A stretch of DNA of 64,000 nt. Origin: Bacteroidetes bacterium 46-16 (GTDB lineage Bacteria; Bacteroidota; Bacteroidia; Chitinophagales; Chitinophagaceae). A program made the translations under genes and the position numbers. This document shows positions 1 to 64,000 of this stretch, piece by piece. The stretch spans positions 447 to 64,446 of the forward strand of contig MKUN01000042.1 in assembly GCA_001897835.1 (NCBI GenBank), given 5' to 3'. Positions within the stretch are counted from its first letter, which is position 1; each line of letters opens with the position of its first letter. Below the pieces are notes generated by a model. The model was not told the DNA's origin. It was given only the letters and a program-made list of their open reading frames with translations, and searched no databases.

Positions 1-987
1 ATATTCCTTGCAATGGCAGTAGGTATAGGATTGGGACATTTCTTTCCGGGTATCTCAAAAATTACAGATAACCTATCCGTAGGCACTACAAATATTCCGT
101 TGGCAATAGGTCTGATACTGATGATGTACCCGCCATTGGCAAAAGTGGATTATTCATTATTGCCGCAAGCGTTTAAGGATAAAAAAGTAATTGGCATATC
201 CTTATTGCTCAATTGGGTTATCGGTACAGTATTGATGTTCGGATTAGCTGTTTTGTTTTTACGCAATGAACCCGATTATATGACAGGCTTGATACTGATA
301 GGTTTGGCAAGATGTATCGCAATGGTAATTGTATGGAGCGATTTAGCTAAGGCAAACAGAGAATATACAGCTATGTTAGTTGCATTAAACAGTATCTTTC
401 AGATAATAAGTTACAGTTTTTTAGTTTGGCTATTCATCAACGTATTACCTGCAAAATTAGGATTAGCCAATTTCAATGTAAGCGTATCAATGAAAGATGT
501 TACAGAAAGCGTATTGATATACTTAGGTATTCCTTTCTTAGCAGGTTTTCTAAGCCGTTACTTCCTTATCAAATCAAAAGGCATAGAATGGTATAACCGA
601 AAATTTGTACCCAAAATATCGCCCATTACATTATATGCTTTATTGTTTACAATCGTATTAATGTTCAGTCTGAAAGGCGATAAAATATTAGAACTACCAA
701 TGGATGTGGTAAAAGTAGCCATACCGTTAATCATCTATTTCGTGTTAATGTTTTTCGTCAGCTTCTTTATCAATAAATCCCTAAAAGTTCCTTACGACAA
801 AAACGCCTCAATCGCATTTACAGCCACAGGAAACAACTTTGAATTGGCAATAGCAGTAGCGATAGCAGTTTTTGGTATTCATTCCCCACAGGCATTTGTG
901 GGCGTAATCGGCCCACTTGTGGAAGTGCCTGTATTGATACTATTAGTACGTGCAAGTCTTTGGTTAAAGAAGAAATATTACAGTTAA
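1..987 (+). CDS. acr3: ACR3-family arsenite efflux permease (N-terminus cut by window edge)
   Basis: The reading frame is open from base 1. The product is a multi-TM protein with ACR3/BART-type sequence ([30 protein letters not shown]). It sits next to other metal-resistance genes. Confidence 0.85.
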
Positions 988-1078
988 AAACAGGAAACAG
1001 AAGTTATGAAACGGCAATAGGATTTCAACCAATATGCTAAAAAAAACAGGGTTCAATAATTAAAATAATATCACGACT

Positions 1079-1495
1079 ATGATACGACTAATAAAGACTA
1101 TACCCGTATTTCCTGTTCGAAATATTGATAAAGCAGTTATGTTTTACAAAGCCCAATTTGGTTTTGATTGCCGACATAAGGAAACAACTTTTGCAATATT
1201 AATTAGGGATGGTATAGAATTGCATTTATGGGCTTCTTGTAATAATAACTGGAAATGGAAAAATATTTTTTTATTTCTCAAACCGATTAGTAGCGGAACA
1301 GAAAGTTTTTTGGCAGGTACACACAGTTGTAGAATTGAAGTATAAAGCATTGACGAACTGTATAAAGAGCTAAAGGAAAAAAAGGTACTACATAATGAAG
1401 AAACCGAAATAGAAGTCACCTACTACGGGACAAGAGAATTTTCAACATTAGACTTACACGGAAGTTTGCTAACCTTTTACGAAAATATAGAGTAG
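1079..1495 (+). pseudogene. VOC (glyoxalase/bleomycin-resistance) family gene interrupted by one in-frame TAA
   Basis: ORF 1079..1345 ends at TAA 1343-1345. The same frame continues open to TAG 1493-1495 (SIDELYKELKEKKVLHNEETEIEVTYYGTREFSTLDLHGSLLTFYENIE). Together the two parts give a ~138-aa VOC-like protein (IPVFPVRNIDKAVMFYK... N-terminus). Confidence 0.6.
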
Positions 1496-1538
1496 AAACA
1501 AACAGTCAGATAGAGTTGTTTTTCATTTTTTATATTTA

Positions 1539-1573
1539 AGTAATTGCTTAAATAAGCAAATTTACTATATTTG
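1539..1573 (+). promoter_or_regulatory. Imperfect inverted repeat plus TATATTTG (-7 box, TAnnTTTG type) just upstream of the ArsR-type gene
   Basis: AGTAATTGCTT at 1539-1549 and AAGCAAATTTACT at 1554-1566 are near-complementary arms. TATATTTG lies at 1566-1573, 5 nt before ATG 1578. An ArsR/SmtB operator overlapping the promoter is the usual arrangement. Confidence 0.4.
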
Positions 1574-1577
1574 CACT

Positions 1578-1943
1578 ATGGATAATACTTCGTGCATAAG
1601 ACAAAAGGCAGACATTAAACAAATTAATCGCTGTAAAGAACGAGTTTCAGAACTCCACGGTTCGTTTGACTATTTGTCTAACGGACTTGAATTGGCGGGA
1701 AACAATGTAAGGTTGAAAATTCTGTTTCTTCTTTATGAAGAAAAACGACTTTGTGTTTGTGATTTAAGCGATATTCTTGGTATGACAATTTCAGCAATTT
1801 CTCAGCACTTGCGAAAACTCAAAGACCGTAGACTAATTGAAACGGAAAGAAAAGCACAAACTATTTTTTATTCATTGACAAAAGAGTATGAAAAAATGTT
1901 GACCCCATTTTTTGAAATACTTGATGATAATAAAATTTTATAA
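1578..1943 (+). CDS. ArsR/SmtB-family metalloregulatory transcriptional repressor
   Basis: Winged-HTH signature LCVCDLSDILGMTISAISQHLRKLKDRRLI, including the CVC metal site. Located directly upstream of a mer-type transport gene. Confidence 0.8.
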   Translation: MDNTSCIRQKADIKQINRCKERVSELHGSFDYLSNGLELAGNNVRLKILFLLYEEKRLCVCDLSDILGMTISAISQHLRKLKDRRLIETERKAQTIFYSLTKEYEKMLTPFFEILDDNKIL

Positions 1944-1948
1944 ACTAT

Positions 1949-2551
1949 ATGAAAACGGACAACAAACTAATCGGCACTGGACTTTTTACAGCAATTGCTG
2001 CGTCATTATGTTGCATTACGCCTGTTTTAGCTCTAATAGCAGGGACAAGCGGGATTGCTTCAACCTTTTCTTGGCTCGAACCTTTCCGACCATATTTTAT
2101 TGGCTTGACAATTTTAGTGCTTGGTTTTGCTTGGTTTCAAAAGTTGAAACCCAAAAAGCAAATTGACTGTGAATGTGAAATAAATGAAAAACCGAATTTT
2201 ATGCAAACAAAATCATTTTTAGGAATTATTACTGTTATGGCGGCTTTACTTTTGTCATTTCCCCTTTATGCCCACATCTTTTTTCCAAAGACCGAAAGTA
2301 AAGCAATTATTACCCAAACTTCCAAAATCCAGAAAGTTGAGTTTACAATCAAAGGGATGACTTGTTCAGGTTGTGAACATCATATTAAAACAGAGATTAG
2401 CAAACTAAAAGGAATTATCGAAGTTGTCGTTTCCTATGAGAAAGGCAACGCTATTGTTAAGTTTGACAACAAGCAAACAAGTATTGCCGAAATCGAAAAA
2501 GCTATCAATTCGACAGGTTATAAATCACTAAAAAGTAAAGTTATATCATAA
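1949..2551 (+). CDS. merTP: MerT-MerP fusion type mercuric/heavy-metal transport protein (MerTP-like)
   Basis: The N-terminal TM region has a CC pair (AASLCCITPVLALIAG), as in MerT. The C-terminal HMA domain carries GMTCSGCEHHI (the MxCxxC metal-binding motif). Confidence 0.75.
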   Translation: MKTDNKLIGTGLFTAIAASLCCITPVLALIAGTSGIASTFSWLEPFRPYFIGLTILVLGFAWFQKLKPKKQIDCECEINEKPNFMQTKSFLGIITVMAALLLSFPLYAHIFFPKTESKAIITQTSKIQKVEFTIKGMTCSGCEHHIKTEISKLKGIIEVVVSYEKGNAIVKFDNKQTSIAEIEKAINSTGYKSLKSKVIS

Positions 2552-2760
2552 TGGAAATTAAATTAAAATCAATAATAACTTGCCCAAACTGTGGACACAA
2601 AAAAGAGGAAACAATGCCAACAGATGCTTGCCAGTATTTTTATGAATGTGAAAATTGCAAAACAAGATTAAAACCATTACAGGGGGATTGTTGTGTGTAT
2701 TGCAGTTATGGTACTGTAAAATGCCCGCCAATACAAGCAGGAAATAGCTGTTGTAAATAA
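2551..2760 (+). CDS. GDCCVxC-domain cysteine-rich small protein (mer-operon associated)
   Basis: 69 aa with CPNC, CENC and the literal GDCCVYCSYG motif. Its start overlaps the merTP stop (ATAATG), so the two are translationally coupled. Confidence 0.7.
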   Translation: MEIKLKSIITCPNCGHKKEETMPTDACQYFYECENCKTRLKPLQGDCCVYCSYGTVKCPPIQAGNSCCK

Positions 2761-2825
2761 GAGAAGCTTAATAATTTACTTTAGAAAGCTACTTGTCTAA
2801 ATTTGTGAGTATAACCTATTTAGCG

Positions 2826-2854
2826 AAAAACCTCCGAATTATCAGAGGTTTTTT
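2826..2854. terminator. Weak bidirectional hairpin between convergent genes
   Basis: AAAAACCTC (2826-2834) pairs with GAGGTTTTT (2845-2853), followed by a T-run. The stem is AT-rich and short. Confidence 0.4.
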
Positions 2855-3734
2855 ATTCATTATTTAAGATTTGGAGCATCCTGCCGACTTCAATATCCAT
2901 TCTTGAAAACGCAAACCATTTTTTGCCCAGGTCTTTGAGTGATGCTCCTATATGGTAGAGTTCTGCATTATCAATAATCAAAAATCGGTCGTGGGCATCG
3001 GAGAAAACCTCAATAGTTACTGGAGGATATTGGCTATTGTAGCGTTGTAAGTCTAACCGTAACTGATTGCTGATGCTTTTGGTAAGGATTGTAGCGGTTA
3101 CATTGTTTTTACGCTTACCCAGTAAAATAAGCACCGTATCATCCACGTAATTATCAAGCAGGATAATTGAGCTTACGGCACTTCGGATAATATCGGAAAC
3201 AAAGGTGTAGGCATCAAATACCTGCCCGTTGTAGAAAATGCCTTTTTCGCTGTGCAGCTTGTCGCTTTCCAAAGCCTTAAAAATCTCTTCAAATTTTTGG
3301 TCGGCTTCCAGTTGCTTTAATTCGATATTATCCAAACGATGAAACAAAGAAGCGTTGCTAATGAGCATACGCCGCATTTCTACAAAGGCTTCCATTATTT
3401 CCACACTCATTTTAACGGCTATATCTGAACGGAGTATGGCAGATGCCATTGCAACGCCTTGTTCGGTAAAAACATAGGGCAAATAACGTCTGCCGCCGTA
3501 ATTTAAACTTGAGGTTCCAATTTGGAACCTCAAGTTTTCAACTTCCTCTTCGGTCAGTTGAAAGCAGAATGATACAGGAAAACGCTCAATATTTCTTTTT
3601 ACGGCTTTGTTCAGGTTCTTTGTTTCCACCTGATATAAGGCGGCGAGGTCGCTATCCAACATTACCTGTTTGCCCCGAATGGTATAAATCAGGTTCCTGA
3701 TTTTTTTGGGTACGATTGACGGTTTATTTTCCAT
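2853..3734 (-). CDS. ORF6N-domain (KilA-N-like DNA-binding) protein
   Basis: N-terminus IRGKQVMLDSDLAALYQVETKNLNKAVKRNIERFP is typical of ORF6N proteins of Bacteroidota ICEs. The ATG at 3734 overlaps the topoisomerase stop by 11 nt. The longest ORF would start at 3767. Confidence 0.75.
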   Translation of the reverse strand: MENKPSIVPKKIRNLIYTIRGKQVMLDSDLAALYQVETKNLNKAVKRNIERFPVSFCFQLTEEEVENLRFQIGTSSLNYGGRRYLPYVFTEQGVAMASAILRSDIAVKMSVEIMEAFVEMRRMLISNASLFHRLDNIELKQLEADQKFEEIFKALESDKLHSEKGIFYNGQVFDAYTFVSDIIRSAVSSIILLDNYVDDTVLILLGKRKNNVTATILTKSISNQLRLDLQRYNSQYPPVTIEVFSDAHDRFLIIDNAELYHIGASLKDLGKKWFAFSRMDIEVGRMLQILNNE

Positions 3735-5817
3735 TGCGTTTACTGCTTTTGTTTTTCTCAAACTCAAAGGAACTTTCAGCGTTTTCTTTCAGAATGATGT
3801 AAGCATCGAATTTCTTTCCGGCTTTGCTTGTCATCCCTTTGATTAAGGAAGTTTTGCCTTTATTGACAAGGCTTGTTATGTTTTCGATACTGATTCGCAC
3901 ACCGCAGACGGTGCGGAACTGTACCCAGTTACAAGCCTCATCAGGGCATTTCACAATTTTATCACGAATGACGAGTTGCTGACTTTTACATTTCGGGCAG
4001 GTCAGTTTCGGCTGATTGGTACTTGCAATAGAAGTTTGCAACAATTCATCGGTAATGGATTTGGCATAGGTTTCCATTTCCTTTTGGAACGTTCCGGCAT
4101 CTGCTTCGTTATTCTCGATTTTCTGCAATGCCAATTCCCATTCGGCGGTCATTGCCACATCCGCAATCTTGCGTTCTTTGACCAACTCATAAACCTGCAA
4201 TCCTTTTTCGGTAGGGATTAAAGAGCGTTTATCCCGTAGGATATAATTACGGGTAAGCAGGGTTTCAATAATGGCGGCTCTTGTTGCAGGAGTACCAATA
4301 CCGATATTTTTGAGGGCTTTGCGCTCTTCTTCGTTCTCAATTTCTTTCCCTGCGGTTTCCATAGCCGACAAAAGCCCGGCTTCGGTGTAAAGCACTGGCG
4401 GTTTGATCTGCTTTTCCAAAACGGCAGCTTCCTTTATGGCAAGTTCGTCGCCTTTATGCAATTCAGGTAATTCCTGCTCTGGCTCTTCGCCATCGTCTGT
4501 AAAACTTCCTTTGATGGAACGCCAACCCGCTTCCTGAATTTTACAGCCTTTTGCCGTAAAGTCGTAATGCAATACCTGTAACGATACATCGGTTATTTCT
4601 TTGACACAGGCTTGCGATATGGCTTCGAGCAACCGAAGCGCAATCATATTGTATATCTTGTTTTCGTCTGCGTTTAGTACCGACGGCACTTTATCTGTAA
4701 TCAACAAACCGTGATGGTCCGTTACACGGAGGTCATTCACGATACGTTTGTTGAACCTTCCCCATTTAATTTTGGTAAGTGCTTGCTTGCAATCCTCACG
4801 GTTCTGCAATGCCCGCACAAGGTTTGGAATTTCTGCCCACATATCTTCAGGAATGTATTTGCTTCCGGTACGTGGGTACGTAATAAACTTCTTTTCGTAC
4901 AGGCTTTGTGCGATATTAAGCGTTGCTTCAGCAGATAATTTCAGCCTTTTATTGGCTTCCTTTTGCAAGCCAGTCAGGTCGAAAAGCAAGGGCGGTTGTT
5001 CCGTAACACTTTTGGTTTCTACCGAAGTAACGGTTGCCATTGCGCCACGCTGAATAGCTTTAAGGGTATCATCGGCAAGCTGCTTTTCGTCCCATTTGAT
5101 TGCGGAAATACTTTTGAAATCAACCTGTGCTTTGTTGTGCGATAATTGTATCTGCCAGTATTTCTTTACCGTGAAATTCTTATTATCGAGGTAGCGTTTA
5201 CATATCAAAGCCAGTGTGGGCGTTTGCACTCTTCCGAGCGAATAGATACCGTTGCCTGCGGCAATGCTCAATGCCTGTGTAGCATTGATGCCTACAAGCC
5301 AGTCGGCACGGCTTCTGCCTTGCGCTGCCTGATACAGTCCGTCAAATGCTGCCCCGTCTTTTAGGTTGTTGAAGCCTTGCTTTATTGCCTTTTCGGTAAG
5401 CGAACTTATCCAAAGGCGTTCAAAAGGTTTGTTGCATTTCAGGTATTCATAAATGTACCTGAAAATGAGTTCGCCCTCACGACCTGCATCGGTAGCAACG
5501 ATGATGCTGTTGCTTTGCTTAAAAAGCTGCTCAATGACTTTCAGTTGCTTTAATGCGCCAGTATCGGCGGTGTACCCTTTGTCTTTTTTGACCTTGCGGA
5601 CGGTCAATAAAAACGGGTTGGGCAATATCGGCAGGGATGCTTTATCAAATCCCGAAATGCCGTAATCTTCGGGCATTCCCAGTCCTATTAAATGACCGAA
5701 TGCCCACGTAACAAAATAGCCGTTACCTGTCAGGTAGCCATCCTTTTTATCGGATGCTCCCACAAGTCCGGCTATTTCCCTTGCTACGCTTGGTTTTTCT
5801 GCAATGATTGTTTTCAT
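3724..5817 (-). CDS. topB: DNA topoisomerase III (type IA), CTnDOT Exc-like
   Basis: 697 aa. TOPRIM N-terminus MKTIIAEKPSVAREIA, a type IA core (GRVQTPTLALI, TYPRTGSKY active-site Tyr region) and a C-terminal Cys4 zinc ribbon (CPKC...CPDEAC). Confidence 0.9.
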   Translation of the reverse strand: MKTIIAEKPSVAREIAGLVGASDKKDGYLTGNGYFVTWAFGHLIGLGMPEDYGISGFDKASLPILPNPFLLTVRKVKKDKGYTADTGALKQLKVIEQLFKQSNSIIVATDAGREGELIFRYIYEYLKCNKPFERLWISSLTEKAIKQGFNNLKDGAAFDGLYQAAQGRSRADWLVGINATQALSIAAGNGIYSLGRVQTPTLALICKRYLDNKNFTVKKYWQIQLSHNKAQVDFKSISAIKWDEKQLADDTLKAIQRGAMATVTSVETKSVTEQPPLLFDLTGLQKEANKRLKLSAEATLNIAQSLYEKKFITYPRTGSKYIPEDMWAEIPNLVRALQNREDCKQALTKIKWGRFNKRIVNDLRVTDHHGLLITDKVPSVLNADENKIYNMIALRLLEAISQACVKEITDVSLQVLHYDFTAKGCKIQEAGWRSIKGSFTDDGEEPEQELPELHKGDELAIKEAAVLEKQIKPPVLYTEAGLLSAMETAGKEIENEEERKALKNIGIGTPATRAAIIETLLTRNYILRDKRSLIPTEKGLQVYELVKERKIADVAMTAEWELALQKIENNEADAGTFQKEMETYAKSITDELLQTSIASTNQPKLTCPKCKSQQLVIRDKIVKCPDEACNWVQFRTVCGVRISIENITSLVNKGKTSLIKGMTSKAGKKFDAYIILKENAESSFEFEKNKSSKRNGK

Positions 5818-5823
5818 ACTGTA

Positions 5824-7284
5824 TTACATTTTTCTGCCTTTGGATTTTGCAGGCTTGTTATCCTGTTGCTCCTGCTGCTTCTCGTTTTTCGGTCTTTGCT
5901 GCCCGGACTTCAAAGGCTCTTGGACGTTCTTGGTCGCTTCGTTGGTTTTACCCTCCGAATTGACGGCAGTTTGTGTTTTATGATTTTCTGCAGGTTCTAC
6001 CCGTGCTTTGTACTGACCGGGAAACTCAAAATTGGTCTTTCCGGTATCTTTGTCGAACGTGATATAACCCTTATACGGTTGGTCTTTTTTGTCTTTCAGT
6101 TCAACGTATATGGTTTGTCCGGCTTTGAACTTGTTGTACTGCTCATCATCCAGTTCTTTGCCCCTGAAAGTTCTTGGAACTTCCTGCGGTTGGCTTTGCT
6201 GATTGCTTTGTTTGTTATTCTGTTGGTCCGTTTGCGCTTGCTGATTGGTGTTGCTTCTGTCAAACAGGAATTCAACGTATCGTTTGTCCGCATTGAATTG
6301 TACCGTTGCCGAAAACTCTGTTCCCTTAGTGGAAATCATACCCTCTAAATAGAGTGGTTTGCCCTCCATCAGCGTTTGCTTTTGTTCGTCATTCAGCTTT
6401 ACGCCCTTAATTTCATCGGGAATTTTGATAAACTCCGTGCGCAGTGCAATCACATCATTGGTCAGCCTGTCAATGCTGATAATGGACGGCATCAGTTCGC
6501 CTGTTTTAGAATTTACCAAATTGACGACACGCCCCATATTACCCGTTTCGAGCAGGTTTTTCTTGTCTTCGTCCGTAAACTTGTGACCGAAAAACTCAAA
6601 GTGGAGGTTAGGTTCTCTTTTGATACCGTGTATTGCCACGATAACATTGCCGTCTTCCGCTTGCTGTAAAGACAGGCGGGCATCCGTGCGGAGGATAGAA
6701 CCACCGAGGTTAATACCTATCGGTAAAAGCTCATTGGTTTTATAACCTCGTAACAAAGGGTCGAGCAGGTTCCTTTTTTCAAGATATTCCTTGCTTAATC
6801 CGAGGTTTTTCATTGTGTCCCAATCAATCTGCTCCGGCTTGTAGCGGTATTCGCTTGCTTCCGTTGTTGTTTGTGCTGTTGCCATATTATTTTGATTTTC
6901 TTGTTTTTTATCCGGTTGGGGTTCTGCTTTTACTTCGTGTTCTTTCAGCACTTTTTCGCCCTGTGGAGTGGGCTTATCTACGTGCTTTTGCAGTTCCTCT
7001 GCTTTTTCAGCAGCAACCGGGGCAGGCACTTTGAAGAAAGTAAAGTTTGTAGGGTTCTTTAACTGGCTGAAAAAATTGGAAAAGAAGTTGGAAAAGAAAT
7101 CGCCGCTTTTATCCACACGCATAAACTGGTTTTGGTTTTTTTTGGTGGGGTCAACGGTTTCCATTTTCCCGTTTTCGTCGATACTCTTTACCGCCTGGAT
7201 TTTCATTTTCTCTTTATCCAGTACGAGTAATATGTCCGAAAGCTGTTCGGGCATTTCCTGCTTATTGGTTGTTTCTTCACTCAT
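5824..7284 (-). CDS. DUF3945/DUF4099-type conjugative-element protein (CTnDOT Orf3 position)
   Basis: Large hydrophilic protein with Q/N/K-rich linkers, sitting between the two HTH genes and the topoisomerase as in CTnDOT-type elements. Probable ATG at 7284 (MSEETTNK); the longest ORF reaches 7332. Confidence 0.6.
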   Translation of the reverse strand: MSEETTNKQEMPEQLSDILLVLDKEKMKIQAVKSIDENGKMETVDPTKKNQNQFMRVDKSGDFFSNFFSNFFSQLKNPTNFTFFKVPAPVAAEKAEELQKHVDKPTPQGEKVLKEHEVKAEPQPDKKQENQNNMATAQTTTEASEYRYKPEQIDWDTMKNLGLSKEYLEKRNLLDPLLRGYKTNELLPIGINLGGSILRTDARLSLQQAEDGNVIVAIHGIKREPNLHFEFFGHKFTDEDKKNLLETGNMGRVVNLVNSKTGELMPSIISIDRLTNDVIALRTEFIKIPDEIKGVKLNDEQKQTLMEGKPLYLEGMISTKGTEFSATVQFNADKRYVEFLFDRSNTNQQAQTDQQNNKQSNQQSQPQEVPRTFRGKELDDEQYNKFKAGQTIYVELKDKKDQPYKGYITFDKDTGKTNFEFPGQYKARVEPAENHKTQTAVNSEGKTNEATKNVQEPLKSGQQRPKNEKQQEQQDNKPAKSKGRKM

Positions 7285-7368
7285 AATATGAAATTTTAAA
7301 AATTCACGGTCGAATGTAAAGGAAGCCTTCACTGATTTGCTTTAAGTGGCACTCAAAGGCAGCATTTG

Positions 7369-7677
7369 TCACTTATTGGCATCCAGTTTCGGCAAAGGCG
7401 GGTTAAAACTTTCCCTGATGAACTGATGTACATCGGACAACTTGTAATACAGTTTTCCGCTAATGGTATAATAAGGCAGCTTGCCTATGGAGCGATACCG
7501 TTGCAGGGAACGGTTACTGATTTTCAGCATTTGCAATAAATCCTGATTGTCCAGTAATTCTTCGCCGTCTATGCTGTTGCGCTTTTTTTGTAAATCGTCT
7601 ATGTGGTTGCCGAGAATGTCCAGCCTGTCCATTATGCGTTCCATCCACGCCACAAATTCCATTTTGTCGATATTCAT
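7369..7677 (-). CDS. Small helix-turn-helix (excisionase/MerR-like) protein, Xis2d position
   Basis: 102 aa with an HTH segment LLQMLKISNRSLQRYRSIGKLPYYTISGKLYYKLSDV. Confidence 0.6.
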   Translation of the reverse strand: MNIDKMEFVAWMERIMDRLDILGNHIDDLQKKRNSIDGEELLDNQDLLQMLKISNRSLQRYRSIGKLPYYTISGKLYYKLSDVHQFIRESFNPPLPKLDANK

Positions 7678-7689
7678 ACGTGTACGCCT

Positions 7690-8043
7690 TTAATGATTAC
7701 CTGATTTCAGTTTTCTGCCTTTCTTGATATAGCTTTTGCCTTTTGCCATAAGCTGCTCTACATATTCATCGGTGGTCTGCACAGCGTTTGCGTTGAGCAT
7801 ATCTTTGATAGCACCAATCGTATAGTAATACTGCCCGTACATTTTTGAAAAGGCTATCTGCCCGTTGGTACGCATACGCCACAATGTTTTTTCGCTGATG
7901 TGGAGATACTGGCAGACTTCGTGATTGTTAAGCCACAAACTATCGTAGCTTGTATCTTCCAGTTTGAGGATATATTCGCTAATGGCTTTCAACCGTTCGT
8001 TGAGGTGCTTCCACACTTCTTCGTCAACTGTTATAATGTTCAT
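7690..8043 (-). CDS. Small helix-turn-helix (excisionase/MerR-like) protein, Xis2c position
   Basis: 117 aa with an HTH segment VCQYLHISEKTLWRMRTNGQIAFSKMYGQYYY. It is the first gene after the rteC intergenic region. Confidence 0.6.
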   Translation of the reverse strand: MNIITVDEEVWKHLNERLKAISEYILKLEDTSYDSLWLNNHEVCQYLHISEKTLWRMRTNGQIAFSKMYGQYYYTIGAIKDMLNANAVQTTDEYVEQLMAKGKSYIKKGRKLKSGNH

Positions 8044-8207
8044 TGCACTATTGTTTAATATTCACAGTACAAAATTCAGAAGTGTGGCAGTGTTTGTCTG
8101 CCAATGCGTACCCATTGGTTTGGCACTTTTTTTCAAATTTTTTGCAATGAGAAAACCCTTTGTTTAATAAGGGTTTTAGCGTGTTTCGGTTATTTTGTAG
8201 TAGCCTT

Positions 8208-8240
8208 TTGCCCATATATGCCAATTGCATATATGGGCAA
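8208..8240. promoter_or_regulatory. Perfect 14-bp inverted repeat (candidate operator upstream of the excision operon)
   Basis: TTGCCCATATATGC (8208-8221), loop CAATT, then GCATATATGGGCAA (8227-8240). No T-run follows on the minus strand, so it is unlikely to be a simple terminator. Confidence 0.4.
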
Positions 8241-8244
8241 AGAA

Positions 8245-8271
8245 AAAGCAGTACATTTTGTGTACTGCTTT
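8245..8271 (-). terminator. Rho-independent terminator of rteC
   Basis: Perfect 11-bp stem AAAGCAGTACA/TGTACTGCTTT with a 5-nt loop. On the minus strand it is followed by TTTTTCTTT. It lies 22 nt downstream of the rteC stop. Confidence 0.65.
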
Positions 8272-8292
8272 CAAACACCCGTGCTGATGTTG

Positions 8293-9138
8293 CTAAAGGT
8301 CTTTATCCATATACTCTTCGAGGGAAATTTTGAGCTGGTCTAAAAACACCGTTCGGGAGCCTGCCCTTGTTTTCATTCGGTGGAAAGAATGATGTATATC
8401 GTTCAAGGGCGTTCGGAAGAGGATTTGGAAAATCAATGCTAATTTCCTGATGCCTATTTTCCCGTATGCAATAGATTTGGAAACATACAGGGCGTAAATC
8501 AATTCTATCAGTGCATTTTGCGAGTTCGTCCACGAAATGTCTTTGTTTCCATCACCGTTTATTGAAATGGTATCGGGATTTTTTTCAGGGTTTATTTTGG
8601 TAAGCAAGAAAGTATAAAGTAATTCATTGGCTATAATATGGGCAACTTTGTTATCGTAATAAGTAGAAAAGCTAAGGTCAATTTCAAATACACTACTTTT
8701 TAGACCATCGTGGTAATTGATTTTTCCGAGCCTGAAATAACTGTGGTCACGGTCAGTTCTGCCTGCACGATAGTACCTGTAAAAATCCTCATTGGATATG
8801 CTTTCCTTGTATTCGGATTTCAGAATTTTCAGTTGGTTTTCAAAATAACTTTGGTGTATTCTCCCTGCACTTACGGGGCAGGTAGTTTCAATGCGGAATA
8901 CCTTATTGTAATAAATAAGTTTTCCTAAAATCTGCGGTTTGATGTTCTTGAAAAAATTGATTTCCTGCTGCTCATCCTTAAATCCGGTTTGTAAGGCTTT
9001 CATCTTTATAGTAAAGAGCATTTCCTTTAGGAATAAGGTCATTTGGTAAGCCTCATCCGCAGTTTGCATCATTTGAGAAGACAGTTTATCTTCCTGATGC
9101 TGAATTTCCGATAGTATTTTGTTCAACACGATTTCCAT
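8293..9138 (-). CDS. rteC: RteC-family regulator of ICE excision
   Basis: 281 aa. Sequence (FFKNIKPQILGKLIYYNKVFRIETTCP...) and position immediately upstream of the xis-like/topoisomerase operon match RteC of CTnDOT-type elements. Confidence 0.75.
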   Translation of the reverse strand: MEIVLNKILSEIQHQEDKLSSQMMQTADEAYQMTLFLKEMLFTIKMKALQTGFKDEQQEINFFKNIKPQILGKLIYYNKVFRIETTCPVSAGRIHQSYFENQLKILKSEYKESISNEDFYRYYRAGRTDRDHSYFRLGKINYHDGLKSSVFEIDLSFSTYYDNKVAHIIANELLYTFLLTKINPEKNPDTISINGDGNKDISWTNSQNALIELIYALYVSKSIAYGKIGIRKLALIFQILFRTPLNDIHHSFHRMKTRAGSRTVFLDQLKISLEEYMDKDL

Positions 9139-9295
9139 AGTTTTGACGTTTAGATATTGGGACTATTAGTTTCAGAATAACATCTACTTTGATTTGCCAA
9201 AACTTGGAAATAATATGTAAATCATTATCACATAGTGTCCCCATATTGGGAAAGATTTATTTTCAACTGGGTTTTTTACGAATATTTAAAAACGG

Positions 9296-9333
9296 AAAAA
9301 GGGTTAAGTATGCTACGACTTAACCCTTTTTTT
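9296..9333. terminator. Orphan bidirectional intrinsic terminator at the ICE/chromosome junction
   Basis: A5 + GGGTTAAG (9301-9308), a 10-nt loop, then CTTAACCC (9319-9326) + T7. Confidence 0.5.
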
Positions 9334-9335
9334 AT

Positions 9336-9343
9336 TAAATTTG
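9336..9343 (+). promoter_or_regulatory. TAAATTTG, exact match to the Bacteroidota -7 consensus TAnnTTTG
   Basis: Located 25 nt upstream of the ATG at 9369. Confidence 0.3.
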
Positions 9344-9368
9344 CAGTAATGATTTACAAGGTAATCAA

Positions 9369-9485
9369 ATGAAAGCGAGTGCAGTAAGCACCATTACTAA
9401 ATCGTTACCGATAGCACTTTCGGTTCTTGTAAACTACTCTTTATTAGCCACTTTGGGCTATATTAATCTTTTTTTTCAAAAATAA
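9369..9485 (+). CDS. Possible 38-aa hydrophobic small protein
   Basis: ATG...TAA gives MKASAVSTITKSLPIALSVLVNYSLLATLGYINLFFQK. It is below the ORF-track size cutoff and has a -7 box upstream. There is no other support. Confidence 0.2.
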   Translation: MKASAVSTITKSLPIALSVLVNYSLLATLGYINLFFQK

Positions 9486-9855
9486 GTAAAAAAATCCCAA
9501 AATCATAATAAAATCATTTTTGCTCAAAAAATACGCATATTGGAAACACTATATAATTATAGAAAGCTCCTCAATTTGATGCCTCCTTCTGAATTGTCTG
9601 AAAAAAGCACCTTATCAATTATTGATTAAACCTTGTGTATCCTTCTGGCATACCGGTCAATTTAACATATACCGCTGTAAGACCATGCACATAGGCGCTG
9701 GTACGCCATGGTTACCCTCTTTATACTGTGGGCTCTGCTCAATCAGTTTCGAAAGCTTGATTATCTTTATCATGAGTTGGAAAAGCATTACTGGAATAAA
9801 TAACATTTCAGTTTAACTTGTTAAATAAGCAACATTCAATAAACATATCATACCC

Positions 9856-11838
9856 ATGTCCTTCAGGCCTAAAAACGCCCCCAACCTTATACTCTTTATT
9901 ATAGCTTTAATAACCACCCTTGTATACTCAAATCACTTCAACAACTCCTTCCATTTCGATGATGCCCATACTATAGTCAATAACCTAAGCATACGCGACA
10001 TACATAATATACCGGTATTCTTTACCGATGGCCGCACCATGAGTTCATTGCCATCAAACCAGGATTACCGCCCCGGCCTGACGACACTTAATGCCATCGA
10101 CTTTTACTTGTCCGGTAAAACGACACCCGACCCCTTTGTTTTTCATGTTTCTGTTTTTGCAAGCTTTATACTGCTGGGCTTGTTATTCTATATACTGCTG
10201 TTAAACATCTTGACTGTTACGGCAAACTCTGTATATAACAAATGGACTGCCTTATTTATTACAGCATGGTTCTGGCTGCACCCTGCCAATGCCGAGACCA
10301 TTAACTATATCATCGCGCGCGGCGATTCTTTTTCTACATTATGCATCATTCTGGCATTTGTCCTGTACATAAAACTGCCTAATACGCGCATTTACTACCT
10401 GTATATGTTGCCGGTCATAATAGGTTTCTTTGTCAAAGAACCGGCTATCATGTTTGTTCCATTGCTGTTTTGCTATAAACTGTTCTTTGAGCAGGAAATG
10501 TCTCTGCGCATGGCAATATCAAAACCCGCAAGGTCATTAAAGCTACTTATACCCCTTGGCATTCCTTTTTTGATAGTGATCGGGCTTTTCGTTTTCTCCC
10601 GCAAAATGGCACCTGATACATGGGTGCCGGGCGGCTACGACAAATGGCGTTATCTTTTCACACAACCAGCCGTTATATTTCATTATTGTAATAATTTCTT
10701 GCTGCCATTTAATCTCGTCGTAGATACTGACTGGACACTCGTACCATCCTATACTGATGAGAAAGTGATCAACGGGCTGCTTTTTGTGATCGTGCTGCTG
10801 GTCATAACATACCTGGCTGCTGCGCAAAAAAAATGGCGGCCGGTTGCATTTGGCATACTCTGGTTCTTTATTGCACTGGCGCCCACCTCTAGCATCTTTC
10901 CTTTTGCCGAAGTGCTGAACGATCATCGCACATTTTTCCCATACTTAGGCCTGTTCATTGCGGTTGCAGCAACAGGGAGAAATTTGCTTGACAGATACAC
11001 ACCCCGTATTCAAAAACCTATGAACAAGTCTGTATTACTGGTCACTGCTTTCCTTTTACTTACCGCATATGCATATGGCACATACAAACGAAACGAAGTA
11101 TGGCACACGGAAGAAACATTATGGAAAGATGCTACGATAAAAGCCCCCGCAAATGCAAGGGCCTGGATGAATTATGGCAACACACAAATGGCAAAGGGAA
11201 ATTTTGCTGAAGCTGAAAAATGCTTCGAAAAAGCCATTACCCTCTCGCCATACTATGCTTACGTATACGTCAACATGGGCGTGCTGAAGGCCGCACAAGG
11301 CGACAGGGCAGCAGCAGAACCATACTTCAAAAAGGCTTTGGAGCTCGATCCCGGCAACCCTGAATGCTATGCATTCTATGCAGAGTACCTCATACAAGGT
11401 GGCAGGAATACAGAGGCTGGCCAGGTATTGGAGAAAGGGCTGGCTATAAGTCCCGCACATGAAAAGATGAACCAGCTCATGCAGCAAAACCAAAAGGCAC
11501 TAAATGCAGGAACTACTATAACTATTGCCCAAAGTGATGAACGACTGGCACAGATAGCCAAATGGACCACGGCCCACCCCTCGCCGGAAAACTACCTTAC
11601 ACTAAGCCTCGAATATTATAGTGCCCGGCAGTTTGAAAACTGCATCAGGGCCGCACAGCAGGCATTGCAATTACGTCCCTGCTACGATCTTGCGTACAAC
11701 AATATATGCGCTGCTTACAACCAGTTGCAGCAATGGGATAATGCCGTTGATGCAGGAAAGAAAGGACTTGAGTGCAATCCGGGCAATCCTAACTTAAAAG
11801 CAAACCTGGAAGAGTCATACAAAGGTCGCCAACAATAA
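9856..11838 (+). CDS. Membrane GT-C-like protein with C-terminal TPR repeats (TMTC/PMT-like)
   Basis: The N-terminus has ~10 TM segments and the motif SFHFDDAHTIVNN. The C-terminal ~250 aa are TPR repeats (NARAWMNYGNTQMAKGNFAEAEKCFEKAI...). Confidence 0.55.
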   Translation: MSFRPKNAPNLILFIIALITTLVYSNHFNNSFHFDDAHTIVNNLSIRDIHNIPVFFTDGRTMSSLPSNQDYRPGLTTLNAIDFYLSGKTTPDPFVFHVSVFASFILLGLLFYILLLNILTVTANSVYNKWTALFITAWFWLHPANAETINYIIARGDSFSTLCIILAFVLYIKLPNTRIYYLYMLPVIIGFFVKEPAIMFVPLLFCYKLFFEQEMSLRMAISKPARSLKLLIPLGIPFLIVIGLFVFSRKMAPDTWVPGGYDKWRYLFTQPAVIFHYCNNFLLPFNLVVDTDWTLVPSYTDEKVINGLLFVIVLLVITYLAAAQKKWRPVAFGILWFFIALAPTSSIFPFAEVLNDHRTFFPYLGLFIAVAATGRNLLDRYTPRIQKPMNKSVLLVTAFLLLTAYAYGTYKRNEVWHTEETLWKDATIKAPANARAWMNYGNTQMAKGNFAEAEKCFEKAITLSPYYAYVYVNMGVLKAAQGDRAAAEPYFKKALELDPGNPECYAFYAEYLIQGGRNTEAGQVLEKGLAISPAHEKMNQLMQQNQKALNAGTTITIAQSDERLAQIAKWTTAHPSPENYLTLSLEYYSARQFENCIRAAQQALQLRPCYDLAYNNICAAYNQLQQWDNAVDAGKKGLECNPGNPNLKANLEESYKGRQQ

Positions 11839-11880
11839 CGCATAACACATACAAAACGATAATACCTGCACGACACCTCG

Positions 11881-13500
11881 CTATCCGGGGTTGCGCTTGA
11901 AAAAGGTAAACCCGTTCCTGCTGCCAAGGTCAAGCATTCCCGGTACAGAACGGTACTGGTCGGCACTGGTGACCTTACAAATAAAATATACAGGCTTATC
12001 TATCGCACCGCTGAGCAGCCACTGCTCTTCGTAAGATTTCGGGTTTGTTGGCTTTTCTTTTTTTGTATAAAACAATTGGGCGTAACTCTTATAACCCAAT
12101 ACATGCACATACACATCCTTACCCTCAAGGCCTTTAAAGAACTCGATGGCCGCCCGCTGCGAATAGGCCTCTATCTTCGGTGTGAAATGTAGCACAGCAA
12201 TTTGTATGATAAACACCTGTGTGACACACAATACCACCATCCCTCTTATAAAATGCCTGCGCATAAGCAGCAGGGCCGTTACAATTCCTGCAAAATACAA
12301 TATGCCCCACATGATCTCGGACATATGCCAGTGCACATCGGCCTGCAGGTTACCTACAGCAAACGGATCGGCGATATAAGGGATGAGCGCATTTTTATAA
12401 ATACCTGCCAGCGGGAACACCGTGACGACAAGGGCAAGCAGGAAACCGGTAATAAGCACCAGCACCACAACCCGCCGCTTCAGCTTTATCTCTCCGGCAC
12501 CCAGCCGCTGCAACTGGAGGGCAGCAAGATAAGTGAGCGGAAAATAACACAGGGACGAATAGTGTACGATCTTGGTCTTCACGATTGAGAACAGGATCAG
12601 TACTACCCAGAACAATATCCACATCCACCGCGTAAATGCACGCGCATATTCATTATCCGTGCTGCGCTTGCGGGTATATTGGAAAAGGAACATCGATGCG
12701 GGAAAGCAACCGAAGAATAACACAATGAAATGATAAATGAACGGCCCGCCGTGATCCGCATCCTCCGTGCTGAACAAGCGTATTTGATAACTAATGAATT
12801 CACGGATAAAATCCCATCCATGCGCAATGACCTCGACACCGAACCATAACGATGTGGTAACAAGAGCCGTAGCAGCCACAAGCAGCAAGTGCTTTACCTT
12901 ATAGCCCCAAAGTCCCTTGTTCACGATCATATATACAACGAACGATAGTAATGCCACCAGTATGGCCACAGGCCCTTTGGTCAATACGGCAAGCCCCAGG
13001 AAAATCCCTCCAAGCAAAGCATGCAGCAGCTTCCGATCGGCATAGCGCAACAAATGCACCTGGAAGAACGACAGGAATATAAAGAGGTTGAACACAGGGT
13101 CTATTATCCCCGACTTAAAGTAAAAATGCGGCAGCCAGCTGGCAGCATACAGCAGCACCCACCACCCGGCCATATGTTCATTGATCACCCGCTTACCGGC
13201 ATAATAGATACTGCACAAGGTAGCTATACCTGTTAGCGCATTCGGGAAGCGTGCCGCAAACTCATTGATCCCGAACAGCTTCATCGACAACACCTGCATC
13301 CAGATGAACAAAGGGGGCTTTTGGTAAAACGGCTGAAAATCTATCTGCACCCTCAGGTAATCCTTGGTAGCTATCATCTCCCGGGCACACTCCGCAAAGT
13401 TGATCTCGTCCCAGTCAAACAGGTGCACCTGCCCGAGGAAAGGGATGAATAACAAGCCTCCCAGCACAATGATGATACTATAGCGGATGAGATTCTGCAT
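11881..13500 (-). CDS. ArnT/PMT_2-like GT-C glycosyltransferase (lipid or LPS glycosylation)
   Basis: 539-aa polytopic protein with N-terminal FDWDEINFAECAREM...YQKPPLFIWM, typical of GT39/GT83 enzymes. Its ATG overlaps the PAP2 stop (TAATG). Confidence 0.7.
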   Translation of the reverse strand: MQNLIRYSIIIVLGGLLFIPFLGQVHLFDWDEINFAECAREMIATKDYLRVQIDFQPFYQKPPLFIWMQVLSMKLFGINEFAARFPNALTGIATLCSIYYAGKRVINEHMAGWWVLLYAASWLPHFYFKSGIIDPVFNLFIFLSFFQVHLLRYADRKLLHALLGGIFLGLAVLTKGPVAILVALLSFVVYMIVNKGLWGYKVKHLLLVAATALVTTSLWFGVEVIAHGWDFIREFISYQIRLFSTEDADHGGPFIYHFIVLFFGCFPASMFLFQYTRKRSTDNEYARAFTRWMWILFWVVLILFSIVKTKIVHYSSLCYFPLTYLAALQLQRLGAGEIKLKRRVVVLVLITGFLLALVVTVFPLAGIYKNALIPYIADPFAVGNLQADVHWHMSEIMWGILYFAGIVTALLLMRRHFIRGMVVLCVTQVFIIQIAVLHFTPKIEAYSQRAAIEFFKGLEGKDVYVHVLGYKSYAQLFYTKKEKPTNPKSYEEQWLLSGAIDKPVYFICKVTSADQYRSVPGMLDLGSRNGFTFFKRNPG

Positions 13501-14162
13501 TATTCTTCGCTTATCCCTGCATTTTGTTTTTTAAAGAAATGATGGCTCGTATAGCGCATTATGGCCAGTATGATCATCGTGAACACAGTGCCCAGGATGC
13601 TGCCCACATATACATCCAGGAAAAAATGGGCGGCAAGGTACATGCGCGAATAGCCAATGAGCAAAGCTACGATGAATAAGAATATCCCCCAGCCCCTGTA
13701 CTTCGGTGGCAGCAGGAATGCCAGGAACGACATCAGCGCAAAACCGGCACAGGTATGCCCGGATGGAAAACTATTATTATATAATCGTGGCCAGTCGGGC
13801 AATATATGCACCCAGCCGGCATCATGAAAATAGGCCATGGGCCGGGGTGCATGCACCATATTCTTTACACCCTGCATCAATAAAGCCGATAATACATTGC
13901 ACAACAGGGCCGCTGTGATATACCACCAGTTGCGCAACTGCTTCATACCCAGCAGCAAGAGCAATAATATAGCGCTTACCGGCCCCTCCCCGATCTTTGA
14001 TACATAATACATGAACACATCGCCCGCTGAGCTGTGGTGGCCGTTAAAAGCCTCAAAAAGCACCTGCTTGTCAAATAATAGCAGGGCTGCCCCGCCGGCC
14101 AGCAGCCATAGGGCAAATGGCCACAGGAAATACCTGTTGAATGAAGTGTATGGCGCACCCAT
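13500..14162 (-). CDS. PAP2-family lipid phosphatase
   Basis: All three PAP2 motifs are present: KNMVHAPRP, SFPSGHT, SRMYLAAHFFLD. Confidence 0.85.
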   Translation of the reverse strand: MGAPYTSFNRYFLWPFALWLLAGGAALLLFDKQVLFEAFNGHHSSAGDVFMYYVSKIGEGPVSAILLLLLLGMKQLRNWWYITAALLCNVLSALLMQGVKNMVHAPRPMAYFHDAGWVHILPDWPRLYNNSFPSGHTCAGFALMSFLAFLLPPKYRGWGIFLFIVALLIGYSRMYLAAHFFLDVYVGSILGTVFTMIILAIMRYTSHHFFKKQNAGISEE

Positions 14163-15664
14163 TATTCCGTACCGGTTTTAAAGGGCAGCAGCCTCAGCAG
14201 GCTATACCACCGCCGGGTGTACCATTCCCTCGAGAATACCTGCGAATCGTTGCGCGCCTGCCTGATCAGCAGGAAAGCTATGGGCAACAACATACCTGTG
14301 GCCATCCACATGCCCGCCCATACCGGCAGTGTGCCTGCCTTGGCCAGCTTCTCCCCGATCACCGAGGTAATGTGGAATATCACGAAGAACACCACCGCGA
14401 TCACCAGCGGCATACCCAGCCCCCCCTTCCTGATGATAGCCCCCAGGGGAGCCCCGATCAGGAACAGCAGGATACATGCGAAGGACAAGGTTAGTTTCCT
14501 GTGCCACTCCGCCAGGTATTTTCGGTAGTTCTCCATCTGTATATTGTTATCGAAAGAGGGGAAATCCAGTTGGCTCTTGATATTGCGCACATTGCTCGTG
14601 GCCAGCTCTATGGCCCTGTGCCGCAGGCTGTCATTCATCAACTCAAAGAAATTGTGCTTATAGCTGCGCAGGCCCTTATCCTGTATGGCCATCTTCTTCA
14701 CCAGCACATCCCTTTCCTTCTCGTTACCCGCGTAAGTCACATAGGGGGCTATGAAATTGCCAATGGCCACCGGCAGCTTTTTCCTTGTTTTTTCCAGGCT
14801 GTCGATATCCTTGCCCAGTTGGCTCAGGTTCATCATCTGGTAGGCCCCTTTGAACAGTTCTTCGTTCGTATGGCTCACCTTGAAGGCCGAGAGGTCGAAC
14901 ACCTTATCCCACTTTTTGAAGTGCATACGCGTCATAGCGTCCTTCTTGCTGTTATCCCGCTCATCGCGGCCCTCCTCGTAGCGCCAGCCATCCTCCAGGC
15001 TAAAGATCAGGAACTGCTTATCCGGGGTCGATTTCATCTCCCCCTTCCTGGCCAGCACCACGTTATCATTGCCCCGCCCCGACGTCTCGTTATAGATAAT
15101 GATATCATAGATAGTGCGGCCATCGCTGCCCTTGCTGCCCACCCTTATCGCATAGTCCTTTATGTCGCTGTTGAACTGGCCGGGGCGTATGTTGAAGGTA
15201 GGCTTCGAGTTGCGCAGGTCATACAGCAGCGATAGCGCCTTCAGGTTGGCTACCGGTATCACATTATTGTTGAAGAGGAATGCCAGCCCGCCAATGCCTA
15301 CTATAAGCAGCAGCAGGGGCCGCATAAAGCGCAGCAGCGATATGCCCGACGCCTTGATGGCCACCAGCTCAAAATTCTCGCCCATATTGCCAAAGGTCAT
15401 GATACTGGCCAGCAATATGCCCAGGGGCAGCGCCATAGGCACCAGCGTGGCGCTCATATACAGCAGTAGCTGCACGATCATCCACAGCCCCAGCCCCTTG
15501 CCGATCAGCTCATCCATATACAGCCAGAAGAACTGCATCACCAGCACGAACAGGGTAACGAAAAAGGTAACGATAAATGGCCCTATGAAACTCCGGATAA
15601 TGAGTATGTCCAGTTTTTTGGTCAAAATTCCCTTGGCTGATTTGTACCCTGCAAACCTACACAA
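14162..15664 (-). CDS. LptF/LptG-family LPS export permease
   Basis: KKLDILIIRSFIGPFIVTFFVTLFVLVMQFF N-terminus and a 6-TM YjgP/YjgQ architecture with a large periplasmic loop. The track start is TTG. A second TTG at 15625 would give the usual N-terminus. Confidence 0.8.
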   Translation of the reverse strand: MCRFAGYKSAKGILTKKLDILIIRSFIGPFIVTFFVTLFVLVMQFFWLYMDELIGKGLGLWMIVQLLLYMSATLVPMALPLGILLASIMTFGNMGENFELVAIKASGISLLRFMRPLLLLIVGIGGLAFLFNNNVIPVANLKALSLLYDLRNSKPTFNIRPGQFNSDIKDYAIRVGSKGSDGRTIYDIIIYNETSGRGNDNVVLARKGEMKSTPDKQFLIFSLEDGWRYEEGRDERDNSKKDAMTRMHFKKWDKVFDLSAFKVSHTNEELFKGAYQMMNLSQLGKDIDSLEKTRKKLPVAIGNFIAPYVTYAGNEKERDVLVKKMAIQDKGLRSYKHNFFELMNDSLRHRAIELATSNVRNIKSQLDFPSFDNNIQMENYRKYLAEWHRKLTLSFACILLFLIGAPLGAIIRKGGLGMPLVIAVVFFVIFHITSVIGEKLAKAGTLPVWAGMWMATGMLLPIAFLLIRQARNDSQVFSREWYTRRWYSLLRLLPFKTGTE

Positions 15665-15737
15665 AAACCCCCGCTAATACGATAACAGGCCAATATGGAA
15701 ATGTGAAAATTATCGGCCCGGCCACCCGTTAAAATCA

Positions 15738-15763
15738 AAGCCCCCCGGCATCACCGGGGGCTT
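15738..15763 (-). terminator. Rho-independent terminator after the START-like gene
   Basis: The minus strand reads AAGCCCCCGG-TGATG-CCGGGGGGCTT followed by TGATTTT. Confidence 0.55.
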
Positions 15764-15810
15764 CAAAAATATTCTGGCTTTTTGATCACCCTAAATTGCT
15801 CACTGAGCTA

Positions 15811-16194
15811 TTAGCTGCCTATACGGTGCTTCAGGTCGCTCACCTGGCTATGCCACAGGCGCTCCTGGTCTTTGATGTCCGTTTTATCGGCAAAGTCGGT
15901 TATGCGCAGTATCGTTTCATTGGTTATGGGGCTCTGCTCTATGCTGAACTCAAAGAACTCGTCTTGCGGGTAATAATCCCAGCGGTAACGAATAAACTCG
16001 TTCTCTACATGCTCCAGCATCTCGGCAGTATCTGTGCTGCCATTCCAGCTAAAGAAGAATGTACTCTCCCGCTGGTCCACCTTGTCTGCAAACCACTCCT
16101 GCAGGCCCACGGGCGTTGATAAAAATTCGTATAATATAGCGGGGGAGCACCGTACAGGAAATTCCAGCGAATACATTGTCTTTTTCTTACTCAT
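15811..16194 (-). CDS. START-like/SRPBCC-superfamily small protein
   Basis: 127 aa. LEFPVRCSPAILYEFLSTPVGLQEWFADKV resembles the Bacteroidota START-like domain family. Confidence 0.5.
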   Translation of the reverse strand: MSKKKTMYSLEFPVRCSPAILYEFLSTPVGLQEWFADKVDQRESTFFFSWNGSTDTAEMLEHVENEFIRYRWDYYPQDEFFEFSIEQSPITNETILRITDFADKTDIKDQERLWHSQVSDLKHRIGS

Positions 16195-16459
16195 CGTAGA
16201 TTAACTCAGTTTTCTTGTTCTTATAAGTTCTTGGGCTGCAATAATAAAAAAATGCCCGAATAATCAAAATTTTTCCTTAAGATTAATCACTTAGCGGTCA
16301 ATTAATGCCCTAAGATATTGTACTGGCGCTGTTAATAGTTTCTTAAATATTTTTGGGTTGAATTGCTGCAAACCTTAGATTTGCTTAAACAAATGTCACA
16401 CACATGTCATTTGCCCATTACAAGTCATCCTCTTTTTTTAACTATTTAATGCTTAGCCT

Positions 16460-17335
16460 ATGTCCATGCGTCAGCTAAAGATCACGAAGTCTATTACGAA
16501 TCGTGAAAGCCAGTCTCTTGAGAAATACCTGCAGGAGATCGGTAAAGTAGACCTGATTACCCCCGAAGAAGAAGTGCAGCTCGCCATCCGCATCAAGCAG
16601 GGCGATCAGCGCGCACTCGAGAAGTTGACCAAGGCCAACCTTCGTTTCGTGGTGTCAGTAGCCAAGCAGTACCAGAACCAGGGCCTCTCATTGAGCGATC
16701 TCATCAACGAGGGCAACCTGGGCCTCATTAAAGCAGCGCAGCGTTTCGATGAAACACGCGGCTTTAAATTCATCTCTTACGCCGTATGGTGGATCCGCCA
16801 GTCCATACTCCAGGCACTTGCAGAGCAATCGCGCATCGTGAGGCTGCCACTCAACAAAGTGGGCCTCTCTAACAAGATCAGCAAAGCGTACTCGCAACTG
16901 GAGCAGGAGTATGAGCGCGAGCCATCCACCGAAGAGCTGGCAGAGCTCCTCGATATCGGTACCGAAGAGGTAGAGACCACACTCGGCGTGGCTGCCCGCC
17001 ACGTATCTGTCGATGCGCCCTTTGTGGACAGCGAAGACAATACCCTGCTCGATGTGCTGGAGAACCCCAATTCGGAATCGGCCGACTCGGAACTGGAGCA
17101 CTACGACTCATTGCGCTGCGAGATAGAGCGCTCACTGAGCACCCTTACCGACCGCCAGCGCGATGTGATCAAGCTGTACTTCGGTATAGGCGTGGAGCAC
17201 CCTATGAGCCTCGAGGATATAGGCGAAAAATTCAGCCTTACCCGCGAGCGTGTGCGCCAGATCAAAGACAAAGCTATTACCAAACTCCGCACGGCTACCC
17301 GTTGCAACCTTTTAAAATCATATTTAGGCAATTAG
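16460..17335 (+). CDS. rpoD: Primary RNA polymerase sigma factor (sigma-70/RpoD, Bacteroidota short form)
   Basis: Regions 2-4 are recognisable: [52 protein letters not shown]. Confidence 0.9.
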
Positions 17336-17357
17336 AAAATTTACTTTTGATATTCTA

Positions 17358-17391
17358 ATCCCCCCAACCTCTGGTCGGGGGGATTTTTTTT
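17358..17391 (+). terminator. Rho-independent terminator of rpoD
   Basis: ATCCCCCC (17358-17365) pairs with GGGGGGAT (17377-17384), followed by T8. Confidence 0.75.
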
Positions 17392-17403
17392 ATTGTTTAC
17401 CCC

Positions 17404-17455
17404 GTCATTGCGAGGAAGCCCGCCAAGCCCAGTGCATCGGCGCGACGAAGCAATC
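17404..17455 (+). repeat. REP-like intergenic element, copy A (GTCATTGCGAGG...GCGCGACGAAGCAATC)
   Basis: Related by eye (roughly two thirds identity) to the reverse complement of 23999-24051. It shares its termini with 24096-24140. Confidence 0.35.
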
Positions 17456-17521
17456 TCGTTATAACATGGGAAAAGCAGCCCGGCCCTAGCGCTGGACCGA
17501 TTTTATTACCACCCTATCCAT

Positions 17522-18043
17522 ATGCGCAGCATATACCTCATATTGGCCATACTGCTCCTCGCCTGCCGTCGCAATGCCCCGCAGCCCGGCAAGGTTGAGG
17601 CCATCGACTGCCTCTATGCCGACCCCATCCCCGCAGAGCCTGCCGATACGCTAAGGCCCGATAGCCTCGTGGCCTTCGCCCAAAGCCTCCTGGGCAAGCC
17701 TTACAGCTATGGCTGCTCCTCGCCCTCCACCGGCTTCGACTGCTCGGGCTTCATAGGCTATGTGTTTGGCCATTTTGGTATCAGGGTGCCGCGCTCCTCG
17801 GTCGACTTTACCAACGAGGGTACCGAAATACCCCTCAGCGAAGCCCGCCCCGGCGACCTTATCCTCTTTACCGGTACCAACAGCAGCATCCGCACCGTGG
17901 GCCATATCGGCATGATCATGGCCAACGACAGTGCAGGCATCCGCTTCATCCACTCCTCCTCGGGCCGCGAAGATGCGGTCATTATCACCAGCCTCAACGA
18001 GCGCTATATGGAACGCTTTGTGAAGGTGATCCGGATGCTTTGA
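17522..18043 (+). CDS. NlpC/P60 (C40) peptidoglycan hydrolase lipoprotein
   Basis: Lipobox LLLAC, catalytic GFDCSGF and GHIGMI motifs. Confidence 0.85.
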   Translation: MRSIYLILAILLLACRRNAPQPGKVEAIDCLYADPIPAEPADTLRPDSLVAFAQSLLGKPYSYGCSSPSTGFDCSGFIGYVFGHFGIRVPRSSVDFTNEGTEIPLSEARPGDLILFTGTNSSIRTVGHIGMIMANDSAGIRFIHSSSGREDAVIITSLNERYMERFVKVIRML

Positions 18044-18223
18044 CCAAGCCACGCTTCTGATCTTCTGGAATATGCAAAACCGGAAGTGAATTTTGAAAGA
18101 TTTTTTTTCATTATCAATTGATCATCAGCCAATAAAAGCAAGTTACCTGATGTGAATAGCACTTCCGATTTGCTGCATTTTACTTCTGGTTGGCTTCAGT
18201 AAGCGGAAATAGTTATATGGCTT

Positions 18224-18338
18224 AATTTCCGGTTTCCGGTAGGAAAGTTATTTCCGGTTTGGAATGAGGGAATCGGTGGAAATGCTTGCTGGAAGCGCCG
18301 TATTACATTTCAATATAATTTCCGGTTGTTACCGGTTT
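18224..18338. repeat. Cluster of TTTCCGGTT direct repeats
   Basis: TTTCCGGT occurs at 18226, 18233, 18251 and 18319. The inverted copy ACCGGTTT lies at 18331. Degenerate versions (ACCGGAA 18079, CTTCCGA 18162) lie upstream. Confidence 0.5.
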
Positions 18339-18350
18339 GTCTTTTAATGT

Positions 18351-18381
18351 AGCACGTACGGGAGTCGAACCCATACGTACT
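18351..18381 (-). ncRNA. tRNA-like acceptor/T-arm minihelix (or relic of a tRNA 3' end)
   Basis: The minus strand reads AGTACGTATGGG-TTCGACT-CCCGTACGTGCT. This is a 12-bp helix (2 G-U pairs) closed by a canonical T-loop (GG TTCGACT CC), followed by A. On the plus strand the G-U pairs become A-C mismatches, so the fold is strand-specific. Confidence 0.4.
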
Positions 18382-18551
18382 CCAGGGATTACGGCCCCAC
18401 GATGCGGGATGCAGGATTTACAGTGATGTCAAAGAACTTGCCCGGTACTAAAAAAGTACTGAACTACGCACCGCCGCCACTAAAAAAGCTAAGGCGGTTG
18501 TCAAATATACACCCGTTAACAAGCGGAATCCAAATGAGATATCCACATTTG

Positions 18552-18896
18552 TTAAATCGGAATGGAATAATAACTTGAGATATCCAGGGATATTTTTGAA
18601 ACTCTGAAATTAATACAATGATCTTTAATGCTGGCGACCCATCTATATCTACCTTTATGTCCATACATATATCTTGCCTGAAAGGCGCCCCGAACATGTG
18701 CAAACGGCACAATGTAATAGTCTGAGAATGTGTCCTTATCACCAAATATAATTATATTAAAATCGTCGCCATTGGCTTTTCTATATAATTCAATTTTGCT
18801 TTTAGCAAACCCTACCCAATATCCAGTAGAGATATCTGCCTTTAAAACATAATTTGAAAGACTTAAATTAAGACGATTAGCTAAGATTTTGTTCAT
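18552..18896 (-). CDS. Hypothetical 114-aa protein, last gene of the island operon
   Basis: ATG start lies 11 nt after the upstream stop. Same strand and composition as the operon. No recognisable motifs. Confidence 0.5.
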   Translation of the reverse strand: MNKILANRLNLSLSNYVLKADISTGYWVGFAKSKIELYRKANGDDFNIIIFGDKDTFSDYYIVPFAHVRGAFQARYMYGHKGRYRWVASIKDHCINFRVSKISLDISSYYSIPI

Positions 18897-18907
18897 AGTT
18901 TATGCTA

Positions 18908-19690
18908 TTATAAAAGTGGGATGATGGCCAATAAATAACCTATTAACAAACCAAGAAACATTGTCAGAGGATGGCTTATTATCTCTATAAAAATTGCATA
19001 CCTGTTTTTGTTCTTTACCCTTAGCTTTTTTACGCTTAAAAGCTTTACTGCTTTACATATAAAATCAGTTTTGCAATCCAACGAATTCAGAACAGCCGAA
19101 TAATTTTTATTCTCAAATTCTAAACCTTCATATTCCAGTGACAAATACTGTCGATCTAAAACAGCTCCGTTATTATACGCAATAAGACTTCTAAGTTTGT
19201 CTGGGCCGTCTATGTATTCTTCACCATACATCCCTTCTAATACTAACGCTAAATTAACCTTATTTCTCATAGGTATTTCCTCATATCGTTCCTTACTCAA
19301 ACCAGCAAAAATTTTCTCGAACCTATGTTTTATAGCTTCAAATCCAAAATGAATATTTTTCATATCCCAGTGCACCCAAACATCATCGTCGTGTCTCTTT
19401 ACAAATTCATTGAATGCTTTCAAAGTCATAAACTCAAGATCACGATAAGAATTTTCAATTTCTTCTATAGGTATATTCGCTTTGTCTGCTTCTAGATGTA
19501 CTGCAAAATGACGTTCAAAACTGCCATCTAATGATTTTATAACGATAGCTGATACCAAAGGTGAAATTTCCCCGTATTCATCATCATATGTACGTAGTTG
19601 AGAATAATGTACAATTAGAACCTTAGATGGATCTATAATCAGCCTCTTAAGCTTTCTTATTGCTAAATTTCTGGTTCTTATAACTCCCAC
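18908..19690 (-). CDS. Hypothetical 260-aa protein with a C-terminal transmembrane anchor
   Basis: The GTG start shares one base with the helicase stop (TAGTG). The soluble body has no motifs I recognise. The last ~25 aa (PLTMFLGLLIGYLLAIIPLL) are a hydrophobic helix. Confidence 0.55.
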   Translation of the reverse strand: MGVIRTRNLAIRKLKRLIIDPSKVLIVHYSQLRTYDDEYGEISPLVSAIVIKSLDGSFERHFAVHLEADKANIPIEEIENSYRDLEFMTLKAFNEFVKRHDDDVWVHWDMKNIHFGFEAIKHRFEKIFAGLSKERYEEIPMRNKVNLALVLEGMYGEEYIDGPDKLRSLIAYNNGAVLDRQYLSLEYEGLEFENKNYSAVLNSLDCKTDFICKAVKLLSVKKLRVKNKNRYAIFIEIISHPLTMFLGLLIGYLLAIIPLL

Positions 19691-22521
19691 TACCTAATGC
19701 ATTTTGAGTTATACTTAAGTCTATAATAGCATAATCGATTTTCATAACAGGAATCACATTTTTCCTTATCTTCCACCTTTGTAAAATCTTCATCTCTAAT
19801 TTTTTCAACAGCAGATTTAATCTTGTCCTCAATTTCGTTTAAATCAGAATCTAGTAATTTTTCAGGAGTTTTGGGATTGTTTTCTCCAATTATATATGTC
19901 ATGATATAATCAGCTCTCTGACCCGTAAGTTCTCTATGTCCAAGAGCATATAATTTTAGCTGATCTTTGGTTACCCGAGTTACTATAGGCTTGTCTTCAC
20001 TTTTAAATTCAACGATTGTTGTCTCAAACTTCCCAGACTCATTTCTTTTTTTTATTAAATCAATTCTTCCAAGCACTAAAATATTTTCATCGAGTTTATA
20101 CTGTATATCCTGTTCAACGAATTCAATATTATCAAAATCATCCTTATTGTCTTCATAATAATCAACGACATTGTTTCTTACTTTTCGCCAGAGTGGTCGC
20201 TTTAGTTTCGTTGACTTTGTGAGATAAGGAAAATTTGTCTGTCTTTCAACTAACCTGATGAGATCCTTTGTATTAAGTTCCTCCTGTTTTTGCGCCCTTT
20301 TATGAATTTCCATAAGCGCATTGTGGAAAGATCTACCAACTCCCATTCTTTGATTAAGTGGAAATTTGAAACCATACATCGAAACCAATTTAAACCTATA
20401 TGGACAATCGAAAAAGTCTTTTAGCGTCGTAAAATCTAGTGAAATATTTTTTATTTTTTCCTTAGGCTTTGAATCAATTTTAAGCTGTGACGAAAAATCT
20501 TCTTTTTTATCTTGAACCAAAACGTTGGCACGTCTTAGTTCTCCTGCAAATTGAGACTCTACTCTATAAAGTCGGTTATCAAGATCTGGAGCTCTGGAAA
20601 GCAAAAGATACTTCTGACTTCTAGTTATTGCTACATACAACAAACGTCTTTCGTCTTCTTTATCATCATTACCTTCATATCTTGGTTGCTCACTAATTAA
20701 TGCCCGATCTAAAAAATGCCACTCATTCAACCCACCTTTCTTTTTTGAGGGTAGATAATTTTTATTTAGGCCTGGTATAATAACAACCGGGAACTCCAAT
20801 CCCTTTGCCTGATGTATTGTCATAATTTGCACTGCGTTCGGCGTTTTATAAGGATTATTAAGCCAACCTTGTGGATAGTAATCTCGCGCCGCGTAAGTAA
20901 TGAAGCTTAAAAAAGAAAATAAATGCCTGGCTGGAGAAACACTATTGAAATTTATTTCCTCAAAATCATTTATTACCTGACTGAATTTGCCAAGATTAAA
21001 GAAAATAATTTCTGCTTTCTCTCTGCTTTTTTTAAGTATCTCCGAATTAGAATCATCAATAAAATTATCTTCATAAATCTCCCCATCAACAATAAATTCC
21101 CATAGGATATCTTGTAAAGAATATTCCCAATTATCTCTTACAGTATTTAAATCTGGCTTTCGTTTGCTTAAATTATCTACAGCCATCTTTAATTTCTTTA
21201 CATCAAGCCGATTGTTTGGTAGTTTCGTCCAAAGCTTTATTAACTCATCTGCCTCAATATCTCCATACAAAAAGTAATAAATGCCTAATGCCCCTTCTAC
21301 CTCTGGCGTCTCAAAAAGCTGATTTACACCAGCAGTTATATAGGGGATATTATGTTTATCCAATTCTTCAACAATTGTCTCAGCCTTGCTCCATGTACGT
21401 AATAATATTGCAATATCAGAGTATGCTAATCCACGTTTTTTCTCTTCTCGATCAGAAAATTCGACACCGATAATGTTTTCAATGTATTCTGCGATAGCTT
21501 CATTTTCTTCTGAAACACTATCGTATTCATTGAATAATAAATCCTGTCCTTTTGCAAACGATTGCCTATGGTCTGAAACCATACTCTTATTCCTAATCCT
21601 ATCAATATTGTTGGCAATTAGAGTTTCTGCCAATCTAGTTATACCTTCTGAACTCCTATAATTAATACCAAGCGGAATATTTTTGAACTCTGCCTCATTA
21701 AATTTCTTATCAAAGTTGATTATGTATTTATTATTGCTACCTCTCCATTGATATATATTTTGATCATCATCCCCAACTACAACTACATTACAACCACTAA
21801 TTTCATGCAGCTTGTTTATCAATTTTTCCTGAATTGGATTTACATCTTGATACTCATCAACAATCAAATACTTTAAACTCTGTTCAATTTTCTTTGTTAA
21901 ATTGCTATCAGGTTTTAAAGATTCAATTGCCCGATCCATTATCATAGAAAAATCGAAGAATTTTTTACTAAGCAAAGTTTGTTCGTACTTTTTCTTGGCA
22001 CTCTTTATATTTTCAGGAAGCTCATTCTCTAAATCTGACTCTCGGACAATGTCCATTATCCTTGCGAATATGGACGTATCAATAAATCGGCGAAGTGGCA
22101 CTGCAGGATTACTTAATTTAGCAATGTCTTTCATACCAATGCGCTCATAATACTTATCTATAAAGAGCTTTAATTTTATTTCATCCAAAACTGAAAAACT
22201 CTGATACTCATAAATATTATCTTGTAACGCTTTTAAACACCAGCCATGTATCGTGCCAATATACATGTTAGCCATTCCTGTATAGTGACCTGAGGCATTT
22301 AATATTTTATTTTTTAGCTCTGCCGCCGCCTTATCAGTATATGTAAAAGCAATAATGTTCTCTGGTTTTAGATCATAGCCATTTGCAGGATCAAGCAAAT
22401 AGGCGACCTTCCCCGCTATAGTGGTGGTTTTTCCAGATCCTGCACAAGCAATAATCCTTAGATGCTTATCATTTATAGATATGGCCTCCTGCTGTTTGGG
22501 AGATAGTTCATCGAATTGCAT
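19690..22521 (-). CDS. UvrD/PcrA-type SF1 helicase fused to a C-terminal Cas4/AddB-like PD-(D/E)XK nuclease with Cys4 cluster
   Basis: Helicase motifs: AGSGKTTT (Walker A), LIVDEYQDVNP, VVVGDDDQNIYQWRG, INYRS, IHQAKGLEFPVV, LLYVAITRSQ. Nuclease motifs: FFDCPYRF, GRIDLI, IVEFKS, QLKLYALG, CDSCYENRLC. Confidence 0.85.
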   Translation of the reverse strand: MQFDELSPKQQEAISINDKHLRIIACAGSGKTTTIAGKVAYLLDPANGYDLKPENIIAFTYTDKAAAELKNKILNASGHYTGMANMYIGTIHGWCLKALQDNIYEYQSFSVLDEIKLKLFIDKYYERIGMKDIAKLSNPAVPLRRFIDTSIFARIMDIVRESDLENELPENIKSAKKKYEQTLLSKKFFDFSMIMDRAIESLKPDSNLTKKIEQSLKYLIVDEYQDVNPIQEKLINKLHEISGCNVVVVGDDDQNIYQWRGSNNKYIINFDKKFNEAEFKNIPLGINYRSSEGITRLAETLIANNIDRIRNKSMVSDHRQSFAKGQDLLFNEYDSVSEENEAIAEYIENIIGVEFSDREEKKRGLAYSDIAILLRTWSKAETIVEELDKHNIPYITAGVNQLFETPEVEGALGIYYFLYGDIEADELIKLWTKLPNNRLDVKKLKMAVDNLSKRKPDLNTVRDNWEYSLQDILWEFIVDGEIYEDNFIDDSNSEILKKSREKAEIIFFNLGKFSQVINDFEEINFNSVSPARHLFSFLSFITYAARDYYPQGWLNNPYKTPNAVQIMTIHQAKGLEFPVVIIPGLNKNYLPSKKKGGLNEWHFLDRALISEQPRYEGNDDKEDERRLLYVAITRSQKYLLLSRAPDLDNRLYRVESQFAGELRRANVLVQDKKEDFSSQLKIDSKPKEKIKNISLDFTTLKDFFDCPYRFKLVSMYGFKFPLNQRMGVGRSFHNALMEIHKRAQKQEELNTKDLIRLVERQTNFPYLTKSTKLKRPLWRKVRNNVVDYYEDNKDDFDNIEFVEQDIQYKLDENILVLGRIDLIKKRNESGKFETTIVEFKSEDKPIVTRVTKDQLKLYALGHRELTGQRADYIMTYIIGENNPKTPEKLLDSDLNEIEDKIKSAVEKIRDEDFTKVEDKEKCDSCYENRLCYYRLKYNSKCIR

Positions 22522-22523
22522 TT

Positions 22524-23783
22524 CTATGCTTTTTTCATAATTACTATGTATTCTTTATTCATTAGAGTTGATGCTTTGCCGGCGATACCTGTAGGACTGT
22601 TTTTTCGCGGCATTCTCTTACTTGAAATTTTTCTTGTAAACGTTTGCACATGCCTGAAGCCATTTTCCTCAAAAAAATGCTTGGTTATTAAATCCGTTTT
22701 AAGTGTAACACCTTGAACACATCTATTACTAACTACATAACACGCGTGACCATTCTTTTTTACTATCCTGGAGATATTAGCAATAGAATCGTAGTAGTCT
22801 TTATAAAACGAATAAACTTCTAAAGCTCTTTTTTGACTCCTTGCTTTTATTTCAGCTATTTGCCCATTTAATGTTCTTGAACAATCAAATCTCTCTATCG
22901 CTTCGTGCTTTTTACCTCCCATCAAGTTGCGGTCTATTGCTTGAGAATTACTATAACTCAACCATTCATTAGCCAGCCTTGAAAATTGTCCATACGCAAC
23001 AGTGGTTTGAGAATCGCCATACGGCGGAGATGTTACTACCAAATTTACACTCCTATTAGGTACTATTTCCAACGGAATGCCACTAACAGTATTAAAATCA
23101 TATACATGGCTAATTGATGGTTGCCTTTTTTGGTTCATAAAATCCAATAAAGCGAATCGATTTGATTTCAAAACTTGCTCAATATGTGCAAAGACATTAG
23201 GTTTGAACGTTTTAACCTTTTCGCTGTCCATCTTGTACAACTTAAATTCATTTTTTCTGGTCCAGGAACAATCCCGTATAGTTTGACTAAACGCCACGTT
23301 AAAGAAGTTCCTCACAGATTCAGATTCAAGCGTATCAATGTAGGCTTTAATAATAGCTAAGTCCTGTTTAACACTTTTTGAAAACCAAAAATCAATATTT
23401 GAAAAATGAGGTATATCAATCTCGTCTATTATAGGAATGGAATCATTTTTACTAAATCCCATCCGAAATTGAAAAAGATGGTCATAAAAATCTTTGAGAT
23501 ATAAATCCAATGTCTTTTGCTCTATAACCGTTGTCTTAGCACTTGCCAATATTCTTGCCAAAGGATTTAGATCCGTACCAATGGCATCTATTCCCCTAAC
23601 ATTTGCCTCAACCAGAGATGTCCCAGTTCCACAATAAGGGTCAAAAAGGAAATTGCTCTTCTTACTCTTAAAAGAATCAATCAATCTACTTGCCACTTGT
23701 GGTATCATCATTGCAGGATACATGTGAAATCCATGTGTCAATGTCTTTGTATTTTCTTCAGTAAAATCCCAGCTATTTGCCAT
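22524..23783 (-). CDS. DNA methyltransferase, N4-C/N6-A type (PF01555-like) with AdoMet motif before catalytic SPPY
   Basis: HMYPAMMIPQVASRLI...FDPYCGTGTSLVEA (motif I region) lies near residue 50. VTSPPYGD (motif IV) lies near residue 250. Its stop is 2 nt from the helicase ATG. Confidence 0.8.
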   Translation of the reverse strand: MANSWDFTEENTKTLTHGFHMYPAMMIPQVASRLIDSFKSKKSNFLFDPYCGTGTSLVEANVRGIDAIGTDLNPLARILASAKTTVIEQKTLDLYLKDFYDHLFQFRMGFSKNDSIPIIDEIDIPHFSNIDFWFSKSVKQDLAIIKAYIDTLESESVRNFFNVAFSQTIRDCSWTRKNEFKLYKMDSEKVKTFKPNVFAHIEQVLKSNRFALLDFMNQKRQPSISHVYDFNTVSGIPLEIVPNRSVNLVVTSPPYGDSQTTVAYGQFSRLANEWLSYSNSQAIDRNLMGGKKHEAIERFDCSRTLNGQIAEIKARSQKRALEVYSFYKDYYDSIANISRIVKKNGHACYVVSNRCVQGVTLKTDLITKHFFEENGFRHVQTFTRKISSKRMPRKNSPTGIAGKASTLMNKEYIVIMKKA

Positions 23784-23833
23784 AGAACAAGTGAGTTATT
23801 GAACGAATTTATTGATTATTATCTGGTGATGGT

Positions 23834-23849
23834 AGCGTGTTTTCACGCT
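23834..23849. promoter_or_regulatory. Palindrome AGCGTG-TTTT-CACGCT in the operon upstream region
   Basis: 6-bp arms, about 50 nt upstream of the methyltransferase ATG. Its function is unknown. Confidence 0.25.
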
Positions 23850-23998
23850 TGATTTTCTCGTTTTTTTTATTAATGGAATACAAAAAACGGTGAAATCGTG
23901 CGAAAGAAATACTGTTTTTCTAAAATGTGGATATTTTTATCTTATGTAAGTACTGTTTAGAAAAAGCTTTGATTGAGCTGAGCCAGTAGTTCTCAGGA

Positions 23999-24051
23999 GA
24001 TCATTCGTCGCGCAGTCAGCACGCAAGGGCTATAGCGCTCCTCATGATGAC
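23999..24051 (-). repeat. REP-like intergenic element, copy X
   Basis: The reverse complement GTCATCATGAGGAGCGCTATAGCCCTTGCGTGCTGACTGCGCGACGAATGATC aligns by eye with copy A (17404-17455). Confidence 0.35.
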
Positions 24052-24095
24052 GGCCTTGATCGTGCGTTTAACCCTTCCGTCCTTAGGACGCCTCC

Positions 24096-24140
24096 AGATT
24101 GCTTCCCCGATAGGAATAGGGACAGGCGTACCTCGCGAAG
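24096..24140 (-). repeat. REP-like intergenic element, shorter copy B
   Basis: The reverse complement CTTCGCGAGG...GGAAGCAATCT shares both termini with copy A. Confidence 0.3.
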
Positions 24141-24229
24141 ACGCACAGAGGCCATGTTTCTACATCCCCCTGGCCCCCTTCGCAGGCGCACATGCCATCG
24201 CGCAAGGGGGAAAAGCTGCACGCTGCTAC

Positions 24230-24820
24230 TTAATTAGGCACTTCGCCTTTATCCACCAGCATAGTGCCTTTTTGATTGAGGATGCGGTACCAGGAGAAGT
24301 CCTGGTTGGCTTCGAGGCCGTCGCCGTACATTACGAGTGTGGGGGTGGTGATCTTCACGAATTTCTCGGTAAAGAACTTCTGTATGCTCTGGTTCCATAC
24401 CAGCTCTTCGGTATTGAGGGTCTCCCCTTTCTTATTCACCACCACTATATTGTCGCGGATGAGGAAATTGCCCTGCTTCTCGTAATAGCGGGCATAGTTG
24501 GCGGTGAGGGTGCTTTCCACCTGCATGCTGTCGTTATACACCTCGGCCTTTATGCCCTTCTTCATGTCCATATAGGGGGGCTTTGCGGCATCGTTGCTGA
24601 TGTATTCGGTGGCGTATATACGGGCCTTCACCTTGCCATGCTCGCTGTATATGAGGGTAATATCCTCGGCACGGTCGACCTGGTAAAGGCTCTTGCCGGT
24701 GAGGGCGGATATCTCCTTAGGATCGTTCTTGCAGGCGGCGAGGAGCAGCAAAAACAAAAGGGCCTCCCGCCCAAAGCGGAACCGATGGCGGTCTGTGCGG
24801 CATTGCTGCCATTTAATCAT
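24230..24820 (-). CDS. lptC: LPS export periplasmic protein LptC (OstA-like fold)
   Basis: Lipoprotein-like signal (LLLLLAAC) and a beta-jellyroll LptC-type sequence. Conserved coaX-OMP-lptC context. Confidence 0.65.
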   Translation of the reverse strand: MIKWQQCRTDRHRFRFGREALLFLLLLAACKNDPKEISALTGKSLYQVDRAEDITLIYSEHGKVKARIYATEYISNDAAKPPYMDMKKGIKAEVYNDSMQVESTLTANYARYYEKQGNFLIRDNIVVVNKKGETLNTEELVWNQSIQKFFTEKFVKITTPTLVMYGDGLEANQDFSWYRILNQKGTMLVDKGEVPN

Positions 24821-26108
24821 ACCTGCGCTTTATGAACCACTTATCGTTGAGCGAGATACCGAGCGACATCTTGAAGAAGTTCTCCTTCACAAGGCCATTG
24901 GCCTCGGTGCCGCGCTTGCCTATCTCGAAGGCGGTATGTATGCGATCGCTATAGCGCTTGAAGGGCAGGCTGAAGCCGAAAGTAAGGGCGTAGTAATTGA
25001 TATCGGTGCCCTTGATGTACACATGGTCTTTGCCATAGTAGGCGCCGAGGCGGTAGGTGATGCGCTGCAGGTAATTGTGTATACTGAGGGGGTTGGGGGT
25101 ATAAGCACCGCCCAGGCCCATCCTGTAGCTATTGGTGACGGAATCGACCATGCCGAAGTTGCGGAACTGGCTCCACTGCACGGCTGAGAAGTCGAGGCCG
25201 GCGCTCCACTTGTCGCCATTCATGAGCTGCGCGCCTATGCTGTAGGACATGGGCAGCTTAAGGGTGCCTTTGGTACCGGTAAGGGTGTAGGCGGTATCTT
25301 CCTGCAGGCTGCCGCCGAGGTTGAAGTAGGTGAGCCAATACTGGTCGCGAAAGGCGCGGAGGTCCTGGCTGAGGGTAAAGGTGCCGCCTATGCGGAAGCT
25401 GAGGTTGGTATCGAGCTTGTGCTCGTATTGCAGGCCTGCCTTCCAGTATATGCCGCCCACGCGGGTGAACTGCGATATATCGGTATTGACGGCATGGGTG
25501 GTATCGATATTGGAGAATACGCTGGTATTGCGTATGGTGCCGAAGCTGTAACCGAAGTTGACGCCGAGGCTAAAGCCCTTGACCTTGCCGGCAAAGCCTG
25601 CAAAGGCGTAGTTGAGGGCGCCATCGCCATAGTAGGTATTGATGGTTTGCCCTATGCCGGGTGTGCCCACGGTATCGTTGAGGTGATAATATACGTGCGA
25701 CTGCGGGCGGAGGCCGAGGGCCATGCCTGCATGCTTGCCGAGAGGGAAGCCTATAGTAAGGTAGGACAGCGTGGCCATGCCGGTGCGGCTGCTTACCTGG
25801 TTGGCGGTAACGGTGGAGAGGGAGCCCTGCATGCCACCTTCGTAGGTGGTGAGGAGCAAGCCCGCATAGGAGGCCGGGTTATCGGTATTGACCTGGTAAG
25901 GGCTGGAAAAGGCGGAGGATATATTACCCATGCCTTTGATAACGGTATTGTTACCGTTGACCAGCTCGCCAATGCCATAGCGCGAATAGGGCTCGTTCTT
26001 TCGGTTAGAGGTCGGGTTGCTTACCGAACTGGTTTGTGCGGTAGCTGCAATGCCTGTGAAAATGAATGATATAAGAGTAAAAAAGTGCTTAGCGCGAATA
26101 TGGCACAT
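24813..26108 (-). CDS. Outer-membrane beta-barrel protein of unknown function
   Basis: Signal peptide plus alternating aromatic/glycine-rich beta-strand pattern throughout. It overlaps coaX (20 nt) and lptC (8 nt), so it belongs to the same operon. Confidence 0.45.
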   Translation of the reverse strand: MCHIRAKHFFTLISFIFTGIAATAQTSSVSNPTSNRKNEPYSRYGIGELVNGNNTVIKGMGNISSAFSSPYQVNTDNPASYAGLLLTTYEGGMQGSLSTVTANQVSSRTGMATLSYLTIGFPLGKHAGMALGLRPQSHVYYHLNDTVGTPGIGQTINTYYGDGALNYAFAGFAGKVKGFSLGVNFGYSFGTIRNTSVFSNIDTTHAVNTDISQFTRVGGIYWKAGLQYEHKLDTNLSFRIGGTFTLSQDLRAFRDQYWLTYFNLGGSLQEDTAYTLTGTKGTLKLPMSYSIGAQLMNGDKWSAGLDFSAVQWSQFRNFGMVDSVTNSYRMGLGGAYTPNPLSIHNYLQRITYRLGAYYGKDHVYIKGTDINYYALTFGFSLPFKRYSDRIHTAFEIGKRGTEANGLVKENFFKMSLGISLNDKWFIKRRYD

Positions 26109-26832
26109 TATGTTTTAAAATTAGATTTAGGCCCCTCAGGGATAAGTAAGGGTCTGCAAATATCTTGCTTTTGAGCCTGCTTTCAAAATAAGCCGCATCG
26201 CCCCCGGTTAAAGTGGCGTTAAATTCGGGGTATTGACTGGCAAATTCGGCTATCATACCGTCGATCTCGGCGGCCATGCCGTAAACGGCACCGCTGCGCA
26301 TACAGGTGGCTGTATCGTAGCCCAGCAGCAGCAGATCGCCTTCTACCTTTACCTGTGGCAGCTTCTCGGTGAACTGGTGCATGGCCTGGAGGCGCATGTG
26401 CAGGCCGGGCGATATGGCCCCGCCGCGGAAGGTGCGGTTCTTCTGCACAAAATTATAGGTGATGCAGGTGCCGCAGCTAATCACGAGGTTATTGACGCCG
26501 GGGTTCATCATATGCGCGGCCACGGCGAGTGGCAGGCGGTCCATGCCCAGGGTATCGGGCGAGGTATATGCATTGATGATGGGCAGCGGCGTATTCATAT
26601 CGAGCTTGATGAAAAAGCCGAGATTGGTCTGCAGCATGCTCTCGAGCCCCGGGGGGTGCATGGCCACAGATGCGAGTATGCCATTATCGATCTTATGATC
26701 CTGTATGTAAAATGAGAGCGAAGTAATAATATCCTCTTCAGGGAATACCTTGGTCTCTATAAGTTTGTCGTCGCTAAAAACTGCTGCTTTGACGCGACTG
26801 TTGCCCCAGTCGATAACAATGTTCATTGACAT
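26089..26832 (-). CDS. coaX: Type III pantothenate kinase
   Basis: N-terminal IVIDWGNSRVKAAVF, GMDRLPLAVAA, ASKHA-fold length ~245 aa. Confidence 0.85.
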   Translation of the reverse strand: MSMNIVIDWGNSRVKAAVFSDDKLIETKVFPEEDIITSLSFYIQDHKIDNGILASVAMHPPGLESMLQTNLGFFIKLDMNTPLPIINAYTSPDTLGMDRLPLAVAAHMMNPGVNNLVISCGTCITYNFVQKNRTFRGGAISPGLHMRLQAMHQFTEKLPQVKVEGDLLLLGYDTATCMRSGAVYGMAAEIDGMIAEFASQYPEFNATLTGGDAAYFESRLKSKIFADPYLSLRGLNLILKHNVPYSR

Positions 26833-26918
26833 ATGTAGGTATTTTTGTTTGTAAGGACTGCCAATATAGTAAAATTCGGATTGAAAGTGAAATGAGGATG
26901 TACTTAAGCAACAGGCTT

Positions 26919-27563
26919 TTACAGTTCGAGACCGTCTATGGAGAGGTCGCGGAAGTGGCCGTTCATCTGTATGCGGGCCTTCACTTCCTCAAGCTCCTTT
27001 ATAAGGGGTATCATGGCATTGAGGTGGCGGCGCAGGTACTCGAGGCGCTGTATCTCGGTAAAGATGCCGAGCAGTTCATACTCCTGCTGGCGCGAGAGGC
27101 CTACGTAGTGGGCTATGCGGTAAGAGACGAGGTGCTCCCCTATCTCGGGAAATTTGTTCTCTACATTGAGCAGTGCATACATGCGCCTCACCTCGGACAT
27201 GATGAGGTTGGATATATTGCTGTCGCCGGGCTCGGCAATATTATCGGGGTAGTTGACAATGGCCCCATGGTATAATTTGTCGGGTATCTCTTTAATGACC
27301 TCGAGCACTTTGAATACACTGATGCCCCTAGTGCGCACATCCATCTCGCCATTGTCATACTCTTTCACCAGTTCAGTTATCTCTACGAGGGTGCCCAGCT
27401 CACCTATCTTTTTATCGAGCACGGCGAGTATGCCGAATGGTTTTTTGCTGTCGATACATTCGCGGATGAGCTGCTTATACTGAGGTTCGAAGATGTGGAG
27501 GTTGAGTGGCTCGCCGGGGTAAACTACAATCTCGAGGGGGAAAATGGGTACAAAATTTGTCAT
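26919..27563 (-). CDS. LON substrate-binding (Lon N-terminal) domain protein
   Basis: IFPLEIVVYPGEPLNLHIFEPQYKQLI is the typical start of the LON/PUA-like domain. Confidence 0.75.
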   Translation of the reverse strand: MTNFVPIFPLEIVVYPGEPLNLHIFEPQYKQLIRECIDSKKPFGILAVLDKKIGELGTLVEITELVKEYDNGEMDVRTRGISVFKVLEVIKEIPDKLYHGAIVNYPDNIAEPGDSNISNLIMSEVRRMYALLNVENKFPEIGEHLVSYRIAHYVGLSRQQEYELLGIFTEIQRLEYLRRHLNAMIPLIKELEEVKARIQMNGHFRDLSIDGLEL

Positions 27564-27579
27564 GATCGCCTTTGATTTT

Positions 27580-28824
27580 TTAAGCTGTGTTCGTCTTTGT
27601 TCGTTCTATATAATCATGCCCTTGCCAGAGCAGGAAGAACAAATATACGAACACGCCGAATTGTATCTCCAAAACGGGGTTGATCATGAGCTCTACAAAA
27701 AGTATTTGCCATATTATGTAAAAGAAAAAAGCGCCCCGCTGCCGCCGCAGCCAGGTAAGGGGCATGAAGACCCATATGGTGAAGATGAGGGCTGCGGGAA
27801 TGCCACAGGCAAGGGCCACTACCATAAACTGGTTGTGCGGCAACAGTACTTGCTCTTCGGTAGTATCGGGGTACCACTTTGCATAGCCGGCCCTCATGGT
27901 ATCGAGCATATCGCCGGCACCTACGCCCGTCATGGGATGGCGGCTGATGGCTTTAATAGCAAGATCATAAGATATCCAGCGGCCCATATCACTGTAGTTT
28001 GCCGACATCTCACCCTGGTTGTAGGCTATGAACATATAACTCATGTAGCCCAGGCGCATCTGGAAGGTGGGTATGTAGCTGAAGGCAAGGGCAAAGAAGG
28101 ACAGCAAGGCAGCAATGATGCCAATGCCCAGCCACCTGCTTTTTTTTACGCCCATGTATATGGCCCATGCCAGTATGAATACATACCAGAGAAAAAGACC
28201 GGTACGGGCTGCCAGCACATGCAGGTAAACACTGAGCAATACTACCACGATACCGATAAACCAGCGGGCAAGGCCCTTGCTTAAATAAGGGAATATGTAC
28301 ACGCACCAGATAATGAAGGCGGTAACGGAGAGGCTGAAAACGATATGATCGTTCTTGGCGGGTGTGGGCAGGAGGTGCGAGTACGCATATTGGTCGACAA
28401 AATGACTGACATTGCCGATGAGCGGGTAAACACTATAGGCGGCCCCGCCCAGAAAGAGGAGTGCAACGCCTATGGTAAATGCCTGTAATTGCCTGCTGCT
28501 GAGCTTTGGCATACAGGCAAAGGCAAATGGGAATATAAGTATGGGCAGCTTGACCTGGAAGCGCTCAGCCCACATAGGGATATCGTGGCTCCAGAAATAA
28601 GAGAGGCCATACATAGCCACCCATGCAAAACCCAGCCACCACCAGCGCTGCCTGAACCAATACCGGGGATGCACATCGCGTATGGCATTGAGCACAAAAG
28701 CCACCATGGCCATAGATAATAATGCCCTGGAAAAGAGCAGGCCTACTATCATGGCAAATGCCAGAAAAACAGCAATATTGGATTTGGGTAAAACTTTATG
28801 AATCAGATCGCTATTTTTGTTCAC
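27580..28824 (-). CDS. O-antigen ligase (Wzy_C) family membrane protein
   Basis: Polytopic protein with the periplasmic loop ...HPMTGVGAGD... followed by PHNQFMVVALACGIPAALIF. The GTG start overlaps the divergent meaB ORF by 27 nt, so one of the two starts is probably downstream. Confidence 0.6.
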   Translation of the reverse strand: MNKNSDLIHKVLPKSNIAVFLAFAMIVGLLFSRALLSMAMVAFVLNAIRDVHPRYWFRQRWWWLGFAWVAMYGLSYFWSHDIPMWAERFQVKLPILIFPFAFACMPKLSSRQLQAFTIGVALLFLGGAAYSVYPLIGNVSHFVDQYAYSHLLPTPAKNDHIVFSLSVTAFIIWCVYIFPYLSKGLARWFIGIVVVLLSVYLHVLAARTGLFLWYVFILAWAIYMGVKKSRWLGIGIIAALLSFFALAFSYIPTFQMRLGYMSYMFIAYNQGEMSANYSDMGRWISYDLAIKAISRHPMTGVGAGDMLDTMRAGYAKWYPDTTEEQVLLPHNQFMVVALACGIPAALIFTIWVFMPLTWLRRQRGAFFFYIIWQILFVELMINPVLEIQFGVFVYLFFLLWQGHDYIERTKTNTA

Positions 28825-29793
28825 GAAGCCGGGGTATTACAATTCTATAACGAACATAAACATTTTTTAGTGCGGGACAATATAAATCAACTGCTGGAGG
28901 GGATAAAAAGGGGCGATCACCGTTCGCTGGCCAAAGCCATCAGCCTTGTTGAGAATAATATGCCCGGGCATGAAGAATTGCTGACGCAGCTCGAAAACAC
29001 GCAAAAAGCCTGCGTAACGGGTATTACCGGCCCCCCGGGCGCCGGTAAAAGCACGCTGGTGAATGCCCTCTTGCAGCAATGGGTAAAGGAGGGTAAAAGA
29101 ATAGCCGTTATCGCTGTGGACCCCTCATCGCCCTTCAACTACGGGGCTATACTTGGCGACAGGATACGCATGAGCGATTTTTATAACAATCCTAATGTGT
29201 TCATCCGTTCGCTGGCTACAAGAGGGGCCCTTGGGGGATTGAACCCCAAGATCATAGAGATCTGTGATGTTGTAAAGAATGCCCCCTTCGACCATATACT
29301 GGTGGAGACCGTAGGCGTAGGCCAGAGCGAGGTGGAAATTGCCGGGCTGGCAGACTGTACCGTAGTAGCGCTCGTGCCAGAAGCCGGCGATACCATACAG
29401 ACCATGAAGGCGGGCATTATGGAGATAGCCAATGTGTTCGTAGTGAACAAAGCCGACCGCGAAGCCGCAGAGGCTATGTACCGCAACCTAAAGATACTGG
29501 TGCATGAACGCGCCCATGACAGTAAAGAGGTACCTGTGATAAAGACCATAGCCACGGAGCAGAAGGGAATTGATGCATTATCGGCCGCTATCAATGAATG
29601 CCTTACCGCGCAAAATACACAAGCCGAAAAACGCCTGCACCTGGTTACCGAAAAGAGCTGGCAACTGATGCAGGCCCATAAAATGAAGCACATCGATAAA
29701 AATGCGCTGAAAGCTCAATTATCGGAGGCGATGGATAAGCCCGGCTTTAATTTGTATGCCTTCACGAGGCTTTTCGAGGAAGCACATAAATAA
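28798..29793 (+). CDS. meaB: Methylmalonyl-CoA mutase-associated G3E GTPase MeaB/ArgK
   Basis: GITGPPGAGKSTLVNAL P-loop, VETVGVGQSE, VVNKAD. A GTG near 28870 is an alternative start. Confidence 0.85.
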   Translation: MNQIAIFVHEAGVLQFYNEHKHFLVRDNINQLLEGIKRGDHRSLAKAISLVENNMPGHEELLTQLENTQKACVTGITGPPGAGKSTLVNALLQQWVKEGKRIAVIAVDPSSPFNYGAILGDRIRMSDFYNNPNVFIRSLATRGALGGLNPKIIEICDVVKNAPFDHILVETVGVGQSEVEIAGLADCTVVALVPEAGDTIQTMKAGIMEIANVFVVNKADREAAEAMYRNLKILVHERAHDSKEVPVIKTIATEQKGIDALSAAINECLTAQNTQAEKRLHLVTEKSWQLMQAHKMKHIDKNALKAQLSEAMDKPGFNLYAFTRLFEEAHK

Positions 29794-29815
29794 TTACCAC
29801 TAAGGTTAATATTAC

Positions 29816-31414
29816 ATGAATGTTTCGCGCCTTTATAATACGATCAAACATCTACGCTTTGAGCAGCTGTATTACCGGGCCTATTATAAAATAAAGCACC
29901 GGTTCTACAGCTACCCAGCTGTGGCTAAGAAAGGAATAGAGGCTGCTAATGCTTTCCCGGTAATAAAGTTCCCTAACGGCAATACGGGTGGCAAATATGA
30001 GCCGGGTGCCGCGTGCTTTACTTTCTTGAATGCGCCACATGCATTCGGCAGCAGCATAGACTGGAATTACAGCGGCGAAGGGAAACTATGGACCTACAAC
30101 CTGAACTATTTTGAGTGGCTGGATGACGAAAGCCTTGCCTTAGATGAACGCTTTGCAACAATAAGTGACTATTGCAATAAAGATGGGGAGTTGAAGGATG
30201 GCACAGAGCCCTACCCCACTTCTATACGCGGCATTAACTGGATAAAATTCCTTAGTGCAAATGCCATAAAAGACGAGCAGGTAAACAATTGCTTATACCG
30301 CCACTATCATAAACTGGCTGCTTTTCCTGAATACCAGTTGCTGGCCAACCACCTGCTGGAGAATGGGTTCTCACTCTTTTTTGCTGCACATTATTTTTAT
30401 GATGAGCACTTTCATAAACTAAGCATTAAGCTCTTGCACAATGGGCTTGAAGAACAGGTATTGCCTGATGGCGGACATTATGAACTGAGCCCCATGTATC
30501 ACTGCATAATACTGCAGCGGCTTCTTGACTGTATTTTATTGGCTGAACAATGTGCACGGTTCAGCAACGATAAGCCATTACTGCAACTCATGCGCAGTAA
30601 AGCTGCGCTGATGTGTGGCTGGTTAAAAGCATTCATGTACCGGGATGGCAGTTATGCCCTGTTTGGCGATGCGGCACCGGGCATTTCGCTAAGCCCGCAA
30701 CAACTGCTTAACTATGCGGAGGAACTGAACGTACCAGTGCCCACAATAAAACTGAATGAAAGCGGCTACCGTAAAATATGCAGCGAGCGTTATGAACTGA
30801 TCGTAGATGCAGGCAATATCAGGCCATCGTACCAGGCCGGGCATGCCCATGCCGACAGTTTAAGTTTTTGCCTGCATGTGGACAATAAACCTGTGATCGT
30901 TGATACCGGGATATCGACCTACGAAAGAAATGAACGGAGGATGCACGAACGCGGCACCAGCGCACACAATACCATAGTGGTGAATGACATGAACTCCTCG
31001 GACGTATGGGCCGCGTTCCGTACCGGTGCCAGGGCAGCCGTCACTATAGTTAAAGAAGGCGACAACAGCATTTGCGCATCGCATAACGGGTATCACAGCC
31101 AGGGGATCATCCACAAGCGTTGCATAAAAGGGGATAACTTAAAAATAATAATAGAAGATAGCCTGGAGCATTATAAAGAGCAGGAGGCCAAATTATATTT
31201 ACATTTTCACCCTGATATAAAAGCAGTACATAGCGGACCCGATCAATTTACAGCCGGTAATATACGTATCACGGTAAGCGGAGCCTATAGCATGGCTTTG
31301 CATAATTACCTATATTGCGAAGGTTACAACCGGCTTGCCGGGGCACAGTGCCTGCAAGCCCATGTAAAAGAACATGCAATGGTGGTAATAGAACTAATAA
31401 GCTATGCTGGTTGA
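29816..31414 (+). CDS. Heparinase II/III-like family protein
   Basis: QAGHAHADSLSF and the surrounding region are typical of the Hepar_II_III family. It overlaps the wecB start by 11 nt. Confidence 0.6.
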   Translation: MNVSRLYNTIKHLRFEQLYYRAYYKIKHRFYSYPAVAKKGIEAANAFPVIKFPNGNTGGKYEPGAACFTFLNAPHAFGSSIDWNYSGEGKLWTYNLNYFEWLDDESLALDERFATISDYCNKDGELKDGTEPYPTSIRGINWIKFLSANAIKDEQVNNCLYRHYHKLAAFPEYQLLANHLLENGFSLFFAAHYFYDEHFHKLSIKLLHNGLEEQVLPDGGHYELSPMYHCIILQRLLDCILLAEQCARFSNDKPLLQLMRSKAALMCGWLKAFMYRDGSYALFGDAAPGISLSPQQLLNYAEELNVPVPTIKLNESGYRKICSERYELIVDAGNIRPSYQAGHAHADSLSFCLHVDNKPVIVDTGISTYERNERRMHERGTSAHNTIVVNDMNSSDVWAAFRTGARAAVTIVKEGDNSICASHNGYHSQGIIHKRCIKGDNLKIIIEDSLEHYKEQEAKLYLHFHPDIKAVHSGPDQFTAGNIRITVSGAYSMALHNYLYCEGYNRLAGAQCLQAHVKEHAMVVIELISYAG

Positions 31415-32495
31415 TATAATTGCAGGTGCCAGGCCAAATTTTATGAAGATAGCCCCTGTTATAGAGGCTATACAAAAGGAACAAAGGAGAGGAACCAACA
31501 TACGCTACCGCCTTGTTCATACCGGTCAGCATTATGACAGGAATATGAGCGATTCCTTTTTTGAACAGTTAGGCATACCTAAACCATCGATAAATCTCGA
31601 GGCAGGCAGTGGCTCACAAGCTGAGCAAACTGCTGCTATAATGACCCGTTATGAAAAGGTGCTGCTGGCCGCCAGGCCCGACCTTATCATAGTGGTAGGT
31701 GATGTAACATCGACCATGGCATGTGCCATCACTGCAAAGAAGATGGGCAATGTAAAAGTGGCCCATATAGAAGCTGGTATCCGGAGCAATGATATGAGCA
31801 TGCCCGAAGAGATCAACCGGATCGTTACAGATTCCATTACTGATTACTTCTTCACCACCACCCATACCGCCAATGAGAACCTGCGGGCAACAGGCGTGCC
31901 TGATGAGCGTATATTCTTTGTGGGCAATACCATGATAGATACCCTGCTGAAACAGGCCCCGCTATTTCACCAGCCAGCCTTCTGGAACAAGCTAAAATTG
32001 CAAGCCCAGCAATACCTGGTGCTTACCCTGCACCGCCCCAATAACGTAGATAATGTGGCTGATCTTAAAGCCATACTGGTGGCCATCATTAAAGCCTCGA
32101 GGGGCCTGCCGATCATCTTCCCCATGCATCCGCGTACTGCAAAAACATTTGAAGCGCTGGGTATCCGCTCCCCTAACCTGCATGTCTGCGAGCCGCTCAG
32201 TTACCTGCAATTCAACTACTTAGTGCAACATTCGAAGGCTGTAATTACAGACTCCGGCGGGATACAGGAAGAGACCACTGTGCTGCATGTGCCCTGTATC
32301 ACTCTGCGCAACAATACAGAAAGGCCTGAGACCTGCAGCATGGGCACTAATGAACTGATAGGCACCGACCCCGAAGCTATTCTGCCTGTAATGGAGAAGC
32401 TTTTTGCAGGCGCATGGAAAAAAGGGAATATACCCTATATGTGGGACGGCAAGGCCGCGGATCGTATAGTGAGTGTGCTGAAAAACATGGTATAA
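31404..32495 (+). CDS. wecB: UDP-N-acetylglucosamine 2-epimerase (non-hydrolysing)
   Basis: GARPNFMKIAPV, HTGQHYD, EAGIRS, TDSGGIQEE motifs. Confidence 0.9.
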   Translation: MLVDIIAGARPNFMKIAPVIEAIQKEQRRGTNIRYRLVHTGQHYDRNMSDSFFEQLGIPKPSINLEAGSGSQAEQTAAIMTRYEKVLLAARPDLIIVVGDVTSTMACAITAKKMGNVKVAHIEAGIRSNDMSMPEEINRIVTDSITDYFFTTTHTANENLRATGVPDERIFFVGNTMIDTLLKQAPLFHQPAFWNKLKLQAQQYLVLTLHRPNNVDNVADLKAILVAIIKASRGLPIIFPMHPRTAKTFEALGIRSPNLHVCEPLSYLQFNYLVQHSKAVITDSGGIQEETTVLHVPCITLRNNTERPETCSMGTNELIGTDPEAILPVMEKLFAGAWKKGNIPYMWDGKAADRIVSVLKNMV

Positions 32496-32716
32496 TTATT
32501 GTGCATCATTATAATGTGTTGCAGGTGCTGTTATTTTGACAGGAAAATACATATATTATTTCCCTATTTTTTATTTAGTTGTTATTACAAAAAACTGTAG
32601 GAACAATAATGTATTTTTGCCTAAAGTATAGCCGGGATCAGAGATAATTATTAGAAGCCCTGAAAATTAAATTGTTTACCCCAGCATGAAATGTGCGTAA
32701 CCCCGGATATCATTTT

Positions 32717-33955
32717 ATGATCGAATTGCCACCTTATATTATTTATTTGGCCACTTTTGCTACTGCCCTGGTCATCAGCATGGTGTCTATCCCCCGTATC
32801 ATATATGTCTCTAAAAGAAAGCGGCTATTTGATATGCCTGACAATAACAGGAAGGTACACATCAATATAATACCTAATCTTGGCGGCATCGGTATCTTCT
32901 TTGCCTATATCATCGTTACCTCGCTATTCATCAAAACCTCATCGCTGGATAAATGGAATTACATCAGCGCATCATCAGTGCTATTGTTCCTTACCGGCCT
33001 GAATGACGACCTGATCACCATTACTCCCAAGCAAAAATTCGTAGCCCAGTTCGTGGCGGCGATCATTACGGTTTATTTTGCCGACGTACGCATCAATTCG
33101 CTGCACGGCTTCTTTGGTATATATCAATTACCGCTATGGGCCAGCCTGAGCTTTACCGTATTAGGTGTTATGTTCGTGACCAATGCCTTTAACCTGATAG
33201 ACGGGATAGACGGACTTGCTGCGACCATAGGCTTGTTATGCTCCTTAACTCTTGGCATTTGCCTTGCATTGCTGGATAATTTCGGTGGGGCCTGCATCGC
33301 TTTTAGTCTTGCCGGGGCTATAATAGGTTTTCTGCGCTATAATATCTCACCAGCCAGGATATTTATGGGCGATACAGGGTCATTACTGATCGGCTTCACG
33401 ATATCGATACTCTGTATCCTTTTCATCCACTCCTTTGCTCCCGGCAAACCACTAATGGAAGTGGTGCATAATCCTCGCGGGGGAATGGTAATAGCCTTAT
33501 CGGTGCTGTTCGTACCTGTGTTCGACTCTTTCCGTGTATTTATCACCCGCATCCTGAAAGGCGGTTCGCCATTTCGTGCCGACAAGACCCACCTGCACCA
33601 TTACCTGATGGATATTGGCTTCGGGCATTCGCGCATCGTAACGATATTGCTTACCTCAAATATCCTCATCATTATCGTATCGCTGCTGGTGCAGGATTAT
33701 GATCCGAATATAGCACTGCTCAGCATCTTCTGCCTCACCTTTGGGCTATATGCCATACTGTACTTCATGAGAAAAAAGCGCCTGAGCCGTGAACTGGGGT
33801 TAAAACAATCGCCCGCAGATACGTCAATGAACAGCGTAAAAAACGGCGCCCCCCAACTAACCACCGGCGCTAATATGTATAAAGTAGCGGACACAATGGG
33901 CATCAATGGCAATATAGACACCATTACAAAAACCACCGCAGCGCATAAAGATTAA
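32717..33955 (+). CDS. Glycosyltransferase family 4 polyprenyl-phosphate sugar-1-phosphate transferase (WecA/MraY-like)
   Basis: NAFNLIDGIDGLA and FMGDTGSLLIGF motifs, ~10 TM segments. ATG at 32717; the track start at 32693 is GTG. Confidence 0.85.
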   Translation: MIELPPYIIYLATFATALVISMVSIPRIIYVSKRKRLFDMPDNNRKVHINIIPNLGGIGIFFAYIIVTSLFIKTSSLDKWNYISASSVLLFLTGLNDDLITITPKQKFVAQFVAAIITVYFADVRINSLHGFFGIYQLPLWASLSFTVLGVMFVTNAFNLIDGIDGLAATIGLLCSLTLGICLALLDNFGGACIAFSLAGAIIGFLRYNISPARIFMGDTGSLLIGFTISILCILFIHSFAPGKPLMEVVHNPRGGMVIALSVLFVPVFDSFRVFITRILKGGSPFRADKTHLHHYLMDIGFGHSRIVTILLTSNILIIIVSLLVQDYDPNIALLSIFCLTFGLYAILYFMRKKRLSRELGLKQSPADTSMNSVKNGAPQLTTGANMYKVADTMGINGNIDTITKTTAAHKD

Positions 33956-33970
33956 GGAACCCGGGCTGTG

Positions 33971-35302
33971 CTATTCAACCATATAAGATGCATCCTGGTA
34001 GCGATACCAATACACATGCTCATTCTCATTGTATAATATCTCCCCGTTCGTATCCCACTGGTGTTTTATATCGTAACGGGTAAAGGGCACTATGCCATTA
34101 TCGGAAATATCCGGGTTGAAAATGGTACCGTACTTTCTTAAAAGATAGGCATACCAGAAAAGTGTTTCATAACCACGACAAACGGTTTCTCCGGGTTTGG
34201 AACCATATGCCTTATAGCATACATCTGATAAATAGCGCCCTTGCTGTGTAGTGAGGTCGAAATAAGCCGGGGCCGTAAGGTGGATCACCGAATTAGGGAA
34301 AGCATCGGGTTTACGCAGCTCACCCATACTACGCCATGACGGCATACCATAAACCTCGAACTTATAACCGGGGAAATCATCGTGCAACTGCGCAAGCAAT
34401 TGCTCCGCATAAGCAACATCCATCACAGCCATCACTACAACATTCACATTATCGGGGGAGAAGACCTGTGCAAGCGTTTCTTTAACGGGTATCTTGTTAC
34501 AAAGTACTTTCACTACCCTGTTACTGCGCCCCTCATCAATATCCATGAGGAAGTTAAACGCGCTTTCATCGAGCGGTACATAGCTGCGCCTGTAAACGGC
34601 GATGGTGGTATTTTTATACTGTTTTTGCAGGCGTTTCATAATGGCAGCACAATGCGTTTGCAGTGTGGGCTGCATGATGGTAAAATAAGGATTGCCGGTA
34701 ACCCCTGCATCGGAAGGCGAGGCTGCAGATATGAAATTGACCTGGTGTTTTTTAGCGTACTGCGCCACTTCGGGTATCTGCGGCGACTGTATGGCCCCGA
34801 TGATAAGATCGGACTTGTCCAATACCCTGCTCCTGATCAAAGCCTCAGGCGCCTCCTGGGTACTTGCTGCATCATGTATATACACATCGACCTGGAAACC
34901 CAGTTTATTAAGTGTGTCGGCTGCCAACTGTATACCCTGGCAAAACTCTGTACCTGTGGATGCCTTTTCCGGAATGCGGCCTTTATAAGCCGGTTTATTA
35001 TCTTTTACCAGTTCATCGAGATATAATGGTGCCAATACATCGATCCTGTACCTCGTCTTTTTTTCGGAATAAGGATATTCAAAATCCTGCCTGCGGCGAT
35101 ACCTTGGCGGCTCATCGCGACGCGGGGGTCCTTCATCAAGGCGTTTTTTATCATGACCTGCCGGTTTGGGGACGGGCTCATCTCTCCTGAACCAATGTTT
35201 CCAAAACTGCGCTTCGGCTTTATCGGCATGACAAAGCGATAAAACAATAAAAACAGTTATGAGTGATATCCTCGTTCTCATGATGCACAGTATTATTCCC
35301 AC
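33971..35302 (-). CDS. Periplasmic-binding-protein type 1 (LivJ-like) domain protein with basic N-terminal linker
   Basis: Signal peptide, an RRDEP-rich linker, then an alternating alpha/beta PBP1-like body. The assignment is tentative. Confidence 0.4.
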
Positions 35303-36831
35303 TCTATCGTAGCGGGCGGTTTTGAGCTAATGTCGTAAACCACCCTGTTAATGCCTTTCACGTGATTAATGATATCATTGGATACCCTGGCCAGGAAATC
35401 GTGCGGCAGGTGCGCCCAGTCCGCCGTCATACCATCTACAGAGGTAACGGCACGTAAAGCCACAGTGAACTCATAAGTTCGCTCATCGCCCATAACGCCT
35501 ACGCTCTGTACCGGCAGCAAGATGGTACCTGCCTGCCAAACCTGGCTATATAAGCCACTATCGCGCAGGTGCTGCACGTATATAGCATCAGCATCCTGCA
35601 GAAGTTTTACTTTTTCTTCGCTAACAGCCCCTAATATACGAATGCCCAGTCCGGGCCCCGGGAAGGGATGCCTGCTGAGAAATATATCATCGATACCCAG
35701 TTCACGACCGATTTTACGCACCTCATCTTTAAACAAAAAGCGCAGGGGCTCCACTAATGACATATGCATCTTCTCGGGCAGCCCGCCCACATTGTGGTGC
35801 GACTTAATAGTGGCCGAAGGGCCATGTACCGAGAGCGATTCTATAACATCAGGATATATGGTACCCTGGCCAAGAAAACTGACATTTTTAAGCTGGTTGG
35901 CCTCTTCCTGGAATACATCAATGAACAGGCCACCTATTATCTTACGCTTCTTCTCCGGATCTGAAACACCATCGAGTGCATCGTAAAAACGTTTCTTTGC
36001 GTCTACGCCTTTTGTATTCAGGCCCAGGTGCTTGTAACCGTCCATTACCTGCTCAAATTCGTTCTTGCGCAGCAGACCATTATCTACGAAAATGCAATAA
36101 AGATTGTCGCCAATGGCATGGTGTATCAAAGTAGCAGCCACAGTGGAATCGACACCTCCACTGAGGGCCATGACCACTTTATTATTACCTACTTCCTGCC
36201 TGATACGCTCCACCGTTTCGTGCACAAAGGATGCCGGGGTCCAGCCCTGGTCGCAACCACATACATCAACCACAAAATTCTTCAGCAACTGCCTGCCATC
36301 GGTACTATGTGTTACCTCGGGGTGAAACTGTATGCCATACACCGGGTTGGGTGCATAGCTGTCATCAGCCTTAAAGGCCGCTACCGGTATAGCTTCTGTG
36401 CGCGATATCACGGTAAAACCAGCAGGTAATTCCCTGATCGTATCGCTATGGCTCATCCAAACCTGCGAGCCGTCCGGTATAGTAGCCATAAGCTCATCAT
36501 GCAGCAGGTGCCTCAGGTGAGCGCGGCCATATTCCCGGTGGGTTGACTTGCCAACCTCGCCACCCGACTGCTGCGCCAGTAATTGTGCACCATAACAGAT
36601 GCTTAATACCGGCAGGCGCTCCGCAATAGCTTTGATATCGGGCTTGGGTGCCTGCGGATCGTTAACAGAGAAGGGGCTGCCGGACAGTATGACCCCTTTC
36701 AGGCCATCTTCATACTGCACCTCTTTGGTGCAGGGCTGTATCTCGCAATACACATTCAGCTCACGTACCGAACGCGCTATAAGCTGCGTAAACTGTGAGC
36801 CAAAATCAAGGATGAGAATCTTATCGTTCAT
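35293..36831 (-). CDS. guaA: GMP synthase (glutamine-hydrolysing)
   Basis: GATase domain ([23 protein letters not shown]), ATP-PPase SGGVDS, and a C-terminal dimerisation domain ending PPATIEWE. Confidence 0.95.
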
Positions 36832-36848
36832 TAAACTCTTATAAATTA

Positions 36849-37169
36849 TTATGCTTGTCCTGCAGGGCCATTAAAAGCAAATGGCAATGCGGGCGCTTCC
36901 TGGTCTTTTATAACACCATATTGGGCTTCGAAACGTTTCACATTTTCTATAAGCGCCTTCATGAGCCTTTTAGCGTGCTGCGGGGTCATCACCACACGCG
37001 ATTTTACTTTTGCCTTGGGCATATTCGGCATTACATTCACATAATCTATTACAAATTCTGCAAATGAATGTGTAATTATAGCCAGGTTGGCATAAGTGCC
37101 ATCGGCCATTTCTTCTGTAAGTTCTATATTCAGTTGCTGTTGTTCTGCCGGTATCTGTTGATCTGCCAT
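36849..37169 (-). CDS. DUF3467-family protein
   Basis: MADQQ...[23 protein letters not shown]...[15 protein letters not shown] at 37169. Confidence 0.6.
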
Positions 37170-37293
37170 AAAATGTTTATTTAGAATAGGCTGCGAAATT
37201 AACAAAAGAAAGGCCAACACCCTAATAAGCTTATCAATGGTGTGTTAAACAATTTTTGGAGGGTCCCTACGGCTGATCAAGTATGCTATTTTT

Positions 37294-37899
37294 ATGTTAG
37301 TTTTGGCAGCTATGATGCGATATATTCCGCTTTTTTTACTGTGTTTATCCCTGCTATCCTGCAAGCCGGCAAGCTATACGCCCAAACCAAGGGGTTATTA
37401 TGCTGTAAGCTTCCCCAAACATGAATACCAGCAATTCAATGTGCCCGGTTACCCCTATAGCTTCGAATACCCGGTATATGCCAACATCATAAAGGACACC
37501 AATTTCTTTGGCAAAAAAGCAGAAAATCCCTGGTGGATCGATATTGATTTTCCTACAATAGGCGGCAAACTGTACATCAGCTATAAAGTAATATCCGGAC
37601 AACAAACCATGGATAAGTTGCTGGCCGATGCACATGAACTAACCTATTACCACGATAAAAAGGCAAACTACATAGAACCACAATCTTTCGTGAACAATTA
37701 CGGCGTATCGGGTGTGCTTTTCAATGTAGGAGGCGATGCCGCATCGGCCTACCAGTTCATTGCCAGCGACTCTGTAAAGCACTACCTGAGAGGGGCCCTG
37801 TACTTTGATGTTACGCCCAATGCCGATTCGTTAAGGCCAATGAACGAGTTTTTAAAGCAGGACATAGAGCACCTGGTGAGCACCTTGCGCTGGCAGTAG
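37294..37899 (+). CDS. gldD: Gliding-motility lipoprotein GldD
   Basis: Lipobox LLSC followed by TPKPRGYYAVSFPKHEYQQF...YPYSFEYPVYANI, which matches my memory of the GldD family. Confidence 0.6.
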   Translation: MLVLAAMMRYIPLFLLCLSLLSCKPASYTPKPRGYYAVSFPKHEYQQFNVPGYPYSFEYPVYANIIKDTNFFGKKAENPWWIDIDFPTIGGKLYISYKVISGQQTMDKLLADAHELTYYHDKKANYIEPQSFVNNYGVSGVLFNVGGDAASAYQFIASDSVKHYLRGALYFDVTPNADSLRPMNEFLKQDIEHLVSTLRWQ

Positions 37900-37971
37900 T
37901 TAAATGAACTAATATGCGATGTGAAAATATGCCTATGATGCATTATTTTTGCAGCCTCCAAAATAAGAACC

Positions 37972-38043
37972 GGTCCCGTAGTTCAATGGATAGAATAGAA
38001 GTTTCCTAAACTTTAGATCCAAGTTCGATTCTTGGCGGGACTA
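37972..38043 (+). tRNA. tRNA-Arg (anticodon CCT)
   Basis: Manual cloverleaf: acceptor GGTCCCG/CGGGACT, D arm GTTC-AATGGATA-GAAT, anticodon arm GAAGT-TTCCTAA-ACTTT, variable AGAT, T arm CCAAG-TTCGATT-CTTGG, discriminator A. CCA is not encoded. Confidence 0.85.
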
Positions 38044-38085
38044 CTAAAAGTGAGTAACGATTTGCAGTGACAGACGAACTTCTAT

Positions 38086-38116
38086 AAACGCAGGCCTATT
38101 GCCTGCGTTTAATTTT
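38086..38116 (+). terminator. Rho-independent terminator after tRNA-Arg
   Basis: AAACGCAGGC-CTATT-GCCTGCGTTT followed by AATTTT. Confidence 0.7.
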
Positions 38117-38127
38117 ACAAGTGATTT

Positions 38128-38685
38128 TTGTCCCTTACAGCTATGCAACAAGATTATATCGAAACACCGCGCCTGCTATTAAAAAGATTGGAGGAGACCG
38201 ATCTGCATAATTTTTTCGAACTGGAATCTGACCCTGTTGTACAAAAGTATGTAACAGGCTTCTCCAATGATACGATCTCCACGCTGGAACAGGCAGCGGG
38301 AATATTGAAGGCTATCCGGCAGCAATATACAGACCACGGCACGGGCAGATTGACCGTGTGGGAAAAAAGCAGTGGACGGTTCATTGGGCTGGCCGGTATG
38401 AAATGGCACCCGGAAATGATAAACAATCATAGCTGCTTTTATGAAATTGGCTATCGTTTTTTACCTGAATACTGGGGCAAAGGTTATGCCACCGAAGCCG
38501 CAGCAGCAGCCTGCGATGATTGCATTGCTACATTTCAGCCGCAGCAGATATATAGCTTTGCACATATCGATAATCACGGCTCACAAAAGGTTTTAACGAA
38601 ACTGGACTTTAACTATATTGAAGATTTTACCTTCAATGGCGCCCCAATGTACTGGTATGCGCGTAGGAACACGGGCATCCGCTAA
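38128..38685 (+). CDS. GNAT-family N-acetyltransferase (RimJ/RimL-like)
   Basis: ETPRLLLKRL...IGYRFLPEYWGKGYATEAA is the typical Acetyltransf_3 pattern. Confidence 0.8.
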   Translation: MSLTAMQQDYIETPRLLLKRLEETDLHNFFELESDPVVQKYVTGFSNDTISTLEQAAGILKAIRQQYTDHGTGRLTVWEKSSGRFIGLAGMKWHPEMINNHSCFYEIGYRFLPEYWGKGYATEAAAAACDDCIATFQPQQIYSFAHIDNHGSQKVLTKLDFNYIEDFTFNGAPMYWYARRNTGIR

Positions 38686-38812
38686 AGCTTCTTTTTTTGC
38701 CTGCCCGGGCCAACCAATAGTGCCCTGGGGATGTCTAACAGTCAGGTAAAGAGCCTGTAAAAGCATGACATTTTTCTAGCTTTGCGTTATATTTATTATC
38801 CAAATACAGCCT

Positions 38813-39646
38813 ATGACTAAGCTTATTCTTATTTCCAGCATCTTGCTATCAATAGTATTGACACTGGGGTGCCATAAAAAGGAAGAACAACAATGCTATA
38901 TCGAGAATGGTACCCAATACAAAATTTATCTCGACATCTATGAAACCTTGCCTAACCCACACTTTGACGTAATGACATCCCATATAAAGCTTGCAACTCA
39001 TGCACAATTGCAACCTGGCGCTCGCCTGGACCTCCTGAGTTGTAACCTGAAAGATGGCGCTAATTACGTTTATGATTGGTATAGCACCGACTACAAGCAT
39101 TCCGGCTGGATGAGACCGGTGAGTGGTTATGCTTTTAACCTCTTTAATTACCATCCCCATCTAAAGTTCTCTATTACCACAAAAGAAAAAGGCAGCAATG
39201 AACGAATGATATGCCTGAACGGTGATGGTATAGCCACACTTTGGAAAACGGTAGATGCTTACGACCGGAATGGCAAATCGATATGGAATACGCTGGGGCC
39301 ACAAAGATCCCACTCTATTGCTATAAAATACTACACAATGATAATAGACTCAAATTGGGAAGGCCCACCCGTATGTATCCCAATAGGAATGAGAAATGGT
39401 TTTTATCTTGCTGACACAGACCGTTTTTGGCTCAACACCAACCTTTTTCCAGATCCTGATCTTATACTAACGGATAATGCAAGCTTTTTGGCACCACTCA
39501 AAAGTGAATCAACTGATACGCTATTTTATCTTACGCGCACACGTGATTACAGTGATGATACCTGTATCGTGCAATATAGGGAGCCTATATATAAAATAGC
39601 AAAGGTAAAAACTGAATATTCTGATAAAATAGACGAGCAGCAATAA
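38813..39646 (+). CDS. Hypothetical lipoprotein
   Basis: Lipobox LTLGC. No recognisable domain. More AT-rich than its neighbours. Confidence 0.45.
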   Translation: MTKLILISSILLSIVLTLGCHKKEEQQCYIENGTQYKIYLDIYETLPNPHFDVMTSHIKLATHAQLQPGARLDLLSCNLKDGANYVYDWYSTDYKHSGWMRPVSGYAFNLFNYHPHLKFSITTKEKGSNERMICLNGDGIATLWKTVDAYDRNGKSIWNTLGPQRSHSIAIKYYTMIIDSNWEGPPVCIPIGMRNGFYLADTDRFWLNTNLFPDPDLILTDNASFLAPLKSESTDTLFYLTRTRDYSDDTCIVQYREPIYKIAKVKTEYSDKIDEQQ

Positions 39647-39657
39647 GTCGTTTCTTA

Positions 39658-39696
39658 TAAAAAACTAATCCCGGTTAACCCGGGATTAGTTTTTTA
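39658..39696. terminator. Bidirectional terminator between convergent genes
   Basis: AAAAAACTAATCCCGG-TTAAC-CCGGGATTAGTTTTTT, a perfect 16-bp stem including the A/T runs. Confidence 0.8.
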
Positions 39697-39719
39697 AGTC
39701 AATATTTGAAAGAGGGGAC

Positions 39720-42023
<2,304 letters not shown>

Positions 42024-42178
42024 TCATAGGAAATAGATAAATGCAATACTTTATAGTGGCATCGGTTTTATCAATGGAAGTCTTATTTATCGGTCAGCTG
42101 TGTAAACTAAATGATGATCTGCCCGCAGTATATTACGTGTATACTACAGGCAGGTCACTGCACTTTAATAATATTCAG

Positions 42179-43642
42179 TTAATTCGCTTTTACGGGTATC
42201 CGCTTCAAGGTCTCCAGCAAATAAGACCAGAATTTCTGCACCGAGCTTACCTGTACCCGCTCATCGGGTGAATGGGCGCCAAATATATTAGGCCCGAAGG
42301 ATATCATTTGCATGCCGGGATAATTGGTTCCCAGTATACCACACTCCAATCCGGCATGTATAGCATCTACATTTGCCTGGGTATGAAATAGCTCCTGGTA
42401 CAGGTCGCTCATGATTTTCACGATCGGGGCATCGGGGCGGGGTTCCCATCCCGGGTATGCCCCACCTGTAGTTACGGCGGCTCCCATTAATTCGAATGTG
42501 CTGCTAATGGCATCGGCAAGGTCGCCTTTTTCCGTATCTACCGAGCTGCGGGTGAGGCATTGTATATTATAAGCGCCATCGTTTACCAAAACGCGGGCAA
42601 CATTATTGGAGGTTTGCACAAGGCCTTCTATCTCCGGGCTCATGCGGTATATGCCGTTGGGGCAGGCATATACACACCGCAATAGTTTTTGCTGAAAAGC
42701 GGCATCCATTACCTTACCGGGCAGTTCGGCGTTTTCAATGCTTAATTTAAGGTTAGGGTCTGTAGTGCCATATTCTTTCTGCAATACCCCCTCAAGAGTA
42801 GTGACAGCCTCTTTCAGCTTAGTTGCTTTTTGTTCATCGCATACTATTAAGGCAAGCGACTCCCGGGGTATAGCGTTACGCAGGCTTCCCCCATCGATAC
42901 TGGCAATTTCTATTGCAAAGTCTTTACTGAGGTTTAAGAGTGTACGGTTCATCAGCTTATTGGCATTGGCCCGGCCTAACTGTATCTCTACACCGGAGTG
43001 ACCACCTTTCAATCCTTTTACGCTCAGCTTAAAGGCCGTGTTACCCTTTGGTGCTACCTGTTCATAAGTCCCGTTAGCGGTAAGATCAATACCACCGGCA
43101 CAACCGATCGTGAGCTCATTATCTTCTTCAGTATCCAGGTTGAGCAATATCCGTCCATCCAAAAGCCCCCCTTTCAATGACAAAGCGCCGGTCATGCCAG
43201 TCTCTTCATCGATGGTAAAGAGTGCCTCGATAGCCGGATGCGGTATATCGGTTGAAGCAAGTAAAGACATAATTGTAGCAACGCCAATGCCATTATCAGC
43301 ACCCAGCGTAGTACCCTTTGCTTTTACCCAGTCGCCATCCACATACATTTCGATACCCTGTGTATCAAAATCGAAAACAGTGTCACTATTCTTCTGGTGC
43401 ACCATATCCAGGTGGCTTTGCAGTACTATCGGCTGGCGGTCTTCCATGCCCGGTGTAGCTTTCTTTTTTATGATCACGTTCCCTGCTTCATCTACACTGG
43501 TGGGCAATCCCAGGCTTTCACCAAAGGCTTTAGCGAAAGCGATGACGCGCTGCTCTTTTTTTGAAGGACGGGGCACGGCGTTAAGGTCTGCAAAATTGTT
43601 CCATAAAGCTGCGGGTTGCAACTGGCGTACTTGATCATTCAT
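42179..43642 (-). CDS. pepD: Aminoacyl-histidine dipeptidase (M20C, PepD)
   Basis: LWNNFADLNAVPRPSKKE, LQSHLDMV, GTTLGADNGIG, IHAGLECG. Confidence 0.9.
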   Translation of the reverse strand: MNDQVRQLQPAALWNNFADLNAVPRPSKKEQRVIAFAKAFGESLGLPTSVDEAGNVIIKKKATPGMEDRQPIVLQSHLDMVHQKNSDTVFDFDTQGIEMYVDGDWVKAKGTTLGADNGIGVATIMSLLASTDIPHPAIEALFTIDEETGMTGALSLKGGLLDGRILLNLDTEEDNELTIGCAGGIDLTANGTYEQVAPKGNTAFKLSVKGLKGGHSGVEIQLGRANANKLMNRTLLNLSKDFAIEIASIDGGSLRNAIPRESLALIVCDEQKATKLKEAVTTLEGVLQKEYGTTDPNLKLSIENAELPGKVMDAAFQQKLLRCVYACPNGIYRMSPEIEGLVQTSNNVARVLVNDGAYNIQCLTRSSVDTEKGDLADAISSTFELMGAAVTTGGAYPGWEPRPDAPIVKIMSDLYQELFHTQANVDAIHAGLECGILGTNYPGMQMISFGPNIFGAHSPDERVQVSSVQKFWSYLLETLKRIPVKAN

Positions 43643-43706
43643 TTTTTAACATGTTTTATACTGCTGCTAATGTATGCATCTTTGATCAAAAACAGGGTAT
43701 GCACTT

Positions 43707-44144
43707 CTACCGGGCAGTTTGAGCCCCTATGCGGTCCAGGCCTCTTTTAATAGCATCACGTGTTATATCCCCTAAACGATCGGCAGGAAGTATATCAAGC
43801 TGTGCTGCGCCTAACCGGTAGTACTTACCCGCTTCGCTGAAGTTACCCGTGTCTTCCATCGACTTAGCAACATTTAAATAAAGTGAGGGATAAAAAAGTG
43901 TTACGCTGCCATCAGTCACTTTGTCTGCAAAGTGCAGTGCTTCCATATTCCATTTCAGCATATTAACCGGATCTGCCTGCAGGCGGGCCATATAGTGCGC
44001 AGCAATACAGGATTCGTAATCGTTCGTCCGTATAGTCCATGCTTTTTGGTATAGTCCTAGTGCCAGGCTTGTGTTTCCTTTCATTTCCTCTTCTATACCT
44101 TGTGCGCATAGCTTTACCACATGATTCCCGGGATCAACATTCAT
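43707..44144 (-). CDS. Hypothetical TPR-like helical protein
   Basis: 145 aa with TPR-like helix pairs (ALGLYQKAW..., EAGKYYRLG...). Confidence 0.35.
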   Translation of the reverse strand: MNVDPGNHVVKLCAQGIEEEMKGNTSLALGLYQKAWTIRTNDYESCIAAHYMARLQADPVNMLKWNMEALHFADKVTDGSVTLFYPSLYLNVAKSMEDTGNFSEAGKYYRLGAAQLDILPADRLGDITRDAIKRGLDRIGAQTAR

Positions 44145-44197
44145 AGACCAAACTTATTGAATATTCCAAAACTGCTGAGCAGTTGGGCACATTCCTA

Positions 44198-44569
44198 TTA
44201 TGCCTCCCGTATCCACTCCCGCGCCTCATATTCCTGGCCGGGTTGAAAAAACCTGACCATGGCGGGGGTAAAAGGTTTCATTACAGCAGCCAGCCATTTC
44301 TCCCATTGTTCATCGCCTACCATGGCTATCCGCTCAAGGTCATTGGTATGCTTTATATCGAATTTCATATCCTTCCAAAATGCACTGGCTTCCCAACCAT
44401 CGAAATCCTGCATTTCAAAATACCAGCGTATTTTCCCATATTCTTTGATCATATCATCCAGGTGGGGAACCAGTTTGTCATAATCCTCCTCTGTAAGTTT
44501 GCCTTTTGCAGTGGTATAAATTACCTTACCATTAATTTCAATATTAATCATAGTTTTCTTTTTACCCAT
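44198..44569 (-). CDS. SpoIIAA-like (STAS/SEC14-type, DUF3478) protein
   Basis: GKLTEEDYDKLVPHLDDMIKEYGKIRWYFEMQDFDGWE...ERIAMVGDEQWEKW. Confidence 0.6.
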   Translation of the reverse strand: MGKKKTMINIEINGKVIYTTAKGKLTEEDYDKLVPHLDDMIKEYGKIRWYFEMQDFDGWEASAFWKDMKFDIKHTNDLERIAMVGDEQWEKWLAAVMKPFTPAMVRFFQPGQEYEAREWIREA

Positions 44570-44706
44570 TTAAACAACAAAACCGCACCAGCAAATGACG
44601 GGGTTTAGAAAAGTAAAGAGTTATACTAACCAATATGGTGCAAAAACAAACACTTAATTATCAAATAATTTTATAATTTTCTTGCTTAATCCCGCATGTC
44701 ACCTGT

Positions 44707-46581
44707 TTGAAGCAGCTGCATATTACATATCTCTTGCTGATATTGACCGTTTGCGGCAGTGCGGGGGCTTTACTTGCCCAACAGCGCAGCTATGCAGACA
44801 ATTATTACTATATAGATGCATTAAATGAGGCTTTGGATAAACTGCCTGAACAAGTAGCGGCAGACTCCTTAGAGACCCTGCTCTTAAAATGGGCAAACAC
44901 AAAGGACAAAGAACTGGCATGCCTGCTGAGAATAAAGAAATATGAGTGGCAAGCCTATAATCACCATACTAACATAGATACTCTTGAGCAAAATATTAAT
45001 GACGTTATTGCCTATGCTACAGAAGAGCATTTGTCCTATGCTGAAGCAGATGCCCTGCAGCTTGCCGGCAATTTTTACCAGGAGTATCATAAACAAAGTG
45101 CGGCCCTTGAGAACTATATAGCAGCCTATCGCATATACAGCAAATTCACAGGAGAAGAGTACCCGGCCAAACAGGCTAACATCTACGTATTGGGTAGCGC
45201 TTATTACCGCTTTGAGGACTATGACAATGCCGTTAGGTACCTGCAGGAAGCACTGACCGTAACTCGCGCAAAGGATCGAAATCTCTATTATACGATCAAT
45301 AACACTATAGGACTTAGCTTCAGGAACAGCGGCAGGTATGACAGTGCGCTATGGTACTTCAAACGCATATATGACAGTGTTACCAAAGACAATGCCCAGA
45401 AAACATGGATACATATATCCGAGGGCAATATAGGCATCACCTACTTCCTGCAAAAGAGATATGCCGAAGCTATTCCTTTACTGGAGCATGATATTGACAC
45501 AAGCGTTGCGCACAACCAGGTAAGGAATGCAGCCAAATCGATGGCCATACGCTCTGCCATTTACTATCGCAATGGCCAGCACAAAGAAGCCCTGGAGATG
45601 CTGGACCATGCTTTGCGGATGTGCCGCACAAAATCATTCTGGCCTGATTATCCCCTTGCAGAAGAAATATATAGCTGGCTGGCCAAGGTATATGCTGCCA
45701 AGGGCGACATGCGTCTTGCCTATGTATATGCCGACTCTGCACTGACCGCAAAAGACAGTGTGAACAGCCGTAATAATTCGCTAAACCTGGCCAAGGCAAA
45801 TGAAAAGATGAGCTACATGCAAAAGAAACTGGATGAGGAGCGGTATAATGAACGTATAAAACTGGATCAACTGGCATTATCAAAAAAGCGGGTTGAAGCC
45901 ACCTTCTTTTTTGTCGGTATCGTAGTGCTGTTGCTTGTGGTCATTTTCATAGCACGCGAGCGCAAACGATCAGAGAATATACTGTTGAATATATTGCCGG
46001 AACAAATAGCGGAACGCCTGAAAAAAAGAGAACATCCTATAGCCGACTATTTTGAAAATGCATCCATCCTGTTTATTGACATGGCTGGCTTTACGCTGTT
46101 TGCTGATGCCCGCGACCCGAAAGAAGTGGTCAGTGTACTCAACCAGATCTTCACCAACTTCGACAAACTGGCTGATAAACACGGGCTGGAGAAGATAAAG
46201 ACCATCGGCGACTGCTATATGGCAGTGAGCGGCCTGCCCGAGGCAAACCCGCATCATGCCGAAGCAGCAGCAGCTATGGCAATGGAGATAAAAGCCGAAA
46301 TGGGAAAATACAAAGCGAACGATGGCACGCCGATACAATTCAGGATGGGGCTGGATTGCGGGCCCGTAGTAGCCGGCGTCATTGGCCAGCGCAAATTCAT
46401 CTACGATCTTTGGGGCGATACCGTGAACACCGCCAGCCGGATGGAGACGACCGGCATTGCAGGAGAGATACACTGCTCCGACCGCTTCAAAAAACAACTT
46501 GAAGGCAAATACACTTTCAAAAGCCGGGGTTCGATAGAAATAAAAGGAAAAGGCATGATGGAAACCTGGCTGATCGTATAG
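44707..46581 (+). CDS. Class III adenylate/guanylate cyclase with N-terminal TPR sensor region and one TM segment
   Basis: TPR region, TM segment FFFVGIVVLLLVVIFI, cyclase domain ASILFIDMAGFT...KTIGDCYMAVSGLP...DLWGDTVNTASRME. The start codon is TTG. Confidence 0.85.
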   Translation: MKQLHITYLLLILTVCGSAGALLAQQRSYADNYYYIDALNEALDKLPEQVAADSLETLLLKWANTKDKELACLLRIKKYEWQAYNHHTNIDTLEQNINDVIAYATEEHLSYAEADALQLAGNFYQEYHKQSAALENYIAAYRIYSKFTGEEYPAKQANIYVLGSAYYRFEDYDNAVRYLQEALTVTRAKDRNLYYTINNTIGLSFRNSGRYDSALWYFKRIYDSVTKDNAQKTWIHISEGNIGITYFLQKRYAEAIPLLEHDIDTSVAHNQVRNAAKSMAIRSAIYYRNGQHKEALEMLDHALRMCRTKSFWPDYPLAEEIYSWLAKVYAAKGDMRLAYVYADSALTAKDSVNSRNNSLNLAKANEKMSYMQKKLDEERYNERIKLDQLALSKKRVEATFFFVGIVVLLLVVIFIARERKRSENILLNILPEQIAERLKKREHPIADYFENASILFIDMAGFTLFADARDPKEVVSVLNQIFTNFDKLADKHGLEKIKTIGDCYMAVSGLPEANPHHAEAAAAMAMEIKAEMGKYKANDGTPIQFRMGLDCGPVVAGVIGQRKFIYDLWGDTVNTASRMETTGIAGEIHCSDRFKKQLEGKYTFKSRGSIEIKGKGMMETWLIV

Positions 46582-46596
46582 TTTCTCCTGCAGGGC

Positions 46597-48342
46597 TCAT
46601 TTTTTTACAAACCTTTTTACGCTGCAATCATTTGTTCCTGAAATCCGCAAAAAATAGACTCCTGGCAATAAAGACCTTGTATCAATCTGCCCGGTAGCAG
46701 TATTAAATATTGCAGCATTAAGCAACCTGCCCGATACATCATATATCTCTGCTTTAAAGGGGCTATTGACCAATTCCGTGTTCATTGAAAATCTCAGTAC
46801 GTCCCCACAAGGGTTTGGATATAAAGCAACTGTTTGGCCTTGTCCTGCAGGCTTAACCAAAAGATCCACTACTCCACTACCCTCCGTTACCTTATAAAAT
46901 GCATTTGCCGCATAGCCCTGAAATTGATCTGTATTACCCGATGGCCATGTTACTATTATAGAATCTGCAATAGCGGCATCCCCAAGGCCAAAATGTACCC
47001 GGAGATCATTCTGCCCCTGGAATGTATTCTGGGCGTTTACTTCACGCATTTGCCATACAGGATTGCCATTTATGACAGCATGTACCTTTACAATAGCTCC
47101 AATAGCGGAGCGGTTCGATGTGACACCAACCAACTTAAGGTTGATAAAGCTTCGCCCGCCGGCTACCGTATCGTTGATATACAAGCCCACAGAACTCGTA
47201 TTGCCATTATTACCAACGCCATTAATAAATACATCCAGATCGCCATCATTATCATAATCGCCATTGGTAATACCGCAGGTTGCTGTTGGCGTAGTGAAAC
47301 CGTTAGCTAAATAAACGAATGTGCCCCCGCCATCGTTCCTGTAATACTTCGTCACCTGGTTATCATTGGTAATGATCACATCCAGGTCACCATCATTATC
47401 ATAATCGCCCCAGCAGTTCGCAAGGTTAGTGGTCGCTGTGGTGAAGGGTGTAGTTACCGGTGCATAGGTGCCGTTATCATTCCGGTAAAGCCTTGTAGCA
47501 GCACCATAATAATTCGTGAGGCAAAGGTCCAGGTCACCATCATTATCATAATCGATAAAATTGTAACATTGGCCATCCTGTGTTTGTGCAGCAAATAATT
47601 CTGATGTCATTTGTACAAGAGTATCATTCCCTGTTTCCATCTTCATATTCTTATAACAATAATCATAGTCCTGTGTACCATTTGCAGGGCCACTGGCTAT
47701 GAAGAGGTCCATATCCCCGTCAAGGTCATAGTCGCTCCAGTAAGGTACTGTATAAGAATCGAAGGTCGTTGTAAAGGGATACCCCTGTACTTGTACGGGG
47801 TTAAAACTGCCTGTCTGCTGGTAGTAGAAATTGCACGGCGCCGGTACAGAAGGGGCAAGAAATCCATTGGCATATGCAAAAATAAAATCGAGATAAGGGT
47901 CTTCATTATAATCGCCTATTGCAGCACCAAAGCTGCCATAGTTCGAAAAAGACGGCACTTGCATAGATGAATCAGCAAAAGCACCAGTGCCATCATTAAA
48001 AAACACCTTACAAGGAACACCTGCGACAATGATATCATTATCGCCATCGTTATCGAGATCCGCGGCACTGTTACCTGACGTACTGTTCAGCGGGGAAAAA
48101 TTCAATGGTGTCGTAAAGCTGAAAGTGCCATTACCGTTATTGATAAATAAAGTACCAGGCGAGGCCAGCAGGTCAATATTATTATCACCGTTTATATCGA
48201 TAAAAGAAGCCCCTACATAAGCATAACTCGTGGTGTATGATACAATATCGTCCTGGGGGTTGGTATCAAATATCCAGCCACCCTGTGCCATTGACAGGTA
48301 AGCTGTAAAAACTGAGATACAAAATAATATGATCTTTTTCAT
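46597..48342 (-). CDS. FG-GAP/VCBS-repeat protein with T9SS C-terminal sorting domain
   Basis: Repeated D.D.DGD.D calcium-binding loops (DYDNDGDLDV occurs three times). C-terminus ALYPNPCGDVLRF...GVYFLRISG. ATG at 48342. Confidence 0.8.
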   Translation of the reverse strand: MKKIILFCISVFTAYLSMAQGGWIFDTNPQDDIVSYTTSYAYVGASFIDINGDNNIDLLASPGTLFINNGNGTFSFTTPLNFSPLNSTSGNSAADLDNDGDNDIIVAGVPCKVFFNDGTGAFADSSMQVPSFSNYGSFGAAIGDYNEDPYLDFIFAYANGFLAPSVPAPCNFYYQQTGSFNPVQVQGYPFTTTFDSYTVPYWSDYDLDGDMDLFIASGPANGTQDYDYCYKNMKMETGNDTLVQMTSELFAAQTQDGQCYNFIDYDNDGDLDLCLTNYYGAATRLYRNDNGTYAPVTTPFTTATTNLANCWGDYDNDGDLDVIITNDNQVTKYYRNDGGGTFVYLANGFTTPTATCGITNGDYDNDGDLDVFINGVGNNGNTSSVGLYINDTVAGGRSFINLKLVGVTSNRSAIGAIVKVHAVINGNPVWQMREVNAQNTFQGQNDLRVHFGLGDAAIADSIIVTWPSGNTDQFQGYAANAFYKVTEGSGVVDLLVKPAGQGQTVALYPNPCGDVLRFSMNTELVNSPFKAEIYDVSGRLLNAAIFNTATGQIDTRSLLPGVYFLRISGTNDCSVKRFVKK

Positions 48343-48488
48343 GGCAAAGAATTTTCCTGTTACAAAATCATTCTTCACTTAAAACAAGTATGCAGCAATG
48401 CACTGCTCACACTCTATATGCCATGAATGTATAGCTTGTGGGAGATACCAATTGTAAAATGAATGTAAAACCTTATGCCCGTTCCGGC

Positions 48489-49472
48489 TTAAGCCATTAC
48501 CATTGCGTCCTTATTGTACTTATGCCGGTATTCAAGCGGCGACAGGCCGGTTATCTTTTTAAAAGTAGTTCGGAATGCTTTAATGTCCGAATAGCCTACC
48601 TCATACATGACCTCATTAACTGTTTTACGACTCATTTCCAGTTCTTTTTTTGCCGCCTCTACCTTCACACGCTGTATATACTCAGCCACGGTATTATCAG
48701 TGGCTCTCTTGAACCTGCGCTCAAAGCTCCTGCGGCCAATGGCAAACATACCGGCCAGGCTGTCAACAGTTGTTTTGTCCTGGTAATTGCGCTCAATATA
48801 CTCCTGCGCTTTCCGCACATGTTCATCATCATGTTCCTTCTGGCCCTGGAAGATGATGAATGATGCCTGGTTCTCACGCTCTATCTCTATGGCGAATACT
48901 TTAGCACAAAGCACGGCCATATCATGGCCTGCATATTTATCGATCAGGTGCAGGATGAGGTTAAGGTAGGAGAAGGCTCCCCCGCTTGAGTATATACCAT
49001 GCTCTTCGGTAATGATCTTTTCCGTTATCAGCTCCACTTCAGGGAACATCTTTTTGAATTCATTGGCTGCTACCCAGTGCGTTGCACACTTTTTACCATT
49101 CAGCAGGCCGGTCGATGCCAGCAGGAACGCACCAAGGCATAAGCTGGCAACCTCTGCACCGTTCTTATATTGCTTCGTGATCCAGGGTAAGAAATCGCTG
49201 TTCACATCTATAGCCTGCTGCAGATCGCCGTCTATCGCCGGTATTATGATAAGGTTGGTCTTTTTCACATCCTTCAGTAATACATCCGCATTGACTGTGT
49301 ATAGTCCGCCAGCCACTTTCGTTTCCTGGTCGAGGCCCACTAACTGCACCTTGAATAATGGCGGCATACCCCGCATCTTGCAGAACTGGTTCACCTGCGT
49401 AAATAACTGCCTCGAACCTTCGAGGCTGCCCAGTATAGCTGCTTTCGGAATTAATATCGAGATGTGTATCAT
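48489..49472 (-). CDS. GlxA-type transcriptional regulator (DJ-1/PfpI domain + AraC HTH)
   Basis: DJ-1-like N-terminus (SLCLGAFLLASTGLL) and an AraC C-terminus (VAEYIQRVKVEAAKKELE...GYSDIKAFRTTFKK). Confidence 0.8.
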   Translation of the reverse strand: MIHISILIPKAAILGSLEGSRQLFTQVNQFCKMRGMPPLFKVQLVGLDQETKVAGGLYTVNADVLLKDVKKTNLIIIPAIDGDLQQAIDVNSDFLPWITKQYKNGAEVASLCLGAFLLASTGLLNGKKCATHWVAANEFKKMFPEVELITEKIITEEHGIYSSGGAFSYLNLILHLIDKYAGHDMAVLCAKVFAIEIERENQASFIIFQGQKEHDDEHVRKAQEYIERNYQDKTTVDSLAGMFAIGRRSFERRFKRATDNTVAEYIQRVKVEAAKKELEMSRKTVNEVMYEVGYSDIKAFRTTFKKITGLSPLEYRHKYNKDAMVMA

Positions 49473-49607
49473 AGTTCAAAGTTAAATAAAGCACCTGTCG
49501 CAACCAACCCCTTACAATGCCGTATTTACACCCCACCCCGCAAAGCATCTGTATATAGCTTTGCAGCATAAACGTTATTATAAACATTTCTAAAAAGAGC
49601 AAGAATA

Positions 49608-50042
49608 ATGGCAACGATCAGTCCTTACCTCAATTTTAACGGCAATGCAGAAGAGGCATTTAGCTTCTATAAGTCGGTCTTTGGCGGCGGGTTTCAAACA
49701 ATTATGCGCTATAAAGACATGCCCGAACATGCGCCCGCAGGTGCCCAAAGCTCAGAAAGGATCATGCATGTAGCGCTGCCCATAAGCAAGGAAACCATTC
49801 TTATGGGTTGCGACAGGCCAGAGGCTTATGGTCCCGGCACAAGGGGAGATAATTTTCATGTCTCCGTACAAACCGGCAGCGAAGAAGAAACGAAAAAGAT
49901 ATTCGATGCCCTCTCCATAGGCGGCAAGATCACCATGCCACTTGAAAAGGCTTTCTGGGGTGCTTATTTCGGTATGCTTACCGATAAGTTTGACATTCAG
50001 TGGATGGTGAGCTATGACAATAATCAATTGAACACGAATTAA
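49608..50042 (+). CDS. VOC-superfamily protein (PhnB-like)
   Basis: ISPYLNFNGNAEEAFSFYKSVFGG...FWGAYFGMLTDKFDIQWM. Confidence 0.8.
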   Translation: MATISPYLNFNGNAEEAFSFYKSVFGGGFQTIMRYKDMPEHAPAGAQSSERIMHVALPISKETILMGCDRPEAYGPGTRGDNFHVSVQTGSEEETKKIFDALSIGGKITMPLEKAFWGAYFGMLTDKFDIQWMVSYDNNQLNTN

Positions 50043-50054
50043 TACCGGAAGACC

Positions 50055-50627
50055 ATGATAATCATACTGATCATCATCGCGGCTATAATAGCAACCCCCT
50101 TCATTGCGGCTGCATTTACCTCCAGCACTTATATCATTGAGCGCGAAGCGGAGATCGGGCAGCCTGTTCAGGTAGTATTTGAGTACTTAAGGCACCTGCA
50201 AAACCAATCACATTATAATAAATGGGTGATGGCTGATACCAAAACGAGGCGTGTATACTCAGGTACAGACGGAACTACAGGAGCAACGGTTAGCTGGGAT
50301 AGCGCAAACAAAAACGTTGGCAAAGGTGTGCAACAAATAATAGAATTATCAGATGGCAAGCGGATAGACTACCGTCTCGAGTTTGAAAAGCCTTTTAAAA
50401 ACATTGCCTATACCTATCTAGTAACAGAAACCATCGGGGCAGGCCGTACACGAGTCAAATGGGGCTTCACGGGTGAGCGTGATTATGCCCTCCGGCTCGT
50501 GCATATATTATTCAACCTAAAAAAGGTATTGGGTAATGACATACAAACTAGTCTCGGCAATTTAAAAGCAATTTTGGAAAAGCAATGGTCTAAACCTGCA
50601 GATGTGGTTTACACACACCACCGGTAA
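50055..50627 (+). CDS. SRPBCC-family protein with N-terminal TM anchor
   Basis: The hydrophobic N-terminus is followed by a ~150-aa polyketide-cyclase-like fold pattern. Confidence 0.5.
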   Translation: MIIILIIIAAIIATPFIAAAFTSSTYIIEREAEIGQPVQVVFEYLRHLQNQSHYNKWVMADTKTRRVYSGTDGTTGATVSWDSANKNVGKGVQQIIELSDGKRIDYRLEFEKPFKNIAYTYLVTETIGAGRTRVKWGFTGERDYALRLVHILFNLKKVLGNDIQTSLGNLKAILEKQWSKPADVVYTHHR

Positions 50628-50649
50628 TTTTTTTTGAGAAACATTTTGA

Positions 50650-50692
50650 GAAACCAAAAGGTTGCATATATTTGCGAAACCAAAAGGTTGCA
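50650..50692 (+). promoter_or_regulatory. Two exact 17-nt direct repeats GAAACCAAAAGGTTGCA (candidate ArsR-family operator)
   Basis: Copies lie at 50650-50666 and 50676-50692, each containing AACC-N4-GGTT dyad symmetry. The second ends 4 nt before the ATG at 50697. Confidence 0.45.
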
Positions 50693-50696
50693 AATA

Positions 50697-51056
50697 ATGA
50701 GAAGAGATGTATTCCAGGGCATTGCGGACCCCACAAGAAGAGAGATATTGAACATGGTGGCGCATAAGTCACTCAACATGGATTCTGTAGCAGAACATTT
50801 TGATGTAAGCCGTACAGCGATATATAAACACATCAAAATACTGACAGAATGTGGACTGGTAACGGTTAAACAACAGGGACGCGAACGCTATTGTGAAGCA
50901 AAGCTCCAAAAACTGGGCGAAGTATCTGACTGGATAGACCAATACAGGCAATTCTGGGAAACCAAACTGGACGCTCTTGAAAAATACCTGCACGAATTAC
51001 AAAATGTATCAACACCAAAAAACAAAAAAAATAAAGATCATGGCAAACAAAAATGA
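50697..51056 (+). CDS. ArsR/SmtB-family transcriptional regulator
   Basis: FQGIADPTRREILNMVA...VSRTAIYKHIKILTECGLV. Confidence 0.85.
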   Translation: MRRDVFQGIADPTRREILNMVAHKSLNMDSVAEHFDVSRTAIYKHIKILTECGLVTVKQQGRERYCEAKLQKLGEVSDWIDQYRQFWETKLDALEKYLHELQNVSTPKNKKNKDHGKQK

Positions 51057-52026
51057 GCTCATAAGCGAGGCTGGCAGCCGGGAAATAATAACCCGTCGCA
51101 TCATTAATGCCCCACGGGAACTGGTATTTGATGTATGGACAAAACCCGAACATATAGTGAACTGGTGGGGCCCTGACGGCTTCAGCAATACGATACATGA
51201 AATGGAAGTAAAACCGGGTGGCACCTGGCGCTTCATGATGCATGGACCCAATGGTATGGATTTCCCCAATAAAATAGTGTACAAAGAAGTGGTGCGGCCT
51301 GTAAGATTAGTTTACGTACATACAGATGATACAGAGGAGGAGCGCCATCTTTTTCATGTTATCGTAACCTTTGAAGAAGAGGAAGGTAAGACCATACTGG
51401 CCATGTATATGCAGTTCCGGACTGTTGAAGAACGCGACAGGGTAATAAAAGAATACGGCGCATTGGAGGGCAACAGGCAAACAATGGATAAACTCGAAAC
51501 TTATCTAGACAAGATAAAACAGGCACCTAAAGAATTTGTCATCGTTCGGGAGTTCAATGCCCCGCGTGAGCTGGTATTCAAAGCATGGACCGAAGCGGAA
51601 CACCTTTCAAAATGGTGGGGGCCAAAAATTTTCGATAACGCAATAAAAACGTTCGATCTCAGGCCGGGTGGCATATTTCACTACAGCATGAAAACGCCTG
51701 ATGGCAGTATCATGTGGGGCCGCTTCACATACAAAGAGATCATAGCCCCCGAAAAGCTGGTATTTACTACATCCTTTTCTGATGAGGAAGGTAATATAAG
51801 GCCTACAACTATGCTCCCGGTATTTCCGCTTGAAATACTGAACATAGTGACCTTTGAAGAAAAAAACAATAAGACCATCCTTACGCTTAAAGGGCAGCCT
51901 GTAAATGCAAGCGAAGAGGAATGCAAGGTATACTATAGTATGTTCGACAGCATGAATGCAGGCTTTAGTGGCACCCTCGATATGCTGGATGAGCACCTGG
52001 AAACAATACAAGAAACCGTAAACTAA
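51040..52026 (+). CDS. Tandem SRPBCC (AHSA1/Aha1-like) domain protein
   Basis: Two repeats: RIINAPRELVFDVWTKPEHIVNWWGP and EFNAPRELVFKAWTEAEHLSKWWGP. The ATG at 51040 overlaps the ArsR stop. Confidence 0.85.
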   Translation: MANKNELISEAGSREIITRRIINAPRELVFDVWTKPEHIVNWWGPDGFSNTIHEMEVKPGGTWRFMMHGPNGMDFPNKIVYKEVVRPVRLVYVHTDDTEEERHLFHVIVTFEEEEGKTILAMYMQFRTVEERDRVIKEYGALEGNRQTMDKLETYLDKIKQAPKEFVIVREFNAPRELVFKAWTEAEHLSKWWGPKIFDNAIKTFDLRPGGIFHYSMKTPDGSIMWGRFTYKEIIAPEKLVFTTSFSDEEGNIRPTTMLPVFPLEILNIVTFEEKNNKTILTLKGQPVNASEEECKVYYSMFDSMNAGFSGTLDMLDEHLETIQETVN

Positions 52027-52102
52027 GACTTGCCGCACAGCCCGGAACATTTATGCGACTACACAGAAACCATTAATTATTGAACAATAAAAGTTAATCC
52101 TC

Positions 52103-52507
52103 ATGAAAAAAATAAACATTATCTACTGGACCTTTACGGGCATATTTGCCGCACTGATGCTATTCTCTGCCCTGCCCGATGTGCTCAATACTGCCGATGC
52201 AGTAAAATTCATGACTGCACTCGGTTACCCGGCATATTTTACACCTTTCATAGGTGTAGCAAAGATACTGGGCTGTGCAGCACTATTATTACCGGTATCA
52301 CCAAGGCTCAAAGAATGGGCTTATGCAGGGCTGGCATTTGATCTTATCGGCGCTATCTATTCACAGCTTGCGGCCTTTCCCTTTTCCCCGGCCATGCTGT
52401 TCATGCTGGCATGGATCATACCCGGTATCATATCCTATCTCTTTTTCCATAAAAGGATAAAAGCAGGACAGGCAAATAGATTCAGCAGTATATCTGCGGC
52501 CTTATAA
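52103..52507 (+). CDS. DoxX-like family membrane protein
   Basis: 4-TM protein of 134 aa. GVAKILGCAALLLP is typical of the family. Confidence 0.65.
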   Translation: MKKINIIYWTFTGIFAALMLFSALPDVLNTADAVKFMTALGYPAYFTPFIGVAKILGCAALLLPVSPRLKEWAYAGLAFDLIGAIYSQLAAFPFSPAMLFMLAWIIPGIISYLFFHKRIKAGQANRFSSISAAL

Positions 52508-52522
52508 TTTCAACTACAGGAC

Positions 52523-52729
52523 ATGGTAGAAGTATTTAAAACGGATGCAACAAAGCATAAGGAAGCAATGCTGCTGACCGCCCTGTATGAAGCTTTCCCG
52601 ATGTACAGGATCAACTTCGACCTCGAGGACTGTGATCATATTTTAAGAATAGAAGGCGACAGCATTTGTAATGAAAAGGTAATAGGCCTTATGAGTGCGT
52701 ATAATTGCTTTTGTGACGTATTGGAATAA
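52523..52729 (+). CDS. Hypothetical 68-aa protein
   Basis: ATG lies 13 nt after the DoxX stop on the same strand. No motif. Confidence 0.3.
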   Translation: MVEVFKTDATKHKEAMLLTALYEAFPMYRINFDLEDCDHILRIEGDSICNEKVIGLMSAYNCFCDVLE

Positions 52730-52807
52730 TTACAAAAACATAAAAGAAGAATTTTAAAAATAACATATTTTCGCTCCTCAAATTTATTCCGGTATTGACC
52801 GGTCATC

Positions 52808-54205
52808 ATGGAAACAACACGTACCCCGCGAACATCCGCCAAAGTACTGGCGATCATACGCCAGTCACTCAACGGCGAACAGCAGGACTATACACAGGGC
52901 AGCATATCCCGTGCAGTATTCCTCCTGGCCATACCAATGATACTGGAGCTAAGCCTCGAGAGTGTATTCGCCGTAGTGGATATGTTCTTTGTAGGCAAGC
53001 TGGGACAGAATGCCATAGCCACTGTGGGGCTTACCGAGTCTGTCATCACCATCGTTTACTCCGTAGCCATTGGCCTTAGTACGGCAGCCACGGCAATCGT
53101 AGCGCGCCGTATAGGCGAAAAGAATACTGCAGGGGCTGCTCATGCTGGCGCGCAATCATTACTGGTCGCTGCCCTGGTCATCATAATAACCAGTATAACA
53201 GGGGCCGTTTTCGGCGACAAGATATTGGAGCTTATGGGCGCGAGTGCCGAAGTGGTAAGGGACGGGGCCATATTTACCCGCATTATGTTTGGCGGCAGTG
53301 CTGCCATCATGCTGCTGTTTCTTATCAATGGCATATTCCGTGGTGCGGGCGATGCAGCTATGGCCATGCGCAGTTTATGGATAGCCAGTATCATCAATAT
53401 TATACTCTGCCCTATTTTCATTCACTTCTTTGGGCTCAAAGGCGCCGCAATAGCTACAGTAATAGGCCGCAGTACCGGCGTAATATATCAATGCTATCAC
53501 CTGTTTAAAGGCAGTGGCATTTTAAAGTTCAACAATGAGCATTTTCGTTTCGATCCGGCAATAGTGAAGTCTATTATCAATATTGCATGGCCGGCCACCC
53601 TGCAATTCATCATCGCGAGCGGTAGCTGGATCGTACTGGCCAAACTGGTAGCCGAAACTGGGGGTACAACAGCATCGGCCGGTTACCAGATCGCTATACG
53701 CAATGTGGTGTTCTTTATCCTGCCCGCATGGGGCCTCAGCAATGCAGCGGCTACCCTTGTGGGACAAAACCTCGGGGCTAACCAGGTAGAACGGGCACAG
53801 CAAAGCGTGTTCCTGACAGCGAAATACAATGCTATTTTCATGAGCTTTGTTATGCTCCTTTTCGTATTCTGCGCCTACCCTATCATCAGTTTCTTTACCA
53901 AAGATGCAGCCATCATGCAATACGGCGCAAAGGCCCTGCAGATCATCGGAACGGGTTATATTTTCTATGGTATTGCCATGGTGATGACGCAGGCATTGAA
54001 CGGTGCCGGAGATACACGCACACCCACCATCATCAACTTCGTTTGCTTTTGGCTGTTCCAGGTGCCCCTTGCATGGTATTTATCAAAAGCTACAGGCTTA
54101 AGATCAACAGGGGCCTTCATTGCAGTACCTGCAGCAGAAACATTAATAGCCCTTGTGGCCTGGTATTATTTCAGAAAAGGTAAATGGAAGGAAGTGAAAG
54201 TATGA
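52808..54205 (+). CDS. MATE-family efflux transporter
   Basis: 12-TM protein with AIPMILELSLESVFAVVDMFFVGKLG at the N-terminus and the internal duplication typical of MATE. Confidence 0.85.
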   Translation: METTRTPRTSAKVLAIIRQSLNGEQQDYTQGSISRAVFLLAIPMILELSLESVFAVVDMFFVGKLGQNAIATVGLTESVITIVYSVAIGLSTAATAIVARRIGEKNTAGAAHAGAQSLLVAALVIIITSITGAVFGDKILELMGASAEVVRDGAIFTRIMFGGSAAIMLLFLINGIFRGAGDAAMAMRSLWIASIINIILCPIFIHFFGLKGAAIATVIGRSTGVIYQCYHLFKGSGILKFNNEHFRFDPAIVKSIINIAWPATLQFIIASGSWIVLAKLVAETGGTTASAGYQIAIRNVVFFILPAWGLSNAAATLVGQNLGANQVERAQQSVFLTAKYNAIFMSFVMLLFVFCAYPIISFFTKDAAIMQYGAKALQIIGTGYIFYGIAMVMTQALNGAGDTRTPTIINFVCFWLFQVPLAWYLSKATGLRSTGAFIAVPAAETLIALVAWYYFRKGKWKEVKV

Positions 54206-54208
54206 CGA

Positions 54209-55408
54209 TTAGTTTGGCTCATAAGCCAGGACTATTTCGTAGTCTACGTTACGTAACTCATGTGACACTTTACCAATAGGGAGGTCTTGCCTTTGGGGTG
54301 TAGGCTCACATACAGAGTATTTGCTGCCATTATAATCTATCGCTTTTCCAATGGGCTTATCAAATTTTACTGCAATGGTCAGGTGATGAGGGTAAGCCAG
54401 CACGATCATGGGCAAATTATATATCTCCTTTACGAGATAGTAAAATAAGGCAGCCCTGTCTTCGCAATCGCTATGGTCATAAAGCAGGGTCTGCTCTGCC
54501 GACAGGTGCTTTTCTTTACCAAAATTGTCCTGGTCGGCTTCATAAGCAAATGCATAACGTGTGAAACGCATCAGGTAATCAACCCCATCCCTTACATTCA
54601 TACCATGTATATTCTCTTTTAATTGCGGTATAAGTGATGCATAAGTGCCCTTGCTCAAAGGCATATCGAAATACGACCTGTAGTCCGTTACAGGATAGTT
54701 GGCGAGTATCGTCTTCACCTTGTCGCTCGTTTTTACCTTGATACGATATTCCACATCACGGTAATTGAATTCAAGGTCTTTCTCCTTATAATCGCCTGCA
54801 GCAAAATTGGGCATATGCGTAAGCTTATAAGAGAAACTCGTTTTTATACCCGGTATATCCACTTCTACCTTGTGCAGTTTGTGATTCACGATATCTATGC
54901 TCACATAGTCATGATAATTCAGGCACACATACTGCTTACCGTTTTCGGTATGGTAAGGTATATCATATATATTATCATTGCTTTGCACATAGAACATCAG
55001 CTTATCACCCGCCAGGCACAGGTTGGCATCATAACCCGTCTTATTGAGCAGGAACCACTTATATAAAGTATAACGGTAGTAATTATCGGCTTTGGGACTT
55101 GCGGTCTCTGCCGTTTTACGTATGAGTTGGTAAAAAAGCCAGTCATCCGGCTTGTTTTTCTTTTTATATGCGAGTAATTGCTCTACAACAGGCTGATAAT
55201 CAGTAGCACTGATACGTTCATAAAACTCCCGGATGCTTTCGTCCGACAAAGGCCCCGTGTAATCTACAACAGCCAGGTATTCACAAGGTAAGGCTATCGT
55301 ATCCCCGTAAAAATCCAAAGATGCTCTTTGTCCCGAAGGTTTACCATCAACCCCGGAGACATATATGAACATGCTAATGATGAGCGATATGATATACTTG
55401 AGCTTCAA
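54209..55408 (-). CDS. Hypothetical secreted protein
   Basis: Signal peptide. The C-terminal region has HSDCEDRAALFYYL...AYPHHLTIAV, which could be a transglutaminase-like Cys/His core. Unverified. Confidence 0.4.
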   Translation of the reverse strand: MKLKYIISLIISMFIYVSGVDGKPSGQRASLDFYGDTIALPCEYLAVVDYTGPLSDESIREFYERISATDYQPVVEQLLAYKKKNKPDDWLFYQLIRKTAETASPKADNYYRYTLYKWFLLNKTGYDANLCLAGDKLMFYVQSNDNIYDIPYHTENGKQYVCLNYHDYVSIDIVNHKLHKVEVDIPGIKTSFSYKLTHMPNFAAGDYKEKDLEFNYRDVEYRIKVKTSDKVKTILANYPVTDYRSYFDMPLSKGTYASLIPQLKENIHGMNVRDGVDYLMRFTRYAFAYEADQDNFGKEKHLSAEQTLLYDHSDCEDRAALFYYLVKEIYNLPMIVLAYPHHLTIAVKFDKPIGKAIDYNGSKYSVCEPTPQRQDLPIGKVSHELRNVDYEIVLAYEPN

Positions 55409-55435
55409 TTATTATCTGTTAACATTAAAGTTACT

Positions 55436-55468
55436 AAAACTTAACAATAACTTAATGTTAAGTTTTTT
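55436..55468. terminator. AT-rich hairpin between two minus-strand genes
   Basis: AAAACTTAACA (55436-55446) pairs with TGTTAAGTTTT (55456-55466). A/T runs lie on both sides. Confidence 0.35.
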
Positions 55469-55550
55469 AGAGACATCTTACCACAAACGATATATAACTG
55501 AAACGCATATTTGAATGGTGGCTATGAGTAAAAAACCTTGCTATAACGTA

Positions 55551-56150
55551 TTAGCCTTTTAGTAACCAGTAAATACCCTTTACGTCTGTTTGCCAGTCTG
55601 GCAGAAGGTATACAAGCACTATCTCTTCGGCCAGGTCGATGAGCGTGGAAATAGCGGCGAGATAAAAAAAGATGGCGGGCAAACCGGGCCATAAAAAAAT
55701 AAGGATCAGGAATACCCCCTGCAATATGGCGGCAACCTTGGCACTGTAGGTATGAAAGCTGCTGATCTTCTTATAACGGATCAATGCTGAAATAAGCTGT
55801 ATGAGATATAATACAAGCATTATTACAATCAACACGATCTGCTCTCTTACGAAAGCTGGCTTAAGTACAAAAACACCCACTATGGCAGCTACAATGGTTA
55901 GATCATCGGCCACCGAATCGATCCGGGAACCTAAGATGCTGGTTACCTTGTACCTCCGTGCCAGGTAGCCATCAATAAGATCGGTGAAAAAACTTATGGG
56001 CAGCAACCATTTAAAAACATCTGCATTACCGGCAATTATTAAATACACCAATACAGGTGCTATAAGCAACCTGTAGAGGGTAATACCGTTTATCACGTAA
56101 TAGCTCGGCTTGTGCATACAATTCAATATTGCAGGCAATTGACTATACAA
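55551..56150 (-). CDS. CDP-alcohol phosphatidyltransferase family protein
   Basis: Exact family motif DGYLARRYKVTSILGSRIDSVADD (DGx2ARx8Gx3Dx3D). Confidence 0.85.
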   Translation of the reverse strand: MYSQLPAILNCMHKPSYYVINGITLYRLLIAPVLVYLIIAGNADVFKWLLPISFFTDLIDGYLARRYKVTSILGSRIDSVADDLTIVAAIVGVFVLKPAFVREQIVLIVIMLVLYLIQLISALIRYKKISSFHTYSAKVAAILQGVFLILIFLWPGLPAIFFYLAAISTLIDLAEEIVLVYLLPDWQTDVKGIYWLLKG

Positions 56151-56151
56151 G

Positions 56152-56931
56152 TCATTTTTGCGCTGCTATAAAAAGATAGTCCCCAAACCCATTCTCATAG
56201 CCCTTGATCACATTATTTATCTTCCCGGTCCGGATATCCTCTTCCAGTTTTAAAAGTCCTGCAGCTACTTCAGCATGGTTGGCAAGGGCTGTAAATCCGG
56301 AAGTATTTTCACGCATTTCCGGTATAAGGCAGCGTTCAGGCTCATGCTTACAGGAGTACATGAAATGGTCTTCCAGGTCTGGTCGCACAAAATATTTTTC
56401 AAAGTTCACTGTACCAAAACCGGCATCTTTGACAAAACGCTCCATTTCACTAAGCGCGGGAATAGTATTAGCGGCACGGTCTATCATCCCGGGAAAGTAG
56501 TGGGCCAGCCAGTATCCCTTTACCTGCTCCGGAGTAAAGCTAAAGCTCACAAATCTGCCGCCCGGCTTTAATACCCTGTATATTTCCTTCAGGCCTTGCG
56601 GAATACTATCCCAGTGATGCATGGTCAAAATAGCGGTGACCCCATTAAAAAAATGATCGTCAAAGGGTATATCTTCAGCCTTGCAGCATGTAAATTTCAC
56701 AGCGGGGTTTTGCCTCATTGCCTTTTCCAGCATCGTCTCAGATGGATCAATACCATAAAACGACAAACCCTTTGCACTCAATGCATGTAAATAATTGCCC
56801 GTACCGCAACCTGCATCCAGGTATATGCCGTCTTTTACCGGCGCTAAAAGATCATAAAATTTTCCAGTAAGGTACGGATCTGCTTTCCTTGTAGTATTAT
56901 ATCCCTTGCCTATTGTATCATACAGTACCAT
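56152..56931 (-). CDS. Class I SAM-dependent methyltransferase
   Basis: YLDAGCGTGNY motif I and LKPGGRFV post-II motif. Its stop is 1 nt from the downstream gene start. Confidence 0.8.
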   Translation of the reverse strand: MVLYDTIGKGYNTTRKADPYLTGKFYDLLAPVKDGIYLDAGCGTGNYLHALSAKGLSFYGIDPSETMLEKAMRQNPAVKFTCCKAEDIPFDDHFFNGVTAILTMHHWDSIPQGLKEIYRVLKPGGRFVSFSFTPEQVKGYWLAHYFPGMIDRAANTIPALSEMERFVKDAGFGTVNFEKYFVRPDLEDHFMYSCKHEPERCLIPEMRENTSGFTALANHAEVAAGLLKLEEDIRTGKINNVIKGYENGFGDYLFIAAQK

Positions 56932-57028
56932 GGTGATGATTTGATAAGCAAAATAAGCAATAGCAGTTAAAAATGATGCATCCTGTTCGTTGAACAGGAT
57001 GCATCTTAAAAACCTTATAGCAGTTATC

Positions 57029-57982
57029 TTAATAATAGTTTAGTGCATCGATGGCTTGCTGTATCGCATCATCTGTTGTCTCTGTAAAGTTGAGTACCTC
57101 TGTATCATTATTAACTGTAGTTATCTCCTTTTCAGCAAGGTAGTAGTGCCCGTCCTTTATACAGAAGGCCAATAATTGGGCATTCACCCCTACTGGTATG
57201 GTGTTATCATAACTCTTTACACCGTTGCCATCAGGCGTGTATAATTGCGCCGCTACAAGGCTGCCTTGCACACATAAGAAAACGAAAGTATTGCCGCTGC
57301 CACCCAAATAGTTGGCCAGCTCTCCCGGGTTATCGGGCAGCGATACATGCATTGTGGTTTTCGGTGAATCGATCGCATAAAATACATCACAATTGATCCA
57401 GCCAAGGTTACCGAAGTCGAACTCAAAACCTTGCTGTGTAGCCTTAACTGTTCTGCCCTGTAATATATTCCATCCCATCTGCTGGGTACCGTTCACATTG
57501 GTATCGCCCTGCCATAAGAAAGTATTATCGCCATTGGTGCCCGGCATTACTATGGTCATTGGGCTTGGCAGGGGATCATCAACACTGATCCCGTTCGATT
57601 TAATGTCTATATATACAAAGCCTTTGGAAGTGAGCAGATCACCACTACCAGTATTGGTATTGGTCCCGCCAAGTATTACATCACTTCTCTTTAATACTTC
57701 AATAACGCTTACGGTTATATTCCCGGTCACTATTTGACCATTCAGTGTGATGCCTGCCGGTATAGTGATCTTTGTGCCGCCAGTAAGTGTTATTGCCTGG
57801 GGCAGGCTGCCGGTGTTCAAAATGAATGTTTGTGTCTTCGGCCCGTATTTTTTTACAAAATCGCCCGCATTATTGAGTGTGCTGTTTGTAGCGGGTACTG
57901 TGGTCTTGCTGTCCTTTTTACATGCTGTATAACACAGCACGCATGTAGCCGCCAATGCAGCAATGAGTAATTGCTTTCTCAT
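57029..57982 (-). CDS. Hypothetical lipoprotein
   Basis: Signal plus lipobox (CYTAC). T/G/N-rich beta-type sequence. Confidence 0.45.
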   Translation of the reverse strand: MRKQLLIAALAATCVLCYTACKKDSKTTVPATNSTLNNAGDFVKKYGPKTQTFILNTGSLPQAITLTGGTKITIPAGITLNGQIVTGNITVSVIEVLKRSDVILGGTNTNTGSGDLLTSKGFVYIDIKSNGISVDDPLPSPMTIVMPGTNGDNTFLWQGDTNVNGTQQMGWNILQGRTVKATQQGFEFDFGNLGWINCDVFYAIDSPKTTMHVSLPDNPGELANYLGGSGNTFVFLCVQGSLVAAQLYTPDGNGVKSYDNTIPVGVNAQLLAFCIKDGHYYLAEKEITTVNNDTEVLNFTETTDDAIQQAIDALNYY

Positions 57983-58353
57983 ACAATAGTCTTTTTCGTT
58001 TTGCCTACTCTCTCTCCGGGCTTTTCAGCTTCCGCCCTGTGCTCTTTAAAATGATCCTCTTGTGTATAAATAATAAACTCTAAGAGAGAAAACAGGTAAA
58101 GAATATTGCGCAAACAGTATGCCAGTTAAGGCTTTCCTAAAATTATTTGGCCTATCCTTCCAGGCGTTTCGCATTAAATCATTGATTCACAATACTGAGC
58201 ATTTGTCATATTTATTTCAAAATTTTTTTGCTGCTAAGAAATTGACCGCTTCGCAGACCTTGTTCACCGACCTCTTTATGCAACTTACCTAAATCAGCTT
58301 CATAGCATCAAAGACACCGGGTACTTTTACATGGTTTTAATAAGAAAGGAAAA

Positions 58354-58572
58354 ATGGATAACGGAACAAGAGTATATAATGACATTTTCAGAGACCTGGT
58401 GTTAGGGGTTATATTCCTTATTGCGATACCCCCTCTTTTGATATGGGAGCTTTCATTGGCGCAAAGCCTCTTGCTCCCCCTGATGATCGTCAATGCTGCG
58501 CTGGCAGCTTCAAGTGTCTATTTTTTGCATAAAGCTTTCAGCCAGGAGCGCAATAGGTTACAATTGTTCTAA
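58354..58572 (+). CDS. Possible small two-TM membrane protein
   Basis: 72 aa with two hydrophobic helices, upstream of the histidine kinase. No other support. Confidence 0.3.
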   Translation: MDNGTRVYNDIFRDLVLGVIFLIAIPPLLIWELSLAQSLLLPLMIVNAALAASSVYFLHKAFSQERNRLQLF

Positions 58573-58689
58573 GGCTATGTTAAATAATAGCTTAGCCAAT
58601 ACATAATTATTTATATATTTTTTTTCATAAAGAAATTTGCAGTATTTTGTACGCCAAACATAGGCCACTAGCCTGTTTGTATCTACCCC

Positions 58690-60768
58690 ATGGTATCGTT
58701 GCAGAAAAGATTGTACAAAAGACTTCCTGCTGTTTTGATCCTTTTCCTGTTGCTATCACTGCTCCTCAATAGTTGCAGCAGAAGTCCTATTGACGTAGCG
58801 ATATCCCCGGCTTTCCAGGAGGTTCTCAATCATGCAACACAGCTACGCGACTCCGGAAATGTAGTAATGGCCATACACTATATCGACTCAGTAGTTGATG
58901 CTGCCGAGCCGCTCAAATTTCGCGATAAGAATGAGGCTTTCGTCTTCAAGTACAATACCAGTATGACCGTTACACGTGATTATGACCAGGCCCTTCTTTA
59001 TGCAGATAGCTCGATCACGTTGCTGGAACAGAATGAGTTAAAAGGTCAAATGCAGCAACTATATGCCGAAGCACTTTACCGCAAAGGCGATGCATTATTC
59101 GAAAAACAGTCTTACACCAATGCGTACAAGTATTTCTATAGGGCCAAATCCCTCCTTGACAGGTCCGACTCTTGTATCCTCAGCAATTATAATTACCGGC
59201 TGGGTATGGTCTTTTACAAACAAAAACATTTCGAAGATGCTGTGAATAGTTTTAAATCGGCCTATGTAGAAGCAGAAAAATGCAAGTCGAATTTCGAAAT
59301 ATTTTACAAAATGCAGGAACTGCTCGATAATATTGGTCTTAGCTATTACAACAATAATAATAACGACAGTGCTATTGCATACTATACTAAGGACCTTGAA
59401 TTCATTGAACAAAACCGCAGACGCTTTGCGGATAAACCCGACATGCTCTTTAACAGGGCCAGGGCAATAGTGTATGGCAACCTGGCTACCGCCTACATGG
59501 CCGCGAAGAACACAACTAAGGCAGAAGAATTATTCAAAAAAAGCATAGCTATAAGTAATCAAAAAGGATATGACGTCATCGACGGACAACTAACCCGGAT
59601 CAAGCTAACCCGGCTTTATTTCGATGATAATAACTATGATGATGCATATACTATATTACAAAACATAAAGCATACGCTCGATAGTGTTCCCGACAGGGAT
59701 GTACAGGCAGGCTGGTATGATCTTATGTGGCAATATTATGATAAGAAGGGACAAACAAAACCGGCATTTGATTACCTCCTCAGCTATAGCAAATTAAAAG
59801 ATTCACTCGCTGAAGAGAATATACAACTCCGCGGCCTCGATATACGTGCAAGGATCAAATACCTTGATACACAAAATGAAATAAACACGCTTGAAAAGAA
59901 AAGTGAGCGGCGGCAGTACATGATGCTTTTTGCCATTACCATATCCATAATGGCCGTCATCATACTCCTGCTTATCCAACAGAACCTTAAAAAATCCAGG
60001 AAGAACGTACATGTATTGACCACATTGAATAGCCATATTCGCGAGCAAAACCACAGGCTTGAAGAAGTATTGGCACAACTGGAACTGAGCAATAAAGAAA
60101 AAGACCGGATACTCCGCACCGTAGCACACGATATACGCAATCCCATTGCAGCTATCTCCACCATAACAGGCGTATTACTCGAAAACACCGGTAACTACAC
60201 CGACAAGCAAAAAGAATATCTGGCCCTCATAGAGACCGCATGCAAAAATGCTTTGACGCTATCCAACGAGATCCTTGAGGCTACCAATATTATCAGGAAA
60301 GAAAAAGTAAGTAAAGAGTCTATCAACGTAAGTGCTTTGTTACAAAACTGTGTTGAATTATTACAATTCCGGGCAGTGGGCAAACAGCAGCATATAACCC
60401 TCGCAGTTGATGAAAACCTCGGCACAGTAAGCGCCGACAAAGAAAAGATAAGCAGGGCCATTAATAACCTTATTGTCAACGCAATAAAGTTCAGTCCCGA
60501 AGGCGGCAGTATAAAAATTGCCGCCACGAAAACCGATGAACATCTCTTGATTTCAGTCGCCGATCAGGGCATTGGCATACCCGACGATATAAAGGATAAA
60601 GTGTTCGACATGTTCTCCGAAGCCAAACGCCCCGGCACCTCAGGTGAAAAGCCCTTTGGCCTGGGACTGTCCATCACACGGCAGATCGTATTGGCCCACA
60701 ATGGCGAGATATGGTTTGAGCACAATGCAGAAGGTGGGGCCACCTTCTTTATCCGCCTCCCTTTATAA
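58690..60768 (+). CDS. Sensor histidine kinase with N-terminal TPR region, one TM segment, HisKA and HATPase_c
   Basis: H-box AHDIRNPIAAI, N-box NLIVNAIKFS, G-boxes DQGIGI and GLGLSI. TM segment LFAITISIMAVIILLLI. Confidence 0.9.
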   Translation: MVSLQKRLYKRLPAVLILFLLLSLLLNSCSRSPIDVAISPAFQEVLNHATQLRDSGNVVMAIHYIDSVVDAAEPLKFRDKNEAFVFKYNTSMTVTRDYDQALLYADSSITLLEQNELKGQMQQLYAEALYRKGDALFEKQSYTNAYKYFYRAKSLLDRSDSCILSNYNYRLGMVFYKQKHFEDAVNSFKSAYVEAEKCKSNFEIFYKMQELLDNIGLSYYNNNNNDSAIAYYTKDLEFIEQNRRRFADKPDMLFNRARAIVYGNLATAYMAAKNTTKAEELFKKSIAISNQKGYDVIDGQLTRIKLTRLYFDDNNYDDAYTILQNIKHTLDSVPDRDVQAGWYDLMWQYYDKKGQTKPAFDYLLSYSKLKDSLAEENIQLRGLDIRARIKYLDTQNEINTLEKKSERRQYMMLFAITISIMAVIILLLIQQNLKKSRKNVHVLTTLNSHIREQNHRLEEVLAQLELSNKEKDRILRTVAHDIRNPIAAISTITGVLLENTGNYTDKQKEYLALIETACKNALTLSNEILEATNIIRKEKVSKESINVSALLQNCVELLQFRAVGKQQHITLAVDENLGTVSADKEKISRAINNLIVNAIKFSPEGGSIKIAATKTDEHLLISVADQGIGIPDDIKDKVFDMFSEAKRPGTSGEKPFGLGLSITRQIVLAHNGEIWFEHNAEGGATFFIRLPL

Positions 60769-61137
60769 TTAATTCTTCCGTAGATTCTTTACATATACTT
60801 CCAGGTATGCGAGATCAGAGTCAGGCATAGCATCTTTGAACATAGGCATCAGCCCCCTGCCATTCTCTACCACATGTATGATGCCTATACTGTCCAACCG
60901 GCTCAGCTGCAGGTTGGCCGCATCCTCTTTCTTGGCATTCCCATATACACCGTGGCAGGCAGCACATCGTTGTTCAAATAGCTCCTTACCCCTGCTCGTG
61001 CTCACAAGGTCGTGAGCACTGGTGTCACTGGCTGTGGTGTACACCGGAGTTGTAGCCCCATTATTATTACAGGCAGCCATTACAGCTGCAGGCAATAATA
61101 AGAAAAACAGTTTCCGGTAACTTTTAGCATGTCGCAT
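60769..61137 (-). CDS. Monohaem c-type cytochrome (class I)
   Basis: Signal/lipobox followed by CAACHG, with a distal Met region GRGLMP. Confidence 0.8.
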   Translation of the reverse strand: MRHAKSYRKLFFLLLPAAVMAACNNNGATTPVYTTASDTSAHDLVSTSRGKELFEQRCAACHGVYGNAKKEDAANLQLSRLDSIGIIHVVENGRGLMPMFKDAMPDSDLAYLEVYVKNLRKN

Positions 61138-61138
61138 A

Positions 61139-62041
61139 TCAATGTCCTTTTACTTTATGGTCTTTGGGTGGCAGCGTCATTAGGTAAGCATATATAGCAT
61201 CGGTCTGCGTGTCAGTCAGGTGTTTGAAACGCCGCATTGGATAATGCAATACACGACCTCCGGGAGCCTCCCCTTCCCTCACTGCTTTCCTGAAATCGGC
61301 CATGGTATAATTTCCTATACCTGTCGCCTTATCCGGTGTTATATTTGATGCTCTTATTTTATCGCCCTCTATGTTCCACTTCATACCACCGGCCATATAC
61401 CCCTTCGATTTTTCCGGTTCCAGGTAATCAAGCGACAATATACTCTTTGAATGGCAATGATAACAGCCTATAATATCAACAAGATACCTGCCGTATGCTA
61501 TAGTATTATCGGGCGATGGTCGCTTGATATTTTTCTTTAGGGGCAATGGTTTTCCCGAAACTTTCGTCGCCAGCTTGCCCAGCAAAGATAAATGGCTCTT
61601 ACCTGCTACCGTATCTTTAGCCTTTACCGGCTCATCACCCGAGCGCAGGTACACTATGATATCATTGATATCGGCATCAGCCATATTGGGCCGCACCATA
61701 TAAGGTATAAAGCGCCCGTCTTTGGCAATGCCCCTCTTCAGCAGGTAGTATATCTCGGCATCTTTGTAGCCGGCAATACCATAACGCTTACTGTCGGTAA
61801 GGTTGGCCGAATATACCTTGCCCATAAAACCCGGCAGGTCCCTTATCTTTTCGCCAATGAAACTATTGGCATCCTCGTTATAATGGCATTGCCCGCATAC
61901 ATTGAAGACCAGGTTCTTACCATGCTCCATAGAATTACCTGTTTTAACAGCCGTAAATGGCTCAGTAGTAGTATCGTAATGGCTCTTACAGCCAATAGCC
62001 AGTAATATGGGGGCAGTAAAAATAAATGCAGGCCATTTCAT
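61139..62041 (-). CDS. Dihaem c-type cytochrome
   Basis: Two CxxCH motifs (CGQCHY, CYHCHS). Lipoprotein-like N-terminus (AIGC). Confidence 0.75.
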   Translation of the reverse strand: MKWPAFIFTAPILLAIGCKSHYDTTTEPFTAVKTGNSMEHGKNLVFNVCGQCHYNEDANSFIGEKIRDLPGFMGKVYSANLTDSKRYGIAGYKDAEIYYLLKRGIAKDGRFIPYMVRPNMADADINDIIVYLRSGDEPVKAKDTVAGKSHLSLLGKLATKVSGKPLPLKKNIKRPSPDNTIAYGRYLVDIIGCYHCHSKSILSLDYLEPEKSKGYMAGGMKWNIEGDKIRASNITPDKATGIGNYTMADFRKAVREGEAPGGRVLHYPMRRFKHLTDTQTDAIYAYLMTLPPKDHKVKGH

Positions 62042-62185
62042 AACGTGGTTTTGTATACCACTACAAAATAATTATGCCGCGGCAATATTCATAACCGGAT
62101 AAAAAACGCTATTACGCCATGAGTTCTTCGGGATGTGCAGCCTGTCATGTGGCTGCCGGGTATTGCGGTTTTGTATAAATAAAAA

Positions 62186-62216
62186 ATGCCTCATCTTTTC
62201 AGACGAGGCATTTAAA
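62186..62216 (-). terminator. Strong rho-independent terminator, distal end of the rRNA operon
   Basis: AATGCCTCATC/GACGAGGCATT stem (1 mismatch). On the minus strand it is followed by TTTTTTATTTAT. Confidence 0.75.
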
Positions 62217-62223
62217 TAAATAT

Positions 62224-62290
62224 GGCAGCTACCTACTCTCCCGTCCCGCGTATCGCGGGATGGTGCAGGGCCAGCGGCCGTGACAGGCAT
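62224..62290 (-). pseudogene. Truncated, degenerate second 5S rRNA copy (3' portion only)
   Basis: A 38-nt exact repeat (62206-62243 = 62322-62359) covers the terminator arm plus the 5S 3' end. Beyond it are a 17-nt palindromic insertion TCCCGCGTATCGCGGGA and ~27 nt with about 20 matches to the true 5S. Confidence 0.6.
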
Positions 62291-62299
62291 AAATGAAGA

Positions 62300-62330
62300 A
62301 TGCCCTCATGCTGTTGCATGAAGGCATTTA
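62300..62330 (-). terminator. Hairpin immediately downstream of the intact 5S (paralogue of the distal terminator)
   Basis: AATGCCCTCATGC/GCATGAAGGCATT stem (1 mismatch). The T-tail on the minus strand is weak. Confidence 0.5.
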
Positions 62331-62339
62331 AATAAATAT

Positions 62340-62449
<110 letters not shown>

Positions 62450-62571
62450 ATGGTTGATAAGTTGAACGGCTGATCAGTTGACAAGTTCCCTTGTTCAATT
62501 AACCACCACTTATCTTAATAAGATCGACATATTGGGTCAGCAAATTTTGTTTTCGTTTGGGCAAATATTGT

Positions 62572-64000
<1,429 letters not shown>

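Follow-up and report, generated by a model that had tools for sequence, protein, structure and literature searches.

Acceptor/T-arm minihelices are substrates of RNase P, of the CCA-adding enzyme and of some aminoacyl-tRNA synthetases. In E. coli tyrT-rtT, copies of the last 19-25 nt of the tRNA lie outside the gene. Simple tyrosine-recombinase sites such as loxP, FRT and dif consist of two inverted arms around a 6-8-bp spacer, and CIMEs and site-specific accretion are known from the Streptococcus elements ICESt1 and ICESt3. Williams is said to have distinguished sublocation classes for tDNA attachment sites in 2002. In the Islander survey, an attP of the 'T-stem region' class was counted in 1836 of 3919 islands (PMC4383910).

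The element described here lies in a window of 64,000 nt (contig MKUN01000042.1) from Bacteroidetes bacterium 46-16, the window being the whole stretch of DNA that was analysed. Like the displaced 3' tDNA fragments of Islander, it contains an exact copy of a tRNA from the T-stem to the 3' end at the border of a compositionally foreign islet; it belongs to the same 'T-stem region' class (PMC4383910), and the core of the minihelix also lies beside an integrase at the metagenome locus L029. It differs from Islander islands in lacking an intact tRNA at the other end, an integrase and a partner repeat, and from Islander fragments in that both flanks are repeat-module DNA and a 9-nt inverted extension has been added. 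With acceptor/T-arm minihelices it has in common the 12-bp coaxial helix (7+5), the canonical T-loop and one discriminator-like unpaired A. Model minihelices, however, are laboratory constructs or parts of tRNAs, whereas here no CCA is encoded, the form is not conserved and the likeness is one read from sequence. As in REP/BIME elements, the hairpin appears to occupy the slot of a dispersed intergenic subrepeat with covarying stems (in units picked for pairing), but REP-like subrepeats have a stem of 6-7 bp and a loop of 8-10 nt, while the minihelix is tRNA-derived and has 12 bp and a loop of 7 nt. The tyrT-rtT repeats are likewise tRNA 3'-end copies outside the gene, and an array at a second metagenome locus, L047, is such a case; the window, by contrast, has a lone copy that lies at a distance from the tRNA gene and has been lengthened to form a hairpin. 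Like a CIME, the locus has integrase-less cargo beside an att-type core, and an attP-like hybrid site would be the expected remnant of tandem accretion plus deletions. CIMEs have att sites at both ends, whereas one core copy only is present here.

The minus strand forms, at positions 18381-18351, a 12-bp helix without interruption, with two G-U pairs and a canonical 7-nt T-loop. The 5' arm AGTACGTATGGG (18381-18370) is preceded by CCCTGG, and it is followed by the T-loop TTCGACT (18369-18363), the 3' arm CCCGTACGTGCT (18362-18351), an unpaired A (18350) and CATTAAAAG. In tRNA numbering the G-U pairs are U3-G70 and U50-G64, and the loop with its closing pair reads G53-T54-T55-C56-G57-A58..C61. 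The helix, the T-loop residues and the trailing A were found exactly as described in a first-pass annotation of this DNA, which had placed the element about 170 nt downstream of the last gene; the minihelix begins 171 nt past the stop of a 114-aa ORF (18552). The same annotation had held that the wobble pairs exist on the minus strand only. As RNA, the minus-strand 40-mer folds at -19.9 kcal/mol (z = -4.7; 0 of 200 shuffles equalled it) and the plus-strand 40-mer at -10.7 kcal/mol (z = -1.6).

The element had further been described as not an ordinary tRNA gene, and neither ARAGORN nor Rfam found a cloverleaf. No tRNA or tmRNA was called by ARAGORN at the minihelix, the sole tRNA of the window being tRNA-Arg(CCT) at 37972-38044; the tmRNA gene of this bacterium, whose assembly is referred to below as G000, is located on contig C40. 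A search of 17800-19000 against Rfam 15 at E<=10 gave no tRNA-like match, and the four matches obtained were at chance level, belonged to unrelated families and did not overlap 18340-18400. A cloverleaf, an intron-containing tRNA and a permuted tRNA around the hairpin were rejected, with both programs empty and the upstream region consisting of module sequence. A GGTGCGT 7-mer about 95 nt upstream of the hairpin could pair with the acceptor 3' strand. An intrinsic terminator was rejected too, the stem tail ACAUUAAAAG having no T-run and the terminator scan being empty at 18351-18381. Elsewhere in the window, a DUF805b RNA motif was found at 58002-58038 on the minus strand (41.1 bits). The minus strand also carries a 5S rRNA gene (62336-62447) and the 3' half of a 23S rRNA gene (62567-64000) at the end of the window, which therefore ends inside an rRNA operon.

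The 3' part of the element comes from tRNA-Glu. [quoted passage not shown] The genome has a single tRNA-Glu(UUC) gene, and the 24-mer occurs twice genome-wide, in this gene and in the minihelix. The edge of identity is sharp, with 0 differences in 24 nt and unrelated sequence beyond. To the 5' side of the GGG boundary the parent tRNA reads ...GGAGGAATGAC and the window ...GGAGTACGTAT; with GGAATGAC-GGG in the parent against AGTACGTAT-GGG in the window, the 7 nt before the T stem are non-tRNA. The first-pass annotation had read the element as a possible att scar and had raised an objection to this, which is upheld in that the 7 nt preceding the T stem differ from the tRNA-Glu sequence. The whole-genome search for a parent tRNA did find tRNA-Glu(UUC), but the identity covers 24 nt only. 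The att scar reading held for the 3' 24 nt, which are the end of tRNA-Glu, and failed in so far as the locus does not have the make-up of a classical island end. An island of the classical kind with tRNA-Glu as its boundary was rejected, because the tRNA locus, on the other contig (C34), is unoccupied and has its own terminator directly 3', as in congeners, and a genome search that allowed up to 3 mismatches gave no further copy of the core, nor is there any at the other end of the islet. The att core is called orphaned since the only tRNA-Glu lies on another contig and its locus is unoccupied.

When the 24-mer was scanned across metagenome contigs, 34 loci were obtained, 32 of which are ordinary tRNA-Glu genes (L-numbers denote individual loci or contigs). 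The block starts at the same GGG at two independent metagenome loci, L029 and L047. In the contig L029 the block stands alone and is followed by a hairpin and then by a tyrosine integrase gene (PF00589, 35.5 bits; cut-off 27.1). L047 (Ga0302185_10003251, reverse strand 6634-6990) contains a complete tRNA-Glu and then three tandem 80-nt copies of the block plus terminator, each from GGG, an array that recalls the E. coli tyrT/rtT repeats. The left boundary of the window block is within 1 nt of that of the integrase-linked copies. Relatives of the L029 integrase (37-46% identity) are common, and some directly adjoin tRNA genes; in a Flavipsychrobacter MAG the order is tRNA-Leu(CAG), hairpin, CCGGACAA repeats, int. 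No relative of this integrase family was detectable in G000. The L029 block has no extended inverted repeat, and matching between the integrase-linked arms (L029, L068, L069) and the module was limited to the 25-nt core. Given the identity with tRNA-Glu and the same boundary beside the L029 integrase, we read the 24-mer as an att core, of which it has the extent, boundary and company. A phage origin was considered and set aside; the 23-mer is absent from IMG/VR and the one viral contig with block B (see below) has no tRNA piece, which is uninformative. At L067 (IMGVR_UViG_3300023480_000111, 3130-3460) the block-B motif is part of a non-coding region that a 50-nt direct repeat bounds, immediately 3' of an excisionase-like small ORF and with no tRNA piece.

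Immediately 5' of the block, a 9-nt extension, AGTACGTAT (18373-18381, minus strand; non-tRNA by comparison with the parent tRNA), turns the T-stem remnant into a 12-bp inverted repeat. Only 3 of the 12 pairs (GGG/CCC) are supplied by the tRNA-derived block, and the 5' arm is the reverse complement of the 3' arm but for two C-to-T transitions. By simulation and from all 9-mers of the window, the chance that 9 upstream nt pair fully with GTACGTGCT (G-U allowed) is 1.6e-4, and that of at least 7 of 9 Watson-Crick pairs is 1.2e-3. The pairing stays unusual even after correction for the about eight orphan fragments inspected, and the 9-nt complementarity is not fully explained by chance or by tRNA origin. 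The extension may be an element-side core half-site that mirrors the tRNA-side half-site across the overlap, or it may be an effect of the slot, which normally bears a hairpin in the REP-like subrepeats of the module. A mirrored half-site is no general requirement, as the L029 core and the tRNA-fMet fragments of sister genomes have no mirror; the integrase half-site reading of the extension is possible but not required. Exactly this sequence would result if the arm had been copied by fold-back or template switching and had then undergone two C-to-T transitions; such copying could account for the complementarity, and so could selection that favours a hairpin in the slot. We infer the origin of the 5' arm from these comparisons.

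The hairpin is surrounded by a modular repeat of about 400 bp (18560-18150) that is present at several loci in the genus, in the order block A (promoter-like), block B (boxA-like), variable core, block C and block D. Block A (18502-18550, minus strand) is conserved in L013, L016, L017, L004 and other G000 loci. It contains the DnaA-box-like AAATGTGGATAT (18550-18539) and a pair of elements reading towards the minihelix, TTTG (18534-18531) and, after 21 nt, TATATTTG (18509-18502), which we take to be promoter-like after the Bacteroidota type. The real tRNA-Glu gene is preceded by a like layout, TTTG-N19-TATCTTTG. Block B, AAGTTCTTTGACATCACTGTAAATCC (18412-18438, minus strand), is a boxA-like leader motif that is 96-100% identical in the sister genomes G002 and G005, and the minihelix lies 45-60 nt downstream of it. 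The 13-mer AGTTCTTTGACAT of block B recurs at two further places, in the rrn spacer at about 90 nt from the start of the 23S gene and 20 nt before the tmRNA gene. At the latter place the boxA-like motif reads AGTTCTTTGACAGC (G000 C40:21124), about 20 nt before the mature 5' end of tmRNA (gene at 20722-21091). From its position and its likeness, as we presume, to the E. coli rrn boxA, block B may be a boxA-like antitermination signal.

Block C (18215-18349, minus strand) is a dispersed intergenic repeat with AACCGGAAAT direct repeats; on the plus strand, copies of TAATTTCCGGTT are found at 18223, 18248 and 18316. It includes a small hairpin, CCGGTAACAACCGG (18335-18322, minus strand), which on the plus strand is a terminator-like site facing nlpC/P60. 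The AACCGGAAAT repeats are also found singly, in front of housekeeping genes, of which gyrB is one. Block D (18076-18191, minus strand) starts with GAAG-rich repeats and contains TATTCACAT (18158-18150), an inverted match of ATGTGGATA of block A, and, after an AT-rich stretch, CACTTCCGGTTTT (18088-18076). The canonical block-C subrepeat consists of AAACCGGAAA, a 7-bp stem enclosing the loop AACTCCTCTC, and CCATTGAAAAGAC. Its stems covary (CCAG/CTGG, CAGG/CCTG and CCGG/CCGG; one pair is AU in 6 units and GC in 5), in units that were selected for pairing, so that the paired percentage is circular. Subrepeats of about 46-48 nt with a 6-7-bp hairpin were seen at G000 C32:51379-51470, C28:186817, C23:50208-50300, C53:122334, C6:26649 and C52:38543, and resemble terminators in the opposite strand's sequence. 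ACATTAAAAGACAAACC follows the minihelix, which therefore appears to fill a subrepeat's hairpin slot; both have the trailer (C)CATT(G/A)AAAAGACAAACC, and homology of the 5' flank is weak.

On the other side of block A lies a low-GC islet of four genes (18552-23783, minus strand; about 33% GC). The genes encode a methyltransferase, a UvrD/PD-(D/E)XK helicase-nuclease, a 260-aa protein and a 114-aa protein, the last two being unknown. The islet measures about 5.4 kb (18.55-23.95 kb) and has 33% GC against about 50% in the flanks and 46% in the genome. The flanks are core genes: next to the module lie nlpC/P60 (17522-18043, plus strand) and an rpoD-like gene, and across the islet from these a FadL-like OMP gene (24813-26108, minus strand) and CoaX. 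No recombinase or integrase was found in a Pfam search of all large ORFs between 13.5 and 35 kb, and an intact tRNA-Glu is absent from the other end of the islet. The possibility that the minihelix is part of the defence cassette was rejected; the closest homologues, L065 and L066, found via the 260-aa protein of the cassette (64-66% identity), have no T-loop motif or tRNA downstream. L064, which is another assembly of this strain, shows 100% identity over 12.6 kb and is uninformative.

At its far edge the islet carries ATATCCACATTT (23923-23934, minus strand), an inverted copy of AAATGTGGATAT of block A. Several islets are bracketed by such inverted, DnaA-box-like (A)ATATCCACATTT(T) sequences, here at 23923-23934 and 18539-18550, and likewise at L017 4172/6315, L016 6969/9295 and G000 C23:40859/42719. 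The 9-mer ATGTGGATA/TATCCACAT has 134 copies in the genome against a median of about 28 in permuted controls, one control reaching 111, and it brackets some of the islets. When ATGTGGATA/TATCCACAT were considered as terminal inverted repeats of a transposon, no transposase was found and the polarity was ambiguous. GC-rich REP-like elements (...GGGGAAAAGCTGCACGC / CCCCTTCGC...) flank the far side of the islet at 23990-24240 of the window; they were also seen at L013 (G002 C14) and at L016 9600-9760, and in sister genomes they are found as insertions within modules.

The whole module (about 400-500 bp) was located in the window at 18076-18560 and in G000 at C2:73552, C5:108999, C5:113082, C41:91639, C45:205037 and C53:69881, as well as at L015, L016 and L017; its block D ends in TATCCACAT. 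A single 4-kb islet on C5 lies between two copies of the module that face outward. The module borders many low-GC defence islets in the genus (Flavipsychrobacter-type genomes). Among the exact non-rRNA copies of the block-B 13-mer in G000, 5 of 7 have less than 38% GC in the 2 kb upstream, against a background of 5.2% of all 2-kb windows of G000. The cargo of the G000 islets includes a KAP NTPase, ABC-3C components, HNH, an AAA_15/21 ATPase and a 5-hmdU kinase with a thymidylate-synthase-like protein; that of sister-genome islets includes SIR2 with short Argonaute, an AAA_21 ATPase with DUF2971, and a C5 methylase with HNH. Gene orientation relative to the module varies, and the module therefore does not belong to a particular operon as its 3' UTR. 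Block B is of the ATCACTGTAAAYCC subtype in three modules (window, G002 C21 and G005 C58), all near the OMP gene and with different islets. At the same place, beside defence islets, the G002 and G005 modules contain tRNA-fMet 3' ends, ACAGGTTCGATCCCTGTCCTCACTAC and CAGGTTCGACCCCTGTCCTCGCTAC, whose parent is the initiator tRNA-fMet (G000 C37:19572). These fragments fold into a T-stem of 4-5 bp only and form no extended helix. The module beside the nlpC/P60 orthologue in G005 has no tRNA piece, and a tRNA fragment is absent from most modules.

Other tRNA pieces were seen in the genome. An orphan 23-nt 3' fragment of tRNA-Ser(GGA) lies at G000 C19:18170-18192, with a terminator downstream and no tRNA-Ser on the contig; the DNA upstream has 34-40% GC over at least 6 kb, making this a second orphan core at an islet edge. 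At C15:16632-17450, units of about 360 nt recur behind tRNA-Met; every unit comprises a small ORF and a degenerate copy of a tRNA, into whose variable region a hairpin is inserted. At C29:217393-217588, a partial duplicate of 36 nt comes after tRNA-Leu(GAG) and contains a hairpin insert of a similar kind.

We lean towards reading the element as a DNA relic, an orphan tRNA-Glu att core, and not as an RNA gene; most likely it is an attachment site for an integrase that was left behind where an acquired defence island ends. It is an ordinary kind of feature in an odd setting, an orphan att core being a known type of relic. The tRNA-Glu(UUC) segment would be the attachment core of a tyrosine integrase family, extending from the T-stem to 1-2 nt beyond the acceptor end, with the crossover in or next to the 7-nt T-loop. 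An integrase would have carried this core into, or left it at, the junction of the acquired low-GC defence islet and the chromosomal repeat module, and the later loss of the partner site, of the integrase and of any second tRNA-Glu copy would have made it orphaned and inert. The site looks attP-like and not attL- or attR-like, because both flanks of the fragment are homologous to modules elsewhere. Against the relic reading, an integrated element should not retain an intact attP, and no intact tRNA-Glu, integrase or second core is present at the islet; the integrase-linked L029 copy lacks the extended repeat, and the 9-nt extension is improbable by chance. DNA-level events in a hairpin-bearing repeat explain the extended pairing better than a tRNA-mimic RNA does.

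Such events might have proceeded without an integrase. A break in the REP-like hairpin of block C would have been patched with about 24 nt copied from tRNA-Glu, with microhomology between the T-loop CGACTCC and the subrepeat loop GAACTCC and between the trailer ...AAAAG and GAAAAG downstream of the tRNA, and the new hairpin would have been perfected by fold-back or template-switch synthesis. The apparently exact placing of the minihelix in the subrepeat slot with its common trailer, the near-perfect mirroring of the 3' arm by the 5' arm save two C-to-T changes, and the other partial tRNA duplications with inserted hairpins in the genome all fit a repair patch. We nevertheless hold it to be unlikely, as the GGG boundary falls within 1 nt of that of integrase-linked copies and the sister modules hold the T-stem-to-end piece of another tRNA, which is the signature of att cores. 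The 12-7-12 repeat could also be a live recombination site, an attP-like or landing-pad core for the exchange of islets beside the module, served by a tyrosine-type recombinase encoded elsewhere or brought by the incoming element. Its geometry, inverted arms around a spacer within the 6-8-bp range, fits simple tyrosine-recombinase sites; islets differ among G000, G002 and G005 beside the same module subtype, and the association of modules with islets is strong by the block-B count given above. But the islets lie upstream of block A and not at the core, tRNA fragments are missing from most modules, G000 yielded no cognate integrase and the extended form is unique in the collections searched, all of which makes a live site distinctly unlikely.

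The first-pass annotation had offered, besides an att scar, a functional tRNA mimic at the 3' end of the operon transcript. Transcription would start at the block-A promoter or reach the element as read-through of the operon, with an RNA polymerase modified at the boxA-like block B, and the RNA would then be cut by RNase P, trimmed and CCA-tailed, to serve as a processing or stability signal or as a decoy. Folding is far stronger for the minus strand, on which the two mismatches become G-U; promoter-like and boxA-like blocks lie 60-170 nt upstream on the same strand; no terminator separates the operon from the minihelix; minihelices of this kind are RNase P and CCA-adding enzyme substrates; and chance is an unlikely source of the extension. 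However, the degenerate extended-helix pattern ACGTRYGGGTTCGANTCCCRYACGT gave 0 matches in 185,579 species-representative genomes and 241 million records of metagenome contigs, so the extended form is unique there. Homologous modules in congeners have another tRNA fragment with a T-stem hairpin of 4-5 bp and no extension, or none; the two closest cassette homologues are without the element; genes of the neighbouring islets vary in orientation; Rfam gave no match; and two C-to-T transitions in an AT-drifting region account for the G-U pairs equally well. The proposal thus found no support, and we rate such an RNA as very unlikely. A still less probable origin, which we would credit with hardly any weight, is a decayed second tRNA-Glu from which positions 8-48 were deleted, joining the 5' acceptor strand to the T arm. 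The 5' arm AGTACGT does differ from the parental GGCGCGT by three transitions only, all keeping the pairing, and the relative G023 has two tandem tRNA-Glu genes. Yet 4 substitutions in 12 nt on the 5' side stand against 0 in 24 nt on the 3' side (hypergeometric p about 0.008), what lies upstream is module sequence and not the tRNA-Glu promoter, and any strand pairing with ACGTGCT must resemble GGCGCGT there.

It is improbable, in our judgement, that the minihelix is anything but inert, whether as a tRNA-mimic processing element or as a portable tRNA-type attachment core. As the former, it could set the ends of module transcripts through cuts by RNase P and the action of the CCA enzyme; as the latter, it could let tRNA-targeting integrases deliver or swap defence islets at non-tRNA sites.

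If the relic reading is right, the minihelix alone is of little import, since integrase traffic is expected to leave orphan tRNA 3' fragments behind, and it should be annotated as an orphan tRNA fragment and not as an RNA gene. Its value would be that of a marker, indicating that DNA at the islet border has passed through an element that targets tRNA-Glu. The more interesting lead is the surrounding module with its link to defence islets. If the module or tRNA-type cores place or exchange islets that have no integrase, this would bear on how such defence islets move.

Follow-up and report, generated by a model that had tools for sequence, protein, structure and literature searches.

Fusions in which an SF1A UvrD helicase is followed by a PF12705 nuclease with four cysteines were catalogued next to restriction-modification genes by Hudaiberdiev et al. 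(2017, BMC Evol Biol 17:232; PMC5704561), whose account assigns to these UvrD-Cas4-like proteins the largest PF12705 branch and a predicted role in defence. The contexts given there are Type III Mod plus Res and Dcm with or without Vsr, and the term 'ancillary' is applied to the family because it travels with complete restriction systems. For a different helicase-nuclease, the DNA2-like Bad protein of Geobacillus, its authors proposed a novel class of restriction enzymes acting by unwinding and degradation of DNA (PMC7430649). UvrD-Cas4 helicase-nucleases have thus been tied to restriction systems by genomics since 2017, and our literature search found no experimental test of their function; their own contribution is hard to isolate because the contexts described so far include a complete restriction enzyme. 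The gene analysed here encodes a protein of the same domain order and predicted role, and a UvrD-nuclease fusion as such is therefore not new with respect to that catalogue. Its setting, a triad with a methyltransferase and a small protein (p260) but no Res, is not among the contexts that the catalogue describes for these fusions. A minimal case of this kind (methyltransferase, helicase-nuclease and one small partner, with neither Res nor restriction endonuclease) is therefore suited to asking whether an SF1 motor that unwinds DNA and is joined to an Fe-S nuclease is able to restrict on its own.

Results

The helicase-nuclease and its domains

The gene lies in the window, i.e. the whole stretch of 64,000 nucleotides that was analysed, with the following features:

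19690..22521, minus strand: helicase-nuclease P0001, 943 aa, the gene under study; translates without stops
20596..22506, minus strand: SF1A UvrD/PcrA-type helicase core, residues 6-642, all motifs intact (Pfam UvrD-helicase and UvrD_C)
19729..20430, minus strand: PD-(D/E)XK nuclease with four-cysteine cluster, residues 698-931 (Pfam PDDEXK_1, invariant columns, Foldseek)
20404-20406, 19756-19758, 19747-19749 and 19729-19731, minus strand: codons of nuclease cysteines C706, C922, C925 and C931, respectively

The initial annotation had proposed a single-chain fusion of a helicase with intact motifs I-VI and a PD-(D/E)XK nuclease whose C-terminal motifs and cysteines are arranged as in Cas4 and AddB, and this is borne out by the uninterrupted reading frame, by the Pfam domains and by the presence of every quoted motif. 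Pfam UvrD-helicase matches residues 6-274 (E = 7.5e-53), UvrD_C residues 283-642 (E = 2.4e-39) and PDDEXK_1 residues 698-931 (E = 3.7e-19), besides a weak match to Cas_Cas4 below the cut-off (E = 0.0023). The helicase motifs are GSGKTT (28-33), DEYQD (222-226), GDDDQNIYQWRG (250-261), YRS (288-290), QAKGLEF (571-577) and VAITRS (630-635), the best PDB sequence matches of the core being PcrA (1.5e-45) and UvrD (3.7e-40). The nuclease carries FFDCPYRF (C706), GRIDLI (D821), IVEFKS (E838, K840), QLKLYALG (Q854, Y858) and CDSCYENRLC (C922, C925, C931), with D821, E838, K840, Q854 and Y858 as putative catalytic residues and the four cysteines, in the canonical spacing Cx(n)CxxCx5C, as predicted ligands of a 4Fe-4S cluster. 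Across 25 homologues of 37-73% identity there is no variation at the four cysteines, at D821, K840, Q854 or Y858, or in any helicase motif. For residues 680-943, an AlphaFold model (pLDDT 80.7) gave AddB as the best Foldseek match (4cej_B, E = 2.9e-7), the other top matches being AdnA (9np6_A), Cas4 (8d3l_J), ACE1 (9iab), Dna2 (5eaw) and the Cas4 protein SSO0001. Most of the structures matched are known Fe-S nucleases of the RecB family. By profile and by fold, the C-terminus belongs to the PD-(D/E)XK / Cas4 / AddB group; as judged from sequence and model, the 943-aa protein is a UvrD-type helicase fused to a predicted iron-sulfur nuclease of the Cas4/AddB type.

A foreign island in the host genome

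18441..24095, no strand assigned: low-GC island with the cassette (about 33% GC against about 52% in the host; composition profile)

Homology to the sister species picks up again at 24096, and there the same LptC-like/BamG genes adjoin a low-GC island with a SIR2 and a Piwi-domain protein (short Argonaute). Searches for an integrase, a tRNA gene or terminal and flanking repeats within the island were negative (ARAGORN and Rfam included). A search of the 20 nearest relatives (E <= 1e-50) did not detect the helicase-nuclease in any of them. These data show that the cassette was acquired horizontally, at a site where the sister species has a different defence system. The same genome also encodes a native fusion of identical architecture, the host's own UvrD-PDDEXK protein of 1049 aa, which is found in 17 of the 20 relatives with an identity that drops with taxonomic distance; the native helicase-nuclease lies on contig C43 and UvrD on contig C45.

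The composition and distribution of the gene bear directly on the idea that the protein is a host enzyme of recombinational repair, a single-chain analogue of AddAB or RecBCD. The architecture is that of AddA/AddB/AdnAB, AddB and AdnA are the closest folds, and there are sub-threshold NCBIfam matches to AddA and RecB. However, the GC content is foreign, the gene was not found in any of the 20 relatives searched, most of which (17) keep the separate native helicase-nuclease, and that enzyme and UvrD are already present in this host. Neither the window nor any of 27 related loci has an addB, rexB or RecC neighbour, and all equivalog scores fall far below their cut-offs (TIGR02785, 140 bits against 707.65; TIGR02784, 95 against 860.75). 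We therefore rejected both the AddA assignment and a role as host AddA or repair enzyme, a reading that is already contradicted and hardly credible. The label 'AddA/AddB-like' of the initial annotation stands for the architecture but not for the family, since NCBIfam AddA, RecB and PcrA all score far under their cut-offs and the core is closest to PcrA/UvrD. Its reading of foreign-DNA degradation rather than repair is supported by the lack of AddB/RexB pairing, by the negative search of the 20 nearest genomes and by the low-GC island.

A conserved triad across related loci

22524..23783, minus strand: DNA methyltransferase, 419 aa (PADLOC MTase_II PDLC03322, E = 6e-120)
18908..19690, minus strand: p260, partner protein of 260 aa; starts with GTG, in a 1-nt overlap with the stop of the helicase-nuclease gene
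18911-18970, minus strand: predicted C-terminal membrane helix of p260, about residues 241-259
18552..18896, minus strand: p114, ORF of 114 aa outside the cassette core, homologous to the N-domain of a protein combining this domain with an HNH_2 endonuclease

The methyltransferase neighbour noted earlier is real and lies 2 nt upstream of the helicase-nuclease, but the gene pair was an incomplete description, the actual unit being a triad with the 260-aa membrane-anchored partner. In about 19 of 27 full-length related loci, drawn from several phyla (Bacteroidota, a Gammaproteobacteria MAG assigned to Algicola, and others), the order methyltransferase, helicase-nuclease, p260 is kept with tight spacing; p260 lies directly downstream of the helicase-nuclease, the methyltransferase is of the same family, and the 1-nt overlap of stop and start is seen again in several loci. 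Two members of the clade depart from this arrangement: in L020 the methyltransferase is not adjacent, and in L015 an AAA_15/21 ATPase occupies the place of p260. Fourth genes beside the triads encode HNH, DUF4238, nucleotidyltransferase or Schlafen-HTH ATPase proteins, and the flanks of 18 related loci contain AbiEi/AbiEii, SspC, mad8, TmtA, HNH and several genes of PADLOC candidate systems.

Three distant full-length relatives (L024, L026 and L029; 37% identity) have N6_N4_Mtase and ResIII genes after them and make up the outgroup clade, sister to the others, in the helicase-nuclease tree; the 943-aa protein thus shares descent with fusions beside Type III Mod/Res. A plasmid relative adjoins Vsr, Dcm and an MspI-family restriction endonuclease. 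Both settings, Mod plus Res and Vsr plus Dcm, are contexts that the description of Hudaiberdiev et al. (PMC5704561) predicted as defence.

Such neighbourhoods raise the alternative that the helicase-nuclease is an ancillary processor, a RecBCD-like accessory that handles DNA cut by another nuclease, be it the HNH product of a fourth gene, an unlinked enzyme or p260. In the other contexts the family always stands beside a complete restriction system (Type III Mod plus Res; Dcm, MspI endonuclease and Vsr; a methyltransferase with a GHKL ATPase and HNH). An HNH endonuclease gene comes after the triad in L004, L010, L011 and L012, and L017 has one nearby. The stub p114 is homologous to the N-domain of an HNH protein, its 114 aa aligning at 36% identity with residues 1-114 of the 268-aa HNH_2 protein in L017. 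The HNH half is missing from p114, and the downstream sequence held no remnant of it. HNH genes accompany, however, only about 5 of the 19 triad loci, the rest having unrelated fourth genes or none, and neither p260 nor p114 matches restriction endonuclease models or other nuclease families in Pfam, NCBIfam or PADLOC. The helicase-nuclease's own nuclease is the sole recognised endonuclease of the conserved core, and an accessory role would leave a strictly linked methyltransferase without cognate nuclease unexplained. We regard this alternative as rather unlikely.

Exchange of the methyltransferase

The N-terminal motif-I region of the methyltransferase (residues 3-74) matches Pfam N6_N4_Mtase, and its AdoMet motif DPYCGTGT precedes the catalytic TSPPYGD by about 200 aa, an alpha-like order; these motifs are kept across the cassette methyltransferases (n = 20), and the SPPY motif suggests N4-cytosine methylation. 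The protein belongs to a Type II family that 31 of 400 further genomes from the phylum encode, where it adjoins small ORFs and where Type II restriction endonucleases serve as partners: of ten partner ORFs tested, four give strong matches to PADLOC REase_II models and three larger ones only weak matches. The two methyltransferase lineages found in triads are only 28% identical to each other, while helicase-nucleases across both groups reach 77% identity, and well-supported branches of the helicase-nuclease tree force at least three changes of methyltransferase label. Pairwise identities of the helicase-nuclease correlate at 0.93 with those of p260 and at 0.34 with those of the methyltransferase, values that measure co-inheritance and do not prove physical contact. 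The inheritance of p260 thus follows that of the helicase-nuclease much more closely than the methyltransferase does, and at least three exchanges of the methyltransferase have taken place beside a constant helicase-nuclease/p260 pair. Because the methyltransferase lineage was swapped repeatedly while the pair stayed unchanged, the pair probably has no sequence specificity of its own.

The tail-anchored partner p260

Although p260 had zero matches among Pfam, NCBIfam and PADLOC profiles, it matches phrog_8766 (E = 1.8e-29) and belongs to a large family without name (887 clusters at E <= 1e-3). Its AlphaFold model (pLDDT 85.7) retrieved in Foldseek the PolB/PolA exonuclease domain and YprB/RNase H-like proteins, pointing to a fold like that of RNase H or DEDD exonucleases. 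The canonical DEDD acidic quartet (Exo I DxE, Exo II D, Exo III (Y/H)x(n)D) is absent, with H28-Y29-S30 in place of DxE in strand 1; the near-universal polar residues of the family are instead H28, D/E69, E86, H107, R123, N173, E188, S203 and K207. A hydrophobic C-terminal helix is present in 113 of 140 members, and in one member a weakly TIR-like C-terminus (PycTIR, E = 0.029) replaces it. Stand-alone copies occur on the lysogeny strand between cI/cro and xis of Streptococcus Javan prophages, and as such proteins also occur alone, without methyltransferase or helicase, p260 may have an independent function.

These features could be taken to mean that p260 is the centre of an abortive or exclusion system, a membrane-anchored sensor or effector that acts alone and is modulated or fed by the helicase-nuclease and the methyltransferase. 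The size of the family, its C-terminal helix, the polar constellation, the prophage copies and the TIR-like member would all agree with it, but the TIR-like member matches only weakly, no effector role is established for a lone tail-anchor helix, the strict methyltransferase linkage is left unexplained, and the helicase-nuclease of the triad clade retains all catalytic residues; we consider it improbable. The phage-like matches of the whole cassette (phrog_1967 for the helicase, phrog_69 for an exonuclease, phrog_18146 for the methyltransferase, besides phrog_8766) and the clearly foreign island DNA suggest yet another origin, namely a remnant of mobile-element replication or recombination whose enzymes serve the element's DNA while the methyltransferase shields it from host restriction. 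Yet no integrase, replication initiator, structural or other phage gene was found in the island or, as a rule, by triads elsewhere, the flanks are host or defence genes, and p260 relatives appeared on only two IMG/VR contigs, neither of them with the helicase-nuclease. This makes a mobile-element remnant distinctly improbable.

Discussion

We favour the view, with a probability of roughly 0.6, that the 943-aa gene encodes the motor-nuclease of a horizontally acquired cassette of restriction-modification type, made up of methyltransferase, helicase-nuclease and tail-anchored p260. The methyltransferase would mark host DNA, and the helicase-nuclease, held at the inner face of the membrane by p260 or working with it there, would load onto unmarked incoming DNA, unwind it 3' to 5' with ATP and then cut it with its Fe-S-stabilised RecB-type nuclease. 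The helicase-nuclease/p260 pair would thereby fill the slot that a Type II endonuclease takes beside the same methyltransferase family elsewhere. Target recognition might come from the methyltransferase, as from Mod in Type III systems, or methylation might be read independently of sequence context; the helicase-nuclease and p260 contain no element known to read methylation or sequence. Loading of UvrD-type helicases requires a nick, a 3' tail or an end, and the cassette has no component known to make one.

It is tempting to speculate further on a membrane-tethered restriction machine in which p260 holds the unspecific pair at the site of DNA entry or hands over an end, and the motor reads the methyl mark of a methyltransferase of any lineage. 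Such a reading of the mark would explain the repeated methyltransferase swaps, but we put this elaboration forward as a doubtful one. If true, the 887-cluster family, including its copies in prophage lysogeny regions, would constitute a widespread, hitherto unrecognised class of anti-phage proteins with a tail anchor. If the helicase-nuclease is itself the restriction enzyme, its mode of restriction would be distinct from Types I-IV. The cassette also offers the first functional handle on a large unnamed tail-anchored RNase H-like family that is found in prophage lysogeny modules as well.

Comparison with known systems

No cognate stand-alone restriction endonuclease, as in Type II systems, was found in the window cassette. 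Gabija shares a defence-linked UvrD-type protein, and the helicase core matches PADLOC GajB models (E = 6.7e-63), but GajB has no nuclease domain and Gabija no methyltransferase; the GajB matches in PADLOC are limited to the helicase core, with none among the neighbours, and no GajA/OLD nuclease was found in the window. AddAB, AdnAB and RecBCD likewise combine a UvrD-like motor with a RecB-family nuclease, and AddB and AdnA are the best matches for the four-cysteine arrangement and the nuclease fold. Those enzymes are, however, lineage-conserved heterodimers or trimers from adjacent genes with a role in repair, whereas the 943-aa protein is a single chain on a mobile island with a methyltransferase and p260 as neighbours. 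Bad resembles it in joining an SF1 helicase to a four-cysteine Fe-S RecB-family nuclease and in adjoining a DNA methyltransferase gene (PMC7430649), but in Bad the nuclease is N-terminal, the motor is SF1B (5' to 3') and the neighbour is Type III-like Mod; our protein has the SF1A motor first and the nuclease last, and shows no whole-protein homology to Bad.

From the UvrD-Cas4-like fusions, as their contexts are described in PMC5704561, the window differs in having neither Res nor restriction endonuclease, in its SPPY methyltransferase of a Type II family and in its constant partner, the tail-anchored RNase H-like p260, which that description does not mention. Type III systems (Mod2Res; EcoP15I) share the gene order, methyltransferase first and then an ATPase with a C-terminal PD-(D/E)XK nuclease. 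Type III Res is an SF2 ATPase acting as a sliding switch, without Fe-S cluster, whereas here an SF1A unwinding helicase is joined to a predicted Cas4/AddB-type Fe-S nuclease, with matches in Pfam to the SF1 UvrD families only and none to ResIII or Helicase_C; the triad methyltransferase falls outside the Mod type, and p260 adds a third subunit with a membrane anchor. The Type III nuclease subunit can nevertheless do without DNA specificity of its own, which fits the exchange of methyltransferases seen in the triads.

A UvrD-type helicase fused to a Cas4/AddB-type nuclease

The reading frame at 19690-22521 (-) is open through all of its 943 codons, and each peptide motif quoted for it in the initial annotation was found at its place in the translation. 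Pfam divides this helicase-nuclease into three domains:

Domains of the helicase-nuclease (Pfam)
Residues 6-274: UvrD-helicase, E = 7.5e-53
Residues 283-642: UvrD_C, E = 2.4e-39
Residues 698-931: PDDEXK_1, E = 3.7e-19

The nearest sequences to the helicase core are PcrA, UvrD and Rep, and the protein scores far under every cut-off of the NCBIfam equivalogs AddA, RecB and PcrA; the Cas4 model matches it weakly (E = 0.0023, below the model cut-off). Across 25 aligned full-length homologues of 37-73% identity all helicase motifs are invariant, as are the nuclease residues D821, K840, Q854 and Y858 and four cysteines, C706, C922, C925 and C931, spaced Cx(n)Cx2-3Cx5C. A PDB search by sequence with the nuclease-domain profile returned nothing useful and fold comparison alone succeeded: the AlphaFold model of residues 680-943 (pLDDT 80.7) matched AddB best (4cej_B, E = 2.9e-7), and further near structures were AdnA, type I-C Cas4, ACE1 (an Argonaute-associated Cas4-family protein), Dna2, RecE and SSO0001, Fe-S RecB-family nucleases dominating the top of the matches. 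Domains, invariant residues and fold together confirm the fusion of a helicase with a Cas4/AddB-type nuclease proposed from the sequence, its Fe-S cluster being a prediction.

A foreign island beside the host's own enzymes

The gene lies in an island of about 5.6 kb with 33% GC, against ~52% for the genome, and a search of the 20 nearest genomes, six from the same genus included, gave no match at E <= 1e-50. The host genome also encodes a UvrD (contig C45) and, on another contig, a single-chain protein of similar layout:

C43:4304-7453, (+): native UvrD-PD-(D/E)XK protein, 1049 aa, beside clpC (locus L106)

Sequence identity between this native protein and the island helicase-nuclease is only 23-25%. 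The native protein is present in 17 of the 20 relatives, where identity declines from 91% to 32% as taxonomic distance grows. The architecture is therefore ordinary in the lineage, and of the two genes it is the one in the island that is foreign. No AddB-like partner gene adjoins the native protein, whose cysteines (one in FLRCPLAF, then CGKEDCHWC, i.e. Cx4Cx2C) are spaced unlike those of AddB and Cas4. That the island enzyme serves the host in repair is thus very improbable: its architecture and nearest folds are those of AddB and AdnA, but the foreign GC content, the absence from all 20 relatives and the separate native UvrD and helicase-nuclease uphold the earlier view that its role is not recombinational repair.

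A sister species (G002) has the LptC-like and BamG genes of this site too, but next to them lies a different low-GC island:

C21:36000-47000 (locus L080), about 3270-8094: SIR2_2-domain protein of 578 aa, then Piwi-domain protein of 467 aa

By its predicted domains this gene order is the layout of a short-Argonaute/SIR2 system, and with a different defence island at the same position the site looks like a hotspot of defence cargo in this genus. At the borders of the island under study we found no tRNA gene (ARAGORN), no credible Rfam family, no integrase and no terminal direct or inverted repeats, and it is quite improbable that this foreign segment is a DNA-metabolism module of a mobile element. 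The non-coding left border (18225-18440) has a counterpart of 74-97% identity at 8287-8524 of L080, inverted and on the opposite side of the G002 island, where it directly abuts the right-flank genes common to both species; this stretch could be an element for attachment or inversion. The tRNA-like piece initially noted within it is no RNA gene by ARAGORN or Rfam. A scan for sigma-70 promoters and terminators stayed at background level, the sigma-70 scan not covering Bacteroidota promoters.

A conserved gene triad in defence islands

Among one genome per species, 27 loci carry full-length relatives of the helicase-nuclease. A homologue of the methyltransferase encoded at 22524-23783 (-) precedes it by 0-60 nt in about 19 of them, and in those same loci a homologue of the 260-aa protein p260 (18908-19690, -) follows, mostly with a 1-nt stop/start overlap. 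The hosts of this triad are mostly Bacteroidota of many families, together with an Algicola MAG (Gammaproteobacteria). An Omnitrophota MAG (L015) carries a variant without p260, in which a 497-aa AAA_15/AAA_21 (OLD/ABC-type) ATPase at 11090-12583 fills that slot after the methyltransferase and helicase-nuclease, an arrangement reminiscent of Gabija. In two MAG contigs from a single study (L021, 219-4202; L030, 8001-10277) the coding sequence of the methyltransferase, the helicase-nuclease or both is broken up among several frames, which could reflect decay or assembly indel errors.

In other loci the gene in fourth position varies, encoding HNH endonucleases, DUF4238, a nucleotidyltransferase or a Schlafen-HTH ATPase, and 104 flanking ORFs from 18 loci gave strong PADLOC matches to AbiEi/AbiEii, SspC, mad8, TmtA, HNH and several candidate-system genes. 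The neighbourhoods of the related loci are defence islands. In the window the fourth gene encodes p114:

18552-18896, (-): p114, 114 aa, 36% identical to residues 1-114 of a 268-aa protein at locus L017

The C-terminal half of the L017 protein is an HNH_2 endonuclease, a half absent from the window, where the island ends ~110 nt beyond p114. No match to p114 came from PADLOC, Pfam or NCBIfam. To judge from this alignment, it is probably either the remnant of a truncated gene or an N-terminal domain on its own. It was rejected as a core component, its homologue occurring in one related locus only, and there as the N-domain of the HNH protein.

An exchangeable methyltransferase

The methyltransferase has an N-terminal AdoMet motif with TSPPYGD ~200 residues further on, and its full length matches a PADLOC model for Type II methyltransferases (E = 6e-120). 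SPPY in amino-methyltransferases points to N4-cytosine methylation, which is accordingly the modification that this motif would predict for the cassette. The family is far commoner than the triad: a sample of 400 other genomes of the phylum includes 31 with it, in which it adjoins small ORFs, and four of the ten ORFs tested gave strong matches to Type II restriction endonuclease models. The methyltransferases of the cassettes form two lineages, A and B, only 28% identical to each other. In three further cases the methyltransferase occurs with an ATPase of two GHKL domains and a ~600-aa protein, a module that also lies upstream of the helicase-nuclease in L017:

GHKL modules with a lineage-B methyltransferase
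L104, 3258-8819
L105, 4276-9919
L017, 3-5980 (followed by an Mrr_N-HNH gene, then the helicase-nuclease)

Besides the methyltransferase, these modules encode a ~820-aa protein (HATPase_c_3 + HATPase_c) with a weak match to PADLOC REase_II models and a 594-678-aa protein without family match. Since the methyltransferase family pairs with endonucleases elsewhere, the helicase-nuclease and p260 hold the usual place of the endonuclease in the triad. It is rather unlikely that, from this place, the helicase-nuclease acts as an ancillary processor of DNA after its cleavage, even if HNH genes lie next to some of the cassettes.

The methyltransferase lineage label switches three or more times on the helicase-nuclease tree, across branches with good support, and helicase-nucleases from the two groups reach 77% identity. 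Pairwise identities of helicase-nuclease and p260 correlate at 0.93, compared with 0.34 for helicase-nuclease and methyltransferase (-0.17 within lineage A). Therefore, the helicase-nuclease and p260 are co-inherited, which does not prove physical contact, and the methyltransferase has been repeatedly exchanged.

The p260 family

p260 has no counterpart in Pfam, NCBIfam or PADLOC but does match phrog_8766, a PHROG of unknown function. A PDB search by sequence gave nothing useful, and relatives came from fold comparison alone: the AlphaFold model (pLDDT 85.7) is similar to 3'-5' exonuclease domains from polymerases of families A and B and to viral RNase H-like/YprB proteins, at modest E-values (1e-3 to 1e-4) with the whole match list agreeing in direction. 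A canonical DEDD active site was rejected, the DEDD residues being absent and strand 1 reading H28-Y29-S30. An exhaustive profile search (E <= 1e-3) recovered at least 887 clusters of this tail-anchored, RNase H-like family, which has no name; nearly all are 250-280 aa long. A strongly hydrophobic helix lies within the last 45 residues in 113 of 140 diverse members; H28, D/E69, E86, H107, R123, N173, E188, S203 and K207 are kept in 93-100% of 130 members, with the consensus motif IHYSCE and with E86, E188, S203 and K207 near-universal. This pattern looks like a predicted working site, not scaffold.

The family is mostly uncoupled from the helicase-nuclease. Stand-alone copies occur in 2 of 400 genomes of the phylum, two IMG/VR contigs carry a relative without helicase, and 17 of the 18 phage records with a relative are from Streptococcus. 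In the Streptococcus phage Javan47 the relative (gene 0006, P0219) shares its strand with the integrase and repressor and lies between cI/cro and xis, a position typical of prophage genes expressed in the lysogen. An 815-aa member (P0322) has a weakly TIR-like C-terminus (PycTIR, E = 0.029) instead of the membrane helix. An exclusion or abortive system centred on p260 could be imagined from such occurrences; for the cassette it is improbable.

Predicted function and relation to known systems

We predict, with a probability of roughly 0.6, that the cassette is a restriction-modification-type defence, on the basis of its domain architecture, catalytic sites that are intact, conservation of the triad, foreign origin and a setting among defence islands. 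Methylation by the cassette enzyme would mark self DNA, and the helicase-nuclease with p260 would unwind and cut unmarked DNA in an ATP-driven manner. Because the methyltransferase is exchangeable, target specificity probably lies with it, as in Type III logic, or in reading of the mark itself, and a membrane-anchored p260 would point to action at the entry site of foreign DNA. The original proposal that the enzyme degrades foreign DNA thus gains support from the foreign island, the methyltransferase-linked triad and the defence-island flanks. The triad is the simplest setting for testing what UvrD-Cas4-type helicase-nucleases do, and brings the p260 family to light.

Our literature search for a named system with the triad gene set surfaced only PMC5704561 and PMC7430649, and found no later name or experiment for UvrD-Cas4-like fusions. 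In Hudaiberdiev et al. 2017 (PMC5704561) these fusions form the largest, monophyletic PF12705 branch, adjoin Type III Mod/Res or Dcm (+Vsr), and are predicted to act in defence. Both contexts are reproduced among distant relatives of our protein, N6_N4_Mtase and ResIII being neighbours in L024, L026 and L029 (with a sacsin-like protein too in L024 and L029) and Vsr, Dcm and an MspI-family enzyme accompanying a Priestia plasmid copy. As a functional precedent, Bad comes nearest: in this SF1B helicase the Fe-S nuclease is at the N-terminus, a methyltransferase lies beside it, and its authors considered that it might be a restriction enzyme working by unwinding and degradation of DNA (PMC7430649). 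The triad, which has p260, a methyltransferase of a Type II family and no Res/REase, is outside the contexts described in PMC5704561; the fusion is a member of a known family, and the cassette a new variant of that family's setting.
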